Of a stretch of 64,000 bases of DNA, positions 1 to 64,000 are shown piece by piece (the stretch's first letter is position 1; every line of letters starts with the position of its first letter). This DNA is from Candidatus Saccharimonadota bacterium (GTDB taxonomy: Bacteria > Patescibacteriota > Saccharimonadia > Saccharimonadales > Saccharimonadaceae): assembly GCA_017519305.1 (NCBI GenBank), contig JAFWSN010000001.1, positions 120,296 through 184,295 of the forward strand, given 5' to 3'. Below the pieces are notes generated by a model. It made no database searches. It was not told the DNA's origin and saw nothing but the letters and a program-made list of their open reading frames with translations. The position numbers were made by a program, and so were the translations under genes.

Positions 1-834
1 ATGGATGTTCCGGTTTATGCTGCTGGCGGCGTTATTTTAACCTCGGCTGGGGAAATTCACGGCATCACTAACGGTATAGAAGTACGCTCCGGTGAACTCA
101 ACATTACTGGCGGTTCCATCACGGTTGATGCCGAAACCAAATATGATGTCGGCCCTAAACCAACCAACGGTTCTTCGATCTTGGGCGCTGCCATCGTCGT
201 CTCTCAGCACACTACGAAAATGCCAATCACCATCAATATTTCCGGCGGCACTTTTACTGCTGATAAAGCATTTGTAGAGGCTAACGTGATTAATAACCCA
301 GATGCATCTATATCTCTGGTTACTGGTGTAGTTACTGGTGGTACTTTTATCTCTACTGATAATACAGGAGGAGCCGAAGCTATTTTGAGCGAGCACTGGA
401 CAGGGTTTATTTCTGGTGGCACCTATTCGGTTAAACCAAAAGATGAATATATTGCTCCGGGCTACGAACTCAAGCAGCGTTCAGAATCCCTTTGGGAAGT
501 AATTCCGGAAGGCTCCGAGGACCAAGTGCCGGTCGACGATGACACTAATCCGGCCGTCCCAGACACTGGTTTTGGTGCCGAAATTGAGCGTTTTAAATCC
601 GCCAAAGACGGCCATTCTGGCAACTTCATTATTATCTTAAGTTTAGTGGCATTTTATCTTGTCTTTATCTATAAACTGTGGTATAATTACCTAGATATTA
701 ACAATAAGGGAAAATATGAGTCGTATCGGAAAACAACCCATCGAGATTCCGGCGGGAGTGACAATCACGGTCGGCGACAAAGAAATTACTGTCGCAGGAC
801 CAAAGGGTTCACTCGTCGTCCCGGTTCAGCCTAA
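1..834 (+). CDS. C-terminal part of a surface protein with a VPDTG sortase-like motif and TM segment (5' truncated by the window edge)
   Basis: Gly/Thr-rich beta-solenoid-like sequence, acidic linker, VPDTG at 556-570, hydrophobic helix FIIILSLVAFYLVFIY, then a basic tail. The frame runs 119 bp into rplF. Confidence 0.7.
   Translation: MDVPVYAAGGVILTSAGEIHGITNGIEVRSGELNITGGSITVDAETKYDVGPKPTNGSSILGAAIVVSQHTTKMPITINISGGTFTADKAFVEANVINNPDASISLVTGVVTGGTFISTDNTGGAEAILSEHWTGFISGGTYSVKPKDEYIAPGYELKQRSESLWEVIPEGSEDQVPVDDDTNPAVPDTGFGAEIERFKSAKDGHSGNFIIILSLVAFYLVFIYKLWYNYLDINNKGKYESYRKTTHRDSGGSDNHGRRQRNYCRRTKGFTRRPGSA
659..687 (+). promoter_or_regulatory. Sigma70-type promoter for rplF-rplR-rpsE-rplO
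   Basis: TTGTCT (659-664), 17-nt spacer, TG-G-TATAAT (-10 at 682-687). Confidence 0.65.
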
Positions 835-1252
835 GACCACTACCAAGGTCGAAGGTACTCAAATTGTCGTCACTCGTGAGAATGACGAACCAAAATCAAA
901 AGCCTGGCACGGTTTGCAACGCGCATTGCTCAACAATGCCGTTGAAGGCGTCACTAAGGGCTTTGAGAAAAAACTTGAAATCAACGGTGTCGGTTTCCGT
1001 CTATCTGGCGGTCCAAAAGACATCGAAATGGCTTTAGGTTTTTCACATCCAGTCAAATACAGTGCTCCAGAAGGCATTACTTTGACTACCAACAAAATGG
1101 AAATCACAGTCTCTGGCATCGACAAACAACAAGTCGGTCAAGTTGCTGCTGAAATCCGTAGCCTCAAGAAACCTGAACCTTACAAAGGTAAAGGTATTAA
1201 GTATGTCGACGAAGTTATTATTCGTAAGGCAGGAAAGGCAGGTAAGAAATAA
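716..1252 (+). CDS. rplF: 50S ribosomal protein L6
   Basis: MSRIGKQPI start; [12 protein letters not shown] motif. Confidence 0.98.
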
Positions 1253-1581
1253 TGAAAGCTGAATATCGCGCTAACCGCACCCGTGCGAAGATTCACGGTA
1301 CTGCCGAGCGCCCACGCTTAAGCGTTAATTTCTCAAATCTTCACATTACTGCACAAATCATCGATGATGACAAAAAAGTTACTTTAGCTTACGCTACAAC
1401 CGTCGGCAAAAAACTTACTGGTAGCAAGACCGAAAAGGCTGCTGTCGTTGGTAAAGAAATTGCTGAAAAAGCTAAAAAAGCCAAAGTTAAAAAAGTCGTC
1501 TTTGATCGCGGTTCTAAAATTTATGCTGGCCGTATGTCTGCACTCGCTGACGCCGCCCGCAAGGAAGGATTGGAGTTTTAA
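1252..1581 (+). CDS. rplR: 50S ribosomal protein L18
   Basis: [34 protein letters not shown]; TAATG overlap with rplF. Confidence 0.97.
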
Positions 1582-1583
1582 TT

Positions 1584-2210
1584 ATGGCCGAAGAAAATAA
1601 AGCCCCAAAAGTTATTAATAAATCCGGCACCCTTAAGATGACGGATGAGACCGCAGCCAAGAAAGAATCTCGTGATATCTCCGGCAAGAAAATGGATCGT
1701 CGTAATCGTCGTGATCGCGTCAAAGCTGACGTCGCTCCAAAAGAATTTGACGAAATCACCATCGCCGTTGATCGCGTTTCTCGTACCGTTGCTGGTGGTC
1801 GCCGCATGCGTTTCAAAGCACTTGTTGCCATTGGAAACCACAAAAACAAAGTTGGTGTTGGTGTAGCTAAAGGTAACGATGTTACCACCGCTGTCGCCAA
1901 GGCTACTTCCAAAGCTAAGAAATCTATGATTACCTTTGCTATGGATGGCGAAACTATCTGCCACGAAGTCGAAACCAAAGTTACTGGCGCCGACATCTTG
2001 ATGAAACCAGCCGCTCCTGGTACTGGTATTATCGCAGGTGGTACCGTTCGTTCAATCATGGGTCTTACTGGTGTTAAAAACCTTATTTCTAAGTCCCTTG
2101 GTTCTACCAACAAAGTCAACATTGCTTACGCTGTAATTGAAGGCCTCAAGCAACAAGTCCCACGTGATCAGTGGAACGGTGTTAAAGCCGCCAAAAAGGA
2201 GACTAAGTAA
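1584..2210 (+). CDS. rpsE: 30S ribosomal protein S5
   Basis: RVSRTVAGGRRMRF, PAAPGTGIIAGG, SKSLGSTN; N-terminal extension. Confidence 0.98.
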   Translation: MAEENKAPKVINKSGTLKMTDETAAKKESRDISGKKMDRRNRRDRVKADVAPKEFDEITIAVDRVSRTVAGGRRMRFKALVAIGNHKNKVGVGVAKGNDVTTAVAKATSKAKKSMITFAMDGETICHEVETKVTGADILMKPAAPGTGIIAGGTVRSIMGLTGVKNLISKSLGSTNKVNIAYAVIEGLKQQVPRDQWNGVKAAKKETK

Positions 2211-2674
2211 TGAAATACAATGATTTAATCGTCGAAAAGAATACTCGCCCATCCCGCAAGGGTCGCGGTATTTCAGCCGGCCAAGGTAAAACCGCTGGTC
2301 GTGGTACCAAGGGTCAAAAAGCCCGTACTGGTCACCGCAAAATGGCTGCTGGCTTCATGGGTGGCCAACGCGCTATCATGCAAGCCATTCCAAAGCTCAA
2401 AGGTTTCAAGAGCATTCACGCTAAAGCCGAAGTTGTCTATACCGATCGTTTGAACGATCTCAAAGGTAACGTCGACAACTTTGTTCTCGCCGACAACAAT
2501 TTGATCTCAGATCCTTATACTAAGGTCAAGGTCATCTCTCGCGGCGAGCTCACCGCTAAGATTAACCTCGAAACTCAATTTGCTTCTAAGACTGCAGTTG
2601 AGGCTCTCGTTAAAGCTGGTGGTAGCTTCAAGAAAGTTCCTGTGCCAATGCGCCCAGCCAAAAAAGCTGAATAA
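2210..2674 (+). CDS. rplO: 50S ribosomal protein L15
   Basis: GRGISAGQGKTAGRGTKGQKARTG, PKLKGF. Directly follows rpsE, with no rpmD between them. Confidence 0.97.
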   Translation: MKYNDLIVEKNTRPSRKGRGISAGQGKTAGRGTKGQKARTGHRKMAAGFMGGQRAIMQAIPKLKGFKSIHAKAEVVYTDRLNDLKGNVDNFVLADNNLISDPYTKVKVISRGELTAKINLETQFASKTAVEALVKAGGSFKKVPVPMRPAKKAE

Positions 2675-2680
2675 AACTTA

Positions 2681-2710
2681 AAAAATAACCCCTTCGGGGG
2701 TTATTTTTTT
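2681..2710 (+). terminator. Rho-independent terminator after rplO
   Basis: AAAAATAACCCC-TTCG-GGGGTTATTTTTTT. Confidence 0.9.
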
Positions 2711-2754
2711 GTCCATAAAGTGCTATTATAAAAAGAGTTAATAGTGGAGTTTTT

Positions 2755-3513
2755 ATGGACCAGAATATGCTGAAAACCAGTAAGAAACAGAGAATTGTCA
2801 TTGCCGTGATTGCTATCTTGATGATCGGCTCTTTTATCGCATCATATGCGGGGATTATTTTATCAAAAAGCGACAGCAGTGCTGCTGACGACACAGACGC
2901 TATTATTGAAAAATATGCTAGCCAGTACTATGAAGTACAGAAAAAAATGGCCAGTGCATCGTCTAGCCAGTTTGATGAATTCATCGCGTTTAAAAATCGT
3001 ATTGTTGCCTATAACGAAAACACCGCCAACGTAAATGGCCTCCAGACTGAGGACCTCAAAATTGGTGATGGCCGCACGCTCGTCGATGGCGACACAGATT
3101 ACCTAGCCTTTTATGTCGGTTGGTGTCCAGACGAAAGCATTTTTGACTCAACCTTTAATTCAAACGAATCGCCAGCTTCGTTTACTGGCATTCTCGACGC
3201 TAGTGTTGGACTAATCGAAGGATGGAACGCCGGTGTTGTCGGTATGAATCTCGGTGGTATCCGCGAAATAACTATCCCCGGTGAATTGGCTTATCAGGAC
3301 ACGACCGAAATTTGTGGTGGCACTTATAAACCACTCAAATTTATCGTAATGGCAGTTGAAAATTCTGGCGATTTTGCCAATCTTAATTCCGAACTTAACC
3401 TAGCTCGCACCAAATATCAGTACGCAAACTGGGGCATTGATTACGACAAACAAATTCAAACTTCCGCTAGCTCCGATGATGATTCAACCGAAGTGGTAGA
3501 GGGCGAAGAATAA
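2755..3513 (+). CDS. Membrane-anchored FKBP-type peptidyl-prolyl isomerase
   Basis: N-terminal TM; DLKIGDG, IFDST, LIEGWNAGVVGMNLGGIREITIPGELAY FKBP motifs. Confidence 0.85.
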   Translation: MDQNMLKTSKKQRIVIAVIAILMIGSFIASYAGIILSKSDSSAADDTDAIIEKYASQYYEVQKKMASASSSQFDEFIAFKNRIVAYNENTANVNGLQTEDLKIGDGRTLVDGDTDYLAFYVGWCPDESIFDSTFNSNESPASFTGILDASVGLIEGWNAGVVGMNLGGIREITIPGELAYQDTTEICGGTYKPLKFIVMAVENSGDFANLNSELNLARTKYQYANWGIDYDKQIQTSASSDDDSTEVVEGEE

Positions 3514-4322
3514 TGCTCGACCTCGCCATTGTTGGAGCTGGCCCAGCAGCGCTTTCGGCCGCAATTTACGCCGCACGCGCCGGGCTAAAAGTGCGTGTTT
3601 TCGAAAAAGGTAGCATGGGCGGAGCACTCGCTCGCATCGCCAGAATCGAAAACTACCCAGGCTTTATGGGTGCCGGTTCAGAGCTGGCTGATAAACTTAA
3701 GACTCAGGCGGCGGAATTTGGCGCCGAATTCGAATATGGCGAATGTCAAAAAGTTGAATACGGCTCGCTTACAATTGATGGCGAAAAAGTTTCTGCTCGC
3801 GCAATTTTGATTGCTACTGGCTCTGGTCCGAAATCTCTAGGAATCGAGGGAATTACGAAGCCGATTTCTTACTGTGCAATCTGTGACGGTGCGTTGTATG
3901 GCGGCAAGCGTCTTGCCGTGGTTGGCAGCGGTAACTCCGCTTTCCAAGAAGCCGCACATCTTGCTGAAATCGCTGAATCGGTTACGATTTTTGCTCACGC
4001 CAAAGTTAAGGCCGAATCGTATTTGATCAAAAATCTTCCAGACAACATTACTATAAAAGAAGATAATAATTTGACTGCTACAGAACTTAATCAATTCGAT
4101 GGTATTTTCGTCTTTATCGGCAAGAGTCCAGCTACGGATTTTCTCGATAAAACATTATTGACGAACGATGGATATATTAAAACCAACAACTATATGACCA
4201 GTGTTACTGGCGTGTTTGCTGCCGGTGACGTACGCGATGGCAGCGTGCAGCAAGTTGTGACCGCTGCCGCTGATGGTGCCAGTGCCGCACTCAGGATAGT
4301 GGACTTCTTAAGAGAAAAATGA
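3513..4322 (+). CDS. trxB: Thioredoxin reductase (compact)
   Basis: GAGPAA, ENYPGF, CAIC redox motif, GSGNSA, GVFAAGDV. Confidence 0.93.
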   Translation: MLDLAIVGAGPAALSAAIYAARAGLKVRVFEKGSMGGALARIARIENYPGFMGAGSELADKLKTQAAEFGAEFEYGECQKVEYGSLTIDGEKVSARAILIATGSGPKSLGIEGITKPISYCAICDGALYGGKRLAVVGSGNSAFQEAAHLAEIAESVTIFAHAKVKAESYLIKNLPDNITIKEDNNLTATELNQFDGIFVFIGKSPATDFLDKTLLTNDGYIKTNNYMTSVTGVFAAGDVRDGSVQQVVTAAADGASAALRIVDFLREK

Positions 4323-4351
4323 TATAATATATCTTAAGGGAGGTGGTCTTT

Positions 4352-4639
4352 ATGAATAGGGCCGTCGTCGGCTATCTCGTTATTATGCTGATCGACATAA
4401 TAATCGGGGCAATTGTTGGACGGAAGGACCGGGCTTTTGTCTGGATCCCGACAATTCTCTCCGCCATCGCGGTGTTCGTTCTGTACTATAAAGATTTAGT
4501 TGCTCTTGTAAAAGAGCAATATTTAGTTCAAAGCGACAGCATCGCCTATATTGGCGTAGCGGTTTTACTTATTCTCATTTCACTTACTTCTCATGCATTT
4601 GCGGAGGCATTTAGCGGGAATGAAGGAGACGGGGATTAA
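4352..4639 (+). CDS. Small hypothetical membrane protein (about 3 TM)
   Basis: ATG 4352 after AAGGGAGGTG SD; TGATATAAT at 4320-4328; hydrophobic segments; downstream hairpin. Confidence 0.65.
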   Translation: MNRAVVGYLVIMLIDIIIGAIVGRKDRAFVWIPTILSAIAVFVLYYKDLVALVKEQYLVQSDSIAYIGVAVLLILISLTSHAFAEAFSGNEGDGD

Positions 4640-4649
4640 TCGGTCTTAC

Positions 4650-4673
4650 GGGCCCCACCAGGGGCCCCTTTTT
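4650..4673 (+). terminator. Intrinsic terminator
   Basis: GGGCCCC-ACCA-GGGGCCC followed by a T tract. Confidence 0.75.
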
Positions 4674-4689
4674 ATGTTAAAATAACTTT

Positions 4690-6045
4690 ATGACACAGCA
4701 AACTTTTTTCTTTTACGATTTGGAAACATCCGGTTTAGACTCGCGCGATGCGCGCATCATGCAGTTTGCTGGACAACGCACAGATCTCGATCTTAATCCA
4801 ATCGGTGAACCAGTTAATATTTTGCTCAAACTAAACGACGATACTTTACCGAGTCCATCAGCGATTGCCGTGACTAAAATTACGCCGCAAAAAACTTTTG
4901 TCGATGGCTTAACCGAAGCCGAATTCGCAAAATTCGTTACCGAAGAAATTTTTACACCAAACACGATTGCCGTCGGCTACAATACCGTACGTTTTGATGA
5001 TGAATTTATGCGCCATCTTTTCTGGCGCACCTTCTATGATCCATATGAATTTGAATGGAAGGACGGTCGTAGTCGTTGGGATTTACTTGATGTAGTTAGA
5101 ATGACGCGCGCACTTCGCCCGGAGGGAATTAACTGGCCGGTGACCGAAGATGGTAAGGCCACTAACCGTTTGGAATTAATTACTAAGCTTAATAATATTT
5201 CCCACGAAAATGCGCACGATGCCGAGGCTGACGTCCAAGCTTCTATCGACGTTGCCAAACTGATTAAAGAAAAACAGCCAGAACTCTTTAACTTTCTTTT
5301 GAAGATTCGCAACAAGAACGATGTCAAGAAAATCGTTAACCTAGATGATAAAAAACCATTTGTTTATTCATCCGGCCGCTATTCATCAAAAACCAACAAG
5401 ACCACGGTGGCCTTTCCTTTAACCAGCTCCAGGAATGGTAATATTTTGGTTTTCGATCTGCGCTATAACCTAGAAGAATTGTTAAAAGACGAAGAACGAA
5501 AATCTTTCTATCCGGTAGTAAAAGAACTTTGTTTTAACCGTTGCCCGGCCGTTGCCCCACTTGGCGTATTGGACAAGGCAGACGGCTGGAAGAAAATTGA
5601 TCTCGACCAAAAAATCGTTGACGAAAATCTCACAGTACTACTAAAACATCCGGAATTCGCCGAAAAAATGCGCGAAGAGGTTGAGAACAAACCAGAATTC
5701 CCGCCAGCTATTGATCCGGAAGCCGCCCTTTACGATGGTTTTTTGAATGACCGCGATCGCATTCGTTGCGAAGCGGTACGCAATGCTAATGCAAATCAAC
5801 TTGCAGACTTCAACCCAGACTTTATCGATGAGAGATTGCCGGAATTGTTATTACACTACAAAGCGAAAAACTTCCCGCAAACTCTAACAGCAGAAGAATC
5901 TAAAAAATGGCAAGAGTATCGTCATGCCCGCTTGGAGCGCCAAGCCCCGGCTTTTCTAACGGAACTCGAAAAAATGACGGACGATTATTTGAAAGAGGAA
6001 TTAAAACTATATTTTGAATCATTAAATGATAGTGACTATTTATAA
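4690..6045 (+). CDS. sbcB: Exodeoxyribonuclease I
   Basis: DEDDh motifs FYDLETSG, GYNTVRFDDE, HDAEADV; ALRPEGINWP; NRLELIT. Confidence 0.95.
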   Translation: MTQQTFFFYDLETSGLDSRDARIMQFAGQRTDLDLNPIGEPVNILLKLNDDTLPSPSAIAVTKITPQKTFVDGLTEAEFAKFVTEEIFTPNTIAVGYNTVRFDDEFMRHLFWRTFYDPYEFEWKDGRSRWDLLDVVRMTRALRPEGINWPVTEDGKATNRLELITKLNNISHENAHDAEADVQASIDVAKLIKEKQPELFNFLLKIRNKNDVKKIVNLDDKKPFVYSSGRYSSKTNKTTVAFPLTSSRNGNILVFDLRYNLEELLKDEERKSFYPVVKELCFNRCPAVAPLGVLDKADGWKKIDLDQKIVDENLTVLLKHPEFAEKMREEVENKPEFPPAIDPEAALYDGFLNDRDRIRCEAVRNANANQLADFNPDFIDERLPELLLHYKAKNFPQTLTAEESKKWQEYRHARLERQAPAFLTELEKMTDDYLKEELKLYFESLNDSDYL

Positions 6046-6081
6046 AACTTATGCTAAAATAATATAAAGAAAGGTGGGCAG

Positions 6082-7023
6082 GTGTCACACAAAGTAATGA
6101 TTGTCGGTACTGGGCATGTCGGCGCGTCGATTGCGTTTGCTATTTTGAACCAGCAAACCGCTGTGAACGAGCTTATTTTGACTGACATAATCGCAAAAGA
6201 CGCCGAAGGTGAAGCGATGGATCTTAGCGACGCGATTGCGGTCGCCCCGAGCTATGTCAAAATTCGCAACGGCACATATAAAGACGCCAAGGATTGCGAC
6301 ATTGTTATTATTACGGCTGGCGCTGCTCAGCACAATAAAGAAACTAGGCGCGACCTTCTAAAAAGAAACGCCAATATCGTCAAGGGCATGGTTGACCAAA
6401 TCATGAACAGTGGCTTTAATGGTATTTTTATCGTTGTGACTAACCCGGTAGACGTAATGAGCTATCTAGTCTGGAAATTCTCTGGTTTGCCTTCCGAAAA
6501 AGTTATTGGTACCGGCACAGTGCTTGATTCTGCTCGTCTTTGCGAACGCATTTCTGAATATGTTGGAGTGAATCCAAAATCAATTCACGCCTATCAAGTT
6601 GGCGAACATGGCGATTCCGAGTTTGCACTCTGGTCTTCGGCAAATATTGGTGGGCAACCAGTCAGCACAATGTTGCCAGCTAGCACGATGAGCGGCATTG
6701 AAGGTTTTGTTCGTGGCAAGGCCTACGATATTATTGAGCGCAAAGGTAATACCGAATATGGTATTGGTGTTTGTACCGTAAGAATCATGAGCTGTATCTT
6801 GAATGACGAGCGTCGTGTATTGTCCGTGTCTAGCTATCATGATTACGATGACGTATATTATGGGTTCCCGGCCGTCGTTGGACGCGAGGGAATTATACGT
6901 CAAATTGATGTCGAACTTTCCGAAGCGGAAGGTATTAAATTAGCAAAATCGGTAAATGTTTTGAGAGATATGGTCGACTCCCTCAATATCAATAAGAAAC
7001 TTGACCGAGTTAAGCGTAAGTAG
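6082..7023 (+). CDS. ldh: L-lactate dehydrogenase
   Basis: GTGHVG Rossmann motif; GAAQHNKETRRDL has Q at the LDH/MDH specificity position; NPVD; GEHGDS. Confidence 0.9.
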   Translation: MSHKVMIVGTGHVGASIAFAILNQQTAVNELILTDIIAKDAEGEAMDLSDAIAVAPSYVKIRNGTYKDAKDCDIVIITAGAAQHNKETRRDLLKRNANIVKGMVDQIMNSGFNGIFIVVTNPVDVMSYLVWKFSGLPSEKVIGTGTVLDSARLCERISEYVGVNPKSIHAYQVGEHGDSEFALWSSANIGGQPVSTMLPASTMSGIEGFVRGKAYDIIERKGNTEYGIGVCTVRIMSCILNDERRVLSVSSYHDYDDVYYGFPAVVGREGIIRQIDVELSEAEGIKLAKSVNVLRDMVDSLNINKKLDRVKRK

Positions 7024-7055
7024 TAAAGTTAAAAAAGATAGATAAAGGAACAAAA

Positions 7056-8249
7056 ATGGATCCACTATATAATAATAATCCAACGCCAACGCCGGCTCCG
7101 AAGCCGACCCCAGCACCAAATGCGATGCCAAATATCGCGATTGCGGGTTCTGCTCCAGCGCCGAATCCAGCACCAGCCCCAGCTCCAGCACCGGCACCAG
7201 AACCAGTTGCGCCAGCACCAGCTGCGCCAACGCCAGCTCCGGTTGCCCCAGAACCAATGTTTGAACCACCAATGCCTCCGGTCCCACCGATGCCTCTAAT
7301 GCAAGGTCCAACGGAGCCAACTGTTCCTACTCCAACGATGGAAGAAATTCCAGCCGCTTCAATGTCTTTCGAAAACGCTTTCGCAAACTCAACTACCCCA
7401 ATCGACAGCAGCGCCTATGGTCTTGATGCTACTGAGCCAGTCGTTCAACCTGGCGTCGAGGAAGTTCGTGATCCAGTAGCAGAAGCTCTAGCCGCTCCGA
7501 TCAAGGCCGCCGATCCTGTTCCTGGCTCTATCGGTAGTGCATTCTCGGTACCACCAGAAGCACCAGAATCTACCTTGGCTGATATGGGAGCATCAGTTCC
7601 TACCACTCCAGTTAGTAACATATCTTTTAGCGATGGTCCGGCTTCAGCCTTCCAGCCAGATGAAGGCTTTGTTCCACATCCACCGCAGAAAGCCAATGCT
7701 AATCTTAAATATATTTTGATTGGCGTTGGGGCATTACTCGCGATCGTATTAGTGATCATTATCATCATGTCGATGGTGCCAAAAGGCTCATCGAATAACT
7801 CTGGCTCAAACGAACAACCTGAGGATCAGCAAGTTCTTACTGTTGACGCTAAGCTATCGTGCAAATACACCATGAAAGAAGCTGACCTCCTCGCCAATTA
7901 CGAAGCCAAGAGCGGAGAAGTTGTTGTTGAGGAAGAATTTAACAAAAACGGTATGGCTGGTTATGATAAGCAAACTACCCTTGAGTTCACCGATGCAGAT
8001 ATTGCTGATGCCGTAGGATCCATCATGATGGATGACGCGGAAAATGAGTTCTTGAGCTATGGTTTATCGGCAGATCCATTTGCGACATCCTTTGCTAGCA
8101 ACTCATCTACGCTTATTATCAAGCAGTCCGTTACTATAGATAGTGCCAACGCAGCGAATATCGAATACTACGGTATTAAGGCCGAAACGACGGCAGATAA
8201 AGAAAAGAGCAAATACGAAGAGCTCGGCTATACTTGTACTGTCGAATAA
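7056..8249 (+). CDS. Hypothetical bitopic membrane protein with Pro/Ala-rich N-terminal region
   Basis: PAPAPAP low-complexity tract, single TM (YILIGVGALLAIVLVIIIIMSMV), acidic C-terminal domain with 2 Cys. Confidence 0.75.
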   Translation: MDPLYNNNPTPTPAPKPTPAPNAMPNIAIAGSAPAPNPAPAPAPAPAPEPVAPAPAAPTPAPVAPEPMFEPPMPPVPPMPLMQGPTEPTVPTPTMEEIPAASMSFENAFANSTTPIDSSAYGLDATEPVVQPGVEEVRDPVAEALAAPIKAADPVPGSIGSAFSVPPEAPESTLADMGASVPTTPVSNISFSDGPASAFQPDEGFVPHPPQKANANLKYILIGVGALLAIVLVIIIIMSMVPKGSSNNSGSNEQPEDQQVLTVDAKLSCKYTMKEADLLANYEAKSGEVVVEEEFNKNGMAGYDKQTTLEFTDADIADAVGSIMMDDAENEFLSYGLSADPFATSFASNSSTLIIKQSVTIDSANAANIEYYGIKAETTADKEKSKYEELGYTCTVE

Positions 8250-8255
8250 AGCAAC

Positions 8256-8286
8256 AAAAACTCCCGGCATATAGCCGGGATTTTTT
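8256..8286 (+). terminator. Intrinsic terminator
   Basis: TCCCGGC-ATATA-GCCGGGA followed by a T tract. Confidence 0.8.
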
Positions 8287-8322
8287 GTTGCTAATAACCT
8301 AAAAATATTGTAAAATTATTGT

Positions 8323-9741
8323 ATGGCAAAAGTTTATCTTACTACAGCAATTCCATATGTTAACGGCGCGCCACACATTGGTCACGCCATGGACTATATT
8401 ATTTCCGACACTTATGCACGCTATCGTAAGCTTCGCGGCGACGAAGTGCGCTTGCAGGCTGGCACTGACGAACATGGTAATAAAATTTTCCGTAAAGCTA
8501 CGGAAACTAATATCCCAGTGCAGGAGTACGTAGATGCTAATGCGCAAAAATTCAAAGATTTCATCAAGAAACTCGATGCCGAATACACTGATTACGTTCG
8601 TACCACCGACGAAGACCACATGAAACGCTGCCAAGAAATTTGGCGCAGAATAAAAGACCATATTTATTCCGCGACTTATGGTGGCTGGTATTGCGTAGGT
8701 TGTGAAAGTTACGTCACACAAAAAGAATATGATGAAAACGGCGGTGTCTGTCCAGACCATCAAAAACCATATGAACGTCTCGAAGAAGAGAATTACTATT
8801 TCAGGATTTCCGATTTCAAAGATGAAATTCGTGCCAAAATCGAAAGCGACGAGATGAAAATCTTGCCAGAATTCCGTAAAAAAGAAATCCTAAAGATGCT
8901 CGAAGAGGCTCCAGACGTTTCAATTTCTCGCCCAACCTCACAATTGACTTGGGGTGTTCCGGTACCGGATGATCCAAATCAGACTATGTATGTTTGGATT
9001 GATGCACTCTCAAACTACATCACGGTCTTAGGCTATCCTGACAAATCTATCGATGAGTGGTGGCCGGCCACGGCACAATTTGTGGGTAAAGATATTTTGA
9101 GATTCCACACTATCATCTGGCCAGCTATGTTACTTGCGCTCGGTTTGCCTTTGCCTAAAGTTGTTTGCTCGCACGGCTTTATTCTTGCCGATGGTCAAAA
9201 AATGTCCAAATCTATTGGTAATGTCGTCGATCCAATCGAGGTGCTCGAAAAGCACGGCACGGATGCCTTCCGCTATTATTTCTTGCGTCACGTTGATACT
9301 TTTGCTGATGGCGATTTTACCTGGGATAAATTCGAAAGCGCATACAACACTGAGCTTGCCAACGATTATGGTAACCTCGTGCAGCGCCTTGCTACGATGG
9401 CGATGAAAAACAATATTGGCGGCAAGGGGATTGAGCCAAAAGAATTGGATGAGGAATATTGTGACTTGATGGATAATTTCGAACTCAGTAAAGCCTTTGA
9501 CTATGTTTGGGAAAAAGTCCAAAACATCAACAAACGTATCGATGATGAAAAACCGTGGATGCTTGCAAAGAGCGGCGAAACAGAAAAACTCCGCCAAGTC
9601 ATGACGTCACTGATCGAAGATTTGAAAACGACTAGCCTTATGCTCTCACCGTTCTTGCCAGACGCAACGAGTAAAGTTGTTGAAATCTTTGCTGGCGAAA
9701 CAATTACGCCACCAAGCGTTCCGCTATTTCCAAAAGATTAA
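8323..9741 (+). CDS. metG: Methionyl-tRNA synthetase (short form)
   Basis: YVNGAPHIGH, GTDEHG, CVGC/CPDH knuckle, KMSKS. Confidence 0.97.
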   Translation: MAKVYLTTAIPYVNGAPHIGHAMDYIISDTYARYRKLRGDEVRLQAGTDEHGNKIFRKATETNIPVQEYVDANAQKFKDFIKKLDAEYTDYVRTTDEDHMKRCQEIWRRIKDHIYSATYGGWYCVGCESYVTQKEYDENGGVCPDHQKPYERLEEENYYFRISDFKDEIRAKIESDEMKILPEFRKKEILKMLEEAPDVSISRPTSQLTWGVPVPDDPNQTMYVWIDALSNYITVLGYPDKSIDEWWPATAQFVGKDILRFHTIIWPAMLLALGLPLPKVVCSHGFILADGQKMSKSIGNVVDPIEVLEKHGTDAFRYYFLRHVDTFADGDFTWDKFESAYNTELANDYGNLVQRLATMAMKNNIGGKGIEPKELDEEYCDLMDNFELSKAFDYVWEKVQNINKRIDDEKPWMLAKSGETEKLRQVMTSLIEDLKTTSLMLSPFLPDATSKVVEIFAGETITPPSVPLFPKD

Positions 9742-9746
9742 TTCAT

Positions 9747-9780
9747 AAAAAATACGCCCCGGATCGAGGCGTATTTTTTT
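9747..9780. terminator. Bidirectional terminator between convergent metG and the aquaporin gene
   Basis: AAAAAATACGCC-CCGGATCGA-GGCGTATTTTTTT. Confidence 0.8.
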
Positions 9781-9789
9781 GTAGGCTAA

Positions 9790-10737
9790 TTAGTTGTTCT
9801 CGCCAGAAAGCTTGCTAGCAAAATCGGCAATATAGAAACCGACTACGCCACCAATCATTGGGAACACTGCGTAGGTAGCAAGTGCGGAGCAGATGCCGCC
9901 AACGATTTCGCCAAAGTTTGCACCAGCGGTTGGGAAGATTTGATACATCAAAGCAACTGCAGGGTTAAACAAATAGTTGTTGCTTAGGCCAAGGAAGGCG
10001 TAAGAAACGATGTAGCCGATCATCAAAGCACCGATAAGGCCACCAGCTACAACTGCTGCGAAAGTGAATACGCTGCGTTTGTAGGCGAGTGCACGGGCAA
10101 AGAAGAAGCCTAGGACAATCGCGCCGAATAGCTCGACTGATGTGACTAGCCAGAAATTACCTTCAGCAACTTCAGCCATGGATGGAATTGCATAAACTGC
10201 AGCTTCGCCACCGAGGCTAAAGAATGCGTTGAAAATTGCCCAACCGAGCCAAGCACCAATGATTTGTGCAATGATGTAGAATACACCACGAACAACTGAA
10301 ACGCGGCGAGTAGCCATCATGCCAGCGGTGATGATTGGGTTGAGATGTGCGCCAGAAAAGGCGAACACGGCTACAGTGATAGCGATGAATGCGAAAACAT
10401 AAATCGCGGCATTGTAGATGCCAAAGAATGAAAGTGCGAACATGACCAAGGTCAAGAGCAAAACACCAACGATTTCACCGATGAGTGCACCGTAGAATTT
10501 CGGTTCTTTAAAGACGGTCATGATGCTTTCGTCTTCGTATTTTTTAGCAAAGAATCCCGAGAAGATTCCTTTTTTCTCCACCTTTTTTGTTTTGGCCGGA
10601 GCTGCGACTAACTTGACGGTAGCGACTGGCTTTTTGGAAGCAACAGTTTTGGACTTAGCGACAGGTTTTTTTGCAGCGGCAGCTTTAGGTTTTGCAGCAA
10701 CTTTCTTTGCTGCAGTCTTTGGCTTGCTTGTTGCCAT
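9790..10737 (-). CDS. MIP/aquaporin family channel with Lys/Ala-rich N-terminal extension
   Basis: SGAHLNPI and LFNPAVA motifs, QIIGAWLG, ELFG; AAGGAGG SD. Confidence 0.88.
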   Translation of the reverse strand: MATSKPKTAAKKVAAKPKAAAAKKPVAKSKTVASKKPVATVKLVAAPAKTKKVEKKGIFSGFFAKKYEDESIMTVFKEPKFYGALIGEIVGVLLLTLVMFALSFFGIYNAAIYVFAFIAITVAVFAFSGAHLNPIITAGMMATRRVSVVRGVFYIIAQIIGAWLGWAIFNAFFSLGGEAAVYAIPSMAEVAEGNFWLVTSVELFGAIVLGFFFARALAYKRSVFTFAAVVAGGLIGALMIGYIVSYAFLGLSNNYLFNPAVALMYQIFPTAGANFGEIVGGICSALATYAVFPMIGGVVGFYIADFASKLSGENN

Positions 10738-10819
10738 TACGACCTCCTTTAATAATAATGGTTTTATTATATCATAGTATTTGTGCTATAATAAAAAAAT
10801 AATTTTAAGCAAAGGAATT

Positions 10820-11050
10820 ATGGGTATTATTGCAAACAAAGACGAAGATAGAAACGCTCAGCTCACACAGCGCATCAATGCTGACCTTAGGGCCAAAATG
10901 TCCGAAACTTCCAAGATCGCTGACGAGCCAGACGCAATTGAAGATTCTGAATATGTAAAAGATTTGAAAAAAACCGGTCGTTTTGGCTGGGTTTGGATTG
11001 TGCTAATTGTATTGGCTTTAATGTCACTCGTTAGTATTATTTTGATTTAG
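10820..11050 (+). CDS. Small hypothetical membrane protein
   Basis: ATG 10820 after AAAGGA; C-terminal TM WVWIVLIVLALMSLVSIILI. Confidence 0.65.
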   Translation: MGIIANKDEDRNAQLTQRINADLRAKMSETSKIADEPDAIEDSEYVKDLKKTGRFGWVWIVLIVLALMSLVSIILI

Positions 11051-11093
11051 TTTTTTCTACCAAAAACCATAACCGTGATATATAATATATATT

Positions 11094-13982
11094 ATGGATG
11101 ATTATGATCTTCAGGATTATGATGACGACAACGACTCTTTTTATTCCTATGATGCCGACAACTCCGGAAACGGTGGTTTTTATAATCCAGTAAGAGACGA
11201 AGAGAATTTCAGTATTCGGCCTGATTTTTTGAAACGTTCAGAAAATGGAGCAGTCGATGATCAAGCATCTACAAATCGCGATAGAAACAACATAGCTAAG
11301 AAAGATTTAAAAAACTCCGAGAATGCCGCTGCAAAAAGTGGCGATAATAACGGAAAGAAAAAAGGTGACGATAAAGGCTCAGCCGTGGGTGGAGCTCGCA
11401 TGCTCGAGAAGGGTGCAGCCGTCGCCAACCCGACCGCAGGCATTATTAATTCGGTTAAAGGCAAGAAGAATGACAAAAATAAAAAAGGCGGGTTTAAAAA
11501 GAAAGCTGCTTCCATTGTCTTAATTCTTTCTATTTTTGGTGGTGGCGCCGGAATTGCATCGGTCGGCCAGATGTTCCAGCCGTTCGCCTATGTTACCAAC
11601 GTGATACAAAACTTTGATGTTAGCAGCTATTCCAGTGCGGCAAGACTAAGAACCACAATGAAAGCTCTGTTCAAAGGGACCAAAGTATCCGCGAAACTCA
11701 CAAATTCATTAGGCAATGTCGGAATTGAAACAGAGGCGGATGCCGATGGCAATTTAACTAAGCTTAAATATGACAGTAATGACGGTAGTACGAAGACGAT
11801 TTCGAGCGAAGCGGAGCTAGATTCGGCGCTTAAAAACGATAAAACATTTTCTGGCAAGACCGCCAAGGCTGCGAATGACATCAACAATGATTCGTTCTTC
11901 GGAAAAGTCAAATCCTATGCCATGGACCGTATCAATGCGCTTAGAAATCGTTGGAATGGCTATAATGACGAAGATGACGCAAACGGATCTGGTCAAAAGT
12001 TCAACGCGATTGCTTCGGGGGAAGAGGCGGAAAGCGGTGCCGGAAAAACAACCATAAAGACGGCCGACGAACAGGGGGAAACCGACGACGATGGAAATGC
12101 AAAGGGGGCTGGAGTCTATAAAAGTAACGACGAAAACCCAGAAACCGTGGATAAGAAAAATACGTTAGACGGTATGCTCAAGGTGGAAGAGGATAGTGGT
12201 GGAGAAGTAAAAATTACTTCTGATAAATTGGATTTGGGGGGCATAAGTAAAATTGCCAAAAGAGCAAGTTTCGTCCATTGTACATATGTTCTGGTCACGC
12301 AAGCCATTGCCGCTATAACCATTGCGCGACAGGTTATGGATATGATTAATGGCGGTAGTGGATATGCGGAGGCTGTCCAAAAGTGTCAAGTTGGCGAAGG
12401 CGGCGAATGCGCTGCTATGCATGGGTATTCAAATAAGACAAACTCTGGTGATTTTTGGCAGGCCACTACGATTCATAGCGTAATGGGCGCTGGGACTCAG
12501 AATAATACGGCTGGCGATGCTAACCTAGAGAATATTTTCAACAATAAAACAATAACATCTATTGTTACCAAGGCTGGAATCGCCATTGATAAATGGAGAG
12601 AGTGTGTCTACATGAAAATGATTTCCGCTGGGTTAGACTTCGCGAGTGACTTGTTTGACGTAGTAAAAACTATTGCGACCGGCGGACTCTATGGTATTGT
12701 TTTGATAGTGAAAAAGTTTATTGTCGGCACCGCCGTAAGCTTGGCCGTTAGTGCCGTAGTGGGCGAGGCCGTCAAAATGATGATTAAAGTCGGAGTAAAT
12801 ATTATGTCTTTTGACAGAATCAAGGATATTGGAACGAAGTTGGCTGGCAATTATTTCACTGGTGGCATGAAGCGTATGTTATATAGTGCAGCGCAGGCCA
12901 ACGGAGCAGCTATGGGCACAACTACGGCCGTAAACATGTTTAACGAATATAAAAATTCCGTTATCGCGGATCGTATGATATACGATCAGGAGAACCTTAG
13001 CCCGTTCGATATCACATCTAAATACACTTTCCTTGGCAGTATAGTTAACTCTATGGCGAAATTCTCCATTTTATCATCAGCCACCACGACACCGTTAATC
13101 AGCAGCATGTCTTCAGTTGGTTCTCTTGTGGCCAGTTCGGTGACTAGTATGATGCCGAAAGCTATGGCCGTTGAATATAACGACGTAGCCGACGCCCCTG
13201 GCGACTGTTGGTTGGTAAATAGTATTGACGCCGTCGGGGATGCTAACCTATGCTTTGAATCTATAATTTCCGACACAAGTACTTTCTCGATTTCATACGA
13301 AGAATCTAAGGATTATTTGTGTGAAAATCGAATGTTGAAAAATTGTGACACGGACCAACCGACCATCTCCTCGGGCTCTACCCTAGCTAAGTATATAGAA
13401 TATTGGACCATGCGAGATACTCATCCCGGTCTAGCAGATAGCGCAATCGTGGATGCTTCGCACAAGGTCAGTACTGGCGATAAAACCGTGGATGGCGTTA
13501 TTAGTAGAGTTCCAATAATCGGTTCGGTGGCTGATTTCGCAAACGCCTCGGGGGAGGAGCAAAACGAGACGGAGATTTTTGGCTCTCACTACGTTGCTGG
13601 TTCGGAAAACTGGGGAGAAGAAGAAAAAAATATCCAGACGTTTCTAGAGTTTGACACTCTCTATGAACAACTTGGCTTAATCGAGACTTCTACTTTAGCG
13701 AGCTACCTAGATGATTATTATGAAAAAAATCCACTCGACAATAGCTATGAGGGGACTTTGGCTAGATTTTCCGGATTGCCAAAAGAAACGGTCATTGATA
13801 CTTTGGCCTATATGGAATATCTAGAGTTCGTGGAAGAATATGAACCGGGGGCACGCTATGCGTTTGGCGATGACGCTATAGATGAGCATATTATGCTTGA
13901 TGAAAACGAGGATAACTTTGAATATTTGCCAGCAACCGAAATCGCTTACTTTGATTTGCGCAGCAGAAACTATACAGTATAA
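11094..13982 (+). CDS. Large hypothetical membrane protein (962 aa)
   Basis: Long ORF; acidic/Asn-rich N-terminus, basic stretch plus TM near aa 140, central hydrophobic Ala/Gly-rich region, several Cys. Confidence 0.8.
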   Translation: MDDYDLQDYDDDNDSFYSYDADNSGNGGFYNPVRDEENFSIRPDFLKRSENGAVDDQASTNRDRNNIAKKDLKNSENAAAKSGDNNGKKKGDDKGSAVGGARMLEKGAAVANPTAGIINSVKGKKNDKNKKGGFKKKAASIVLILSIFGGGAGIASVGQMFQPFAYVTNVIQNFDVSSYSSAARLRTTMKALFKGTKVSAKLTNSLGNVGIETEADADGNLTKLKYDSNDGSTKTISSEAELDSALKNDKTFSGKTAKAANDINNDSFFGKVKSYAMDRINALRNRWNGYNDEDDANGSGQKFNAIASGEEAESGAGKTTIKTADEQGETDDDGNAKGAGVYKSNDENPETVDKKNTLDGMLKVEEDSGGEVKITSDKLDLGGISKIAKRASFVHCTYVLVTQAIAAITIARQVMDMINGGSGYAEAVQKCQVGEGGECAAMHGYSNKTNSGDFWQATTIHSVMGAGTQNNTAGDANLENIFNNKTITSIVTKAGIAIDKWRECVYMKMISAGLDFASDLFDVVKTIATGGLYGIVLIVKKFIVGTAVSLAVSAVVGEAVKMMIKVGVNIMSFDRIKDIGTKLAGNYFTGGMKRMLYSAAQANGAAMGTTTAVNMFNEYKNSVIADRMIYDQENLSPFDITSKYTFLGSIVNSMAKFSILSSATTTPLISSMSSVGSLVASSVTSMMPKAMAVEYNDVADAPGDCWLVNSIDAVGDANLCFESIISDTSTFSISYEESKDYLCENRMLKNCDTDQPTISSGSTLAKYIEYWTMRDTHPGLADSAIVDASHKVSTGDKTVDGVISRVPIIGSVADFANASGEEQNETEIFGSHYVAGSENWGEEEKNIQTFLEFDTLYEQLGLIETSTLASYLDDYYEKNPLDNSYEGTLARFSGLPKETVIDTLAYMEYLEFVEEYEPGARYAFGDDAIDEHIMLDENEDNFEYLPATEIAYFDLRSRNYTV

Positions 13983-14014
13983 AAAAAATACGTCACATGA
14001 GTGACGCATTTTTT
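13981..14014. terminator. Bidirectional terminator
   Basis: A8-TACGTCAC-ATGA-GTGACGCA-T6 between convergent genes. Confidence 0.75.
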
Positions 14015-14025
14015 GTGTCGTCTAA

Positions 14026-14913
14026 TTATTTTTTAGCTAGTGGATCGCCAGTGTACCCATCAAGATAAGCATTAATAAACACTTCTAGCACGTCTGCAGA
14101 ATTTTCCGACATCGTGGTAAGATAAGAAAATTCGTCTTCCGGAGTGTTTTCGAACATATAAATGCGATTATTTTTGACGGTCGGCGTACCATCTTCGTAC
14201 GCACAAACAATCTTTTCGCCAACGCTGTAAAAAATCAATCCGCCATCCGGGTTAATTTTTACAGAAATACCGTTATCGTTTTTTAGGACTATACGATTCG
14301 GACCCTCTTTATAAATATCATTCTTATCGACACCAATTTCTCCAAGCCACTCCTCCATATTCAAGTAACCGCCAGGGTATTCACCGCTAACCTGGCTTTG
14401 GATCTTTGCCGAATTTTTATAAAGATAATCCCGATAATCTACTCCTGGCGTCACTTCTACGCTGCCGGCTTCGTAAACATAATAATCGTTATAACTGTCA
14501 TATTCGCCCACAGCTTTTTCTACCACCGGCTTACCTTTTTTCTTCTCGGTTTCAGAAGTCTCGGTTACAGTTACGGTAGACGTGTCTATATCAACGGCTG
14601 ATTCGGTCGTGTCGGTGGCTGTGTCGGTAATTTTGGTACCTTCGTCACCGGTTTCGCTAGGAGATGATTCTGGTAATTTGTCTTTGGAACAACCATTTGC
14701 AAAAGCAATGGCGGCAGCTAAGGTGCCTAGGAAAGCCCTGCGGCTTATTTTGCCTTTTTCGCCATTAGCAGATACCTCTGCTCTTTTAACTACTTCGTCA
14801 ACCATCTCGTCGGAGACGGGGGCTGCTTCACTAACATTCTCGTCAGGAATGAAAGCTGTTTCGTCAGTGTAATTAGCTTCGTTATTATCAGAAGGATATG
14901 TTTCTCCTGTCAT
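14026..14913 (-). CDS. Hypothetical lipoprotein with twin-arginine-like signal
   Basis: SRRAFLG, hydrophobic stretch, lipobox-like ANGC (Cys75), Thr/Ser/Glu linker; AAGGAG SD. Confidence 0.7.
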   Translation of the reverse strand: MTGETYPSDNNEANYTDETAFIPDENVSEAAPVSDEMVDEVVKRAEVSANGEKGKISRRAFLGTLAAAIAFANGCSKDKLPESSPSETGDEGTKITDTATDTTESAVDIDTSTVTVTETSETEKKKGKPVVEKAVGEYDSYNDYYVYEAGSVEVTPGVDYRDYLYKNSAKIQSQVSGEYPGGYLNMEEWLGEIGVDKNDIYKEGPNRIVLKNDNGISVKINPDGGLIFYSVGEKIVCAYEDGTPTVKNNRIYMFENTPEDEFSYLTTMSENSADVLEVFINAYLDGYTGDPLAKK

Positions 14914-15031
14914 GTTGCTCCTTATTTCATTAACGGAAGGTTACATCGACCTTCTCCTAAAGATAATTCTAATGATTATTTTGAATTTTTCAAGACTCGC
15001 TTTTGTCTCCTATCGGTGATATAATATGTCT

Positions 15032-15988
15032 ATGCAAGAACTCGAGAAATTAAAATCTGATTTAAAAGCTTTAAATGCGGAATATGCCAAGATCAAAGAT
15101 ATCCCAGCCGAGAAACGTGCTGAATTTGGTCGTGAGATGAACGCCAAGAAAAATGCGCTTCTTGAAGCTATCGCTAAGGCTGAGGAGGCTGCGCTCGAAT
15201 CTGAGATTGAGCCACTCGATATTACCGCTCCTACCGCCCCAAACCAACCTATCCCAGAGTTCCTCTCAGCCGAAGGTGGTTCAAAACACCCACTTATGAC
15301 TGAACTTGATCGTGTAATTGAAATCTACCAAATGATGGGTTTCGACGTCGTCGAGCCACGTCAGCTTGATGATGAATATCACATGTTTGATAGCCTAAAC
15401 TTCCCAAAGGGTCATCCGGCGCGCGACGGCTACGATACGTTCCGCACCGAAGAGGGATATATTCCGCCAGCTCACACCTCAACTATGCAAAATCGTGTTC
15501 TTAAAGCCTGCAAAAAGAATCTTGATGAAGGCAAGAATATTGCCGTCGTAGTTCCTGGCCGCGTCTTCCGTAATGAGGACGTCGACACTACTCACGAGCA
15601 CACATTCTACCAGTGCGAAGGTGTTTACGTCTCGAAAGATTGTACTCTCGGCAACATGCTTGGCATTTTGCGTGAATTTTTCGAAAAATATTACGAGCAA
15701 AAACTCGACATTTCTACTCAGCCAGGTTACTTTCCATTTACTGAGCCGTCACTCGAATTCAAGATCGAAAAGCCAAAGGCCCTAGGTGGCAAAAAAGGCG
15801 AGTTTATCGAAATGCTCGGCTGCGGCATGATTCATCCAAACGTTCTTAAAATGGCTGGCATTGACCCAACTATTTACCACGGCTTCGCGTGGGGTGGCGG
15901 CATCGACCGTCTGGTAATGTTGCGCTACGGACTTAAAGATGTGCGTTATTTCGAATCCGGCAAACTTAATTTCTTGAAGGAGTTTTAA
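15032..15988 (+). CDS. pheS: Phenylalanyl-tRNA synthetase alpha subunit
   Basis: HPARD, HTS, GRVFRNE, YFPFTEPS, GFAWGGGIDR. Start moved to 15032 (6 nt after TATAAT). Confidence 0.97.
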   Translation: MQELEKLKSDLKALNAEYAKIKDIPAEKRAEFGREMNAKKNALLEAIAKAEEAALESEIEPLDITAPTAPNQPIPEFLSAEGGSKHPLMTELDRVIEIYQMMGFDVVEPRQLDDEYHMFDSLNFPKGHPARDGYDTFRTEEGYIPPAHTSTMQNRVLKACKKNLDEGKNIAVVVPGRVFRNEDVDTTHEHTFYQCEGVYVSKDCTLGNMLGILREFFEKYYEQKLDISTQPGYFPFTEPSLEFKIEKPKALGGKKGEFIEMLGCGMIHPNVLKMAGIDPTIYHGFAWGGGIDRLVMLRYGLKDVRYFESGKLNFLKEF

Positions 15989-15989
15989 T

Positions 15990-18389
15990 ATGAGAATTTC
16001 TTTAAATTGGCTCAAAAAATATGTCGATATCAACGTTGAAAATGCCGAACTCGAAAAACTTATCGACTCACGCTTGGTAGAAATCGAAGAAATTATTGAC
16101 GAATCTAAAAAATACGAGAATATTTTTGTAGTTGAAGTCGTCGAATGCGAAGCAATCCCGGAGACTCATCTTCATCTTTGCAAAATTAACGCAGGTAACC
16201 ATGAGTTAGCTGATGGAACTGGTCTAGTTCAGGTTGTTTGTGGTGCACCAAACGTTCACGCCGGTATGCTTGCTGCCTGGATTGCTCCAGGTGCAATTGT
16301 GCCAGCTAGTGTTAATGAAGACGCTCCATTCGTAATCGGCAAGCGCAAAATGCTCGGCAAATACGATTCTTACGGTATGCTTGCTGGCGCCGACGAGCTA
16401 GATTTTAGTACTGACCACGCAGCGATTATTGAAATCGATCCAGCTATCGCCAAGCCAGGCGATAAATTCGCCGACGTTTTTGAATTGAACGATGCAGTTC
16501 TTGATATTGAAAACAAGTCTTTGACTCACCGTCCAGACTGTTTTGGTTTGATTGGTTTCGCCAGGGAAGTGGCCGGTGTTCTCGGCCAGAAATTCGATTC
16601 CGATTCAATTGAAGAGATTGCGCCGATTGCTTACGAAAACGCGGAAAAAAGCGTTTCTATTTCGGATCCTGAAATTTGTTCACGCTACTCTGCTGTAGTT
16701 TTGAAAAAACACGGTGAAATCAAAAAGAAATATTTCGGCTTAACCGATACAATTTTGGCCAAAGCCGGCATGCGTCCAGTTGATCCAATTGTAGACGCTA
16801 CGAACTATCTAATGCTTCTCACTGGTCAACCATTACACGCGTTTGATTACGATAAATTCCTCGCCGTTGGCGGCACGACCGAACCAAAAATTGGCGTACG
16901 CCTTGCAAAAGAAGGTGAAAAACTCGTTTTGCTCGACGATTCCGAGATTGAACTTGTTGATACCGATATTGTCATCACTAGTAATGACATTCCTGTCGCG
17001 CTTGCTGGCGCGATGGGCGGCAAGTCTACTATGATCGATGAAAATACCAAGAATGTCATCATTGAATCAGCCGCTTTCAGCCTGTTTAATCTTCGCAAAA
17101 CCCAAATGGCGCACGGTATTTTCTCTGAAGCCATTACACGTTTCACTAAGGGCCAACCAGCCTATCAAACCGTAAACGTCGCCTTGCACTGTGCAGACTT
17201 GCTAAAAGATGGTTTCGTTGTAGAAAAGATTATCGACTCTGGTTACGAACAAAAGGATAACGTTGTAAAAATTACAACACCAGAAATTAATGGTTTGCTC
17301 GGCACAAATTATTCAAACGAGGAAATTGTTAAGACTCTCGAAAACGTTGAATTTAAGGTCGCTGCCGATGGCGATAACCTTACTGTTGCTGCTCCAGCCT
17401 GGCGCACCGACATTCATATCAAAGAAGATATTATTGAGGAAATCGGTCGCCTTAATGGCTATGACAACATTGCTCCGGTTTTACCAGCTCACGCTACTGC
17501 TGAAAAGAATAAAATGGTTGCCATTAAATCCCAAATCCGCAACTTCTTCAGTCTAACCGGTGCCAACGAGCTGCTTACTTATACTTTCGTGCACGGCGAT
17601 TTGCTTGAGAAGGTTGGCCAAGACATCAAGAACTCTTACCGCCTCGTTAACTCAATCTCGCCAGAGCTACAATATCTCCGTCAGCAAATTGTCCCATCAT
17701 TGCTTGTTAAGGCACACGACAACCTCAAGGCCAAGTATTCAAGCTTTGCATTGTTTGAGATGAACCAAACATTCTCACGCAGTACCGGTGTCGACGAAGA
17801 CGGCGTGCCAATTGCCAATAACAACCTCGCTATGGTTGTAGCTGACAACTCTGAAGAAACCAAGTATTATCTTGCGAAGAAATATGTCGAAGAGCTTGGT
17901 AAGAAACTCGGTATTACTCTTTCATTTAAGAAATTCGTACCAGTGCCAAAAGAGGCCTTCTATGAACCAAAGCGTAGCGCGAGTATTTATATTGGCGATA
18001 CAATTGTTGGCTGCATCGGCGAAATCAAAAACAGTGTTTTAAACAAACTCAAACTTCCACGCGGTGTTGCCGCGTTCGAAATTAGCCTAGAAGCTTTGAC
18101 CGAATTTGCTACTCTCAAGAAGGCAGCCCCAGAAATCAGCGACTATCCGACTGTCTCGCGCGATATTACCGTTATTACTGACGCGCCATACGAATCTATC
18201 TTTGAAAAACTCCAAGACAAGCTCGAAAGCCATGATCTAGTGTTCAAGCTTGTCCCAACTTCAATTTATCAAGCCGAAGGCGCTGCTAAGCCAAGCCTCA
18301 GCTTCCACCTTGAATTTGCTGACAAGAACAAGACTCTCGAGTCTGCTGAAATCCTTGCCATTATGGACGAGCTCGAAAAAATCGCCTAA
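15990..18389 (+). CDS. pheT: Phenylalanyl-tRNA synthetase beta subunit
   Basis: VVCGAPNV, HRPDC, GQPLHAFD, WRTDI, EEIGRLNGYDNI, YPTVSRDI. Confidence 0.97.
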   Translation: MRISLNWLKKYVDINVENAELEKLIDSRLVEIEEIIDESKKYENIFVVEVVECEAIPETHLHLCKINAGNHELADGTGLVQVVCGAPNVHAGMLAAWIAPGAIVPASVNEDAPFVIGKRKMLGKYDSYGMLAGADELDFSTDHAAIIEIDPAIAKPGDKFADVFELNDAVLDIENKSLTHRPDCFGLIGFAREVAGVLGQKFDSDSIEEIAPIAYENAEKSVSISDPEICSRYSAVVLKKHGEIKKKYFGLTDTILAKAGMRPVDPIVDATNYLMLLTGQPLHAFDYDKFLAVGGTTEPKIGVRLAKEGEKLVLLDDSEIELVDTDIVITSNDIPVALAGAMGGKSTMIDENTKNVIIESAAFSLFNLRKTQMAHGIFSEAITRFTKGQPAYQTVNVALHCADLLKDGFVVEKIIDSGYEQKDNVVKITTPEINGLLGTNYSNEEIVKTLENVEFKVAADGDNLTVAAPAWRTDIHIKEDIIEEIGRLNGYDNIAPVLPAHATAEKNKMVAIKSQIRNFFSLTGANELLTYTFVHGDLLEKVGQDIKNSYRLVNSISPELQYLRQQIVPSLLVKAHDNLKAKYSSFALFEMNQTFSRSTGVDEDGVPIANNNLAMVVADNSEETKYYLAKKYVEELGKKLGITLSFKKFVPVPKEAFYEPKRSASIYIGDTIVGCIGEIKNSVLNKLKLPRGVAAFEISLEALTEFATLKKAAPEISDYPTVSRDITVITDAPYESIFEKLQDKLESHDLVFKLVPTSIYQAEGAAKPSLSFHLEFADKNKTLESAEILAIMDELEKIA

Positions 18390-18436
18390 AACATAAGAAA
18401 TTTCTAGATTCTTAGCACTTATGTTATAATAAGCTT

Positions 18437-19198
18437 ATGATTTTGTTTGATCGAGTATCAAAAACTTATCCAGGCGATGCGCATCCAGCGCTCGACGATG
18501 TTTCACTTCATATCGAACCAAACGAATTCGTCTTTTTGGTCGGTGTTTCCGGTGCCGGTAAGTCGACCCTCATGAAGATGATTACTAAAGAGGAAAGCCC
18601 GGACACGGGCAAGATTATCATCGGTGGCATCGATCTTGATTTTGTTAAAAAACGTCATATTCCAGAATATCGTCGCCGTCTTGGTGTTGTATTCCAGGAC
18701 TTTAAACTTTTGCCGCGCCGTACGGTCTACGAAAACGTTGCTTTCGCACTTGAAATTGCCGGTATGAGCAATAAGGATATCGAAAAAACCGTGCCAAAAG
18801 TCCTCGAACTCGTCGGCTTGCTTGACCAGGCCAAAAAATTCCCAGATCAAATTTCCGGTGGCCAACGCCAGCGTGTGTCGATTGCTCGTTCGGTTGCTCG
18901 CCAGCCAAAGATTTTGATTGCCGATGAGCCTACTGGCCAGCTCGACAAACTTACTACGGAAGAAATTATTGATTTGTTAAAGAAAATTAACGATTTCGGT
19001 ACGACTATTTTGGTTACGACCCACAACGAAGAAATCGTTAACAATCTCCAAAAGCGCGTAGTCACATTGAAAGATGGTCGCATTGTTAATGATCAGAAAA
19101 ATAACGGTATTTATAAACTCGACGAAACGCCGACACCGAAACCGTCCAGAACGGTTCGTACGCCGGGCCATGCTCTAAAAATGAGGAAGGTTATTTAA
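18437..19198 (+). CDS. ftsE: Cell division ATP-binding protein FtsE
   Basis: GVSGAGKST, GVVFQDFKLL, ISGGQRQRV, ADEPTG; upstream of ftsX. Confidence 0.93.
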   Translation: MILFDRVSKTYPGDAHPALDDVSLHIEPNEFVFLVGVSGAGKSTLMKMITKEESPDTGKIIIGGIDLDFVKKRHIPEYRRRLGVVFQDFKLLPRRTVYENVAFALEIAGMSNKDIEKTVPKVLELVGLLDQAKKFPDQISGGQRQRVSIARSVARQPKILIADEPTGQLDKLTTEEIIDLLKKINDFGTTILVTTHNEEIVNNLQKRVVTLKDGRIVNDQKNNGIYKLDETPTPKPSRTVRTPGHALKMRKVI

Positions 19199-20239
19199 AT
19201 GGTAGAAAAAGACAAACAGCCAAAAACTAAAAAATCGCTCAAGGGAGTAGCTAAAGAAAAGCTTAAAACCATGAAGCGTAGTAGCACCAAGCATCCGATG
19301 CGCGAAAAATCTCGCATCGTCAAATATGGTGCAATTGGCTTTACTCGTAATATTTGGCTTTCTACTGCTGCTACCGCAGTGATGACTTTTACGCTATTTA
19401 TTTTATTTATCACGGTAGTAGCAAGCGTGATTCTCACTAATACTGCCGACGCGATGCGCGAGAAGATCGACATTACCGTCTACTTCAAACCTGGTACCTC
19501 GCAAGAATTATTGGATGATTTGTCCGGAATTATGTTGGAAGATGAAAATGTGAAATCTGTCGAAGTCGCTACTTCACGACAAGAATTCGAAAAATTCCTC
19601 AAAGAGAACCAAGACAACAAAGAACTTCTCGAAGTCGTCGAAGAAGAGGATATGAAACAAGTCATGATTTCTCAGATGCAATCGACGATGCGTATCAAAG
19701 TCTATAACGTGGACGATCTCTCAAGTATCAAAGAAATTGTCGAAAATAATGAGACATATCAGAAAAACCTTGATGCCAAAAAAGCACCGACTTACAATGT
19801 GAACCAAGTCGAAATTGCCACGATTACTACTTGGGCCCGTATTGCTAGGACTGGTGGCTTCGTGCTTGGCATTGTGTTTTTGATTATCTCGGTCTTGATT
19901 ATCTTTAGCACGATTCGCCTCTCGATCTTTAGCCGTCGCGAAGAAATTTACATGATGAAATTGGTCGGTGCCAGCAAAGGTTTTACGCGCGGCCCATTCA
20001 TCGTCGAGGCAGAAATTTGTGGCGCCATCGCCGCAATCTTTGCCGCTACGATTAGCTACTTCTTCTTTAAGATGCTTGCGCCAAAACTCGCCGATTATGG
20101 AATCAGTGTCGATTCAATTTCGAACGTGCTCGAATCCAATAAACTAATCCTAGTTTATGTCGCCTTCATGATTGTCGGTGTATTTATTGGTAGCATTTCG
20201 GCTCGTCTTGCAGTCAAGAAATACCTCAATAAAGCGTAA
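19199..20239 (+). CDS. ftsX: Cell division permease FtsX
   Basis: N-terminal TM, extracellular domain, TIRLSIFSRREEIYMMKLVGAS, GPFIVE. Confidence 0.92.
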   Translation: MVEKDKQPKTKKSLKGVAKEKLKTMKRSSTKHPMREKSRIVKYGAIGFTRNIWLSTAATAVMTFTLFILFITVVASVILTNTADAMREKIDITVYFKPGTSQELLDDLSGIMLEDENVKSVEVATSRQEFEKFLKENQDNKELLEVVEEEDMKQVMISQMQSTMRIKVYNVDDLSSIKEIVENNETYQKNLDAKKAPTYNVNQVEIATITTWARIARTGGFVLGIVFLIISVLIIFSTIRLSIFSRREEIYMMKLVGASKGFTRGPFIVEAEICGAIAAIFAATISYFFFKMLAPKLADYGISVDSISNVLESNKLILVYVAFMIVGVFIGSISARLAVKKYLNKA

Positions 20240-20276
20240 GCTTTACAAGATATAATTTTTATGCTATATAATATAT

Positions 20277-21443
20277 ATGGTAATGCTTAAAGGCTTTAAA
20301 CGATTTACGTTCGCTGTCAGCATGGTAGTCTTAGCCGCCACGCTAGGCGTTTTGATTCCGCGCGGCGAAACAAATGGTTTGTCTAGAGCCTGTCGCAACA
20401 GTGCTGCTTGTATGGAGGCTGTCGCTCGTGAGGAGCAGGCCAATGCTAATGCTGCAGCTGCTGCGAATTCTGCGAACTTATACCAAATCAAAGTCAATGA
20501 GCTGAGCGCTGAGATCGCCAGGAAAGAGGCCGAGATTGCCGATACCGAAGCGCAAATCGCCGAACTAAAGCTAAAAATTGCTGAAGCTGAAGCCGAACTT
20601 CAACGCAAACAAGACGTGCTCGCTGATCTTTTGATTGATATGCATTTTGAAGGTGATTCTGAGCCGATTACGATTCTAGCTGGCAGTAGTTCAATTTCTG
20701 ACCTCGCCGAGAAGCAAGCTCGTAGCGAAGTTGTGAAACAGGAAATCACAGCCGCTACGGAGGTTATCAAGCAAACCAAGGCTCAACTCGAAGCTGATAA
20801 GGCAAGGGTTGAGGATTTGCTCGCTGCGCAACAAGCAGCTAAGAAGGAACTCACCAATACTCGTGCTGAACAACAGGCCTTGGTGGAGAAATATCAAAAC
20901 GACGCCAGTGCATATGCCGCTGCAGCTGAACAAGCTAAAGAAGAACGCCGTGCCGCCGAAAAGGCTGAGCAGGATGCTCATCCAGAGCTCTATCGCGGTA
21001 GTGCCTACACTGGTGACAATACTTACCCATGGCAAGGGGATTGCCCTGGTCGTCAAGACGATTATTCTACTTATATTGATGGCCATGCTATTGGTGGTTT
21101 AGTTTGTGAATGTGTTAGCTATGTTGGCTGGAAGGCCTACGAATATTATGGCGTCTATGCATCATGGGGTAATGCCTATTCTTGGGATGACGTAGCTAGA
21201 TATTATGGTTATCGCGTAGACAATACGCCATCTGAAGGCTCAATTGGTCAGACCGATAGCGGCTATTGGGGCCACGTTTTCTGGGTTGAAAGCGTCAATG
21301 GCGACGGTTCAATCAATGTAACTGAGTATAATAACTCCTACGCAACCTACCTTTATTCTGGTTCTTACCACTTTGGCGACTTTGGCGCTCGTCAAATCCC
21401 AGCTAGCGAAGTCTGGCGTTATAACTACATTCATTTTGAGTAA
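20277..21443 (+). CDS. Secreted coiled-coil plus CHAP-domain peptidoglycan hydrolase (PcsB/CwlO-like)
   Basis: Signal peptide, long coiled coil with ITILAGSSSISD, CHAP motifs ECVSYV, WGNA, GHVFWVE, VTEYN. Confidence 0.88.
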   Translation: MVMLKGFKRFTFAVSMVVLAATLGVLIPRGETNGLSRACRNSAACMEAVAREEQANANAAAAANSANLYQIKVNELSAEIARKEAEIADTEAQIAELKLKIAEAEAELQRKQDVLADLLIDMHFEGDSEPITILAGSSSISDLAEKQARSEVVKQEITAATEVIKQTKAQLEADKARVEDLLAAQQAAKKELTNTRAEQQALVEKYQNDASAYAAAAEQAKEERRAAEKAEQDAHPELYRGSAYTGDNTYPWQGDCPGRQDDYSTYIDGHAIGGLVCECVSYVGWKAYEYYGVYASWGNAYSWDDVARYYGYRVDNTPSEGSIGQTDSGYWGHVFWVESVNGDGSINVTEYNNSYATYLYSGSYHFGDFGARQIPASEVWRYNYIHFE

Positions 21444-21483
21444 AAATTCACACACGATAAAGCGATTGTGCTAAAATAAATTA

Positions 21484-22692
21484 ATGAGTGTGAAATCGAA
21501 AAGTCTACCAAAAGAGAGAAAAACTAGTCTTGGCAACGCGATTATTATCGGTGCCGTATTAGCAGTAGTGGGTTTCATTGCGGGTCTTAATGCTCCGGCG
21601 ATGATAAACTGGCTTGCGCCTTATTTTGGTGGAAAATCTTACGTTAAATCCGACATTGACTGGTCCGTACTCGACACAGTTTATGAAAAATTAATCAATT
21701 ATTATGATGGTGAAATTTCTAAAACCGACGTTATCGAAGGTGCCAAAAAAGGCCTCACTGAAGCACTTGGCGATCCATACACTTCCTATATGGATGCTGA
21801 AACCGCCAAAGATTTCTTGGCCGAATTGCATGGTGAAATTGATTCTGCCGGTATCGGTGTTGAGATGGGGCTCCGCGATGGCTATGTTCGTGTTTTAAGG
21901 ACTTTGCCAGATAACCCAGCTCGCGCAGCAGGTATTCTGGCTGGCGACATTTTGTACAAAGTTGACGGCGAAGAGATTTGGGATTTGTCGGTCGACGAAG
22001 TCGCTCAAAAAGTGCGTGGTGAACGCGGTAGCGAAGTTACGATTACCGTGGTTCGTGATGGCGAAGAACTTTCCTTCACTATGAAACGTGACACGATTAA
22101 TAATGTTTCTGCTTACACAGAATACGATGGTCAAACCGCAATAATCACGATCACGAGATTTGACAACGACACTGGCCGCATCGTCAAGAATGAAGTTAAC
22201 GAGAATTTCGACAGTCACAATGTCAATAAAGTCATTCTGGACTTGCGCGGTAACGGTGGTGGTTATGTTTCGGCTGCCCAAGAACTACTTAGCCTCTGGG
22301 TAGACGGCGATACTATCTTGATTCAAAAATCTAAACACGAACGCGATTCGTCACTTTCTACTACTTCTGGTCGCGCCCGACTTGCCGGTATTAAAACTAT
22401 TGTGCTCGTAGATGGCTCAACCGCCTCTGCATCAGAAATCGTAGCTGGTGCTTTGCAAGATTATGAAAAGGCCACGATTCTTGGTGAAAAAACCTACGGT
22501 AAAGGTGTTGTGCAAAACATGTTCGAGCTCAGCGGCTCTACAATTCTTAAAGTTACCACAGCTAGCTGGTACACTCCGCTTGGCCGATCCATCAATAAAA
22601 CCGGTATCGAACCAGATGTAGAAGTCAAACGTTCTTATGACGACATCAACAACATGGTTGATCCGCAGATGGATGCTGCAAAGAACATGTAG
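21484..22692 (+). CDS. S41 family carboxyl-terminal processing protease
   Basis: LGDPYTSY, PDZ with GIGVEM, DLRGNGGG, TASASEIVAGALQD, GEKTYGKG. Confidence 0.93.
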   Translation: MSVKSKSLPKERKTSLGNAIIIGAVLAVVGFIAGLNAPAMINWLAPYFGGKSYVKSDIDWSVLDTVYEKLINYYDGEISKTDVIEGAKKGLTEALGDPYTSYMDAETAKDFLAELHGEIDSAGIGVEMGLRDGYVRVLRTLPDNPARAAGILAGDILYKVDGEEIWDLSVDEVAQKVRGERGSEVTITVVRDGEELSFTMKRDTINNVSAYTEYDGQTAIITITRFDNDTGRIVKNEVNENFDSHNVNKVILDLRGNGGGYVSAAQELLSLWVDGDTILIQKSKHERDSSLSTTSGRARLAGIKTIVLVDGSTASASEIVAGALQDYEKATILGEKTYGKGVVQNMFELSGSTILKVTTASWYTPLGRSINKTGIEPDVEVKRSYDDINNMVDPQMDAAKNM

Positions 22693-22703
22693 GACGAGGC
22701 CTA

Positions 22704-23960
22704 TTATTCTATACTTTTTTCGAGTACTTCTCGGTAGATTTCTTCAAAGCGTTCCAAAGTACGATTGATATCGTGTTTCTGGGCAATCTCTAAACTTTTT
22801 TCTGAATAGGAAGCTTGTAGTTTTGGCTTGCGGAGAATCTTAATAATTCCTTTTGCAATACCATCAACATCTTTCGGCACGCAGAGCTCACCATTTTTAC
22901 CGTCTTGGCAAACTTCGCGCACGGCGCCTTTATCTACCGCAACGAGTGGCAAGCCGGTGGCGGCAGCTTCAATCAAGACAATGCCTTGGGTCTCGATTTC
23001 GCTAGCCGTAGCAAACAGATCGCCGATTTTGTAGATTTCGTATAAATCTGGTGGCATTACACGACCAAGGAAGTAAACCGAATCCTCGAGCCCGAGCTTA
23101 ATAGCCTGTCTTACGAGATTGGCGCGGTCTACGCCGTCGCCTACAACTACGAATATTGCCTCCGGAATTTTAAATAAAACTTTCTTAAAGGCCTTAAGCA
23201 CAGTGCCAATTTGCTTTTCTGGATCAACGCGACCAACATAGAGCACGGTTGGACAACCCTTTGGAATGCGATATTTTTCAAAAATTTTTGGTGAAGCTTT
23301 GCCTGGTTTAAAAGCCGACAAATCTACACCGTTTGAAACAGCTTCGACTGGCACTTTGAAGTTTTTCTTGCGTTTAAAAATTAAATCGTCGATTGCCATT
23401 TGAGTCGGCATCGTGACATAATCACTCTTTTTCTGACGACCAACGAAATAAGCTGCGAGCGCCACATTAACAGGTTTTTTAACAATAGTTGGGAGCTTCA
23501 AAGGATCCGTAATCACGTCTGGAAAATTATGCTCAGTAGTAATTAGTGGAATTTCGTGTTTGTGTGCAAAGCGTACTACAGCGATTCCAATCGGGTCGGA
23601 AGTCTGGCAGTGAATCACGTCTGGACGGAAACGCGAAAGAGCCTTCTTGACCTCGTTGCCGGGAGTAACTGAAGCATGAAAACCGTCTTTATATATTACG
23701 CGCGGCAATTCTTTGCCGAAAAGTTTTTTCTTTGGCGGCACAGGATTAATCTGGTCAGGATAAACCGGGAGTTCGATTGATTTAAGATAAACGGTTTTTA
23801 CGCCATCGAGCATTACGGTATGCTTTTTGCCGGTTTGGCTTGGGCAAAGCACCATTACTTCGTGCCCACGTTTAGCTAGACCAACGGCCAAGTTGTGTGA
23901 AAAAGTGGCCACACCATTAGTCATCGGATAATAAACTGCGGTTGCGATAGCGATTTTCAT
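22704..23960 (-). CDS. GT4 family glycosyltransferase
   Basis: YPMTNGVA, VSNGVDL, YVGRVDPEK, ETQGIVLIEAAATGLP. Confidence 0.9.
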   Translation of the reverse strand: MKIAIATAVYYPMTNGVATFSHNLAVGLAKRGHEVMVLCPSQTGKKHTVMLDGVKTVYLKSIELPVYPDQINPVPPKKKLFGKELPRVIYKDGFHASVTPGNEVKKALSRFRPDVIHCQTSDPIGIAVVRFAHKHEIPLITTEHNFPDVITDPLKLPTIVKKPVNVALAAYFVGRQKKSDYVTMPTQMAIDDLIFKRKKNFKVPVEAVSNGVDLSAFKPGKASPKIFEKYRIPKGCPTVLYVGRVDPEKQIGTVLKAFKKVLFKIPEAIFVVVGDGVDRANLVRQAIKLGLEDSVYFLGRVMPPDLYEIYKIGDLFATASEIETQGIVLIEAAATGLPLVAVDKGAVREVCQDGKNGELCVPKDVDGIAKGIIKILRKPKLQASYSEKSLEIAQKHDINRTLERFEEIYREVLEKSIE

Positions 23961-24463
23961 AAGCTCATTATAGCATACATCGAAATGCCGGCTGCAACCG
24001 AGACATTAAACGATTCTTTTTTACCGCGCATCGGAATTTCAAGGAACAAATCTATTAAGTCATAAAGTTCGTGAGAAATTCCGTGGACTTCTTCGCCAAG
24101 AATTAAGACTACCTTGTCAGATAACCTACTTCTAAGTTCTGGAGAATTTATTTTAATTAAACGGTCGTCATTAATGTTATTTTCTAGACCAATAATTTGG
24201 TAGCCTGCAGCCTTGAATTTGGCTAATTTGTTAGCAATATCATCAGTAAAAGTAATTTTCAGCATGTCTTCGGCGCCGAGGGCAGTTTTATGAATTTCTT
24301 TATCAAGCTTGGCGCGCAGATGTGGCAAAAGGGCATTGTCGTGAACGCGCGGGGTATAACCCGAAAATACGATTTCACTCGCACCAAAACCTTCCGCCGT
24401 GCGCAGGATGGCGCCAACGTTGTAAGTTGAGCGAATATTATCTAGAACTACGACCAATTCCAT
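23957..24463 (-). CDS. SpoU/TrmH family RNA methyltransferase
   Basis: LDNIRSTYNVGAILRTAEGFG, LGEEVHG, ESFNVSVAAG. Start reassigned to ATG at 24463. Confidence 0.88.
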   Translation of the reverse strand: MELVVVLDNIRSTYNVGAILRTAEGFGASEIVFSGYTPRVHDNALLPHLRAKLDKEIHKTALGAEDMLKITFTDDIANKLAKFKAAGYQIIGLENNINDDRLIKINSPELRSRLSDKVVLILGEEVHGISHELYDLIDLFLEIPMRGKKESFNVSVAAGISMYAIMSL

Positions 24464-24498
24464 GATGAAATTATACCAGATTATGGTATAATATTGCC

Positions 24499-26883
24499 AT
24501 GGAAAGATATGACCCAATCAAAATCGAAGAAAAATGGCAAAAGCGTTGGGAGGAAGAAAAACCTTACACCGCAGTAGAAAAAGAGAACGTTCCAAAGATG
24601 TACCTGGCGGAAATGTTCCCGTACCCATCGGGAGCTGGCCTCCACGTTGGTCACGTGCGAAACTTTACGATTGTTGATGTCCTATCTCGTTTCTATGCGC
24701 AGCAAAAAGTTAATGTAATGCGCCCATTTGGTTATGATACCTTTGGTTTACCAGCCGAGAACTACGCCATTAAAACCGGCACGGCCCCACAGGAAATCAC
24801 CAAAATCAATATTGATAACTTCCGCAAGCAAGCTAAGCGCCTCGGTTTCGCTATTGATTGGGATCGCGAAATCAATACTTCGGATCCAGAATATTACAAA
24901 TGGACCCAGTGGTGTTTCTTGCAGCTATTCAAGAAAGGCCTCGCCTACCAAAAAGAGTCATATCAATGGTGGTGCCCAGTTGATCAAACCGTGCTGGCAA
25001 ACGAGCAGGTAGAGAACGGCTGCTGCTGGCGCTGTGGTCACGAAGTTGAAAAACGCAAAATGAAACAATGGTTCTTCAAGATTACTGCCTATGCCGATGA
25101 ACTCTTGGATGAAATTGACGCCCTTGATTGGCCAGAAAAAATCAAGACCATGCAAAAGAACTGGATTGGCCGTTCCGAAGGCGCTCTTGTCGATTTTGCC
25201 GTTGAAGATTCTGACGAAAAAATCAAAGTCTTTACTACTCGCGTTGACACTATCTTTGGTGTTAGCTTCCTTGCGCTCGCTCCAGAACATCCACTAGTTT
25301 CAAAACTCGTCGGCGAAAAGACAAAAGAAGAAGTTGAAAATTACTGCAAGAACGCAATTAAAAAATCCGAAATCGAACGCCAAGAAAACAAAGAAAAGAC
25401 CGGTGTTTTTACTGGCTCTTATGCAATTAACCCACTGAATGGCGAAAAGGTGCCAATCTGGGTTGCTGACTATGTTTTGTCTGGCTATGGCGAAGGCGCC
25501 GTGATGGGTGTGCCGGCTCACGATGAACGCGACTTTGAGTTTGCCGAAAAATTCGATTTACCAATTAGAAAAGTCATCGAAAAACCAGAAAACTCTACCG
25601 ACGACGACAAATGCTACCATGGCGAAGGCGTCTTGGTAAATTCCGGCCAATTTAACGATACAAGAAGCGAAGATGCTCGCGAACAAATCGCCGCTTGGCT
25701 CGAAGAGCGCGGCATCGGCAAACCACAAGTTACCTACAAGATGCGTGACTGGTTGATCTCGCGCCAACGCTATTGGGGCTGTCCAATTCCTATCGCCTAC
25801 GATAAGGACGGTAATCCACATGCTATTCCAGAAGATCAACTTCCAGTCGTTATTCCAGAAGTCGAAGACTACAAACCAGATAATTCTGGTCGCTCTGCTC
25901 TCGCCAAATGTAAAGACTGGCTCAAAGTCACGATTGATGGGGAAGAGATGACCCGTGAAACCGATACGCTCGACGGCTATGCTTGTTCTAGCTGGTATCT
26001 TTGGCGCTATGTCTCTACACATGATGATAAGCATGCTTGGAATCCAGAAGCTATTAAATACTGGGCTCCAACCGATGTCTATGTTGGCGCAGACCACGCC
26101 GTGGCACACCTCCTTTATGTGCGTTTCTGGTGCAAATTCTTTGCCGATGAAGGTTACTTGCCGTTCCGCGAACCAATCAAAAAATTGATTTATCACGGCT
26201 ACATCAACGCGCCGGATGGCAAGAAAATGTCCAAGAGTAAGGGCAACGTGATTGATCCGCTCGACGTGATTAATGATGGCTACGGCGCCGACACACTCCG
26301 TACTTACGAAATGTTTATTGGTCCAGTCGAGCTTGATGCTGCCTGGGACCCACGCTCGGTAGGCGGCGTTTATCGCTTCCTCGGTCGTTCCTGGAGCCTC
26401 GCCTTTGGCGAACCGGCAAAAGCCGAGAAAGATGCTAACATTGTACTCCGCAACAAAACCATCAAGCGTGTCACCGACGACATTCATCGTTGTAGCTTCA
26501 ACACTGCCGTCGCTGCCTTAATGGAATACGTGAACGAGCTTTATAAAGTTGGTGTTGAGCCGGCCGATGTCGAAACTTTGGCTAAGTTACTCAAACCATT
26601 TGCTCCACATCTCGCCTGCGAGATTTTGGAAAAGATCGGTGCAAACGATGATGAGTGGCCAGTTTGGGATAATAATTATCTTGTCGAAGACACCGTTGAG
26701 ATAGTTGTCCAAGTTAACGGCAAGCTTCGTGCTAAACTTTCTGTCGCTCTTGAAGATTTGGAAGACGAAGAAAAAATTAAATCCCTTGCTCTTGCTGACG
26801 AAAAAGTTAAGAAATTTGTCAGTGATGAGCCAAAGAAAGTTATCTTTGTTAAACAAGCTAAACTCGTTAACGTTGTCGCATAA
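24499..26883 (+). CDS. leuS: Leucyl-tRNA synthetase
   Basis: MFPYPSGAGLHVGH, editing domain with GVPAHDERD, WLISRQRYWG, KMSKS. Confidence 0.98.
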   Translation: MERYDPIKIEEKWQKRWEEEKPYTAVEKENVPKMYLAEMFPYPSGAGLHVGHVRNFTIVDVLSRFYAQQKVNVMRPFGYDTFGLPAENYAIKTGTAPQEITKINIDNFRKQAKRLGFAIDWDREINTSDPEYYKWTQWCFLQLFKKGLAYQKESYQWWCPVDQTVLANEQVENGCCWRCGHEVEKRKMKQWFFKITAYADELLDEIDALDWPEKIKTMQKNWIGRSEGALVDFAVEDSDEKIKVFTTRVDTIFGVSFLALAPEHPLVSKLVGEKTKEEVENYCKNAIKKSEIERQENKEKTGVFTGSYAINPLNGEKVPIWVADYVLSGYGEGAVMGVPAHDERDFEFAEKFDLPIRKVIEKPENSTDDDKCYHGEGVLVNSGQFNDTRSEDAREQIAAWLEERGIGKPQVTYKMRDWLISRQRYWGCPIPIAYDKDGNPHAIPEDQLPVVIPEVEDYKPDNSGRSALAKCKDWLKVTIDGEEMTRETDTLDGYACSSWYLWRYVSTHDDKHAWNPEAIKYWAPTDVYVGADHAVAHLLYVRFWCKFFADEGYLPFREPIKKLIYHGYINAPDGKKMSKSKGNVIDPLDVINDGYGADTLRTYEMFIGPVELDAAWDPRSVGGVYRFLGRSWSLAFGEPAKAEKDANIVLRNKTIKRVTDDIHRCSFNTAVAALMEYVNELYKVGVEPADVETLAKLLKPFAPHLACEILEKIGANDDEWPVWDNNYLVEDTVEIVVQVNGKLRAKLSVALEDLEDEEKIKSLALADEKVKKFVSDEPKKVIFVKQAKLVNVVA

Positions 26884-29329
26884 TTAAAAATCACAAATAG
26901 ATTATTTTTAGAGACATCTTCTATAATGCGTAAATACATATTATAGTGCAATGGTTTTATAAACTGTTTCTTTTAGTCTCTAAAAATAACTATTTTGTGA
27001 TTTTTTGTTGCAAAGCACAATTTGTTTATGCTAAAATAAAAGCATGAAGGGAATGTGTTGGACTGCGCAGAAAAAGCGTGGCATAGGTAGTGTCATAAAC
27101 CATGCTCTGGTATTGCTTGGTGTTTCGTTCCTGACGTTTTCATTGATTACTCTTAATACAGTTAGCGCCGCAACCGGACCGTTTAAAATTACTGACGCCA
27201 GTATTGCTGCTAAGTCGACCGACGTTGATGCTACTATTGTCAGCTTCGAAGACGCCGAAATAAACTCTTAAGCCACTTTCCATCGGCTGAACGACAGCGT
27301 TACTTATTTAGTTACGATTAGTAATATTGGCGACAAATCTTATACTATCAATTCTATTACAGACAATAATACCAACACGCATCTTACCTACAACTATTCT
27401 ACTCACGCGGGCGAAGAAATTGCTGCTGGCAGCGACCTAGCTTTAGAAGTAGAGATTGTTTATACTGATGTCGTTGCAGAAATCACTGATCGCGTTCAAA
27501 ACTTAGATATTGAATTTATTATCGACTATGAAGAGGAAGACGATATAGTGGTCCCGGACACTGGCGACGATGATGCCGTTGTACCAGATACTGGCGTCGG
27601 GACTAATGATGCTAGGTCTAAAGCCGATTTAATTCTTCCAACTACTACGGCTATTGGTATTATTCTCTTGGCGATTGGTTTATTTAGGAGCAAACTAAGT
27701 AACAAGACTAAAGTCGCTGCTCTTATCTTTGTTGGCACCCTTGCTGGAGTTTCAACAGCGCACGCCGTAAGCCGTAGCTTTGCTTTCGAATTTTGTGCCG
27801 ATGCCAATCTTAAGAACATTCTTGCCATTGTTATTGAGGGGCAAGATGGCTACACGGTAATCTCTTACGGCGACACTTTGGCGCTCGACGACCCGACCGC
27901 CAGTACCGGATACAAATTCTCTGGGTGGAAAGATGAAGTGGGGAACGACTTTGATCCAGCCGCGCCAATTGCCGACGACGCTACGATTCATCCAACTTTC
28001 TCGCCAATCCAGTATACTATAGCCGTAGATACGGATGGCGATGGGGCCGCAGATACTAACTTGGACGCTGTTTACGATACTTTTATAAGGCTTCCACAAA
28101 ATACCGCTAAAACCGGCTACGATCCGGGTGGCTGGACTGACGGCTACAATAATTATCTTAGTGGCGGCAGGGTTGTAAACCTTACTGCCGTGGACGGTGA
28201 TACGATTCAGCTTTCACCAGTCTATATTCCACATCAAATTGTGATTTCTTTCTCCCGTGGTGAAGGAGTCACCGATGCATCTGGTACGGTACAGGATAAG
28301 CAATTGGCTTATAATCAATCCGTTACTATGCCGAGCCGCGAAAATGGAGGTATTTTCTCTAGACCTGGCTACACTCAGACTGGATGGGAATGCGACGTGG
28401 CACCAGGCACAATATTCAGCCCAGGCGAGATCATTGTTAACTGGAATTATGATACTCCACGAGTAACTTGTAGTGCAGTTTGGACAGGGAATCAATATAC
28501 GATTCATTTTGTGAAAGGCGCCGACGACGCCACCGGTAGTATGGACGATATATCTTCTATTAGCTACGGAGATGATACTCCGCTACCGCTAAATACTTTT
28601 GCTCGTGAAGGATATCGTTTTACGGGTTGGAAATGGGGAAACTCTGGCGACTTGATTGAGGATGGTTCGAGTGCTGGGCAATTTGCTACTACGCAGGGGG
28701 CTACGGTGTCTCTTTGGGCACAATGGGAAGTGCTTCCTTATGCTATGCTAGATACCGGGTTAAATTTTAATAAAAAAATAAAAAAGATAGTTCACGGAGA
28801 GAATATTCCTGATGACTTTTTTGACTGGAATATTTTTGCTATTGAAATGGCCGATGCCTTGCCAGCAGATTTTGATACGGAAGATACAGCAAACATCATC
28901 TCTGCCCCAGATTCACCAATTAAGGTTTATGCTTGGTATGATAATGACGCTATCGATGTGACTGGCGATGAAATAAAAGATGGTGCAATATTTGTTTATT
29001 CCGATGCTAGTACCATTAAAGGTAATCCAGATATGAGTTATATGTTTTCGGGGACAGGAGATCTTTTCTCCGTATCTTTCCTAGAATATGTTGACACTTC
29101 CAGTACAACCGATATGAGCTATATGTTCTATTATACGGATCTCATTCCTCTCTCTATCCCCGCTATTAATACTGCAAATGTAACTAATATGTCTTATATG
29201 TTCGCCGATTCAAATGCAGTATATGAACCTCTTGTCCTTCCAGACTCCTTTGATACTTCAAATGTGACCGACATGTCTTACATGTTTTGGAACGTTCACA
29301 ATTCTGTATCGTTAACTCTTCCGGACACT

Positions 29330-29590
29330 TTTGACACCTCAAACGTAACGACCATGGCGCACATGTTTGAAGGTCTGGAGGTTGAAGAAGTTACTCTTCC
29401 GGACTCTTTCAATACTTCCAATGTAACCGATATGGAATCTATGTTCAGTGGCTTGCATGCCACCTCCTTTACCCTTCCAAGATCCTTTGACACCTCAAAC
29501 GTAACGACCATGGCGCACATGTTTGAAGGTCTGGAGGTTGAAGAAGTTACTCTTCCGGACTCTTTCAATACTTCCAATGTAACCGATATG
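29330..29590 (+). repeat. Exact 105-bp direct repeat (29330-29434 = 29486-29590)
   Basis: Identical sequence at 156-nt spacing (two 26-aa LRR units). Confidence 0.9.
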
Positions 29591-29626
29591 AGTTATATGT
29601 TCGGCGGCTCAACCAGTCTTGTTTCT

Positions 29627-30130
29627 CTCACTCTCCCAGATTCCTTCAACACCTCCAACGTAACAAATATGGGCGGTATGTTCTCCGGTATGTCCTCCCT
29701 CACTACTCTCACTCTCCCAGATTCCTTCAACACCTCCAGCGTAACAAGTATGGATAGTATGTTCTGCGACATGACCTCCCTCACCACCCTCACCCTCCCA
29801 GATTCCTTCAACACCTCCAGCGTAACAAGTATGAGCGGTATGTTCTCTAACACGAGAGCCCTCACTACTCTCACTCTCCCAGATTCATTCAACACCTCCA
29901 GCGTAACAAATATGAACAGTATGTTCTCTAACATGTCCTCCCTCACTACTCTCACTCTCCCAGACTCATTCAACACCTCCAACGTAACAAGTATGGGCTA
30001 TATGTTCTCCGGTATGTCCAAGCTCACTACTCTCACCCTCCCAGATTCCTTCAACACCTCCAGCGTAACAAGTATGAACAGTATGTTCTATAACATGAAA
30101 GCCCTCACTACTCTCACCCTCCCAGATTCC
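29627..30130 (+). repeat. 81-bp (27-aa) tandem repeat, 6 full copies plus a partial copy
   Basis: Unit CTCACYCTCCCAGAYTCMTTCAACACCTCC..., starts at 29627, 29708 and onward every 81 nt. Confidence 0.92.
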
Positions 30131-30326
30131 TTTATTATTGGAAGTGATACAACGACAAGCTACATTTTTACCAGTATCCGAACCACCGCCACCCTCTATG
30201 CTACAAATGCCACTGTGCGTTCGCTCTGGCCGGGCATACTAGGGAATTAGTGGCCTTGCAACAAATTGCAAATAGTGGTAGAATAGTTTAAATTATCTAT
30301 TTATAACAACATTAAGGAGCATTTAA

Positions 30327-30530
30327 ATGCCTGAACCTAAAAAGCAAAGCAGTCCAAGAAAAACTGGTCTTCGCCGCTCGCACCTTCGCCTTAAATTGGC
30401 TCGTGCCGTAAACGCAAAGTCTCCAGTCAAAGCTTTTGAGACCGCTAAAAAGACCCCAAATCTTAAGGTCAAAACCGTTAAAGCTGCCAAAAAAGCAGAA
30501 ACTAAAAAAACCACTAAAAAATCTAAGTAA
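30327..30530 (+). CDS. rpmF: 50S ribosomal protein L32 (Cys-free form, Lys-rich tail)
   Basis: [19 protein letters not shown]; AAGGAG SD; upstream of nusB. Confidence 0.8.
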
Positions 30531-30544
30531 TTTATAGGAATATT

Positions 30545-31054
30545 ATGGCTAGTAATCGACATTTAGGTAGAGTAATCGTATTACAAGGTTTGTATGAATT
30601 CGAACTTAGGACTCTGGCGGGCGACCAAGAAGTCGATTTGGATACTGTCATTGCCAAGAATATCGAGCCTTATGAAAAGGCTCTCGGTGATACCGAATTT
30701 GTGTATAAATTAGCACACGGCGTAGTTGAGCATATGAATGAGCTCGACGAAGCTTTGCAGCCAATGGCCCCAGAATGGCCTATTTCATCAATTTCAGCAA
30801 TCGATCGCAACGTTCTTCGCATCGGCCTCTACGAACTTTCTGAGTGCCGCGACTCTATCCCACCGAAAGTTGCCATCAACGAAGCCGTGGAGCTTGCTAA
30901 AGCCTTCGGCTCAGACAATTCTTCTAAGTTTATTAACGGTGTGCTAGGCACCGCCTTTAAGGCACTCCATCTGGACCAAGAAGAGGCGTCGGAAGGAAAA
31001 CATGAATCAAGAAGTCAAACAGTCGACGGAACCGACAGCGAGGAGAACGCTTAA
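30545..31054 (+). CDS. nusB: Transcription antitermination factor NusB
   Basis: [42 protein letters not shown]. Confidence 0.95.
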
Positions 31055-31583
31055 AGTCCCAGAGGCTTTGCCGACTGAGACTATCAAGGAATCACCCCTT
31101 GCTAAACTAAAATCAGCCGTTTTTCGTAAGAAACCGGCCATCCAGGAAATTGTGCGTGAGCCGACCTCGGGCGGCATTATTTTCCGTCTCTCCGAAGATC
31201 AAAAAGATATCGAAATTCTCCTAATCCAGGACTCCAAAGAGCGCTGGACTATTCCAAAAGGTCACATCGAACCGGGTGAAACCGCTAAAATGACCGCACG
31301 TCGCGAGATCGAAGAAGAAACCGGCCTCAAAAACGTTTCCATTCTTTCTTGGCTCGGCAAAATCCATTTCAAATATCGCCGTCTCGAGAAACTCGTCCTT
31401 ATGACTACTCAAGTCTATCTTGTACAGGCACTCGACAAAAACGAAATGCCAATGAAAGAAAAATGGATGAAGGGCATTCAATGGTTTAAATTTGCAGACG
31501 CCATTGATGCCATCGAATATGAAGACATCGAAAAATTGATGCTTATCGCAAAGAAGAAGATTCGCTCCGGCGATTTTAAGTAA
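31002..31583 (+). CDS. NUDIX hydrolase
   Basis: Nudix box [25 protein letters not shown]. Confidence 0.88.
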
Positions 31584-31608
31584 AACCAGTAGAAAAATAG
31601 GAGGCAAA

Positions 31609-32322
31609 ATGGACACGACACCATATCAAGAATTTGCGAAGGCCAAGCTCGGCTTCGCTTTTAATGACATTGAGCTATTAGTTACCGCCTTAACGCACCG
31701 TAGCTATGTAAACGAGCACAAAGCTAGCGTGCATGACCACAACGAACGCCTAGAATTCCTTGGCGACGCCATTCTCGAAATGGTATCTTCAGATTTCTTG
31801 TATCGCAACTACAACGAACCTGAGGGTATCATGACTTCTTGGCGCGCCGCCCTTGTGCGTACCGAATCAATCGGTGCTGCCGGCAAAGAACTTGGCTACG
31901 AGCCACTCGTCCGTCTTTCTAAAGGGGAAAAACACGGTTCAGAGCGTGCCCACGATGTGATTCTTGCGGACTGCTTTGAGGCTGTAATCGGCGCGATTTA
32001 CTTGGATCAAGGTTATGAAGCTGCCAAAGATTTCATTTATAAACATATTTTGAATAAAATTGACGAAATTCTTGAAGATGAGTCTTGGCGCGATCCAAAA
32101 TCATACTTCCAAGAATTGGCCCAGAAAAATGCCGGTGTTACTCCGGTCTACCGTACACTCAAAGAAGAAGGCCCAGACCACGACAAGAACTTTACTGTTG
32201 GTGTTTATGTTGGCGACGAATTGAAGGGCGTAGGGAACGGCCATTCTAAGCAAGAGGCTCAGACCGCCGCCGCTAAAGAGGGCGTTAAAAGTTATAAAGC
32301 TGCTGAAAAAGCCACAAAATAG
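31609..32322 (+). CDS. rnc: Ribonuclease III
   Basis: ALTHRSY, NERLEFLGDAIL, DCFEAVIGAIYLD, dsRBD with SKQEAQTAAA. Confidence 0.97.
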   Translation: MDTTPYQEFAKAKLGFAFNDIELLVTALTHRSYVNEHKASVHDHNERLEFLGDAILEMVSSDFLYRNYNEPEGIMTSWRAALVRTESIGAAGKELGYEPLVRLSKGEKHGSERAHDVILADCFEAVIGAIYLDQGYEAAKDFIYKHILNKIDEILEDESWRDPKSYFQELAQKNAGVTPVYRTLKEEGPDHDKNFTVGVYVGDELKGVGNGHSKQEAQTAAAKEGVKSYKAAEKATK

Positions 32323-32363
32323 TAAAGTCTTGCAAAAACCACAAAAAGTAGTATAATTGCCTC

Positions 32364-32636
32364 ACGATTGAGGTGCTATATCATATAGAAAAACAGGGTT
32401 CCCTCCCAAATTTTTCGACAACAGATTCACCCTAATCGCGAACCTAACAAAATCATCGGCCATTACTGCCAAAACCAACACCAAATATATATTCCAATTC
32501 ACTATGGTTCATCTTCGAGCCTTATCGAAGAGTATCCCTTGGCCGATTGATTAACCCATGAGGGTTGTTGGCTGGCAGGCCAACAACCCAATTACCATTA
32601 CCCCCAGCCCCCCTATGGGTTGGGGGCTTCTAAGTT
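32364..32636 (+). ncRNA. Candidate structured non-coding RNA or attenuator (unassigned)
   Basis: TTGCAA-16-TATAAT (32330-32357) upstream, several long helices, GC-rich terminal hairpin, no long ORF. Confidence 0.5.
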
Positions 32637-32702
32637 TTTAAAATGCTATTGTTTTTTGAATTTTGCTAACGTATAATTTTACTAAGTAAGTGGAGTTATA
32701 AA

Positions 32703-35700
32703 ATGCAAGATTATCAAGTAGTCTTGGTTAGCTTGGATTCTTTTTTGGGATTCTTGCGCTGGGGTTTCGCGTTCTTATTATTGTTTTTAGCCTTGTTTAT
32801 GATGTATAAGCAGCATGGTAAACCGGGTGAAAAAGCCAGCTGGAAATTCTTTGTTGCTGCAGTTGTTGTAATCCCGTTTTTAATTTTCTCGCTTGTGAAG
32901 ATTAACCGCCCAGTCAACACTCCGGCCAGCAGCGACGAGATCAGTGTCGAGGATAATGTTCCAGTGCCTAAAACGAGCGCGAATAGCTCCACTCCAACCT
33001 CGGAAGATAACTCCAGCTCTGGCGCTAATTATTCCGGCATTTATTCTGGTAGCCAAAATAACTCCAATAACTCTTCTACTAATCCAAGTACTCCAGATAA
33101 TTCGGGTACCCCAGATAATCCAAGCACTCCAGATAACCCGAGCCAGCCAGATACTCCAGACGAGCCGGACGAACCAGTAGAATATACAGTCACGGTCAAC
33201 CACTACAAACAGGCCATCGATGGCTCATATGGTTCGATGCCGGATGAATATGAATCACTTACCGGCCACACTGGCGACGAACTTAACCCAGCAGTCAAAA
33301 CTTATACCGGTTTCAAAACTCCAGAAGCGCAGACCATTACTCTAGAAAACGATAACGTAACGGTCAATTATTGTTACGAACGCAACACCACGACCATTGT
33401 TTTCGACCCAGACTACGAAGAAGCTGAGGGCGAGATGGCTGACATTGTTGTACCATACGAGGCCACTATTATTATTCCATCCAGTGGTTATACCATGGAT
33501 GGTTATCTTCCTGATTATTGGGAAGCTTACGACGAGGACGACGAGTGGTATGATGATTACAATTTTGGCGATGAATTTACCGCTGAGTCGGAAGAAACCA
33601 CCCTTTATTTCTATCTAATTTGGGAACGAAAGGCGTCGACCATCAGTAATTCTAACGGCTCTGTCAATATCAAGATTAGTGCGACTTTGAATGGCGCCAC
33701 GAATTTTGGCAAATATAACGGCACGCCAAACTTCGACGAGATCGACAGCGAAGTCGATATCAGAACTGGCGGCAATACTCCGACTTATATCTGGAAAGAC
33801 GGCGAAAATGCATATTGGTGGAGCGAGGTGACCCCTTCAATCACGAACGCCAGGAATATGTTTGGTGGCGCAGAGATTGCCAATATTGATTTGTCCGGCT
33901 TCAAGACGACTGATACCACTGATATGTCTTATATGTTTGCAGAATCCAAAGTTACGAGCGTAAACTTCGGTGATTTCAACACTGCAAAAGTAACGACTAT
34001 GACGGAGATGTTCTCCAACTCTACTATTTCCTCGATTGATTTCGGCACCAAATTCAATACCGGGAAGGTAAAGAATATGTCTAAGATGTTCGCCTTTGAC
34101 GCATCGGAGGCAGGAGAAAGTAGCCGATTAACATCGATAGATCTTTCCTCTTTTGATCTTAGTAGCGTAACAACGATGGCCAACATGTTTAATGGTTGCT
34201 CAAATCTCCAGCAGGTTACTTTTGGTAACAACGTTGACACGTCCAAGGTACAGTCGATGGCAGGCATGTTTAGGGGCACGTCGTCACTCAGTACCATTGA
34301 CCTCTCGAAATTCACGACACCGGCGCTCACCAATATGAATAGTATGTTTAGGGATTCTGGCGTGACCACGCTTGATTTAAGCACGTTTGACGTTGATGGC
34401 GTAAAGAACTTCGGTAGTTTACTTCATAATGCGATGAATCTCACTACCGTCGATTTTAGCGGTTGGATAATTACTCGTTCAATCTTAGACCTCAATGGCA
34501 CGGCCGGGATGTTCTCTCAAAACTCCAGCCTGACCACTATTTATGTTGATGATAATTCTGACTTCTCTGGGTTAGAGAGAAACGATTTACTTTTCTCTAC
34601 TATGTCAACCAACCTTGTTGGCGGCAACGGTACGATTTGGTCTGGAAATGACTCAAGCGTCTGGACTAATGTCTATGCAAGGGTCGATGATCCAATCCAT
34701 GATCAACCTGGCTGGTTTACGCTAAAAAATCCAGACACGGTCACGTTTGATGCTGGAGAAGGTTCTGCTTCTTATAATTCATACAACTATATCCCTGGCA
34801 CCACATACGGCGCCTTCCCAACGGTCACCCCGCCGCAGGGTAAAAAGTTCGTGAATTGGTCTACTTCTAACGAAAATAATTTCCCAGTAACAGAGTCTAT
34901 GACGGCCGAGTCTGGCACGATTTATGCTTGGTACAAGGACCTTGAGGCAAACGCCAGACTAAGAGCGGGCGCTATCGCCGAAGCTTATCAAGCGCTAAGC
35001 TATGATGGTACATCTTACCCTACTTCATTTAGTCGTAGCGACACCGCGCCAAGCTGTTCTCAAACGACCTGTATCTCTATGGAATCAGACGATTCGGATC
35101 ATGAGATTATTGGTTTCCGCACGCGTGACGCATTCTATTACTACACGACAGGCGCAAAGGTGTTCTTACCGGTAAATTCTAGCGACTTATTCTACTTCGA
35201 CAGTGATAATCCAAATACTGCACTAACATCAATTGATATGTCTGGCTTTGATGCTTCCGAAGTGCAAACTATGGATAGCGCCTTTAGGGCCCTCACGAAA
35301 CTCACCAGCTTGAATCTTAGCATGCTCGACACAAGCAATGTTACTAATATGAATACTATGTTTGACCAAGACAGATCGTTGACGAGCCTCACTCTTGGCG
35401 GCAGCTTTACGACCGAAAATGCGGTTTATATGAATGGATTCTTGGCCTGGTGCACTAGCTTAAGCTCCTTTGATGCTTCCCAGATCGATACCTCTTCGGC
35501 GACGAGCCTCGGCGGTATGTTTAGCTATTCTGGCATCACTAGCCTAGACCTCTCCAGTTGGGATGTCAGTAACGTTGAGACTATCAGCGGTATATTTAGT
35601 GGCATGAATGATTTGACGACCGTCAATATGAGCGGTTGGGGCGAGAGCAAAATAACGAATCTTTCTGGCCTGTTCGGCTGGCTGCCATCTCTCGTAGAAG

Positions 35701-36971
35701 TTGACCTGGCCGGCTTTGATACTTCAAACGTCACGAATATGTCTAGCATGTTCGAGCATAGCTACGGCGAATCGGTGCTAACGACAATTTATGTTGACGA
35801 ATCATTCTCCACGGAAAGCGTCACAAATGATGCTCGTATGTTCTTTGCTACGACCAATCTGGTTGGTGGCGAAGGCACGGCATTTGCGACCGATGCGCAT
35901 GAGGATAGTTTGTATGCCCGCATTGATAATCCGGACGGCGGCACGCCTGGCTACCTAACGCTGAGAACCGCCACCATAGAATACGCTTCAGACTTCACGA
36001 CTGCCTTTTCCTCGGGCATCCTAAAGTCAATTACTCGTTCGGCGACATTGCCAGATAATTGTCCGAGTAGTAGGTGCAGAGACATATCGTCATCTAATTC
36101 TCAGACGCCGCTCTATGCTTGGCAAGTCGACGATAAAGGATATTATTATACAAAAGCCAGCAAAATCATTGCTCCAGTCAATATGAAAAATATGTTCGCC
36201 TTCTTCTCGGTGCTAGAAACAACGGATATATTCCAGTATCTAGACGTCAGCAATACTACATCTATGGAGGGGTTGTTCCGCAATTCTACCAAACTGACAA
36301 CAATTGACCTGTCGACGTGGAAAACAGAGAGCCTAGTAACAACGGACAACATGTTCTCATCGGCCATTAGCCTTGAGCGTGTGGTGTTCGGTGCTGGTTT
36401 TGATACTAGCAAAGCAACAAGCATGAAGTATATGTTTAGCGGAACGAATTCGCTTAGCGAAATCGACCTATCCCAGATCGAGACGCAATCGGTTACCGGT
36501 GACGGCTTCACTGGCATGTTTAACTCTACTGGTCTAGAGAGAATCGATCTTAGTACTTTTAGTACAGCCGGGGGGCCAACCGTTCTGTCAGTCCTATTTA
36601 CTAATTCATTAAACACAAAATATATCAGTCTGGCCGGATGGGACCTTTCCGGGGTCACGAGAATCAATCAGCTATTCTCTGGACTCACCTCCTTGGAAGA
36701 GATAGATTTTTCAGTGGTAAATGCTAAAAACGTTACTGATATAAGTGCGATGTTTAAGGGTTGCACGAGCCTAAAGACTATTTACGTGACGGAGAATCCA
36801 TTTGATCTCGACAAAATCACGAGCTCCAATGAGGTATTCTATAATACGCCGCAACTAAAAGGTGGTGATGGTACGACGTGGAGCAGTGAGAATGCTAACT
36901 TTAAAAGGTATGCCAGAATCGACGATCACGCAAATAACGTTTGGGCGTACTTCACCAAAAAAACCGAATAG
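32703..36971 (+). CDS. Large BspA/DUF285 LRR surface protein (1422 aa)
   Basis: Two N-terminal TMs, TPDNP linker, MucBP-like and InlB-B-like modules, three LRR blocks each ending in an L(V/K)GGxGT...YAR(I/V)D cap. Confidence 0.85.
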   Translation: MQDYQVVLVSLDSFLGFLRWGFAFLLLFLALFMMYKQHGKPGEKASWKFFVAAVVVIPFLIFSLVKINRPVNTPASSDEISVEDNVPVPKTSANSSTPTSEDNSSSGANYSGIYSGSQNNSNNSSTNPSTPDNSGTPDNPSTPDNPSQPDTPDEPDEPVEYTVTVNHYKQAIDGSYGSMPDEYESLTGHTGDELNPAVKTYTGFKTPEAQTITLENDNVTVNYCYERNTTTIVFDPDYEEAEGEMADIVVPYEATIIIPSSGYTMDGYLPDYWEAYDEDDEWYDDYNFGDEFTAESEETTLYFYLIWERKASTISNSNGSVNIKISATLNGATNFGKYNGTPNFDEIDSEVDIRTGGNTPTYIWKDGENAYWWSEVTPSITNARNMFGGAEIANIDLSGFKTTDTTDMSYMFAESKVTSVNFGDFNTAKVTTMTEMFSNSTISSIDFGTKFNTGKVKNMSKMFAFDASEAGESSRLTSIDLSSFDLSSVTTMANMFNGCSNLQQVTFGNNVDTSKVQSMAGMFRGTSSLSTIDLSKFTTPALTNMNSMFRDSGVTTLDLSTFDVDGVKNFGSLLHNAMNLTTVDFSGWIITRSILDLNGTAGMFSQNSSLTTIYVDDNSDFSGLERNDLLFSTMSTNLVGGNGTIWSGNDSSVWTNVYARVDDPIHDQPGWFTLKNPDTVTFDAGEGSASYNSYNYIPGTTYGAFPTVTPPQGKKFVNWSTSNENNFPVTESMTAESGTIYAWYKDLEANARLRAGAIAEAYQALSYDGTSYPTSFSRSDTAPSCSQTTCISMESDDSDHEIIGFRTRDAFYYYTTGAKVFLPVNSSDLFYFDSDNPNTALTSIDMSGFDASEVQTMDSAFRALTKLTSLNLSMLDTSNVTNMNTMFDQDRSLTSLTLGGSFTTENAVYMNGFLAWCTSLSSFDASQIDTSSATSLGGMFSYSGITSLDLSSWDVSNVETISGIFSGMNDLTTVNMSGWGESKITNLSGLFGWLPSLVEVDLAGFDTSNVTNMSSMFEHSYGESVLTTIYVDESFSTESVTNDARMFFATTNLVGGEGTAFATDAHEDSLYARIDNPDGGTPGYLTLRTATIEYASDFTTAFSSGILKSITRSATLPDNCPSSRCRDISSSNSQTPLYAWQVDDKGYYYTKASKIIAPVNMKNMFAFFSVLETTDIFQYLDVSNTTSMEGLFRNSTKLTTIDLSTWKTESLVTTDNMFSSAISLERVVFGAGFDTSKATSMKYMFSGTNSLSEIDLSQIETQSVTGDGFTGMFNSTGLERIDLSTFSTAGGPTVLSVLFTNSLNTKYISLAGWDLSGVTRINQLFSGLTSLEEIDFSVVNAKNVTDISAMFKGCTSLKTIYVTENPFDLDKITSSNEVFYNTPQLKGGDGTTWSSENANFKRYARIDDHANNVWAYFTKKTE

Positions 36972-37004
36972 ACAAAATCAACAGAGATAAAACCGCCTCC
37001 CAGA

Positions 37005-37033
37005 TTGACATAAGCGCTAAAACGTGCTATAAT
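37005..37033 (+). promoter_or_regulatory. Consensus sigma70 promoter
   Basis: TTGACA-17 nt-TATAAT with TG extension. Confidence 0.8.
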
Positions 37034-37079
37034 TAAAGGAGTATGTCATGGCTCAGGAAACTGAAGGGAGGTGGTTTTT

Positions 37080-37613
37080 ATGGCATGCAAATGGAACGAC
37101 GGTATTGATCGGGAAGTCGACTTTAAAAAGGAGTTTGACGGGGATCATATCTATGATGTGATTCCATCCGGAGAAATCGATGATGACTTGGAGGTGGGGG
37201 AAAAACTTTCCGCTCCAAGGAAAATCAAGAAGGTGGTCTCCGACCCGACACGGTTGCCGCTTGCAAATCTCGACAAAGAGGAAAGGCGTCAGTATTACAG
37301 ATTACTGATAGATATCCTCGACGCCGGGGTGCGCTACAACCACATCCTTAATGGGCTGACTGGTCCAGAACCGGCCGAACGAAGGATGAGGCAAAGCTAC
37401 GGTCTAGAGGGCCGCAGGGCCGCAATAGCGGAAAAGGATCGTCTATATAAGATGATTCGAGATAAAGTAGAGAGATTCAATAGAGTATTCTCAAAATATC
37501 TCGAGCAGGAGCTTACTCTTGAGTGGGTAGTCCTGCACGCTAGAAAACGGCACGTCGAGACGATAAAAAAGACCCGCGAAGCGGGCGAGATTATTCCATT
37601 TTGGAAAATCTGA
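37080..37613 (+). CDS. Hypothetical protein
   Basis: ATG after AAGGGAGGTG; own promoter and downstream hairpin (37620-37653); no recognised motif. Confidence 0.65.
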   Translation: MACKWNDGIDREVDFKKEFDGDHIYDVIPSGEIDDDLEVGEKLSAPRKIKKVVSDPTRLPLANLDKEERRQYYRLLIDILDAGVRYNHILNGLTGPEPAERRMRQSYGLEGRRAAIAEKDRLYKMIRDKVERFNRVFSKYLEQELTLEWVVLHARKRHVETIKKTREAGEIIPFWKI

Positions 37614-37704
37614 CATCTTAGCCCTAGGCAGCCAGCCTGGGGCTTTATTTTTTTAAAGAAATAGTGTATAATACAAAAGTTATTAATTTTAAGGAGAAAA
37701 TCCA

Positions 37705-38157
37705 ATGCTCGCGATTCGCATGCAACGTAATGGCCGTGCACATCTTCCGATGTACAGGATAGTCGTCCAAGAAGCGCAGCGTCACCCTCTTTCAGGTCGT
37801 GTCGTTGCTGAGGTCGGCAATTACAACCCAGCAACCAAAAAGGTCGTCTTAGACTCTGAAAAGGTCGAATTCTACCTTAAAAATGGTGCTAAACCATCTT
37901 CTCGTGTCGCCTTCGTCTTTAAGAAGAACGGCGTCAAACTTCCAGATTGGTACAAAGAAGCTCCTCAGAAGTCTGCCAAAGGCAAACACCAAGACAAGCT
38001 TCGCAAGAACCAACCAAAAGAAGAGCCAGTTGAAGAAGCTCCAGTTGCTGAAGAAGCCCCAGTTGAGGCTCCAGTCGAGGAAGCTCCAGCAGAAGCCCCA
38101 GCCGAAGAAGCTGCTCCTGCCGAAGCTCCAGCTGAAGAAACTCCAGCCGAAGCCTAA
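37705..38157 (+). CDS. rpsP: 30S ribosomal protein S16 with acidic Glu/Ala/Pro tail
   Basis: MLAIRMQRNGR, YRIVV, VGNYNP, GAKPS. Confidence 0.95.
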   Translation: MLAIRMQRNGRAHLPMYRIVVQEAQRHPLSGRVVAEVGNYNPATKKVVLDSEKVEFYLKNGAKPSSRVAFVFKKNGVKLPDWYKEAPQKSAKGKHQDKLRKNQPKEEPVEEAPVAEEAPVEAPVEEAPAEAPAEEAAPAEAPAEETPAEA

Positions 38158-38166
38158 TTCAAGGAT

Positions 38167-38200
38167 AAAAATAACCCCTGCCATAAGGGGTTATTTTTTT
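38167..38200 (+). terminator. Intrinsic terminator after rpsP
   Basis: AAAAATAACCCC-TGCCATAA-GGGGTTATTTTTTT. Confidence 0.88.
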
Positions 38201-38249
38201 GTCTAATATGATATACTATCTGCAGTTGGTTCCGAAAGGGGGAATAATC

Positions 38250-39071
38250 ATGGATAGAGAACCAAAGCATTTCAAAGATTCGCACGCACACACGAGTAGT
38301 AGCCATGATGGCAAATCTATGATCGAGGAATACCTTGCGGTGGCAGCCGAAAGGGGGGTAGACGAGATTACGTTCACAGACCATTACGATATCTATGACG
38401 GTGTAAAATCTAGGCTCCAAACCCTAGACATAGACCGCTGTTATCTTAGTTATCTTGGCCAAACCGCCGGGGTGGATTTAGCGACCCATTTCGGTATCGA
38501 AATTGGTTTGCGGCCAGAAGTCGAGAAGCAGATTAAAGATATGGTGAAAGAACATCGGGAGTTCGATTTCATTATTGGCTCGTCACACATTACTTGTGGC
38601 AAAGACATGTCGATGGACCCGAGTTTCTTCGCCGGGTATACCAGAAATCAGGCGTATACACGGTATTTCGAGGAAGTTCTAGAGAACATCAGAATGTGTG
38701 ACGATGAATTCGATGTTTATGGCCACTTGGACTATGTAGTGCGCTACGGTGGTTACGCCAGCAAAATTATTGACTACACAGAGTTTAAGAATGTGCTCGA
38801 CCAAATCCTCGCTACCCTTATTAAGAAAGGTAAAGGAATCGAGATTAATACCTCTGGTATTCGTTATGGGCTCGCCAGCCCGCATCCGAACAAAGAAATT
38901 CTCGCGAGATACCGCGAGCTGGGTGGCCGGATTATCACGATTGGCTCTGATGCTCACTGTGTGGACCATTTGGCGGGAGACTTTGACGTAGCCTACCAAA
39001 TGGCAAAAGAAGCTGGTTTTAATGAGGTTGCGGTCTTTGAAAAACGTGAACCGAGATTCGTTAGAATCTAA
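38250..39071 (+). CDS. PHP-family phosphatase (histidinol-phosphatase HisJ-like)
   Basis: HAHT, TDH, GIEIG, IIGSSH, GHLDY, EINTSG, TIGSDAH; ATG 38250 after GAAAGGGGG. Confidence 0.85.
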   Translation: MDREPKHFKDSHAHTSSSHDGKSMIEEYLAVAAERGVDEITFTDHYDIYDGVKSRLQTLDIDRCYLSYLGQTAGVDLATHFGIEIGLRPEVEKQIKDMVKEHREFDFIIGSSHITCGKDMSMDPSFFAGYTRNQAYTRYFEEVLENIRMCDDEFDVYGHLDYVVRYGGYASKIIDYTEFKNVLDQILATLIKKGKGIEINTSGIRYGLASPHPNKEILARYRELGGRIITIGSDAHCVDHLAGDFDVAYQMAKEAGFNEVAVFEKREPRFVRI

Positions 39072-39076
39072 CATGG

Positions 39077-39103
39077 AACCGGGCGGACAACGCCCGGTTT
39101 TTT
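39077..39103 (+). terminator. Intrinsic terminator
   Basis: AACCGGGCG-GACAA-CGCCCGGTT followed by a T tract. Confidence 0.85.
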
Positions 39104-39166
39104 GTTTGCAATTTAGCGTTTATGTTATAATAAGACCATATAATTTAAAAATTTGGAGATACCTAA

Positions 39167-39595
39167 ATGGCAACCATTGACCAACAATTCGTAGAATACA
39201 TCGTAAAGACCCTAGTCAATAATCCTGACAAAGTTTCCGTTGACCGCATTATCGATGAGAAAGGTGTTTTGCTATCGCTCACTGTTGATCCAGAGGATAT
39301 TGGTCGTGTAATTGGCAAGCGTGGCGCTACTGCTCAGTCACTTCGTACTTTGCTTCGCGCTCTTGGTACCAAGAACGATGCCCGTTATAATCTTAAGATC
39401 GTGAACACTGACGAAGAAGGCGCTGCTAAGCCAGCTGCTAAAGCCGAAAAACCAGTCGAAGAAGCTGCAGAAGCCCCAGCCGCTGAAGCTGATGATATCG
39501 TCGAAGACGACACCGTTGAAGAAGCTGAAGAATCTTCCGCTCTCGCCGAAAAAACTCGCGCTGAGCTCGCCGATCTCGATGATCTCGACATCTAA
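39167..39595 (+). CDS. khpA: KH-domain RNA-binding protein (KhpA/UPF0109-like)
   Basis: LVNNPDKV, DIGRVIGKRGATAQSLRTLL; near rpsP. Confidence 0.85.
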   Translation: MATIDQQFVEYIVKTLVNNPDKVSVDRIIDEKGVLLSLTVDPEDIGRVIGKRGATAQSLRTLLRALGTKNDARYNLKIVNTDEEGAAKPAAKAEKPVEEAAEAPAAEADDIVEDDTVEEAEESSALAEKTRAELADLDDLDI

Positions 39596-39604
39596 TTAAG
39601 AAAC

Positions 39605-39636
39605 AAAATCAGGGTCAAAAAGGCCCTGATTTTTTT
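39605..39636 (+). terminator. Intrinsic terminator
   Basis: AAAATCAGGGTC-AAAAA-GGCCCTGATTTT. Confidence 0.8.
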
Positions 39637-39695
39637 GTTGAAAAAACTTTAAAAAAGTCCTTGACCGAGCCTCCAAATTAGGATAAAATAAACAT

Positions 39696-39776
39696 AAGCT
39701 AACTAACTGCGAGTTAACTTACAATTTGTTGAGAGTTTATCTATGTCTAAAAACCCACCTTTTTAGGTGGTTTTTT
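39696..39776 (+). ncRNA. Candidate ~80-nt small RNA
   Basis: TTGACC-17-TAAAAT (39661-39689), internal hairpin, terminator CCACCT-TTTT-AGGTGG-T6. Confidence 0.4.
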
Positions 39777-39788
39777 GGGCAAAAACCC

Positions 39789-39973
39789 TTGTCAAAACTC
39801 AAAGAAAGGAGTAAACTAGTTTCAAGAAGTAGTGTGACATATTTTTGGTTGTCGTTCGAACTGGCAATTCGGGCGATGAAAGTATGTCAGTAATCTTCGG
39901 CGCTGAGATCTTTGTTCATCTAAGTAACAGAGGTCAAAAAAGATTATTAAACTAAAAACAAGAAGGGTATCTA
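39789..39973 (+). promoter_or_regulatory. rpoB promoter and structured ~150-nt 5' leader
   Basis: TTGTCA-17-TAAACT (39789-39817); two multi-helix domains before the GTG start. Confidence 0.55.
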
Positions 39974-42900
39974 GTGAGTACTAAACCGAAAAACGGTGAA
40001 CGTATGTTTTTCACCGAAGGTGACCAAGCACTCCCAATTCCTGATTTGATTGCACATCAAAAGGACTCTTGGGAAGACTTTGTCAAAAACGGACTCCGCG
40101 AGATTTTTACCGAGCTTAATCCAATCGACGATTACACCGGTCAAAAACTCTCTCTCCGTTTTAAAGATTATTATTTTAAAGAGCCGAAGCAAACCGAACG
40201 TGACGCCAAATACAACCTCGCAACCTACGAGGCTCCGCTTCATGTCTTGGTTGAGCTAGAAAACAAGGTAACCGGCACCAAAAAAGAGCAAGACATCTAC
40301 TTTGGTGACTATCCTTGGATGACCGATCGTGCTACCTTCATTATTAACGGTACCGAACGTGTTATCGTTTCTCAGTTGATTCGTTCAGCTGGTGTTTTCT
40401 TTACTGCTGACCACATTGGTCTTCGCAATTACTACGGTGCTAAGGTGATTCCTGGCCGTGGTGCTTGGCTCGAGTTTGAGACCGCTGCAAACGGTTCAAT
40501 CAACGTCAAGATTGACCGCCGCCGCAAGGTGCCAGTCACAACCTTCATGCGCGCTCTTGGTATGACTAAATCCGAAATCAAGAGCAAATTCGAACAGGTC
40601 GATACTGGCGAAATCAATTACATTGATTCGACTTTCGAAAAAGACACCACCTCTACTCAAGGTGAGGCCTTGCTCGAGGTTTACCGCCGTCTTCGCCCAG
40701 GTGATCTCGCCACAGTCGAAAACGCTAAATCAATGATTGAGCGCACTTTCTTCGATCCAAAACGCTATGATTATTCAAACGTTGGTCGTTTCAAGATTAA
40801 CAGCCGCCTTGGCTTTGATACGCCAAACGAACCAAAATTCCGTACTTTGCAGATGGAAGACCTCATTGCTATCGTAGCTGAGATTATCCGTCTCAATAAT
40901 ACGCAAGAACCAGCCGACGATATCGACTCCTTGGCTAACCGCCGCGTCAAACTCGTTGGCGAGTTGGTCCAACGCCAATTCCGTCTTGGTATGCTCCGCT
41001 TGCAGCGCAACATCCTCGACCGTATGTCGATGGCTAACCCAGAAGAAGTTACTCCATCCCAACTCCTTAACTCTCGCCCAGTCGTGGCCGCTGTTAAAGA
41101 GTTCTTCGCTAGCTCACAGCTCAGCCAGTTGATGGATGAAACCAACCCATTCTCTGAACTTGCACACAAACGTCGTCTAAGTTCGATGGGTCCTGGTGGT
41201 TTGACTCGTGAACGTGCCGGCTTCGATGTCCGTGACGCCCACCCAACCCACTACGGCCGCATCTGTACCGTTGAAACCCCAGAAGGTGGTAACGTCGGTC
41301 TCGTGCTTAACCTTGCAACTTATGCTCGCATTAACGAATATGGCTTCATCGAAGCGCCATACCGCGTCGTTAAAAACGGCAAAGTTACTGATGAAGTAGT
41401 CTACGTTGATGCTGCTGCTGAAAACGATATGATTATCGCTGACGCATCTGTTAAATTGAATAAAGATGGTAAATTCGTTGAGGAATGGGTCTCTGCTCGT
41501 GTCCACGGCGCGCCAGCCCAGGTCGAGTCAAAGAACGTTACTCATATCGATGCTGCCCACAAGGAAATTCTTGGTGTATCAGCCAGCTTGATTCCATTCG
41601 TTGAGAAAAACCGTGTTGACCGCTCTCTCATGGCCTGCGCCATGCAGAAACAGGCAGTCCCACTACTCAAGACCGATAACCCAATCGTTGGTACTGGTAT
41701 TGAGCGTGAAGTCGCTAAGAACACTTCACAGGTCGTCTTTGCCGAAGGCGCCGGTGTCGTGAAGAAAGCCGACGGCGAATCTGTTATTGTTGCTTACGAT
41801 AAAGGTGGTGACAAAGAATACAAACTCGTTCACTTCGAAAAGACCAATGATGACCGCTGTTACAACCAACACTGCCGCGTAGCTCGTGGTCAAAAGGTCA
41901 AAAAAGGCGACGTCATCATCGAGGGTGCATCTATCAATGATAATGAACTCGCTCTTGGCCGCGACCTTCTCGTTGCCTTCATGCCATGGCGTGGTTACAA
42001 CATGGATGATGCTATCGTCATTTCTAACCGCCTAGTCGAAGATGATACTTTGACTTCTATCAACATCAAAGACTTCGACGTCGAAGTCCGCGAAACCAAA
42101 CTTGGTCCAGAACAAGTTACTCGTGATATTCCAAACGTTTCTGAACACTCTCTCCGCCACCTTGGCGAAGACGGTATCGTTACAGTTGGTTCCGAAGTTG
42201 CTCCTGGTGATATCCTCGTTGGTAAAATTACGCCAAAGGGTGAACAGGAACTTAGCTCAGAGGAGCGCCTCCTCCGTGCTATCTTCGGTGAAAAAGCCAA
42301 AGACGTCCGCGATACTTCAGTTCGTATGAACGGTTCATCTACTGGTAAAGTTGTCGACGTCCGCGTTTACACTCGTGAACAAGGCCACGAACTCAAAGCC
42401 GGTGTCCTCATGCAAATCAAGATCTTCGTCGCTGAAATGCGCAAAATCGGCGTCGGTGATAAGCTTGCAGGTCGCCACGGTAACAAAGGTGTGGTCTCCC
42501 GCGTTCTCCCAGTAGAAGATATGCCATTCATGGCTGATGGTACTCCAATCGATGTAGTGCTTTCACCAATGGGTGTGCCTTCCCGTATGAACCTCGGTCA
42601 GCTCTTTGAAACTCACCTTGGTATGGCTGCTCGCGCTCTTGGTTACAAGGTCGCAACCCCATCCTTTAACGGTGTCCCAGATGAAAAAATCAGCGATGAG
42701 CTCGAAAAAGCTGGATTTGATCGTGATGGTCGCGTCCAACTCTTCGACGGTCTCACCGGTGAACCATTCGAAGAACGCACCTCAGTCGGTGTGATGCACA
42801 TGCTCAAACTTCACCACATGGTCGAAGACAAGATCCACGCTCGTTCAACCGGTCCTTACACCATGGTTACCCAACAGCCACTCGGTGGTAAAGCCCAGAA

Positions 42901-43348
42901 CGGTGGTCAGCGCTTCGGTGAAATGGAGGTGTGGGCTCTTGAGGCTTATGGTGCTGCTACCACGCTTCAGGAAATGCTCACCATCAAATCTGATGATGTT
43001 TACGGCCGCGCTAAAGCATACGAATCAATCATCAAACGTGAACCAATCGAAGGTCCAAAGCTTCCAGAAGGTTTCAACGTCTTGGTTAAGGAACTTCAAG
43101 GTCTTGGCCTTAAGGTTGACCTCCTCGATCACGGCGAAGCCGCTGATGCTGGCGACGTAATTGAAAAGACCTCACGCGAGATTGAGCGTACCAAAGATGA
43201 TCAATCGATTTACGATCAACACAAGAAGGATGCCGAACCAGAAATCGTCGACCTCGATGCCGAGGAAGAGGCTGCTCTGGAAGATGAAGGCATGGAAATA
43301 ATAGAAGAAGAGGACGATGGTACAGTCGACCTCGGAGAGGAGTTCTAA
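39974..43348 (+). CDS. rpoB: RNA polymerase beta subunit
   Basis: SQLSQLMDETNP, ETPEG, GDKLAGRHGNKG, GGQRFGEMEVWALEAYGA. Confidence 0.99.
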   Translation: MSTKPKNGERMFFTEGDQALPIPDLIAHQKDSWEDFVKNGLREIFTELNPIDDYTGQKLSLRFKDYYFKEPKQTERDAKYNLATYEAPLHVLVELENKVTGTKKEQDIYFGDYPWMTDRATFIINGTERVIVSQLIRSAGVFFTADHIGLRNYYGAKVIPGRGAWLEFETAANGSINVKIDRRRKVPVTTFMRALGMTKSEIKSKFEQVDTGEINYIDSTFEKDTTSTQGEALLEVYRRLRPGDLATVENAKSMIERTFFDPKRYDYSNVGRFKINSRLGFDTPNEPKFRTLQMEDLIAIVAEIIRLNNTQEPADDIDSLANRRVKLVGELVQRQFRLGMLRLQRNILDRMSMANPEEVTPSQLLNSRPVVAAVKEFFASSQLSQLMDETNPFSELAHKRRLSSMGPGGLTRERAGFDVRDAHPTHYGRICTVETPEGGNVGLVLNLATYARINEYGFIEAPYRVVKNGKVTDEVVYVDAAAENDMIIADASVKLNKDGKFVEEWVSARVHGAPAQVESKNVTHIDAAHKEILGVSASLIPFVEKNRVDRSLMACAMQKQAVPLLKTDNPIVGTGIEREVAKNTSQVVFAEGAGVVKKADGESVIVAYDKGGDKEYKLVHFEKTNDDRCYNQHCRVARGQKVKKGDVIIEGASINDNELALGRDLLVAFMPWRGYNMDDAIVISNRLVEDDTLTSINIKDFDVEVRETKLGPEQVTRDIPNVSEHSLRHLGEDGIVTVGSEVAPGDILVGKITPKGEQELSSEERLLRAIFGEKAKDVRDTSVRMNGSSTGKVVDVRVYTREQGHELKAGVLMQIKIFVAEMRKIGVGDKLAGRHGNKGVVSRVLPVEDMPFMADGTPIDVVLSPMGVPSRMNLGQLFETHLGMAARALGYKVATPSFNGVPDEKISDELEKAGFDRDGRVQLFDGLTGEPFEERTSVGVMHMLKLHHMVEDKIHARSTGPYTMVTQQPLGGKAQNGGQRFGEMEVWALEAYGAATTLQEMLTIKSDDVYGRAKAYESIIKREPIEGPKLPEGFNVLVKELQGLGLKVDLLDHGEAADAGDVIEKTSREIERTKDDQSIYDQHKKDAEPEIVDLDAEEEAALEDEGMEIIEEEDDGTVDLGEEF

Positions 43349-43349
43349 T

Positions 43350-46300
43350 ATGGCTTGGATGGATAATTTTATCAGTGCCTCTGACTTTGATTCAATCCGT
43401 CTAACAGTGGCCAATGCGGACGACATCTTAAACTGGAGCTATGGCGAAGTTACAAAGCCAGAAACCATTAACTACCGTACCCAAAAACCGGAACGTGATG
43501 GTCTCTTCTGCGAACGTATCTTCGGTCCAACCAAAGATATCAATCCACATGATTCAAAACTAAAAGGTGTGCGCTCTCGTGAAGCTGCCGTCGATAAGGA
43601 AGGTAACCTCGTTACTAAATCTATCGCCCGCCGCGAACGCATGGGTCACATCTCCCTCGCTGCACCAGTTGCTCACATCTGGTTCATGCGTGGTACCCCA
43701 TCAGCGATTAGTCTTTTGCTCGATATCACTGTTAAAAACATTGAGAAAGTTGTCTACTTTGCAACTTACCTCATCACCGAAGCAAAAGATGAAGAAATTG
43801 CTAAAACTCTCGAATCACTCGAGAACCAAACCATCGCCGCTCGTGAGGCTATCCGCCTTCGCTACGAGAAGGAATCTAAAGATGGTGATGTAAAAGCTCT
43901 TGCTGAAGCTCAGACTAAAGAATTGGCTGAACTCGAGAGTGATTACCAAGCTAAAAAATCGATGCTCGAATCCTTCAAGAAAGGCGGCACGATTACTGAA
44001 GTTGAATATCGTAATCTTCCAGAAGAATACGAAGATTTGATTACTGTCGAGATGGGCGCAACCGCCATCAAGAAAATGCTCGACGAAATCGATCTCGACC
44101 AACTTATCGAAAAACTTCACGCTGAAGCTAAAGAAGCTAAAGGCCAAAAAGAGAAAAAGATTCAAAAACGTCTTAAAACTCTCGAAGGCATGCAGGCTGC
44201 TGGTATCAAGCCAACTGATCTTGTCTTGACTGTTATCCCAGTCATCCCACCAGATCTACGTCCAATGATCGCACTTCCTGGTGGTCGCTTCGCAACCTCA
44301 GATCTTAACGATCTTTATCGCCGCGTGATCAACCGTAACAACCGTTTGCGCAAACTTCTCGACCTTAACGCTCCAGAAGTTATCTGCCGCAACGAGATGC
44401 GCATGCTCCAAGAGGCTGTAGATGCTCTTATTGACAACTCTGCTTCTCATGCTGCCAGCTCTAGCAACGGTCGTCGCAAACTTAAATCACTTTCCGACCT
44501 CCTCAAAGGTAAACAGGGTCGCTTCCGCCAGAACCTTCTTGGTAAACGCGTCGACTACTCTGGTCGTTCAGTGATTGTCGTTGGTCCGGAACTTCGTCTT
44601 AACGAATGTGGTTTGCCAAAACAAATGGCACTTGAGCTCTTTAAGCCATTCGTCATTTCTTGGCTCATTGCTAACGAACACGCCAACAATATCCGCTCAG
44701 CTTCTCGCTTGATCGAAGCTAAAGAAACCGTCGTTTGGGATGCTTTGGACGAGGTAATTAAGGGTAAATATGTGCTCTTAAACCGTGCACCATCCCTTCA
44801 CCGTTTGTCCGTTCAGGCCTTCCAACCACGCCTTATCGATGGTAAAGCTATCAAACTTCATCCACTCGTAGCATCTGGTTTCAACGCCGACTACGATGGT
44901 GACCAGATGGCTGTTCACCTACCACTCTCTGACGCTGCTCAGGCTGAGGCTCGTGAACTCATGGCTGCTGATAAGAACCTTTTGAAACCTGCTGATGGCG
45001 CGCCAGTGCTCGCTATTTATCAGGACGTCGTGCTCGGTGCTTACTACCTTACTTACGACAAGCCAGGTACTGACCAAGGCGATCCAAAAGCCTTCTCATC
45101 AGTCTACGAAGCTGAACTCGCTTACGACCAGGGAATCATCCACTTGCAAACCCCAATTCGCGTGTTTGCGAAGCGCGAGATTCGCGATACTACTCTTGGC
45201 CGTGTTATCTTCAACGAAATCTTGCCAAAAGATTATCCATACGATAACTCAGTCCAGACCAAGAAACACCTTTCTAAGGTCATGGCCGACATCTTTGATA
45301 TGTACGGTGCTGAAGTAACGGTTAAAACCGCTGACGCCCTCAAGGATCTCGCCTTCGAATATGAGACTATCGCTTCAATCTCTACCGCTAAGGATGATTA
45401 TCCAACCTACGACGAAATTGATGACTTCCTCGCTGAAGGTGACGCCAAAACCGCCCTCATTCAGGAACAATTCAACGAAGGTCTTGTTACCGAAGAAGAA
45501 CGTTACAAACTCACTATCGCCAACTGGCGTGATATCGATAAGAAGATTTCTGACTTCCTTCAGAGCAAACTTGCCGAGATGGATACCGATATCGCTGTGA
45601 TGGTTAACTCCGGTGCTCGTGGTAACATTTCTAACATTAAGCTTGCTTCCGCCGAGATTGGTATCATGGTGGATATTAACAACAACGAAATTGAGCTTCC
45701 AGTTAAATCAAGCTACAAGAAAGGTCTTAACACCCTCGAATCCTTCATCGCCACTCGTGGTGCACGTCAAGGTCAGGTGTCTACCGCTCTTCGTACCGCT
45801 GACTCTGGTTACCTCACCCGTCGTCTCGTTGACGTCTCCCAAGATGTCTTTACTACCGACGAAGAAGCTGAAGACCCAGGTTACACTGTTAACCGTGAAG
45901 ATTCTGAACAATCTGGCGTGCCATTCAAGGCATGGATCTCCGGTCGCTATGCCGCCGAAGCTGTTCCAGGCTATGTCGAAGCTGACGAATTGATCACCCC
46001 TGATCTTGCTGCTCAAATCGACGCCGATGATAACGTCAAATCAGTCAAGATTCAATCTGTACTTTCAACCACTGCTGTTAACGGCATCCCACGCAAAGCT
46101 TACGGCGTTGATATGTCTACCCGTGAACTCGTGGCCGCCAACCAACCAGTCGGTGTGATTGCCGCTCAATCCCTTGGTGAACCAGGTACCCAGCTTACCC
46201 TCGATACCAAACACGGTTCTGGTGTGGCAGGTTCTGGTGCTATCGCCCGTGGTCTTCCTCGTGTTGAAGAGCTTCTCGAAGCCCGCAGCCCGAAAGGTCA

Positions 46301-47171
46301 AGCTTACATCTCTACCATCGATGGTACGGTTGAAGCTTGGGAAGATGGTAACCACTATGTGGTTCAAATCACCCCACAATCTGGCGATATTGAACGTTAT
46401 GAACTTAATGGTCGCAAGGCCGAAGTCAAGGATGGTCAATCAGTTAAAGCTGGTGCTACCTTGGTCAAGAAGGCTGGCAAAGATGCTGCTATCAAGGCTA
46501 AATTCGACGGTATCGTTGAACTAGTCAAAGATGGTATTGTGCTCGTTGCTGCTGCTACTGCTCCAGTTCGCGTTGAAATCCCTGGCGATGCTGAACTTCT
46601 CGTCAAGAATGGCGACGTCGTCGCTGCTGGTGATCGTCTCACCACCGGTTCTTTGAACCTCCAAGACCTCATGAAGTACAAAGGTATCGAAGCTGCTGAA
46701 CGCTACATCATGAACGATGTTCTTAACGTTTACGCCGCTCAGGGCCACGAAATCTCACCGAAACACCTTGAGATTCTCGTTCGCCAAATGTTCTCTCGTG
46801 TACAGATCAACGAACCTGGTGACTCTAGCTTCGTTTCAGGCGATATCGTCTCGAAAGCTGCTGCTGTTACCGAGAACCAGAGACTCGAAGCCGCCGGCAA
46901 GGCTCCAGCTACCTGGACCAACTTGCTCCTTGGTATCACCAAAGTCTCTATCTTCTCCGATTCGTTCTTGTCTGCTGCATCCTTCCAGGATACGACTCGC
47001 GTTCTTATTAATGCCGCTATCAACGGTCGCGTCGACCACTTGAACGGCCTCAAAGAGAACGTCATCATCGGTCGCAAGATTCCTGTAGGTACTGGCGTCA
47101 AGCCAATCGAAACCGAAGAGGAATTAATTTCCGAAGGTGAACCAACCGAAGAGGAAATCGCTGAACTCTAA
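43350..47171 (+). CDS. rpoC: RNA polymerase beta' subunit
   Basis: KPETINYRT, GRFRQNLLGKRVDYSGR, NRAPSLHR, NADYDGD, ASFQDT. Start at ATG 43350 after GAGGAG. Confidence 0.99.
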   Translation: MAWMDNFISASDFDSIRLTVANADDILNWSYGEVTKPETINYRTQKPERDGLFCERIFGPTKDINPHDSKLKGVRSREAAVDKEGNLVTKSIARRERMGHISLAAPVAHIWFMRGTPSAISLLLDITVKNIEKVVYFATYLITEAKDEEIAKTLESLENQTIAAREAIRLRYEKESKDGDVKALAEAQTKELAELESDYQAKKSMLESFKKGGTITEVEYRNLPEEYEDLITVEMGATAIKKMLDEIDLDQLIEKLHAEAKEAKGQKEKKIQKRLKTLEGMQAAGIKPTDLVLTVIPVIPPDLRPMIALPGGRFATSDLNDLYRRVINRNNRLRKLLDLNAPEVICRNEMRMLQEAVDALIDNSASHAASSSNGRRKLKSLSDLLKGKQGRFRQNLLGKRVDYSGRSVIVVGPELRLNECGLPKQMALELFKPFVISWLIANEHANNIRSASRLIEAKETVVWDALDEVIKGKYVLLNRAPSLHRLSVQAFQPRLIDGKAIKLHPLVASGFNADYDGDQMAVHLPLSDAAQAEARELMAADKNLLKPADGAPVLAIYQDVVLGAYYLTYDKPGTDQGDPKAFSSVYEAELAYDQGIIHLQTPIRVFAKREIRDTTLGRVIFNEILPKDYPYDNSVQTKKHLSKVMADIFDMYGAEVTVKTADALKDLAFEYETIASISTAKDDYPTYDEIDDFLAEGDAKTALIQEQFNEGLVTEEERYKLTIANWRDIDKKISDFLQSKLAEMDTDIAVMVNSGARGNISNIKLASAEIGIMVDINNNEIELPVKSSYKKGLNTLESFIATRGARQGQVSTALRTADSGYLTRRLVDVSQDVFTTDEEAEDPGYTVNREDSEQSGVPFKAWISGRYAAEAVPGYVEADELITPDLAAQIDADDNVKSVKIQSVLSTTAVNGIPRKAYGVDMSTRELVAANQPVGVIAAQSLGEPGTQLTLDTKHGSGVAGSGAIARGLPRVEELLEARSPKGQAYISTIDGTVEAWEDGNHYVVQITPQSGDIERYELNGRKAEVKDGQSVKAGATLVKKAGKDAAIKAKFDGIVELVKDGIVLVAAATAPVRVEIPGDAELLVKNGDVVAAGDRLTTGSLNLQDLMKYKGIEAAERYIMNDVLNVYAAQGHEISPKHLEILVRQMFSRVQINEPGDSSFVSGDIVSKAAAVTENQRLEAAGKAPATWTNLLLGITKVSIFSDSFLSAASFQDTTRVLINAAINGRVDHLNGLKENVIIGRKIPVGTGVKPIETEEELISEGEPTEEEIAEL

Positions 47172-47187
47172 AAATAGAGATTAGCAC

Positions 47188-47219
47188 AAAAAATCCACCC
47201 CGTTATGGGGTGGGTTTTT
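47188..47219. terminator. Bidirectional terminator after rpoC
   Basis: AAAAAATCCACCCC-GTTAT-GGGGTGGGTTTTT. Confidence 0.85.
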
Positions 47220-47233
47220 GTTGGAGGGATGTT

Positions 47234-48025
47234 TTACCAGCGATCCGGGATGAAAATTTCGAATGGCTGTACCTTTCCGCGCACAAAATTACCCTGTACG
47301 CCAAAAATTTTCAAGCCATCGACCCGTGACATCTCTGGTGCTTTGGTTACGAGCGGCACGACAATGTTTTCCATAAAGTCGCTTATCAGGTAATTATAAA
47401 GCGGTTTGAAATTTTTCGGTATGTGGGCCTCAACGAGTTCTTTTTCGTATCCACACTGCTTAATCAAAAACTCTACCCGCGCCTTGCGCTGCTCAGCGTA
47501 TTTATCCGTGTAGACGTGTCTGTAAAAAGTGCCACTGATTCGGAGAATGTCGGCTCGATTTCTGATAAATAGAACCTCTTTCCAGGGAATTTCGAAGTGC
47601 TCATGCACGGCCAATCCCTTGGTTAGCTCCCCTCCATCAAAACCTTTACCGACAAAATCAATCGTGACGCTCTTATTAGTAGAGAAAACAGCGTTAAAGC
47701 CACCATCGTAGAGGTACCTCGGTACAGTAGTTTCTTTCGTGTCCATTACCAGAATGACTCCGTTGGGATTTTCCGCCTGAACCATCTTTAATGCTCTGGG
47801 CAGATCATCTGGATAACCGCTAGTCCCAGCAAACGAGCATTTCGTCGACATTCCGATTGGGAAATCCACTCGCTGCACGACAAATTTGCCAAACTGACTT
47901 CTAATAGTCTCCCACTCTTCGGCCGAAGAAATAATCGCCATTTTTTCGAATGGCGCTACCTCGGGTAGATACTTTTTGAGCAGCATTACGCCGCGAGCCT
48001 TATTGTAATCTTTTGGGTTTTTCAT
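47234..48025 (-). CDS. Hypothetical protein
   Basis: 263-aa ORF with AAGGGAGGTG SD and a TGTTATAAT -10; no confident motif. Confidence 0.7.
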   Translation of the reverse strand: MKNPKDYNKARGVMLLKKYLPEVAPFEKMAIISSAEEWETIRSQFGKFVVQRVDFPIGMSTKCSFAGTSGYPDDLPRALKMVQAENPNGVILVMDTKETTVPRYLYDGGFNAVFSTNKSVTIDFVGKGFDGGELTKGLAVHEHFEIPWKEVLFIRNRADILRISGTFYRHVYTDKYAEQRKARVEFLIKQCGYEKELVEAHIPKNFKPLYNYLISDFMENIVVPLVTKAPEMSRVDGLKIFGVQGNFVRGKVQPFEIFIPDRW

Positions 48026-48126
48026 ATAAAAACACCTCCCTTAAAGAACGAAATTTCCCACCAAATTTATTACTATTATAACATATTTTACAGAGGACAA
48101 CAAACGGCGATAAGGGGTAGCATATA

Positions 48127-48155
48127 TTGACAAATTAAGACGCTTATGCTATAAT
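48127..48155 (+). promoter_or_regulatory. Consensus sigma70 promoter
   Basis: TTGACA-17-TATAAT with TG extension. Confidence 0.8.
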
Positions 48156-48239
48156 CAAAGATAGATGAAAATTGTTCCTTACCAAGTTACTTAGGCAAAC
48201 CTAAGTTTTTGGGAGGGGAAACTTAAGGAGGGTACTATC

Positions 48240-48755
48240 ATGAGAGATCATTTACTTTTACCAATTTTCGCACTGGTTATAGCGTGCCTCGTTCTGGGGT
48301 ACAACATTGGTTATTCCTTCGCTAGATACGAAGGTAGTAACCAATGGACGGACGGCGTCATTACGGCGACGTTCGACGAAAAAACCGGCACGTTGACTTT
48401 CTCTGGCGAAGGAGCGGTGTATCACGCTAAAGACTGGGTCAACGTTAAACCGCAGCTCGTCAAGAAAATGGTTTTCGCAGACGGGATAAATTATGTTCGT
48501 GACTGCGAGTTCACCGGCGGCACAGGCCCAATTTCTTACGTCAACCTCGAGGAGATTGTCTTCGAGGGCGACCTTATCGAAATTGGCGACTGCGCTTTTA
48601 GCGGTAATGTCAACCTCAAAAAGGTTGAATTCCAAAAAGGATGTTCCCAGATTGGGACATTGGCATTTTATCACTGCCTCTCTCTCGAGGACATCAATAT
48701 GCCGGACGGTTGTGAATACCGGCACGGCGACCTCATGGAGGACGCAAAAGCCTAA
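48240..48755 (+). CDS. Small exported leucine-rich repeat protein (BspA/TpLRR type)
   Basis: Signal/TM; TGTLTFSGEG cap; IGDCAFSGNVNLKKV and IGTLAFYHCLSLEDI repeats. Confidence 0.75.
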   Translation: MRDHLLLPIFALVIACLVLGYNIGYSFARYEGSNQWTDGVITATFDEKTGTLTFSGEGAVYHAKDWVNVKPQLVKKMVFADGINYVRDCEFTGGTGPISYVNLEEIVFEGDLIEIGDCAFSGNVNLKKVEFQKGCSQIGTLAFYHCLSLEDINMPDGCEYRHGDLMEDAKA

Positions 48756-48824
48756 GCAAAATTCCGGTTCCTGTCATGCCACCAGCATGATGGGGGCCGG
48801 TTTTTCTTTTTGAAGCATAAAAAA

Positions 48825-48901
48825 TGGTGGGGATATCAGGACTTGAACCTGAGACCTCGTCATTATCAGTGACGCGCTCTAACCAGCTGAGCTATATCCC
48901 C
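48825..48901 (-). tRNA. tRNA-Ile(GAU)
   Basis: Cloverleaf GGGGATAT...CCCCACCA; anticodon arm CGTCA-CTGATAA-TGACG. Confidence 0.96.
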
Positions 48902-48905
48902 AGAT

Positions 48906-48982
48906 TGGTGGAGTAACAGGGATTCAAACCCTGGACCTCTGCCTTGCAAAGGCAGCGCTCTAATCAGCTGAGCTATTACCCC
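48906..48982 (-). tRNA. tRNA-Ala(UGC)
   Basis: GGGGTAA/TTACTCC acceptor with G3:U70; CTGCC-TTTGCAA-GGCAG; CCA encoded. Confidence 0.95.
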
Positions 48983-49087
48983 AGTGCTATCTATTATACG
49001 GCAATTTCTAGAAAAGTCAAACAAAAAAGTTCCTCAAAAAACAAAATTCTATGATATGATAGATACAGTTAAATTGTAGAGGTATCC

Positions 49088-50518
49088 ATGCATTTCAAGA
49101 CTATTTTCAAATCTCTCAAGAATAAAGACATGCTTCGCCGTGTTTTCATTATTCTTGGTATCCTAGTGGCCTATCGTCTGCTTGCCCACATTCCAGTACC
49201 GATGGGAAACGCATCAACTTTCCAGGAAGCTGTCGCTAACCTGCTCAATAAATCCGACTTCTCGAGCTTCCTTAACCTTATCTCTGGTGGTGGTCTTGCC
49301 TCATTCAGTATTATCTTAGTCGGTCTTTCACCATACATTACCGGCTCAATCATTATTCAGCTTCTCACCAAAGCGATTCCGTCTCTCGAAGAGCTTTCGC
49401 AAGATGGTGAAACTGGTCGTCGCAAGATCAACCAGTGGACCCGCATGCTCACTATTCCTCTAGCAATTGTTCAATCTATCGCTTATATCTTTATCCTTTA
49501 TCAATCTACCGTCGCAAACGGCGTTGGTACTTTTGAGCCAACCATGGGCGACTGGATTCTCTCTGTTACCGCTATGACCGCCGGTTCCGTCATCTTGATG
49601 TGGCTTGGTGAGCTCATTACCGAACAGGGCATCGGCAACGGTATTTCTATGATTATCTTCGCCTCTATTATTTCTCAGCTTCCAACCACGCTTGCTAGCC
49701 TCGGTGGCGCTTTGCTCGACACGACAAACGGCTCGCTTAGCCTCTTCGGTTGGTTTGAGCTCCCAGTTAACCCGACTATCTTCTGGATCACGCTCGGCTT
49801 CGCTATTGCTATGCTGGTAGTAATATTCTTCTTAGTCAAGCTCAACGAGGCTCAGAGGGTAATTACAATCAACTACGCTAAGCGTGTTCACGGTAACACT
49901 AGCTACGGCGGCATCAAATCAATCTTACCAATCAAGCTCATCGCCGCTGGCGTTATTCCAGTCATCTTCGCTACGGCTTTCTTGTCATTGCCAGCCCTTA
50001 TTGGCCAGGTAATTACATCGGTCAATCCAGAAAATACCCTCGGTACGACCTTAACAACACTCTTTACGGCGCCATCCGCCAGCAATTTCAGCACCATGTA
50101 TCCAGACGGTATCACTGCACAATGGTTCCTCTACCCAGCAATCTACTTCGTCCTAGTTATCATGTTCACCTATTTCTACACGTCAATCATCTTTAATACC
50201 AACGAGATTGCCGACAACCTCCAAAAACAAGGTGGCTTCATTGAGGGTGTTCGCCCAGGCATCACCACGGCCAAATATCTCGGCAAAGTTGTTAATCGCC
50301 TCAATCTCTTTGGTGCATTAGCTCTTGGCCTCATCGCTATGTTGCCATTCATTACAGACTATATCTTCATCGTTTTAATTGGCTATCCAATTGGTCTCTC
50401 TATCTCTGGTACTGGTCTTCTTATCGTGGTCACCGTCGCTCTTGAAAACCTCCGCTCTCTGGATTCCCGCGCGCTAATGGTAACATACGACGACTTCAGC
50501 AATGAATCTCAAGACTAG
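49088..50518 (+). CDS. secY: Preprotein translocase subunit SecY
   Basis: GLSPYITGSIIIQLL, GETGRRKINQWTR, GIGNGIS, AGVIPVIFA, GGFIEGVRPG. Confidence 0.98.
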   Translation: MHFKTIFKSLKNKDMLRRVFIILGILVAYRLLAHIPVPMGNASTFQEAVANLLNKSDFSSFLNLISGGGLASFSIILVGLSPYITGSIIIQLLTKAIPSLEELSQDGETGRRKINQWTRMLTIPLAIVQSIAYIFILYQSTVANGVGTFEPTMGDWILSVTAMTAGSVILMWLGELITEQGIGNGISMIIFASIISQLPTTLASLGGALLDTTNGSLSLFGWFELPVNPTIFWITLGFAIAMLVVIFFLVKLNEAQRVITINYAKRVHGNTSYGGIKSILPIKLIAAGVIPVIFATAFLSLPALIGQVITSVNPENTLGTTLTTLFTAPSASNFSTMYPDGITAQWFLYPAIYFVLVIMFTYFYTSIIFNTNEIADNLQKQGGFIEGVRPGITTAKYLGKVVNRLNLFGALALGLIAMLPFITDYIFIVLIGYPIGLSISGTGLLIVVTVALENLRSLDSRALMVTYDDFSNESQD

Positions 50519-51188
50519 GCACTGGGGGCGAATTGCATTAATCGTAGCTGGCGTACTCGTCGCCGGATTAATCTTGACATTCTTCCTTCGCGTCATGCTT
50601 TGGGAAAAAGATTACTACGAGCAGAAAAAAGGCTCCGAGCGAGCCCTTCCGGAACATGTCGAGATTGAGGGCGTCGTAGACGAAACCCCAATCACCGAAG
50701 AACAGATCGTAGAATACACGGTGGCCCCAGGAAGCCCACGCTATCTTACTATTGGCAAAATTGACGTCAGCCAGGCTAGAATTATCCAGGTAGGCACGCT
50801 TAAAAACGGCGAAATGGGCACACCAAACAATATTTTTGACGCCGGCTGGTATAACCAGACTAATCGCCCGGGCGAAGGTGGCAAAATCATTATTGATGGA
50901 CACAATGGTGGTCCAACCAAATCAGGTATCTTTAAGAGGCTCCCAGAGCTCGAAAATGGCGACATCGTCTCAATTGAACGTGGCGATGGTATGAAATTCG
51001 ACTACCGTGTTGTCGAGAGCGTTAGCCGCGAAGTAAAAACCGGCGCAGCTAGTACTGAGATGCTTAAAGCCTTTCAAACACCAAATGTCGAGACCGTCGT
51101 TTTGATCACTTGTACTGGCGAATGGCTCGAGAACGAGAGCACTTATAGTCAACGCCAATTCGTCTACGCCGAGCTGGTTACCGAATAG
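50502..51188 (+). CDS. Sortase (class F-like)
   Basis: N-terminal membrane anchor; AGWY, IIIDGH (His), LITC (Cys), SQR (Arg); 17-bp overlap with secY. Confidence 0.85.
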   Translation: MNLKTRHWGRIALIVAGVLVAGLILTFFLRVMLWEKDYYEQKKGSERALPEHVEIEGVVDETPITEEQIVEYTVAPGSPRYLTIGKIDVSQARIIQVGTLKNGEMGTPNNIFDAGWYNQTNRPGEGGKIIIDGHNGGPTKSGIFKRLPELENGDIVSIERGDGMKFDYRVVESVSREVKTGAASTEMLKAFQTPNVETVVLITCTGEWLENESTYSQRQFVYAELVTE

Positions 51189-51264
51189 GCCAAAAATCAT
51201 CAAAAAATCTCTTAAAAAGTCATTTACAAATAGTCCATTTTGTGCTACAATGAGCGAGTAATTT

Positions 51265-51489
51265 ATGGCTAGTCAAAAAGAAGTGATTAAACTCACGGGT
51301 AAAGTCGTTGAGTCTTTGCCTAATACCCAATTTCGGGTTGAACTCGAGAATGGCCATATTATTGTTGCTCATATGAGCGGACGTATGCGTAAGAATTACA
51401 TCCGTCTCGTGCCGGGCGACAGAGTCGAGGTTGAGTTAACCCCTTACGATCTTACAAAGGGCAGAATCAGCTTTCGTCTCAAAGATTAA
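51265..51489 (+). CDS. infA: Translation initiation factor IF-1
   Basis: [36 protein letters not shown]. Confidence 0.98.
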
Positions 51490-51497
51490 TATTAACC

Positions 51498-51608
51498 GTT
51501 ACAGTTTTCATAACACATTTTCGCGAAGTGTTATGAGGATTTTAGCGATTAAAAGTCTAAAATGGGTCATTTCTGTGCCCAGTAGTCTTTTACGCTAATT
51601 ACTGTGAC
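51498..51608 (+). promoter_or_regulatory. Structured three-way-junction RNA element upstream of rpmJ
   Basis: GTTACAGT/ACTGTGAC closing stem enclosing a 9-bp hairpin and a long interrupted hairpin. Confidence 0.5.
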
Positions 51609-51634
51609 AATAAAAGAAAGGAATCTTTTAACAC

Positions 51635-51751
51635 ATGAAAGTACGTGCTAGTGTTAAAAAAATCTCCCCTGATGACATCATTGTCCGCCGCAAAGGTGTA
51701 CTTCGTGTTATCAACAAGAAAAAACCTAAAAATAAGCAAAGGCAGGGTTAA
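51635..51751 (+). CDS. rpmJ: 50S ribosomal protein L36 (Cys-free form)
   Basis: Translated by hand as [38 protein letters not shown]; absent from the ORF track. Confidence 0.95.
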
Positions 51752-51756
51752 AATAT

Positions 51757-52143
51757 ATGGCTAGAATTGCTAGCGTCGTTATTCCTTCCGACAAACAGGT
51801 CTGGATTGCATTGACCTATGTTTACGGAATCGGCAGAACGACATCTAAAGCCATCCTTGCGGAGGCTAAAATCGAGCCTACCACTCGGGTGAAAGATCTC
51901 ACCGAGGCTGAAGAACAGAAAATCAACGACATTATTTCCGCGAAATATCATGTTGAAGGTGATCTACGTCGTCTCGTGAGCAATAATATTAAACGCTTGA
52001 AGGATATCAACTCTTATAAAGGTATCCGCCACAAGGCTAAATTACCAGTCAACGGCCAACGTACTCGTACGAATGCACGTACACGTAAGGGTAAGGCGAT
52101 CGCGGTCGGTGGTGCACAACCAAAAGCAGCAAGTAAAACTTAG
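51757..52143 (+). CDS. rpsM: 30S ribosomal protein S13
   Basis: [34 protein letters not shown]. Confidence 0.98.
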
Positions 52144-52158
52144 AAAGGAGTATGAATT

Positions 52159-52608
52159 ATGGCAGAAGAAGAAGTTAAAACTACTACTGTCGCAGCTGAG
52201 CCAGAAATCGAAGCTGAAAAAGCTCCTAAAGCTAAGTCTGCGAAGAAAACTAAACGTGTTGTTACGGCTGGACAATTGCATATCCAAGCTACTTTCAACA
52301 ATACAATTGTCAGTGTTACTGATAAAAACGGCGGTATCTTGACCTCATCATCCGCTGGAGCCAATGGCTTCCGTGGTTCGAAGAAGGGCACAGCTTACGC
52401 TGCTCAAATCGCCGCTGAAAAAGCTCTTGAAAAAGCCAAAAAGGACTTTTCATTAAGTTCTGTTGACGTATTCGTCAAAGGTATCGGCCTTGGCCGCGAT
52501 AGCGCAATCCGCGCCGTCTCAGCTTTCGGCATCAAGATCGACAGTATTACTGATGTAACCCCTATCGCTCACGGTGGTGTGCGTCCTAAGGGAGAAAGGA
52601 AACAGTAA
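52159..52608 (+). CDS. rpsK: 30S ribosomal protein S11
   Basis: ATFNNTIVS, GFRGSKKGTAYAAQ, DVTPIAHGG. Confidence 0.97.
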   Translation: MAEEEVKTTTVAAEPEIEAEKAPKAKSAKKTKRVVTAGQLHIQATFNNTIVSVTDKNGGILTSSSAGANGFRGSKKGTAYAAQIAAEKALEKAKKDFSLSSVDVFVKGIGLGRDSAIRAVSAFGIKIDSITDVTPIAHGGVRPKGERKQ

Positions 52609-53225
52609 TGGCACGTGATTATTCTCCAATCGTAAAACAAAGCCGTCGTGAAGGTTTTGCGCTTGCCTCAAAAGCACACAAAGTCATGGCAAAGAAATCT
52701 GGTATCCCAGGTGAACATGGCGATATGCGCGTACGTGGTGGTAGCCTCTATCTCACACAGCTCCGCGAAAAGCAAAAAGTTCGCCGCTTGTACGGCCTTC
52801 TCGAAAAGCAATTCGCAAAATTAATGAAAGAAGCCCAAAAAGCCGATGGTCTTACCGGCGAGAAACTCCTCGAACTCTTGGAGCGCCGCGCTGATAACGC
52901 CGTCTTCCGTGCTGGTTTTGCGACTACTCGTCGCCAAGCTCGCCAATTGGTTTCTCATGGACATTTCCTACTTAATGGTCGTCGTGTCGACATCCCATCA
53001 ATTCGTTTGAATCCTGGTGATGTTCTCGAAGTTCGTCCACGCTCAGCTAAGACTGAATATTTCAAAAATATTGCAGACGTGATGAGCGCATCTGGCCAAG
53101 CTCCACTTTCATGGTTGAAGGCCGATGGTAAGAAATTGAAAATTGAAATTACCGGTTTACCGAAGCGCGAAGAAGCTGAGGTGGGCATTAATGAGCAATT
53201 AATCGTTGAGTATTACTCACGCTAA
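52608..53225 (+). CDS. rpsD: 30S ribosomal protein S4
   Basis: QLREKQKVRRLYG, LERRADNAVFRAG, ARQLVSHGH, VEYYSR. Confidence 0.98.
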   Translation: MARDYSPIVKQSRREGFALASKAHKVMAKKSGIPGEHGDMRVRGGSLYLTQLREKQKVRRLYGLLEKQFAKLMKEAQKADGLTGEKLLELLERRADNAVFRAGFATTRRQARQLVSHGHFLLNGRRVDIPSIRLNPGDVLEVRPRSAKTEYFKNIADVMSASGQAPLSWLKADGKKLKIEITGLPKREEAEVGINEQLIVEYYSR

Positions 53226-53240
53226 GGAGAAAACTAGAAT

Positions 53241-54191
53241 ATGACAACAAAAGTTATTCACGAAGCAACATTAGCTGGTGTCAAAGAGCTCGGAGAAAAC
53301 AGTGCCGAATTTACCATCAAGCCACTTTACTATGGCTATGGCAACACTCTCGGTAACTCCCTCCGCCGCGTTCTCCTTTCTAGCGTGAAAGGTGCAGCTA
53401 TTACCGCCTTCTCAATCGAAGGTTCAACTCATGAATTCGCAGCCATCAAAGGTATCCGCGAAGACGTTGTCGATATTATGCTCAATTTGAAGAACATTCG
53501 CTTCAAATGTCATAACGATAATCCTGTTGAACTCACTCTTGAGATTAAAGGTGATAAGCAATCTGAAAAAGATGGCGACAAACGTGTTGTTGCTGGTGAC
53601 ATCAAACTCCCAGCCGACATCGAAGTTGCTAATCCAAACCAAGTTATCTGCCACATCGATGATCCAAAATTCGTCCTCAAGATGCATTTCATCGTCGAAA
53701 CTGGCCGCGGTTACCTTACTATCGAGAAATCTGGTGAGGAACGCGTACATGGTGATATGATTGCGCTCGATGCTGTATTTACTCCAGTTTTGCGCGTACG
53801 CTACAAAGTTGAAAACACTCGTGTCGGTCAAGATACGAACCTTCAACAATTAACTTTGACCATTGATACCGATGGCACTATTACTCCAAAGGAAGCCTTT
53901 GAGGAAGCTGCTGCTATCTTGGTCAACCAATATACCGCCCTCGCTGGCAGCACTACCGTCGAAACTGCTCCAGCCCCAGGCCTTAAGTCCGAAGAAGATG
54001 ATTCAAGCTTGATGCTTCCTATTGAAGACCTTGATCTCTCAGCTAGGACCGCTAATGCACTTCTTAACAATGATATTAAAACCGTTCGTGATCTCGTCAT
54101 GCTCTCTGAGAATGATTTGAAAGATTTGAAGGGCTTTGGTTCGAAGGCATTAGACGAAGTTAAAGAAAAATTAACGGAGTTTAAATTCTAA
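53241..54191 (+). CDS. rpoA: RNA polymerase alpha subunit
   Basis: GYGNTLGNSLRRVLLSS, IALDAVFTPV, alphaCTD LSARTANAL. Confidence 0.98.
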   Translation: MTTKVIHEATLAGVKELGENSAEFTIKPLYYGYGNTLGNSLRRVLLSSVKGAAITAFSIEGSTHEFAAIKGIREDVVDIMLNLKNIRFKCHNDNPVELTLEIKGDKQSEKDGDKRVVAGDIKLPADIEVANPNQVICHIDDPKFVLKMHFIVETGRGYLTIEKSGEERVHGDMIALDAVFTPVLRVRYKVENTRVGQDTNLQQLTLTIDTDGTITPKEAFEEAAAILVNQYTALAGSTTVETAPAPGLKSEEDDSSLMLPIEDLDLSARTANALLNNDIKTVRDLVMLSENDLKDLKGFGSKALDEVKEKLTEFKF

Positions 54192-54192
54192 T

Positions 54193-54576
54193 ATGCATCG
54201 CCACGGATACAAAGGCCGCAAGTTCGGCCGTGAAACCGACCAGAGGTTGGCACTCCGCCGCGGGCTGATGTGCTCTCTGATTAAATATCAATCTATAACA
54301 ACTACCCTTGCTAAGGCTAAAGAAATTCGCCGTGACGCCGAGAAGCTTATCACCATCGCTAAGAAAGGTGGTCTTGCTAACCGTCGTGTTGTGATTGCTC
54401 GTTTGAACAGCATCGAAGCTGGCGATCTTCTCGTTGACGTAATTGCCCCACAAATCAAGCGTGATTCCGGCTACCTCAGAATTGAGCGTGCTGGTGTCCG
54501 CAAAGGTGACAATTCCGAAATGGCAACCATTTCTTTCGTTGACGGAATCAGCCTAGACAAAAAGGAGGCTAAATAA
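54193..54576 (+). CDS. rplQ: 50S ribosomal protein L17
   Basis: MHRH, ITTTLAKAKE, EKLIT, GYLRI, GDNSEMA. Confidence 0.96.
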   Translation: MHRHGYKGRKFGRETDQRLALRRGLMCSLIKYQSITTTLAKAKEIRRDAEKLITIAKKGGLANRRVVIARLNSIEAGDLLVDVIAPQIKRDSGYLRIERAGVRKGDNSEMATISFVDGISLDKKEAK

Positions 54577-55001
54577 TGAAAACCTATTCTCAAAAAGGTT
54601 CAGAAGTTAGCCGCGAATGGTGGGTAATTGACGCTTCGACTTTACCACTCGGTAAACTTGCTGTCGTTATCGCCGACAAGTTGATGGGTAAATCCAAAGT
54701 AACCTATACCCCACATATCGACAACGGTGACTACGTCGTTGTAACGAACGCCAAGAACCTCGTCGTGACTGGCAACAAAATGGTTGATAAGAAATATTAT
54801 CGCCACAGTGGATTCCCAGGTGGTTTGACCGAACTCAAACTCGAGGAAGTTCTTGAAAAAGATCCTACCCTCGCAATTAAAGAAGCAGTCAAGGGAATGC
54901 TCCCGAAGAATAAACTCGCAGCTGACCGCATGGCTCGCCTTCGCGTTTTCGAAGGTGCTGAGCACGCACACACTGCTCAAAATCCAAAGGAGATTAAATA
55001 A
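54576..55001 (+). CDS. rplM: 50S ribosomal protein L13
   Basis: WWVIDA, YTPHIDNGDYVVVTNA, YYRHSGFPGGL, GMLPKN. Confidence 0.98.
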   Translation: MKTYSQKGSEVSREWWVIDASTLPLGKLAVVIADKLMGKSKVTYTPHIDNGDYVVVTNAKNLVVTGNKMVDKKYYRHSGFPGGLTELKLEEVLEKDPTLAIKEAVKGMLPKNKLAADRMARLRVFEGAEHAHTAQNPKEIK

Positions 55002-55402
55002 TGACTACTGCTAAATCATATGTTTACGGTCTCGGTCGCCGCAAAGCTGCAACCGCAACCGCTCGTCTCTACAAAGGTAAAGGCAACATTACAATTAACG
55101 ACAAAGCAGCTCTCGATTATCTCTCTGGTAACAAAACTTACCTCGCTGAGATTACCGATCCGCTAGCTCTCGTTAGTAAACAAAAAGACTACGACATCAC
55201 TATCCTTGTCAAGGGTGGTGGTCTCGCTGGCCAAGTTGACGCTATTAAACTCGCAATTTCAAAAGCTCTCGTTACTGAGGCTCCAGATCTTCGCCCAGTT
55301 CTTAAGAAAGCTGGTCTCATCAAGCGTGATCCACGTGAGAAAGAACGCAAGAAATACGGTCTTCGCTCCGCTAGGAAACGCGAACAGTTCAGCAAGCGTT
55401 AA
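55001..55402 (+). CDS. rpsI: 30S ribosomal protein S9
   Basis: GRRKAATA, GGGLAGQ, RDPREKERKKYG, QFSKR. Confidence 0.98.
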   Translation: MTTAKSYVYGLGRRKAATATARLYKGKGNITINDKAALDYLSGNKTYLAEITDPLALVSKQKDYDITILVKGGGLAGQVDAIKLAISKALVTEAPDLRPVLKKAGLIKRDPREKERKKYGLRSARKREQFSKR

Positions 55403-55410
55403 TCAATTGC

Positions 55411-55441
55411 AAAAAGTACCCCTCACAAGGGGTACTTTTTT
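55411..55441 (+). terminator. Terminator of the infA-rpsI ribosomal cluster
   Basis: AAAAAGTACCCC-TCACAA-GGGGTACTTTTT. Confidence 0.88.
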
Positions 55442-55460
55442 GTGCTATAATGTTTGCTAT

Positions 55461-55536
55461 GGGGCGTTAGCTCAGCTGATAGAGCGCAGCATTCGCATTG
55501 CTGAGGTCGCGGGTTTGATTCCCGCACGCTCCACCA
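55461..55536 (+). tRNA. tRNA-Ala(CGC)
   Basis: GGGGCGT/ACGCTCC acceptor with G3:U70; CAGCA-TTCGCAT-TGCTG; CCA encoded. Confidence 0.94.
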
Positions 55537-55603
55537 AAAATGAAAAAAACGAGAGTTCACTCTCGGCTTTTTATTTTTTTTAGGACGCGTCCCGGGAATA
55601 TGT

Positions 55604-55621
55604 TTCCCGCACGCTCCACCA
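55604..55621 (+). repeat. 18-bp direct repeat of the tRNA-Ala(CGC) 3' end
   Basis: TTCCCGCACGCTCCACCA at 55519-55536 and 55604-55621. Confidence 0.9.
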
Positions 55622-55635
55622 CATTTTATGGACAT

Positions 55636-55665
55636 AAAAAATAACCCCCGTAGGGGTTATTTTTT
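55636..55665. terminator. Bidirectional terminator
   Basis: AAAAAATAACCCC-CGTA-GGGGTTATTTTTT. Confidence 0.85.
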
Positions 55666-55675
55666 AGTGGCTTAA

Positions 55676-56071
55676 TTATTTGCCAAGGCTCTTTTTGATT
55701 GGAACCCATGGTGCAGCAGCTGCAAGAACACCAAAGATAGCGGTCCAGTAGAGGCCGATACCTGCGCTAGCGTATGAACCGAGGCTACCAGCATCAGCGA
55801 TCTTGACGATGGCCAAGATGAGGATGATGGCGCCGAGTACCGAGATAGCGATCTTGGCGTATAGGTGAATGTCTTCTTTCATGATGAAAGCGCAAGCGAT
55901 GGCTGCAATTGCCAAGAAGGCAATGAAAGTGAGCCAACCGTCACCTTCAGAACCAGCTGCTGAGACTGAAACACCAAGGACGGAAACCGTAACCCATGGC
56001 AAGAAGGTACCGATACAACCGATCAATGCAACTGCACCGGCAACAATACTTTTTAATGAAACTTTTTTCAT
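55676..56071 (-). CDS. Hypothetical 4-TM membrane protein
   Basis: Four hydrophobic segments, FLPW and GDGW motifs; AAAGGA SD. Confidence 0.75.
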   Translation of the reverse strand: MKKVSLKSIVAGAVALIGCIGTFLPWVTVSVLGVSVSAAGSEGDGWLTFIAFLAIAAIACAFIMKEDIHLYAKIAISVLGAIILILAIVKIADAGSLGSYASAGIGLYWTAIFGVLAAAAPWVPIKKSLGK

Positions 56072-56128
56072 ATTATTCCTTTATATTAATTACTTTTATT
56101 ATTGCATAAGCGCGAATTCAGTGCAAGA

Positions 56129-57529
56129 CTAAATCGCAGGAACAGGGAATTTAAGAGCGAGTTCGCGAACTTCATCTCTGATGGCATCGAGTTTGTCTTT
56201 GAAGTCAACCAACTTCTCTTCGGAGCCAGCCTCGACACAGATATCGGCAACTTGTTTCATCCAACCACCAAGAGTCTTCATTTCCTCGACGCCAAGACCA
56301 CGGGTAGTGATGGCTGGGGTGCCAAGACGCACGCCAGACGGGCGGAAGGCGCCACCCTTATCGGAAGCAACAGCGTTTGCGTTCAAAGTTAAGCCAACCA
56401 TGTCGAGTGCGCGCTCGTAAATCTTACCATCAAAGCCAAAGCTCTTCTTGACATCGGCGAGAATTAAATGGTTCTCGGTGCCGTCACCTTGGAGTACGAA
56501 GCCATATTTTTTGAGCTCTTCAGCAAGAGTTTTAGCATTAAGAACAATATTCTTAGCATATTCCTTGAATTCTGGCTTCAGATCTTCGCCAAATGCCACA
56601 GCTTTTGCAGCGATTACGTGTTCGAGTGGGCCGCCCTGGGTGCCAGGGAAGACTGCGCGGTCAATCAAGATAGGAATATTAGCAAGCTTCTTTTCTGGTT
56701 TCTTGAGTGGGGAAGCAACGTTCCCTTTTGACAAGATGATACCGCCACGTGGACCGCGCAAAGTCTTGTGGGTCGTAGTAGTCATCACGTCAAAGCCATG
56801 ATCTAGTGGGTTTGGATGTACGCCACCAGCGATTAGGCCAGCTACGTGTGCCATGTCGGCCATGAGTAGGATTTCGTGACCAAATTTCTTCTCGGCGGCC
56901 TCGCGAATTTTGGCAACGCGGTCGAAATCAGGAATTTTCATAAAGGCGGAATAGCCTACAAGCATGATTTTTGGATCACAGTCGAGAGCTTTTTTCTCGA
57001 AGTCTTCATAATCAATATCGCCATCTTCGCCCACGCCGTAGCCGACGAAGTTATAGATATGGGCAGAAAGAGTAACTGGAGCGCCGTGGGTTAAATGACC
57101 ACCAGCTGGAAGCGACATACCGAGTACAGTGTCACCTGGCTCAAGCCAAGCGTAATAGACGGCATTGTTTGCCTGAGCGCCAGAATGTGGCTGAACGTTG
57201 GCATGATCAGCATTAAAGAGGCGGCAAGCGCGGTCGATAGCAATACGCTCGACGCGGTCGATGTTTTCCTGACCACCGTAATAGCGGTAGTTTGGTAAGA
57301 TTTCCTTAGCGATACGAGACTCGTCCCATTCCTCAAAATCTGCCTCATCGGCGCGGCCACAGCCAACACCGTCAAAATGCGGGTAACCTTCGGAATATTT
57401 GTTGGTCAAAATTGAACCCATAGCTTCAAGCACGGCGGCCGAAACATAGTTTTCGCTTGGAATCAATTCCAAACCTTCACTTTGCCTCTTTTTCTCACCC
57501 TCAATTAAATCGAATATCGGATCTTTCAT
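56129..57529 (-). CDS. glyA: Serine hydroxymethyltransferase
   Basis: LIPSEN, NKYSEGYP, VQPHSGAQAN, DMAHVAGL, TTTHKTLRGPRGG, SGVRLGTPAITTRG. Confidence 0.98.
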   Translation of the reverse strand: MKDPIFDLIEGEKKRQSEGLELIPSENYVSAAVLEAMGSILTNKYSEGYPHFDGVGCGRADEADFEEWDESRIAKEILPNYRYYGGQENIDRVERIAIDRACRLFNADHANVQPHSGAQANNAVYYAWLEPGDTVLGMSLPAGGHLTHGAPVTLSAHIYNFVGYGVGEDGDIDYEDFEKKALDCDPKIMLVGYSAFMKIPDFDRVAKIREAAEKKFGHEILLMADMAHVAGLIAGGVHPNPLDHGFDVMTTTTHKTLRGPRGGIILSKGNVASPLKKPEKKLANIPILIDRAVFPGTQGGPLEHVIAAKAVAFGEDLKPEFKEYAKNIVLNAKTLAEELKKYGFVLQGDGTENHLILADVKKSFGFDGKIYERALDMVGLTLNANAVASDKGGAFRPSGVRLGTPAITTRGLGVEEMKTLGGWMKQVADICVEAGSEEKLVDFKDKLDAIRDEVRELALKFPVPAI

Positions 57530-57538
57530 GTTGTCTCC

Positions 57539-58018
57539 TTAGTTAATTTTGGTATATTTGGCGAAAGCGTAGGTTAAATCATCGCTGTTACCTTTCCTTA
57601 TTATGGTTTTTTCGTAAAGTTTTTCGTTAAATTTCGGGAAGAACGTGTCGGCTTCATGCTCTGCATCTACCTCTGTTAAATAAAGGTTTTTAGCAAGCGG
57701 CAAAAATTCTTTATAAACAAATCCGCCACCAATCACAAAAATTTCTTCGTCAGTATCTAGATTTTTACTAATAAAATCATCCAAGTCGGTTACTGGAATA
57801 ACATCTTCTGGCAACTTTTCTGGACTATGGGTTAAAACGTAATTCGTGCGGCCAGGTAGGGCGTGCGGCAAAGAGAAAAATGTGCGATCGCCCATAATCA
57901 CCGGATGCCCCATTGTGGTCTCTTTGAAGAATTTCATATCTTCTTTAATATGAAAAACTAGGTCGCCATTTAGGCCAAGTTCACGATTTTTTCCAACACA
58001 CGCAATAATACTAAACAT
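57539..58018 (-). CDS. folA: Dihydrofolate reductase
   Basis: IIAC, DMKFFK, VIMGDRTF, LPGRTN, IGGG, DTFFP. Confidence 0.93.
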   Translation of the reverse strand: MFSIIACVGKNRELGLNGDLVFHIKEDMKFFKETTMGHPVIMGDRTFFSLPHALPGRTNYVLTHSPEKLPEDVIPVTDLDDFISKNLDTDEEIFVIGGGFVYKEFLPLAKNLYLTEVDAEHEADTFFPKFNEKLYEKTIIRKGNSDDLTYAFAKYTKIN

Positions 58019-58019
58019 A

Positions 58020-58958
58020 TTACTCCGTCACCGGCATCGAGATTTTGCCCTGATGCTCATAATTTTCCAGCTTGATATCTTTGAGTTCTTTAGAATTGTC
58101 AAACTTAAAGAAATCCTTGATTTCTGGGTTAATCCAAAGCTTTGGCGCGTCAAAGAGTTTACCGTCTTTTTTGAGCTTCTCATCGCGACGAGCGAGTTGT
58201 TCTTTGATGCCGTCGATTTGGTTTTCATAAATATGGGCATTATTAATTACGTAGGTAAATTGACCAGGTTTGAGGCCGGTAGATTGTGCGATCAAATGGC
58301 AGAGTACGGCGTACTGGGCCACATTGAATGGCATGCCGAGCGGCACATCGTTCGAGCGTACGGTAACCATCATGTTGAGTTTGTCGCCAGTCACATTCCA
58401 TTGCGAATTCCAAACACAAGATGGCAAAGCGGCAGTTGGAAGCCATTCATTTTGCCAGAGCGACATAATCATACGGCGGTTGGCCGGGTCGGTTTTGAGT
58501 GTTTCGATAAGAGAAGGCGTGAGCTGATATTTATTAACAATCCAGCCGTAGGCGGTACCAATAGTGTGTGCAAATTCTTTGCCGAAATGTTTGCCCATAT
58601 AATCGCCATTCTCATCGATTTCCCATTCATCCCAAATTTTGATGCCACGGTCGTGTAGCCAGCGCACATCATTGCTCATAGCCTGGTAAATCCAAAGCAT
58701 CTCGAGCACAGCGGTTTTGAACGCAACAAATTTAGTAGTAAGAATCGGGAATTCTTCCGAGAGATCAAAAGTGAGTACCTGATGAGGGAGAGAATAAGTC
58801 GTAGTCGGCTTAGCAGTCTGCGCTACATGGGTCGGCATGTTGGTGCCAGTCGAAGCAGCGGTCTTTTTGCTTAGGACTTTCGGATCAGTGGTAACTTTCT
58901 CGCCGTATTTTAGAATCCTTTCACAAAGGTCAAGATACGACTCATCAAATTTGCTCAT
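58020..58958 (-). CDS. thyA: Thymidylate synthase (ThyA)
   Basis: FPILTTK, EMLWI, IWDEW, RRMI, LPSC, RSNDVPLGMPFN, HIYEN. Confidence 0.95.
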   Translation of the reverse strand: MSKFDESYLDLCERILKYGEKVTTDPKVLSKKTAASTGTNMPTHVAQTAKPTTTYSLPHQVLTFDLSEEFPILTTKFVAFKTAVLEMLWIYQAMSNDVRWLHDRGIKIWDEWEIDENGDYMGKHFGKEFAHTIGTAYGWIVNKYQLTPSLIETLKTDPANRRMIMSLWQNEWLPTAALPSCVWNSQWNVTGDKLNMMVTVRSNDVPLGMPFNVAQYAVLCHLIAQSTGLKPGQFTYVINNAHIYENQIDGIKEQLARRDEKLKKDGKLFDAPKLWINPEIKDFFKFDNSKELKDIKLENYEHQGKISMPVTE

Positions 58959-59032
58959 AAAACCTCCTTTAATATTTTTATTTTAGCATAAAAAAAGCCC
59001 AGGCAATACTTTGTCTGGACTTAAAAGGTTGG

Positions 59033-59878
59033 TTAGTTGTGTGATGCAATGAAGTCGTTCAGCCAGCCTATCTCTTTGCCGCGAATGGCCAGAGAGAAAG
59101 ACTGAATAATCTCGAGGAAAACAGCAGTATATTTCCAGTATTTTTCATCAAAGAAAATCGGATAAATTACAAGGGTATGATAGAACCAGTTGTCTACCGG
59201 AGAATCATTGCCAGTATATTCCATATGGCTCCGGTCTAACGCGGACACATCTTTGTAATTCATGCTGCCTTTTTTACCCTCGGCTTCGAGGATAAAGTTT
59301 TTCAGAATGGCACCGCATTTGTCGATCTGGGTGCCAATCACGCCAAGCTCGGTCTGGTCTTCGCCCTTGAGCTCTTTGGTCGCCTGCATTTCGCGCATCA
59401 GGCCGACGCCAAGATTAACCAGGGCCGGAGGAAAACCAGCTTTGATGAGATAATTTTCGATGAAAGCAAACTCGTCTTTGTCTTTGGCTTCGTTGTCTCT
59501 TGTGCCGTCGTCGGGAATGTCGCCAGTGCCAAGCTCTCCAAGTTCGTGTATCGTAACCAGGAAATGCAGCAGGTAAAAGCGATAATGCCCGCCGTAGCGT
59601 TCGTATTCGCCGTCGGGCTGCCGAAACATCCACGGATAGAATACGCTTAACAAAAAAACAATATTCTTCAATTCATCGCAGTGCTCCTGATCGGATTGCA
59701 CGCGATTCTTGAAGAATGGTCCTTCTACCGACCTATCAAGCAGTTTGTCGCGTTCCTCTGTGCCAAAATAGCCACAAAGAATCGCGCCGCTCCTTTTGAT
59801 GTTGCTAAGCGCAATAAGAGGTCGGTAAGCCTCATAGAATTTTCTTCCTGTTTCTGTTGCATGAATAGGTCTCAACAT
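59033..59878 (-). CDS. HD-domain protein (YfbR/HDDC2-like, divergent)
   Basis: IKRSG, SDQEH, HELGE..GDI (HE in place of HD), IDK. Confidence 0.6.
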   Translation of the reverse strand: MLRPIHATETGRKFYEAYRPLIALSNIKRSGAILCGYFGTEERDKLLDRSVEGPFFKNRVQSDQEHCDELKNIVFLLSVFYPWMFRQPDGEYERYGGHYRFYLLHFLVTIHELGELGTGDIPDDGTRDNEAKDKDEFAFIENYLIKAGFPPALVNLGVGLMREMQATKELKGEDQTELGVIGTQIDKCGAILKNFILEAEGKKGSMNYKDVSALDRSHMEYTGNDSPVDNWFYHTLVIYPIFFDEKYWKYTAVFLEIIQSFSLAIRGKEIGWLNDFIASHN

Positions 59879-60054
59879 CAGAAACCCCCCTTTCTAAATT
59901 GTAATGTGCTCCACCAACCTTTTCGGCCATTATAACATGTTTTCCGCCGATACGGTAGCCGAGTTTTACCCCGAGGAAGGCTTAAGCAGATTGACTAAAA
60001 GCGCAATCTATGATATAATAAAAAGACATTCTATATTGAAAGGGGGGCTTTTCC

Positions 60055-60717
60055 ATGAAGAAAAGTACCAGAAAGAACATTACAATCGAGATAACAAAGG
60101 GAACCAGGATCGAGGAGATCCATCTGAAGAACGTACGACACACCGAAATCGGCGTTGATATTGCCATATCGGCAATCGACATGCATTTGGCGTGCGGCTC
60201 TCCGAGTTTCATCACACATGATGAGGCGGCGACACTGACGTCCGTTATCGGCAATCGCGTCATGGTGGACAAGAAGGCTACGGTAGAGTATGTCTACTGG
60301 GCAGTTATCGCTGAACATGCTTGTAATTCAGACGATAAATGCTTCTGTAGCAAGCCTTTACCAGAGAAAACTAGTCCCACCAGATTTGCTGTGGCGGAGG
60401 AAATTCTCCTCATGGAGATGTCCGATGCCGATAAGATGGCATATCTACCACTTCGAATTACCGCCTATAAGACTCGTCGGAAACTCGAGGCTAGAAGTGG
60501 TAGACAGCAACAGCCGCGGGTGCGGGATGACGATACGGTCGAAGATGTCACTGCGTTTTTCCGCAGAGCGCTTGCGACTGGCAAGATGCCGAATCTCAAG
60601 CCTCAGATAGTGGAAAAAGAAGTGGGGAACAAGCCAGATCGTTTCGATTTGGTAATTGGGTTTCTTGAAGAACAGCTCAACCAGCTGCGGATAAAAGAAA
60701 TTACTTCTGCTTCTTAA
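60055..60717 (+). CDS. Hypothetical protein
   Basis: TTGACT-17-TATAAT (59991-60019), GAAAGGGGGG SD, hairpin terminator 60757-60788; no recognised motif. Confidence 0.65.
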   Translation: MKKSTRKNITIEITKGTRIEEIHLKNVRHTEIGVDIAISAIDMHLACGSPSFITHDEAATLTSVIGNRVMVDKKATVEYVYWAVIAEHACNSDDKCFCSKPLPEKTSPTRFAVAEEILLMEMSDADKMAYLPLRITAYKTRRKLEARSGRQQQPRVRDDDTVEDVTAFFRRALATGKMPNLKPQIVEKEVGNKPDRFDLVIGFLEEQLNQLRIKEITSAS

Positions 60718-60879
60718 AAAGTGGCAGAATTCTCCATAGTTATTCTCCTTGTCTGCGGGGTCGATGCATAAGCATCGGCCCCATTTTTATGCAATAAAAT
60801 GCGAAAATTAAAATGCTTGTGTATGCAAAATGCTCATGTTACCATAAAAATAATATTTACATAAAAACGTGGAGGTTTT

Positions 60880-63315
60880 GTGGGAAAAATTAAGGTTTTT
60901 CTGGCTGCGTTAGCGCTTTGCGCGGTGCCAGTAATTCTATATTCTACCGCTTCAGCAGCGGGGAACTTTGGACTAGAAAATATTACGGTGCTTGATAAAG
61001 CTACTGACGTTGTTGCGGAAACGCCAACTGTTTCCGGCAATACCGCAACCTCCACGATCATTTTCCACCAACTAGACGACTATGTCGTGTACAATTTAAG
61101 CCTAAAAAACTCCACTTCTACTTCTTTTCAAATCCTAGACATCACGGACGACAACGCTAGTGAATTGGTAGAATACTCATACGATAACCACGCAGACGAG
61201 GTGGTCGAATCCGGTGAGGCGCTCAATCTCGAAGTCACTATTACCTACGTGCAGGAGCACCTAGACGACAGTGATCGTACTATCGACAACAATGTTAAAT
61301 TCACAGTTTCCTACCTAGACTTACTGACCGGCGAGGTCGAAGAAGACGAAGTGGTCTTAGTGCCGAATACCGGTGCGAGCACATTTCTGGGCGGGATTTT
61401 TAGTAGTGCCTCCAACGCTATCGTCTTGGCTGCCCTAATTTTGGCTGGCATTGCGTTTGTTGTCGCACTTATTTATAAAAAGAAACGTGCCGTGTTGGTC
61501 TTGGCTTTTGCGATCATGTCTGTTGTTGCTGGCTTCTCTTACATGAATGCTGTAGCTGAAGAGGCTGAAGATATGGACATAACGTTTAGTAGTGAAATCA
61601 GATTGAGAGACTATGTCTATGGCGAAGTCTATTATAAGGACTCTTATACTGGCGAGGACGCCTATATGGATCCTGAAGAATTTGGCGGCCCTATGCCTTA
61701 TACTGAATGTTTGGAAAATGAATATTGGTATTGTCGCTACTTTGGTGATATTTTTGACCCTGAATGGTGGGATGCTCCACAGGGCTTGATGATTACTGGT
61801 TTTCAATTTACTGGCACCAATACGGAAGTTGACCCAGAGGCACTTATTTTGGATGATTTTAGTGTGACTATTATCTATGGTGAGCCAACATTTAACATTA
61901 CTTATGATTATGAAGGCGGTACGGTGGCAGAAGCTAATCCTGCTTCCGTTAAGGCTTCTGATGAACCGTTTACTTTGCATGCACCGACTAAAGATGGGGT
62001 ATTATTCGGCTGTTGGCAAGAGTCTGGTATGCCGGCGGGTCAGTGTCAGAGTGAAATAACTATCAACCCAAGTGAATTAACCAGAGATTTGCATTATAAA
62101 GCTATTTATGAGTTTGAAGCTGTAATTTATGACCAATATGGGAACGAGCTCGAGCGTGGTAGAGCGATTGACGGCGTTGGGCTTGGTTCAGGTTATTATT
62201 ATTCCGTTGTATTTATGAACGTGTCTGGGTATAAAGTTAATAGTGGTTCTTGCACTAACGGTCAGCGCCTAAGATATATGGGTAGCAGTACCGCTCCTTA
62301 TCCTTCATATGAGGTAGATAGTATTTCTGCAAGTACCGTTTGTACGCTTAATATTGTAACCGTCCCAATGGAAGTTAGTTTGAATGTCATTGGTGGAACT
62401 GGCTCTGGAACGCTCAATGTGGCGCTTGGTGAAGATGCAATTTTTGAGAATATAACAGCAAATGCAGGTTACATGTTGGCAGACAGTGTAAGTTGTACTA
62501 ACGATCAGACTGCTGCAATTTCCGGGAACAAAGTGGTTGTCAGTAATGTTACTAAAAATACTCAATGTACTGTCAGGAACACTCAGCTTTCATTTTACAC
62601 TATGACCGAAATGCAACAGATGACTCCTGAAATGTGCGCGTCGGCCACCACGCCGAATGTGGGAGCAACTCAGTTTGATGCCACTGGGAATTATAAAAAC
62701 AACAAAAACTATATTCCGCGCAGAACCCTCGTCGATACACGTGATAACAAAACTTATCAAGTTTCTAAGCTTGCCGATGGCAAATGTTGGATGACTCAGA
62801 ACCTAGCTATAGGAAACGCCGAAGCTACAATGACGCTCACTCCAGAAGACTCTGATGTCCTCGGTGCCTTTACGTTGCCAAAAAGCGATATAACTGTTTT
62901 TGCGGGCACCGTAGATATTAGCGCTGTTTATGTTGATGATACATTTGGCGGGTACTATTCTTCGAGGACTGCTAATGCGGACTCTGTGCAGGCTGGGGAT
63001 GCATCGATTTGTCCGAAAGGCTGGACGTTGCCAACTATCACGAATACCTCTGGTGATTGGACGAATTTGATTAATAAATATAATTACTCTAGCGTTCGCT
63101 CGCTTTACAATGAACCAATTAATCTCACTCATAGCTATTATGTTAAAAATGGTGCGATTTATCGCAATAATGTGTTTGATACATATTATATTGGTCCTAC
63201 AGTGAATAGCGCGTATTCATTTAGTAGCTTGGGTGTTACCATAAACGATAACTGGACGGGTACTTCTAGAATTGAAAGTGGCGAAGGCGGAAACGTCCGC
63301 TGTATTGCGAGATAA
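60880..63315 (+). CDS. Surface protein with internal VPNTG motif, InlB-B-like repeats and C-terminal FISUMP (Fib_succ_major) domain
   Basis: Signal peptide; VPNTG 61360-61374; TM-KKKR-hydrophobic-AVA; DTRDNKTY, GKCWMTQNL, SICPKGWTLP, NVRCI. Confidence 0.82.
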   Translation: MGKIKVFLAALALCAVPVILYSTASAAGNFGLENITVLDKATDVVAETPTVSGNTATSTIIFHQLDDYVVYNLSLKNSTSTSFQILDITDDNASELVEYSYDNHADEVVESGEALNLEVTITYVQEHLDDSDRTIDNNVKFTVSYLDLLTGEVEEDEVVLVPNTGASTFLGGIFSSASNAIVLAALILAGIAFVVALIYKKKRAVLVLAFAIMSVVAGFSYMNAVAEEAEDMDITFSSEIRLRDYVYGEVYYKDSYTGEDAYMDPEEFGGPMPYTECLENEYWYCRYFGDIFDPEWWDAPQGLMITGFQFTGTNTEVDPEALILDDFSVTIIYGEPTFNITYDYEGGTVAEANPASVKASDEPFTLHAPTKDGVLFGCWQESGMPAGQCQSEITINPSELTRDLHYKAIYEFEAVIYDQYGNELERGRAIDGVGLGSGYYYSVVFMNVSGYKVNSGSCTNGQRLRYMGSSTAPYPSYEVDSISASTVCTLNIVTVPMEVSLNVIGGTGSGTLNVALGEDAIFENITANAGYMLADSVSCTNDQTAAISGNKVVVSNVTKNTQCTVRNTQLSFYTMTEMQQMTPEMCASATTPNVGATQFDATGNYKNNKNYIPRRTLVDTRDNKTYQVSKLADGKCWMTQNLAIGNAEATMTLTPEDSDVLGAFTLPKSDITVFAGTVDISAVYVDDTFGGYYSSRTANADSVQAGDASICPKGWTLPTITNTSGDWTNLINKYNYSSVRSLYNEPINLTHSYYVKNGAIYRNNVFDTYYIGPTVNSAYSFSSLGVTINDNWTGTSRIESGEGGNVRCIAR

Positions 63316-63403
63316 AAAATGGTCTTCCCGCTACGCGGGAGACCATCGGGCGTCACCTCAAAAAATCCAAAGCAAGCTTTGGATTTTTATTCGGTTCCTA
63401 CGA

Positions 63404-63479
63404 TGGTGGAGCATAGGAGATTCGAACTCCTCACCTCTTCCATGCCATGGAAGCGCTCTACCAAATGAGCTAATGCCCC
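63404..63479 (-). tRNA. tRNA-Ala(GGC)
   Basis: GGGGCAT/ATGCTCC acceptor with G3:U70; CTTCC-ATGGCAT-GGAAG; CCA encoded. Confidence 0.96.
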
Positions 63480-63539
63480 ATCAGGACTATTCTATTATAG
63501 CACACTTCTATGATATAATCAAAGGCGAAAGGAGCAAAT

Positions 63540-64000
63540 ATGCAAACAATCTTAACCGGTATCCGGTCAAATAGTGTACTAACTTTAGGCAATTATCTTG
63601 GCGCCCTCCTTCCGATGGTCCGCCTCGCCAACGAGTACAGTAAAGACTGGCAAGTCAACATTTTTGTTCCAGATCTTCATTCGATTATTTCTGACGTCGA
63701 CGGTAGTCTCAAAGAAAACACCATCCGCAGTATCAAATATTACCTTGCTGCCGGTCTCGAAATCAACGATAACGTCCATATTTATCGCCAATCCTACGTT
63801 CCGGCTCATTCTGAGCTTTGCTGGATTTTGAACTGTGTTGCCACCATGGGTGAAACTTCTCGCATGATCCAATTCAAGGAGAAAAGCAAAGGTCAAGAAT
63901 CCTGCAATGTTGGTATCTTCGACTACCCAATTTTGATGGCTGCAGACATCTTGCTCTACGATGCGACTTTTGTCCCAGTGGGCGAAGACCAATTCCAGCA
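63540..64000 (+). CDS. trpS: Tryptophanyl-tRNA synthetase (3' truncated by the window edge)
   Basis: Translated by hand: TGIRSN..LTLGNYLGA, VPDLHS, RQSYVPAHSEL, YPILMAADILLY, VPVGEDQ. Absent from the ORF track because there is no stop in the window. Confidence 0.95.
   Translation, partial: MQTILTGIRSNSVLTLGNYLGALLPMVRLANEYSKDWQVNIFVPDLHSIISDVDGSLKENTIRSIKYYLAAGLEINDNVHIYRQSYVPAHSELCWILNCVATMGETSRMIQFKEKSKGQESCNVGIFDYPILMAADILLYDATFVPVGEDQFQ

Follow-up and report, generated by a model that had tools for sequence, protein, structure and literature searches.

A class-F-like sortase gene adjoining secY in two sister genera of Saccharibacteria, and its candidate surface-protein substrates

The canonical bacterial spc/alpha operon runs in the order ...rplO-secY-adk-map-infA-rpmJ-rpsM..., with the gene for the Sec translocon channel embedded among ribosomal protein genes. 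The locus described here shares with it the order secY...infA-rpmJ-rpsM, but carries a sortase gene behind secY. The one characterised class F sortase is SrtF of Cutibacterium (Propionibacterium) acnes (Girolamo et al. 2019, in the summary given by PMC8225981). Like the present enzyme, class F sortases are single proteins anchored in the membrane that possess a His-Cys-Arg triad, and in both cases the signal, putative in the present one, is an LPXTG-like P-x-T-G. However, the class F signal has L at position 1, whereas the candidate signal here has V/A/T and a spacer of 10-22 amino acids before the helix; the present enzyme also scores below the class F cut-off, and its gene lies in a ribosomal-protein/secY operon. 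More closely related are orthologues from other Saccharibacteria families (L025, L027, L031, L032, L117, L122 and G027), which belong to the same subfamily at 25-40% identity and share the triad and a P-[D/N]-T-G core in a neighbouring substrate, but sit behind that substrate gene rather than behind secY and in some cases have long N-terminal extensions (336-364 amino acids).

Two streptococcal systems offer further points of comparison. VPDTG and VPETG are sorting signals of streptococcal pilins, namely RrgC (pilus islet 1) and the PI-2 pilins (PMC5640630, PMC3178606). They represent the same variant of the LPXTG pentapeptide as found in the present genome, but there they mark minor pilins handled by class C/A sortases, whereas here they form the majority signal of the surface proteome, with no pilin motif found among the candidate substrates. 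Spatial coupling of export and sorting, an idea that our locus brings to mind, underlies the "ExPortal" in S. pyogenes and the septal SecA and SrtA of group B Streptococcus (PMC3676364). Those studies deal with where the proteins are located, their conclusions differ between species in a way that is disputed, and secY and srtA are not genetically linked there.

The window analysed here is a stretch of 64,000 nucleotides from the genome of a Saccharibacteria bacterium. A preliminary description of this DNA had placed a sortase gene between secY and infA, starting 17 nt within secY, and both profile matches and coordinates bear this out (Table 1). The sortase ATG lies at 50502, upstream of the secY stop codon TAG at 50516-50518, and 76 nt separate the end of the sortase ORF from the start of infA. 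Downstream, the order secY ... infA-rpmJ-rpsM-rpsK-rpsD-rpoA-rplQ is retained. Upstream of secY lie divergent tRNA genes, and rplO, adjacent to secY in the canonical operon, is found 46 kb away; with this usual link broken, secY is probably the first gene of its transcription unit here.

Table 1. Features of the secY-sortase locus and sorting signals in the window
Feature	Position	Strand	Description	Evidence
VPDTG	556-570	+	within signal 547-690: 19-aa spacer, membrane helix, basic residues	profile A2, E = 4e-12
Tandem VPDTG	27551-27565, 27581-27595	+	signal 27551-27706, helix and basic residues	profile A2, E = 3e-11
secY	49088-50518	+	476 aa, Sec translocon channel	Pfam SecY 312 bits, TIGR00967 343 bits
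Sortase ORF, class-F-like	50502-51188	+	228 aa	Pfam Sortase 66 bits
Overlap of secY 3' end and sortase start	50502-50518	+	17 nt	read from sequence
Catalytic His134 codon	50901-50903	+	motif DGHNGG	invariant; aligned to His of PDB 4d70
Catalytic Cys204 codon	51111-51113	+	motif LITCTG	invariant; aligned to Cys of PDB 4d70
Arg218 codon	51153-51155	+	third triad member	invariant in alignments
Promoter-like site	51223-51251	+	TTTACA-17-TACAAT, TG upstream; just 5' of infA	consensus scan only
infA	51265-51489	+		TIGR00008 115 bits
rpmJ	51635-51751	+	downstream of infA	ORF list
rpsM	51757-52143	+	downstream of rpmJ	ORF list
VPNTG	61360-61374	+	signal 61354-61488, helix and KKKR	profile A2, E = 2e-13

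The sortase had been described as standing in place of adk and map, which proved to be a misreading of the gene order usual in this group. In the Saccharibacteria order to which the genome belongs, adk and map lie outside the operon, unlike in the canonical arrangement, and secY normally runs directly into infA. Of the 14 genomes of other families with a readable stretch after secY, 12 have infA directly behind it and neither adk nor map in between, and the two genes are likewise missing from this position in both extra genera of the family. In the present genome (G000), adk and map occur together on another contig, beside ftsA/ftsZ (C2, 52.9-54.2 kb).

Residues 83-226 of the ORF product match the entire Pfam Sortase model (PF04203), with a score above the gathering cut-off of 26.6 bits. 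His134, Cys204, and Arg218 are invariant in 30 genome-derived orthologues and likewise in 28 orthologues from the protein database, so that the catalytic residues named in the preliminary description align as expected of a sortase, and the cysteine lies in a TLxTC-like motif. The AlphaFold2 model (pLDDT 84) has a predicted N-terminal anchor helix at approximately residues 8-43, followed by a beta-rich domain, with the extracellular catalytic barrel predicted at approximately residues 75-226. With this model as query, all of the top 50 Foldseek matches in the PDB were sortases (probability 1.00), whereas a sequence search of the same database gave a single weak match, 4d70 (E = 0.01). A sortase fold is thus confidently predicted. 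Assignment to a class is another matter. Class F (NF033748) was the best-scoring NCBIfam sortase class at 85.2 bits, against 39 bits for class E, and the orthologues carry the NCBI name "class F sortase"; however, the score falls short of the curated class F cut-off of 166 bits. In the Foldseek ranking, class C sortases were the best structural matches, but the ranking is flat among classes, with approximately 20% identity throughout. We therefore refer to the enzyme as class-F-like: its superfamily is clear, whereas a score of half the curated cut-off does not allow its specificity to be read off from that of the single class F enzyme characterised so far.

The stretch upstream of the sortase ATG reads ACGACGACTTCAGCA and contains nothing resembling a Shine-Dalgarno sequence, whereas neighbouring genes have AAGGAG. 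The same M[S/N]LK sortase start overlaps secY in 11 genomes of the genus, the present one included; the overlap is 11-20 nt in 10 of these, and in the remaining one (L008) the position of the secY stop could not be assigned. Across the genus genomes with a reliable measurement, the junction ranges from -20 to +18 nt, and members with a gap of 12-18 nt do carry Shine-Dalgarno-like sequences before the sortase. Overlap combined with an absent ribosome-binding site, as found here, is the structural criterion of a translationally coupled pair. The tight junction and the missing Shine-Dalgarno sequence make co-transcription of secY and the sortase gene plausible, indeed very likely, and, in the overlapping sub-lineage, translational coupling plausible as well. 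If the promoter-like site before infA were used, the transcript beginning at secY would have the sortase gene as its final cistron. Yet promoter-like sites in the region before infA were no more numerous than in shuffled sequence, and no terminator was predicted at the locus, so that neither the site nor the missing terminator is of much help in judging transcription.

How widely this arrangement is kept bears on its meaning. We found secY-sortase-infA in all 21 same-genus genomes with a sortase match, in one further genome of the genus (G078), and in the sister genus g18, but neither in a third genus of the family nor in 18 other families of the order. Among the matches listed for a sample of 150 genomes from the phylum, the linkage was not seen elsewhere; this survey looked again for adjacency to secY in those 26 genomes that gave a second match, and covered sortases within reach of the query. 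The linkage expected among relatives is real within the genus and g18 and was not seen in the other families of the order or among the listed matches of the phylum sample: it is a marker of two genera in one family. Within these, it outlived the rearrangement that split rplO from secY, as subgroups with rpoC-secY-srt and with rplO-secY-srt both occur. Apparent single frames of 711 and 764 amino acids in G050 and G078 were considered as SecY-sortase fusions and rejected, because a secY stop is present in both, with the sortase ORF beginning 21 nt (G050) and 15 nt (G078) after secY. Orthologues without secY linkage occur in at least ten other lineages. In other lineages the secY-infA spacer holds unrelated genes, with ORFs of 186 aa (g19), 300 aa (G025), and, in antisense, 323 aa (G031), which gives it the look of a site that readily accepts insertions. 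The base of the sortase tree is a polytomy, with the sortase of the present genome on a long branch; a single relocation event is accordingly not proven.

Reading the sequence confirmed the four VP(D/N)TG motifs reported for three genes of the window; behind each come a spacer, then a hydrophobic helix, then basic residues. Only the first of these genes, which ends at 834 and has an unusual tail of approximately 50 amino acids, bears the signal near its C terminus. In the other two, the signal is close to the N terminus (around residues 100 and 165), with another signal-peptide-like helix and 600-850 further residues behind it: the VPNTG signal occupies residues 161-200 of an 811-aa protein, and the tandem-VPDTG gene (27044-30250) contains an in-frame TAA at 27269-27271, with DUF285, LRR_5, and Flg_new domains downstream.

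Genome-wide, the predicted enrichment of VPxTG motifs with a membrane helix and basic residues behind them was evident. In a count over all six-frame ORFs of 60 or more amino acids, 10 of 17 VPxTG motifs had this context, compared with 3 of 74 other xPxTG motifs (Fisher p = 7e-7); against the background rate of 2.5%, the binomial p was 2e-12. A DNA-pattern count of VP[DENK]TG pointed the same way in the genus (103 versus 41 for a control pattern), though not in other families (34 versus 47), but is noisy, and one recurring match in it, GTGCCCGAGAC, proved on inspection not to be a sorting signal. Approximately 11 genes of the present genome carry a sorting signal, two of these entries being contig-end fragments. 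The signal stands at the extreme C terminus in eight genes, whereas three paralogues have it at approximately residues 100-170, ahead of a second signal-peptide-like helix. Where the N terminus of a substrate was available, a hydrophobic signal-peptide-like stretch is visible there. As a group the candidate substrates are heterogeneous: large proteins resembling adhesins, in which DUF285, LRR_5, Flg_new, and FISUMP domains occur.

The proposal that the recognition motif is VPxTG rather than LPxTG holds only in part. VPxTG is enriched, but position 1 is V/A/T in the genus and L/F/P/A/V elsewhere, one substrate of the present genome carries LPKTG, and VPDTG/VPETG are known as LPXTG-like signals of pilins. 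Given this variation among relatives, what is conserved is the core P-[D/N]-T-G, and VPxTG is a local form of the well-known LPXTG tag. The NCBIfam LPXTG-anchor models gave no match at E <= 0.1 with two isolated signals and two whole substrates as queries; routine annotation would thus miss these signals.

The genome encodes a second sortase of approximately 400 amino acids with a long cytoplasmic N-terminal domain (contig C10, ~376.8-377.95 kb), which scores 72 bits against TIGR01076, above the cut-off. Its type is present in all 14 genomes tested, whereas the class-F-like type is missing from approximately one-third of the families; the term "housekeeping", originally attached to the secY-linked enzyme, therefore fits the second sortase better. 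The signals, on the other hand, can be tied to the class-F-like type by their neighbourhood. In other lineages, the gene immediately upstream of its orthologue ends in VPNTG, APDTG, LPNTG, FPNTG, or PPNTG with spacer, helix, and basic tail. In G027 the distance to an LPNTG gene is 250 nt, and in one lineage the substrate gene is just downstream of the class-F-like sortase on the opposite strand. A signal profile matched 11 times in the present genome, four times each in G011 and G004, three times in G027, and twice in G171, but not in five of the six genomes without a match to the sortase protein query. Among these six, G029, G033, and G038 encode other small sortases and G037 has contig-end sortase fragments, so that the contrast rests mainly on G031 and G035, which have the second sortase type only and no xP[D/N]TG signals. 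Conversely, G050 of genus g18 possesses the secY-linked sortase, and the profile had no match there.

We consider it reasonably probable that the locus represents a relocated class-F-like sortase gene, co-expressed with secY, whose product anchors approximately 11 surface proteins. The ORF would encode an active membrane-anchored enzyme of a subfamily common in Saccharibacteria, and in the ancestor of the two sister genera its gene may have left an older place directly after a substrate gene for the short spacer between secY and infA. There it would be transcribed together with secY and, in the overlapping sub-lineage, probably translated by ribosomes that have just completed secY, as suggested by the 17-nt overlap and the lack of its own ribosome-binding site. 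The outcome would be constitutive sortase expression at a level tied to that of secY. Outside the membrane, the enzyme may act on the Sec-exported proteins bearing the signal [V/A/T/L]-P-[D/N/E]-T-G, a spacer of 10-22 amino acids, a membrane helix, and a basic tail, presumably cleaving between T and G and joining the protein to peptidoglycan. The two window substrates with an N-terminal signal, where cleavage would have a different outcome, count against this anchoring account. Adjacency to secY is best read as a matter of co-expression and not as the sign of a special machine.

Such a machine, a dedicated export-and-anchor unit in which one mRNA with overlapping frames places the anchor beside the translocon and substrates are caught as they emerge, is unlikely in our estimation. 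It would suit the tight and conserved linkage, which survived the operon break just upstream of secY, and the secY-linked genus conserves a juxtamembrane motif, W-E-x2-Y-Y-x2-K-E-G-S-E-R (invariant residues E35, Y38, Y39, G44, S45, and R47), that unlinked orthologues do not keep; for S. pyogenes, a microdomain shared by SecA and sortase A has been proposed, though disputed for other streptococci (PMC3676364). However, the sortase of g18 lacks this motif although it too is linked to secY, at least ten other lineages manage without a linkage confined to two genera, and the permissive spacer also took up unrelated genes elsewhere, all of which tells against the housekeeping unit of translocon and sortase originally suggested. 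Just as doubtful is docking of the sortase at SecYEG, in which the anchor helix would be inserted beside freshly synthesised SecY, with the genus-specific WExxYYxxKEGSER as contact surface and proteins cut and wall-linked on leaving the channel; if true, an ultra-small epibiont would possess a minimal, hard-wired complex for secretion and sorting. That the VPxTG proteins are instead processed by the second sortase, leaving the secY-linked enzyme with a different substrate, would agree with the higher score of the former on general sortase models (TIGR01076) and with the ubiquity expected of a housekeeping enzyme. Still, this seems very unlikely, as G031 and G035 have no signals in spite of their second-type sortase, and neighbouring substrate genes, where found, adjoin the class-F-like type. 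We assign the lowest probability to a pilus-polymerising rather than wall-anchoring enzyme. Sharing VPDTG with RrgC and VPETG with PI-2 pilins, and class C sortases as best structural matches, speak for it, but the class ranking is flat and the substrates, large and heterogeneous, resemble adhesins; we rejected the pilin reading because a YPKN-like motif occurs in 0 of 11 candidate substrates.

Saccharibacteria live attached to host bacteria, and wall-anchored surface proteins are likely tools of this attachment. The comparison yields a usable rule for finding such proteins, x-P-[D/N/E]-T-G followed by a spacer of 10-22 amino acids, a membrane helix, and a basic tail, which catches signals that the curated NCBIfam models searched did not recognise. 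It also assigns the wall-anchored candidates to one of two sortases and provides evidence that the second sortase, present in every genome tested, has other substrates yet to be found. The secY linkage itself is a two-genus marker and a candidate case of translational coupling and by itself reveals no new mechanism; with the gene order limited to two sister genera and VPxTG a local LPXTG version, we regard the finding as real and fairly ordinary. The bacterium carrying the locus is a small gut Saccharibacteria bacterium, and a search of genome contigs for related loci gave one match, in a sheep-ileum Saccharibacteria metagenome-assembled genome, which is a hint at habitat only.

The Saccharibacteria genome containing the window comprises 786 kb in 11 contigs (45% G+C); judged by sortase sequence, a sheep ileum MAG is its nearest named relative. 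The open reading frame overlapping secY matched the Pfam Sortase profile with 66 bits (cutoff, 26.6). Class F was its top NCBIfam sortase class, with 85 bits against a curated cutoff of 166 (class E, 39 bits), and its orthologs carry the NCBI name "class F sortase." His134, Cys204, and Arg218 were unchanged in alignments of 30 genome-derived and 28 protein database orthologs. In the AlphaFold model (pLDDT 84), a beta-rich domain comes after a long anchor helix at the N terminus, and the 50 top PDB fold matches of the model were all sortases. Profile matches, invariant residues, predicted fold, and fold matches thus bear out the preliminary description of a sortase with His/Cys/Arg motifs overlapping secY; the protein is a bona fide class F-like sortase that is probably active. 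Its juxtamembrane segment W-E-x2-Y-Y-x2-K-E-G-S-E-R is invariant throughout the genus and was found neither in orthologs from other families nor in the sister genus.

Features of the window and of contig C10 of the same genome
Feature	Position	Remark
VPDTG protein gene	1-834	
rplF	716-1252	
rplF-rplR-rpsE-rplO	716-2674	
N-terminal-signal paralog	27044-30250	
In-frame TAA	27269-27271	codon 76 of this paralog
tRNA-Ile(GAU), tRNA-Ala(UGC)	48825-48982 (-)	
secY	49088-50518	upstream of sortase gene
Sortase ORF	50502-51188	228 aa
Juxtamembrane segment	50604-50645	sortase residues 35-47
Region upstream of infA	51223-51265	
infA	start 51265	directly after sortase gene
rpmJ	51635-51751	after infA
N-terminal-signal paralog	60880-63315	
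N-terminal-signal paralog	C10:192318-194981	
Second sortase	C10:376823-377950	~400 aa

Each of the 21 genomes of the genus that gave a sortase hit has the secY-sortase pair, followed by infA (usually rpsM too) where the locus extends that far; in the genome studied here, the order beyond rpmJ is rpsM, rpsK, rpsD, rpoA, and rplQ. The genus comprises two subgroups, one with the ancestral order rplF-rpsE-rplO-secY-sortase and one, including the genome studied here, with secY after rpoC instead, and the pair thus survived a break immediately upstream of secY. The order rplO-secY-sortase also occurs in G078, a member of the same genus whose contig ends before infA would be reached, and in G050, from a second genus of the family, where infA follows. 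In a third genus (G149 and G171), an unrelated 186-amino-acid ORF follows secY and class F-like sortases are located elsewhere. Among 14 readable genomes from 16 other families of the order, infA directly follows secY in 12, and a 300-amino-acid ORF or an antisense 323-amino-acid ORF follows it in the other two. Among the matches listed for a 150-genome phylum sample, a sortase lay beside secY only in the genome studied here, another same-genus genome, and the sister genus, and no Pfam-detected sortase was found within 25 kb of secY in 26 sampled genomes with a second, sortase-like match. The linkage is kept in the genus and its sister but does not extend to the third genus, other families, or the phylum sample matches listed; as a gene order, it is new. 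In several Patescibacteria families (f26 and others), secY open frames among the matches listed span 550 to 680 amino acids versus the usual 425 to 445, and may represent C-terminal extensions or fusions.

The sortase gene had been proposed to occupy the place of adk and map. In this order, however, these genes were never found between secY and infA, and in the genome studied here they adjoin each other on contig C2, next to ftsA and ftsZ. The sortase gene was thus inserted into a short spacer, which has taken up other genes as well, rather than replacing adk and map. Spacer contents differ by lineage: a fast-evolving 186-amino-acid ORF in the third genus, an acidic 300-amino-acid ORF in G025, and the antisense 323-amino-acid ORF in G031 (unrelated spacer genes at loci L115, L116, L034, and L043). 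Judged by gene content, the spacer resembles an insertion hot spot or permissive landing site. The idea of a dedicated translocon-sortase unit gained no support.

In 11 genus genomes, including the one studied here, a conserved sortase start, M-[S/N]-L-K, overlaps the secY 3' end. The overlap is 11 to 20 nt in 10 of these; here, the last nucleotides of secY, stop codon included, form a 17-nt overlap beginning at the sortase ATG. For the eleventh (L008), it was not possible to locate where secY stops. No Shine-Dalgarno motif was found upstream of the overlapping start, and AAGGAG is present at neighboring ribosomal protein genes. Stop and start codons abut in two further genus genomes, and a 12- to 18-nt gap with an SD-like sequence separates the genes in the remainder. 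Given these tight junctions, cotranscription throughout the genus is very likely, and coupling by termination-reinitiation is plausible in the subgroup with overlapping genes. In two genera of Saccharibacteria from gut and rumen, the sortase gene probably hitchhikes on the transcript of secY, and the linkage may tie sortase synthesis to that of SecY.

All four VP(D/N)TG motifs described initially are present in the window. Genome-wide, 10 of 17 VPxTG occurrences had an uncharged hydrophobic stretch plus basic residues within the next 35 positions, compared to 3 of 74 for other xPxTG motifs (P = 7e-7; background rate, 2.5%). A profile built from 22 sorting signals found 11 in this genome. Unlike textbook LPXTG signals, they have a 10- to 22-amino-acid spacer ahead of the helix, and the NCBIfam LPXTG anchor models recognized neither the two isolated signals nor the two whole substrates searched (E <= 0.1). 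The proposed preference for VPxTG over LPxTG thus holds as an enrichment, but position 1 varies: signals were APDTG, APNTG, TPNTG, and VPNTG in the sister species G004, VPNTG, VPDTG, APDTG, and TPNTG in the same-genus G011, and LPNTG, FPNTG, PPNTG, APDTG, and VPNTG in other families, and one LPKTG protein of the genome studied here has an LPNTG homolog in G027, from another family. As judged from these sequences, valine is dispensable, with P-[D/N]-T-G as the conserved core. In streptococci, VPDTG and VPETG have previously been described as LPXTG-like pilin signals. Near-identical VPETG signal ends lie at three contig boundaries (end of C2, starts of C5 and C8), suggesting a repeated surface protein gene family that broke the assembly.

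A housekeeping role, also proposed for the secY-linked enzyme, fits the second sortase better. This protein, class C/E-like by score with a cytoplasmic N-terminal domain of ~190 amino acids, belongs to a type that each of the 14 tested genomes of the order carries, including two without xP[D/N]TG signals, which suggests that it is the true core enzyme; the class F-like type is absent from about a third of families. In several other lineages, the gene immediately upstream of a class F-like sortase gene ends in an xP[D/N]TG signal; in G027, the sortase gene lies 250 nt from one with such a signal. The signal profile found no match in five of six genomes in which the sortase protein query matched nothing. 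Since some of these still carry additional small sortases, G031 and G035, which lack signal matches and contain the second sortase only, bear most weight. On the basis of this adjacency and absence, a genomic association, we assign the xP[D/N]TG proteins as putative substrates of the secY-linked enzyme. G050 is an exception: it has a secY-linked and two other sortases, yet its 99%-complete assembly gave no xP[D/N]TG match to the profile. The motif may differ in its substrates, or they may sit in unassembled repeats.

Candidate substrates are adhesin-like, with DUF285, BspA-type LRR, Listeria-Bacteroides repeat, and FISUMP domains, and have signal peptides wherever the N terminus was available; no YPKN-like pilin motif was found in them. 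The secY-linked sortase would serve a set of surface proteins that has expanded locally and carries an LPXTG-like signal. In three paralogs, the signal is near the N terminus, immediately followed by a second signal peptide-like helix. The first of these in the window, which has a signal peptide, carries an in-frame TAA ahead of its VPDTG cassette; the gene could be a pseudogene, translation could restart downstream, or the TAA could be a sequencing error. The other two are intact. The VPDTG protein at the window start has an unusual tail of ~50 amino acids past the membrane helix, reaching 119 nt into rplF, and its original stop codon may have been lost.

The ribosomal protein operon is split here, with secY 46 kb beyond the end of rplO. 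Upstream of secY lie rpoC, an uncharacterized 263-amino-acid gene, a BspA-LRR gene, and two tRNA genes; in the sister species G004, G007, and G011, secY directly follows rpoC, and rplO-secY is retained in other genus members. The two tRNA genes, a pair typical of rRNA spacers, stand alone on the opposite strand just upstream of secY. L36 contains no cysteines and is thus the zinc-free form. Upstream of infA, a promoter-like TTTACA-17-TACAAT ends 13 nt before the ATG with no Shine-Dalgarno sequence, and the infA mRNA may be nearly leaderless.

Follow-up and report, generated by a model that had tools for sequence, protein, structure and literature searches.

A candidate split-anchor cassette at the N-terminus of Saccharibacteria surface proteins, with an internal sortase-type signal and a second signal peptide

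Introduction

A protein layout in which a sortase signal stands near the N-terminus is already known from the streptococcal M26 zinc metalloproteases (IgA1 protease/ZmpA, ZmpB, ZmpC and ZmpD), so that the first-pass annotation of the locus studied here was wrong to state that no such system had been described. In the M26 IgA1 proteases the cut is reported to fall 56 residues beyond LPXTG (PMC9637739). A proposed model of Zmp secretion has two signal-peptidase sites, S1 and S2, and the N-terminal motif is needed for correct localisation (PMC3518915). Among class B enzymes, SrtB of B. anthracis requires NPKTG followed by Asp at P2' (PMC11987632).

Here we analyse two genes of one window, the whole 64,000-nucleotide stretch of DNA under study, from an ultra-small Saccharibacteria bacterium with a genome of 0.79 Mb. 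Members of the Saccharibacteria grow attached to other bacterial cells, and little is known of how they put host-binding proteins on display. The novelty of the cassette that these genes share lies in its being a large, unannotated and reusable unit with many adhesin-like cargoes; a literature search found no paper on it in Saccharibacteria.

Results

Layout of the cassette

The first gene (60880-63315, + strand, GTG start) encodes a protein of 811 aa, here P1, whose TM and signal-peptide segments were assigned from hydropathy, alignment columns and AF2 models. P1 begins with a signal peptide (60880..60957 (+), aa 1-26; AF2 helix aa 3-22) that has a candidate cleavage site at ...STASA/A. There follows an N-domain (60958..61344 (+), aa 27-155), an Ig-like beta-sandwich with homologous counterparts in the four paralogs of the genome, which is predicted to be the portion linked to the wall. 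The sortase-type motif VPNTG (61360..61374 (+), aa 161-165) sits within a flexible linker, with pLDDT below 50 across aa 155-178 in the AF2 model. Next comes TM1 (61405..61473 (+), aa 176-198; AF2 helix aa 178-198), the hydrophobic stretch of this signal, followed by KKKR (61477..61488 (+), aa 200-203) in a predicted cytoplasmic loop, and then by TM2 (61489..61557 (+), aa 204-226; AF2 helix aa 202-221), a second signal-peptide-like segment that ends AVA/E. The AVA site itself (61549-61557 (+), aa 224-226) falls where AF2 predicts disorder (aa 222-230). The remaining 585 residues, after the second signal peptide, are the cargo (61558..63315 (+), aa 227-811), in which a beta-hairpin (aa 231-244) and B-repeat-like units precede a FISUMP-like domain at the C-terminus.

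The sorting signal of P1 lies inside the protein (aa 161-203 of 811), with no stop codon ahead of the second signal peptide; in place of a C-terminal position, its basic tail is followed by 608 residues, counted in the 816-aa stop-to-stop frame. KKKR would have two roles, since it closes the sorting signal as a basic tail and also provides the second signal peptide with its n-region. In the AF2 model both candidate cleavage sites lie in disordered linkers on either side of a helical hairpin.

The genome holds four cassette genes, whose N-domains share 25 invariant columns, and the homology that had been claimed for two of them is thereby borne out. The second gene of the window, P4 (27044..30250 (+)), carries a DUF285/PARCEL cargo (DUF285, 199.5 bits) behind two copies of VPDTG (27551-27565 and 27581-27595 (+)), TM1 (27629-27685 (+)), the basic loop RSKLSNKTK (27686-27712 (+)) and TM2 (27713-27766 (+)), which ends in AHA at 27758-27766. 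Candidate sortase-substrate peptides are EVVLVPNTGAST and AVVPDTGVGT. All the elements that the first-pass annotation had listed for P1 and P4 (N-domain, motif, TM helix, basic clusters and a second hydrophobic segment ending in A-x-A) were found where it placed them. In P4, however, the cassette elements are present but the reading frame is broken by an in-frame TAA at 27269-27271 within the conserved domain; the database protein P0009 (1065 aa) is the same as P4 except for Glu (GAA) at this stop codon.

N-domain and cargoes

The N-domain is modelled well by AF2 (pLDDT 93.8, pTM 0.85) as a fold of generic kind. Foldseek against the PDB returned Ig-like sandwiches at TM scores of at most 0.5 (FixG-related proteins, adaptin ears, MSP and TRAP), and the full-length model matched generic multi-Ig proteins alone. 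A sequence profile of the N-domain had no match among PDB chains, and no Pfam or NCBIfam model above threshold covers it. Sub-threshold hits came from DUF7507, in 14 of the 34 members (E of 7.9e-05 at best; 14.6 bits in P1 against a cut-off of 27), and from DUF11, in 5 of the 34.

The cargoes had been described as unrelated, which holds for their distal parts (FISUMP in P1, DUF285/PARCEL in P4) but not for their beginning, since the ~100 aa directly after the A-x-A site are conserved family-wide as a beta-hairpin and an InlB-B-repeat-like unit, with L242 and D244 conserved in the hairpin region of the family alignment. When P1, P4 and seven relatives were scanned with Pfam and NCBIfam, the only domains reported were Flg_new, DUF285/PARCEL, FISUMP and Y_phosphatase3, with distal cargoes of FISUMP, DUF285/PARCEL or tyrosine phosphatase type; M26 protease and G5 domains were absent from the same scans. 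The C-terminal FISUMP match is below threshold in P1 itself (TIGR02145, 36.9 bits), as is Flg_new (23.4 bits); relatives clear the cut-off, for example P0019 at 60.6 bits. The NCBI names of relatives reflect the cargo, as in 'InlB B-repeat-containing protein' and 'BspA family leucine-rich repeat surface protein'.

Conservation across the family

A search with a profile of the module, of the kind the first-pass annotation had outlined, returned 893 cluster representatives at E <= 1e-3, and the cargo swapping that it had envisaged is seen as well: on the module tree, cargo switching is almost as frequent as with shuffled labels. The module is always N-terminal, where it takes up residues ~1-230, and the proteins that carry it are 600-2500 aa long. 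Among the top 150 representatives, exactly two hydrophobic segments follow residue 100 in 133, and xPx[TS]x stands ahead of TM1 in 127. Of 20 clusters of distant members for which names were looked up, 4 had a named member, and 2 of these names give an organism, one a Bacilli MAG and one Saccharibacteria.

Conservation was read from a 91-sequence alignment of the family, in which two columns alone are invariant, P162 and T164, corresponding to the P and T of xPxT. The residue after the motif Thr is Gly in 71 of the 91, with S, N, H, W, Y and L also seen. At the first signal-peptidase site the -1 residue is Ala in 88/91 and the -3 residue is A, V, T or S; at the second, Ala occupies -1 in 90/91, V (43) or A (39) occupies -3 in 82/91, and Pro is found at -6 in 40/91, so that the -3/-1 pattern of the second site mirrors that of the first in its conservation. 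The residue at +1 of the second site is variable (A in 33, E in 30, V in 7, and others). Both sites proposed at the outset are therefore conserved in homologs (P and T in 91/91; second-site -1 Ala in 90/91). With its basic n-region, hydrophobic h-region and small residues at -3 and -1, the second segment would qualify as a Sec/SPase I signal peptide. The uncharged run of TM1 has a median of 23 residues, the loop between TM1 and TM2 a median of 8, with 398 K+R against 22 D+E in total, and the motif Thr is separated from the second site by a median of 58 residues.

A targeted search for a standalone N-domain with an ordinary C-terminal sorting signal gave only two short proteins, both of which are frameshifts in the A-run that encodes KKKK. 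As these are the only short forms found, we regard the fused form as the norm.

Processing enzymes and sorting motif

The window encodes a sortase of 228 aa (50502..51188 (+); PF04203, E = 3.4e-18), whose gene shares 17 bases with the end of secY and which is a candidate VPxTG enzyme. Its nearest class model is class F, at 85 bits and under the 166-bit cut-off. A second sortase of the genome, in an open frame that begins at C10:376619 on the + strand, is nearest to class C (pilin-type), at 86.6 bits and likewise under cut-off. Signal peptidase I is also encoded (TIGR02227, 103 bits; cut-off, 47). In at least five ordinary substrates of the genome the C-terminus consists of VP[DNE]TG or VPNTS followed by a TM segment and a basic tail; because the same VPxTG ends these substrates, the internal motif is the genome's own sorting motif. 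The commonest alternative motif in the family is NPKT[GN]D, found for example in a member of the cluster that bears the name of a Bacilli MAG.

Discussion

Proposed mechanism and alternatives

We propose that the first ~230 residues are an N-terminal 'split anchor' cassette whose processing probably involves Sec, signal peptidase I and sortase. The first signal peptide would start export and the Ig-like N-domain would pass the membrane, until the sorting signal (VPNTG, TM1, KKKR) halts transfer with KKKR kept in the cytoplasm. TM2, with KKKR as its n-region, would then resume translocation as an internal signal peptide and the cargo would be exported. Signal peptidase I would cleave at ASA/A and at AVA/E, while sortase would cleave between T164 and G165 and join the N-domain to the wall, leaving a TM1-loop-TM2 hairpin of ~62 residues in the membrane. 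The products would be a wall-bound Ig-like domain and a membrane-free cargo, set free or else kept at the surface by non-covalent contacts. The sequence data show which elements are present, in what order, how well they are conserved and that the enzymes are encoded; the two cuts and the place where the cargo ends up are inferred. The original suggestion that one precursor may yield two exported parts agrees with the xPxT motif, the -3/-1 pattern, the basic loop, the shared VPxTG and the encoded enzymes, and it stands as a prediction in respect of the cleavages.

If both cuts occur, the cargo is left with no recognised anchor of its own, and the retention of an adhesin then needs to be accounted for. 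One tentative answer, which we hold to be possible but doubtful, is that the cassette is a display device in which the wall-linked N-domain docks the released adhesin non-covalently through the conserved beta-hairpin/B-repeat unit, allowing exchange or shedding of cargo, with the A-run as a frameshift switch. The full-length AF2 model of P1 (pTM 0.48) has no bearing either way on docking between N-domain and cargo.

Retention would also be accounted for if sortase anchors the N-domain and TM2 is never cut, such that a hairpin running from G165 through TM1 and the loop to TM2 tethers the cargo to the membrane. The sorting signal is complete and cognate, and the uncharged run of TM2 (median ~18 residues) is long enough to span a membrane. 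However, the -3/-1 pattern of the second site, together with its helix-breaking Pro at -6, is as tightly conserved as the first site, and the second site lies in a stretch predicted to be disordered and exposed, which makes such partial processing unlikely.

We think it quite unlikely that the protein stays whole, as a polytopic protein with a TM1-TM2 hairpin, KKKR inside, two ectodomains and motifs that go unused. AF2 does give a TM1-TM2 helical hairpin (aa 178-221), the S-x-x-G-L pattern that recurs in TM1 could aid helix packing, and the cargo would remain on the cell without any extra assumption. Nevertheless, an uncleaved anchor leaves unexplained why no columns but the motif's P and T are invariant, why the second site keeps its -1 Ala in 90/91 with V or A at -3, and why the motif matches the one that ends the genome's C-terminal substrates.

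It is very improbable that sortase moves the N-domain onto the new N-terminus of the cargo or onto a lysine, whether in the cargo or, in the manner of a pilin, at K76 of another N-domain. The pilin-type leaning of the second sortase and the fair conservation of K76-N77 (K in 75/91) speak for such a transfer. We rejected K76 as a pilin-type lysine since it is not invariant and P4 has Ser at position 76, and we rejected rejoining onto the new N-terminus since position +1 of the second site varies across the family; domain scans detected neither a pilin motif nor an isopeptide domain.

Finally, a fusion of separate genes for a small LPXTG protein and an adhesin by sequencing or assembly error, or by loss of a stop codon, is hardly credible: although KKKR is encoded by an A-rich run and two database relatives are truncated by frameshift exactly there, the reading is already contradicted by a frame that runs unbroken in all four paralogs, in MAGs of Nanosyncoccus and other Saccharibacteria and in 133/150 top representatives from many assemblies, and by a search for standalone forms that gave only the two frameshifted fragments.

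Significance

With four cassette genes against at least five C-terminal signals in the same scan, the split-anchor cassette would be one of the chief means by which this organism displays surface proteins. The family suggests that the 'atypical' N-terminal sortase signal of streptococcal IgA1 proteases is a general and modular solution, which an unrelated protein family of hundreds of members has either evolved or acquired. It also points to a gap in annotation: relatives are named by cargo alone, and a profile of the cassette would help to describe the surface proteomes of CPR bacteria and of gut and rumen Firmicutes. If the N-domain does act as a dock, episymbiotic Saccharibacteria and some Bacilli would be able to mount, exchange and possibly shed many different host-binding cargoes, and frameshifts in the lysine-codon A-run could toggle a gene between 'dock only' and 'dock plus adhesin'.

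Comparison with known systems

The InlB B-repeat, BspA-like LRR and FISUMP proteins share cargo domains and NCBI names with the family, but their annotations are silent on the N-terminal cassette. Ordinary C-terminal sorting signals resemble the internal one in their pentapeptide with invariant P and T, hydrophobic stretch of ~23 residues and basic tail; they differ in that the signal of P1 is internal and continues into a second signal peptide. A likeness to class B sortase substrates (NPQTN, NPKTG) is seen in the many members that carry NPKT[GN]D or NPNTGD, among them the one from the cluster named after a Bacilli MAG, and with NPKT[GN]D the match extends to the Asp at P2', whereas the window proteins use VPNTG or VPDTG and the sortases are nearest to classes F and C, both below cut-off.

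The closest likeness in layout is to the Zmp proteins. The family shares with them an N-terminal signal peptide, a sortase motif near the N-terminus in place of the C-terminus (VPNTG at aa 161-165 of 811), and two hydrophobic segments after the motif with a signal-peptidase site after the second; the distance from motif to site is 58 residues as a family median, against the 56 given for M26 proteins in PMC9637739. It differs in that the M26 protease (HEXXH...E) and G5 are missing from its passengers, a folded Ig-like domain of ~130 aa lies between signal peptide and motif, the motif is VPxTG or NPxTx and not LPXTG, the distal cargoes are varied, and the hosts include Saccharibacteria. Because it lacks M26 and G5, we regard the cassette family as an analogue of the Zmp proteins and not as a member of their family; it offers a second, independent test system for the Zmp secretion model.

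Cassette genes in the genome

The open frame at 60880-63315 on the forward strand (GTG start) encodes an 811-aa protein, P1, whose signal peptide (aa 1-26, ending STASA before the next Ala) is separated by a domain of ~130 aa from LVPNTG, with VPNTG at aa 161-165 (nt 61360-61374, forward strand). There follow a first hydrophobic stretch (TM1, aa 176-198), the basic cluster KKKR (aa 200-203) and a second hydrophobic stretch (TM2) that ends in AVA before EE (AVA at aa 224-226, nt 61549-61557), beyond which lie a further 585 aa. We refer to the N-terminal ~230 residues as the cassette and to everything beyond the second A-x-A site as cargo. P4, at 27044-30250, has the same order of elements, with two copies of VPDTG, TM1 LILPTTTAIGIILLAIGLF, the basic cluster RSKLSNKTK and a TM2 ending in AHA (27758-27766). 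The first-pass annotation had described this series in both genes, from N-domain and VPxTG through TM, basic cluster and second hydrophobic segment to A-x-A, and every element was found at both loci.

A tblastn search with the module places four cassette genes in this genome (786 kb, 97% complete). The other two lie outside the window (C10:120296-184295) on the same contig: P2 (C10:192321-194981, reverse strand, 887 aa, 61% identical) contains LVPNTG, KKKKG and AVA before ED, and P3 (C10:66114-73763, forward strand, 2550 aa) contains GNPNTSD, a TM segment, a basic loop and a second TM segment ending in AKA before L. The four modules share 25 invariant alignment columns, including F62, H63, D67, Y71, N77, I85, I88, T89, D90, N92, Y99, Y101, H104, E107 and R133. 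The P1 gene has its nearest relatives in Candidatus Nanosyncoccus and in further Saccharibacteria MAGs.

P4 carries an in-frame TAA at 27269-27271, missed in the first-pass annotation, within the conserved N-domain and with homology continuing on both sides. A 1065-aa protein from the representative library, P0009, equals P4 at every residue except for Glu at this codon, so the stop is a single-base change from GAA to TAA in this assembly. It is either a nonsense allele that arose very recently, a polymorphic site or an error.

In P2, the codons of the basic loop (LLKKKKG) lie in an A-rich run, AAGAAAAAGAAAGG, which concerns the database proteins P0189 and P0005. A -1 shift in this run predicts ...KALRRFLS, exactly as in the shortened protein P0189; frameshifts, whether real or from sequencing, thus shorten the product to a protein whose sorting signal lies at the C-terminus, as in ordinary substrates.

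Conservation across a large family

A profile built from the four modules and searched against 1.84 billion cluster representatives gave 893 matches at E <= 1e-3; of these, 462 pass 1e-10 and 83 pass 1e-30. Among the best 150 of the 893, the match nearly always begins within the first ~30 residues and reaches about residue 230, and most proteins are 600-2500 aa long, the shorter ones being fragments. Exactly two hydrophobic segments beyond residue 100 are present in 133/150, the 17 exceptions being fragments (truncated or frameshifted) and five complete proteins whose TM1 and TM2 were read by the scan as one hydrophobic segment. The pattern xPx[TS][GSAND] stands immediately before the first hydrophobic segment in 127/150, most often as VPNTG (23), NPKTG (21), VPDTG (12), NPNTG (11) or NPKTN (8).

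In an alignment of 91 full-length members, with a mean column identity of 11%, no column is invariant except P162 and T164 of the motif; G165 is kept in 71/91. TM2 ends in V (43) or A (39) at -3, mostly K at -2 and Ala at -1 (90/91), with Pro at -6 in 40/91, and the first signal-peptidase site obeys the same rule (A/V/T/S at -3, Ala at -1 in 88/91). Loss of VPxTG or A-x-A in homologs had been named as grounds for abandoning the first reading; both are conserved, and more tightly than the rest of the protein. The median length of the loop between the TM segments is 8 residues; summed over all sequences, the loop holds 398 K+R against 22 D+E. Median uncharged runs are 23 residues for TM1 and about 18 for TM2, and the median spacing between the motif Thr and the -1 Ala is 58 residues, with extremes of 44 and 81.

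Three loci in Saccharibacteria MAGs (open frames of 988-995 aa) have T/APNTHD at residues ~185-190, with His replacing Gly after Thr. In other members this residue is W, Y, L, K or E. P and T alone are fixed, and Asp is common at +2 (72/112). Within TM1 (P1 aa ~185-195) the alignment also has a recurrent S-x-x-G-L, often followed by Cys, as in ISSIGLIVC. Hydrophobic stretches of sorting signals are not usually conserved in this way, and packing against TM2 may be the cause.

The internal motif and the resident enzymes

A scan of all open frames in the genome for xPxT[GSAN] followed by a hydrophobic run and a basic cluster found, besides the four internal cases, ordinary C-terminal substrates: AVPDTG (297 aa), SVPDTG (1769 aa), AVPNTG (657 aa), VPETG (two contig-end fragments) and VPNTS..NPNTD (516 aa). 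A charged spacer between motif and TM is common to the ordinary substrates and to P2 and P4, and NPNTSD of P3 resembles NPNTDD of the 516-aa substrate. Judged by sequence, the internal motif is the genome's own sorting signal.

Within the window, a sortase gene at 50502-51188 (PF04203, E = 3e-18; nearest to class F, below the cut-off) overlaps the end of secY (49088-50518) by its first 17 bases (50502-50518), which suggests translational coupling between export of the substrates and the sorting enzyme. On the same contig, outside the window, are a type I signal peptidase (C10:188379-189038, reverse strand; TIGR02227 at 103 bits, cut-off 47) and another sortase, which is extended far at its N-terminus (C10 open frame from 376619, forward strand; TIGR01076, 73.5 bits; nearest to class C, below the cut-off).

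On the N-module tree the first motif residue is phylogenetically structured (38 changes versus 61.7 for shuffled labels), as fits a motif that has adapted to whichever sortase is resident. Some family members have the form NPKT[GN]D, including one in a cluster named 'Bacilli bacterium' by NCBI. This form matches the class B sortase signal; SrtB of B. anthracis, a class B sortase, requires Asp at P2' (PMC11987632).

Predicted structure

In the AlphaFold2 model of full-length P1, run with the 91-sequence alignment (pLDDT 83, pTM 0.48), the N-domain (aa 30-147) is all-beta and predicted with confidence. The motif sits in a disordered linker (aa 155-178, pLDDT < 50), two helices (aa 178-198 and 202-221) pair as a hairpin, a second disordered stretch (aa 222-230) falls exactly on the A-x-A site, and the cargo is beta-rich. 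Modelled alone, the N-domain reached pLDDT 93.8 and pTM 0.85, and is predicted to be an Ig-like sandwich. Foldseek against the PDB gave generic matches only (TM <= 0.5), and a sequence profile had no match among PDB chains. Pfam gave only sub-threshold hits, to DUF7507 in 14/34 members and to DUF11 in 5/34; the cassette lies outside every Pfam and NCBIfam model.

Cargo

The C-terminal domain of P1 and P2 resembles FISUMP; it misses the threshold in P1 (36.9 bits versus 41.65) and passes it in relatives such as P0019. P4 carries DUF285/PARCEL repeats (199.5 bits). In P3 and its relatives a tyrosine-phosphatase domain occurs with InlB B-repeats and PARCEL repeats; P3 itself joins the cassette to numerous B-repeats, to HCRVGSDRTG, which is a CX5R motif of tyrosine phosphatases, and to PARCEL repeats at the C-terminus, and its sorting motif is NPNTSD, not VPxTG. 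The cargo had been called unrelated, which is not wholly so: a beta-hairpin just after the second site (aa 231-244, in which residue 242 is L, F or I throughout and D244 is kept in 80/91) and a B-repeat-like unit are conserved family-wide. Distal cargo type changes 51 times on the N-module tree versus a shuffled mean of 58.8 (minimum 52), where both the labels (crude sequence motifs) and the tree (FastTree on a short domain) are rough. Changes almost as frequent as under shuffling fit frequent cargo exchange.

A proposed model for processing

The best-supported reading, which we consider probable, combines stepwise insertion by Sec with three later cuts. The elements and their conservation are shown, as are the cognate motif and the presence of the enzymes; both kinds of cleavage and the fate of the cargo are inferred. 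Signal peptide 1 would begin export, the sorting signal would halt transfer with KKKR left in the cytoplasm, and TM2 would resume export of the cargo. Signal peptidase I would then cleave at 26/27 and 226/227, and sortase between T164 and G165, joining the N-domain to the wall and leaving a hairpin of ~62 residues in the membrane. The problem for this model is retention, as cargo released by both cuts would have no known anchor. An attractive idea is that the cargo might dock non-covalently on the wall-bound N-domain via the conserved hairpin after the second site.

Alternatively, sortase might cut alone, with the cargo tethered through the membrane hairpin, which we think unlikely; that the hairpin is an anchor left uncleaved seems a shade less likely again. 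That the N-domain is passed on to the cargo, or to a different N-domain, is very improbable. An assembly artefact is scarcely credible, being contradicted by hundreds of independent occurrences and by a targeted search for a standalone form, which gave two fragments only, both frameshifted in the lysine-codon A-run. The cassette appears to be a major surface-display route in this Saccharibacteria genome.

Comparison with known systems

The claim that no system like this had been described falls, because streptococcal M26 zinc metalloproteases share the order of elements: a signal peptide, an atypically N-terminal LPXTG and two hydrophobic segments (Bek-Thomsen et al., PMC3518915). The motif is needed for their correct localisation (PMC3518915), they are cut 56 residues downstream of it (PMC9637739), and PMC3518915 names Bender & Weiser 2006 and Takenouchi-Ohkubo et al. 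2006 as the sources of the secretion model. PMC2225412 describes an N-terminal domain of 200 aa that contains the LPXTG anchor and three TM segments. The cassette is a real, strongly conserved feature, but not a categorically new one. The cassette family lacks M26 and G5 domains and so is not a member of the protease family; it differs as well in its motif, in the conserved folded domain upstream of that motif, and in its interchangeable cargo. What is new is that the Zmp-type layout, with its N-terminal sortase anchor, has a large variant that annotation does not record.
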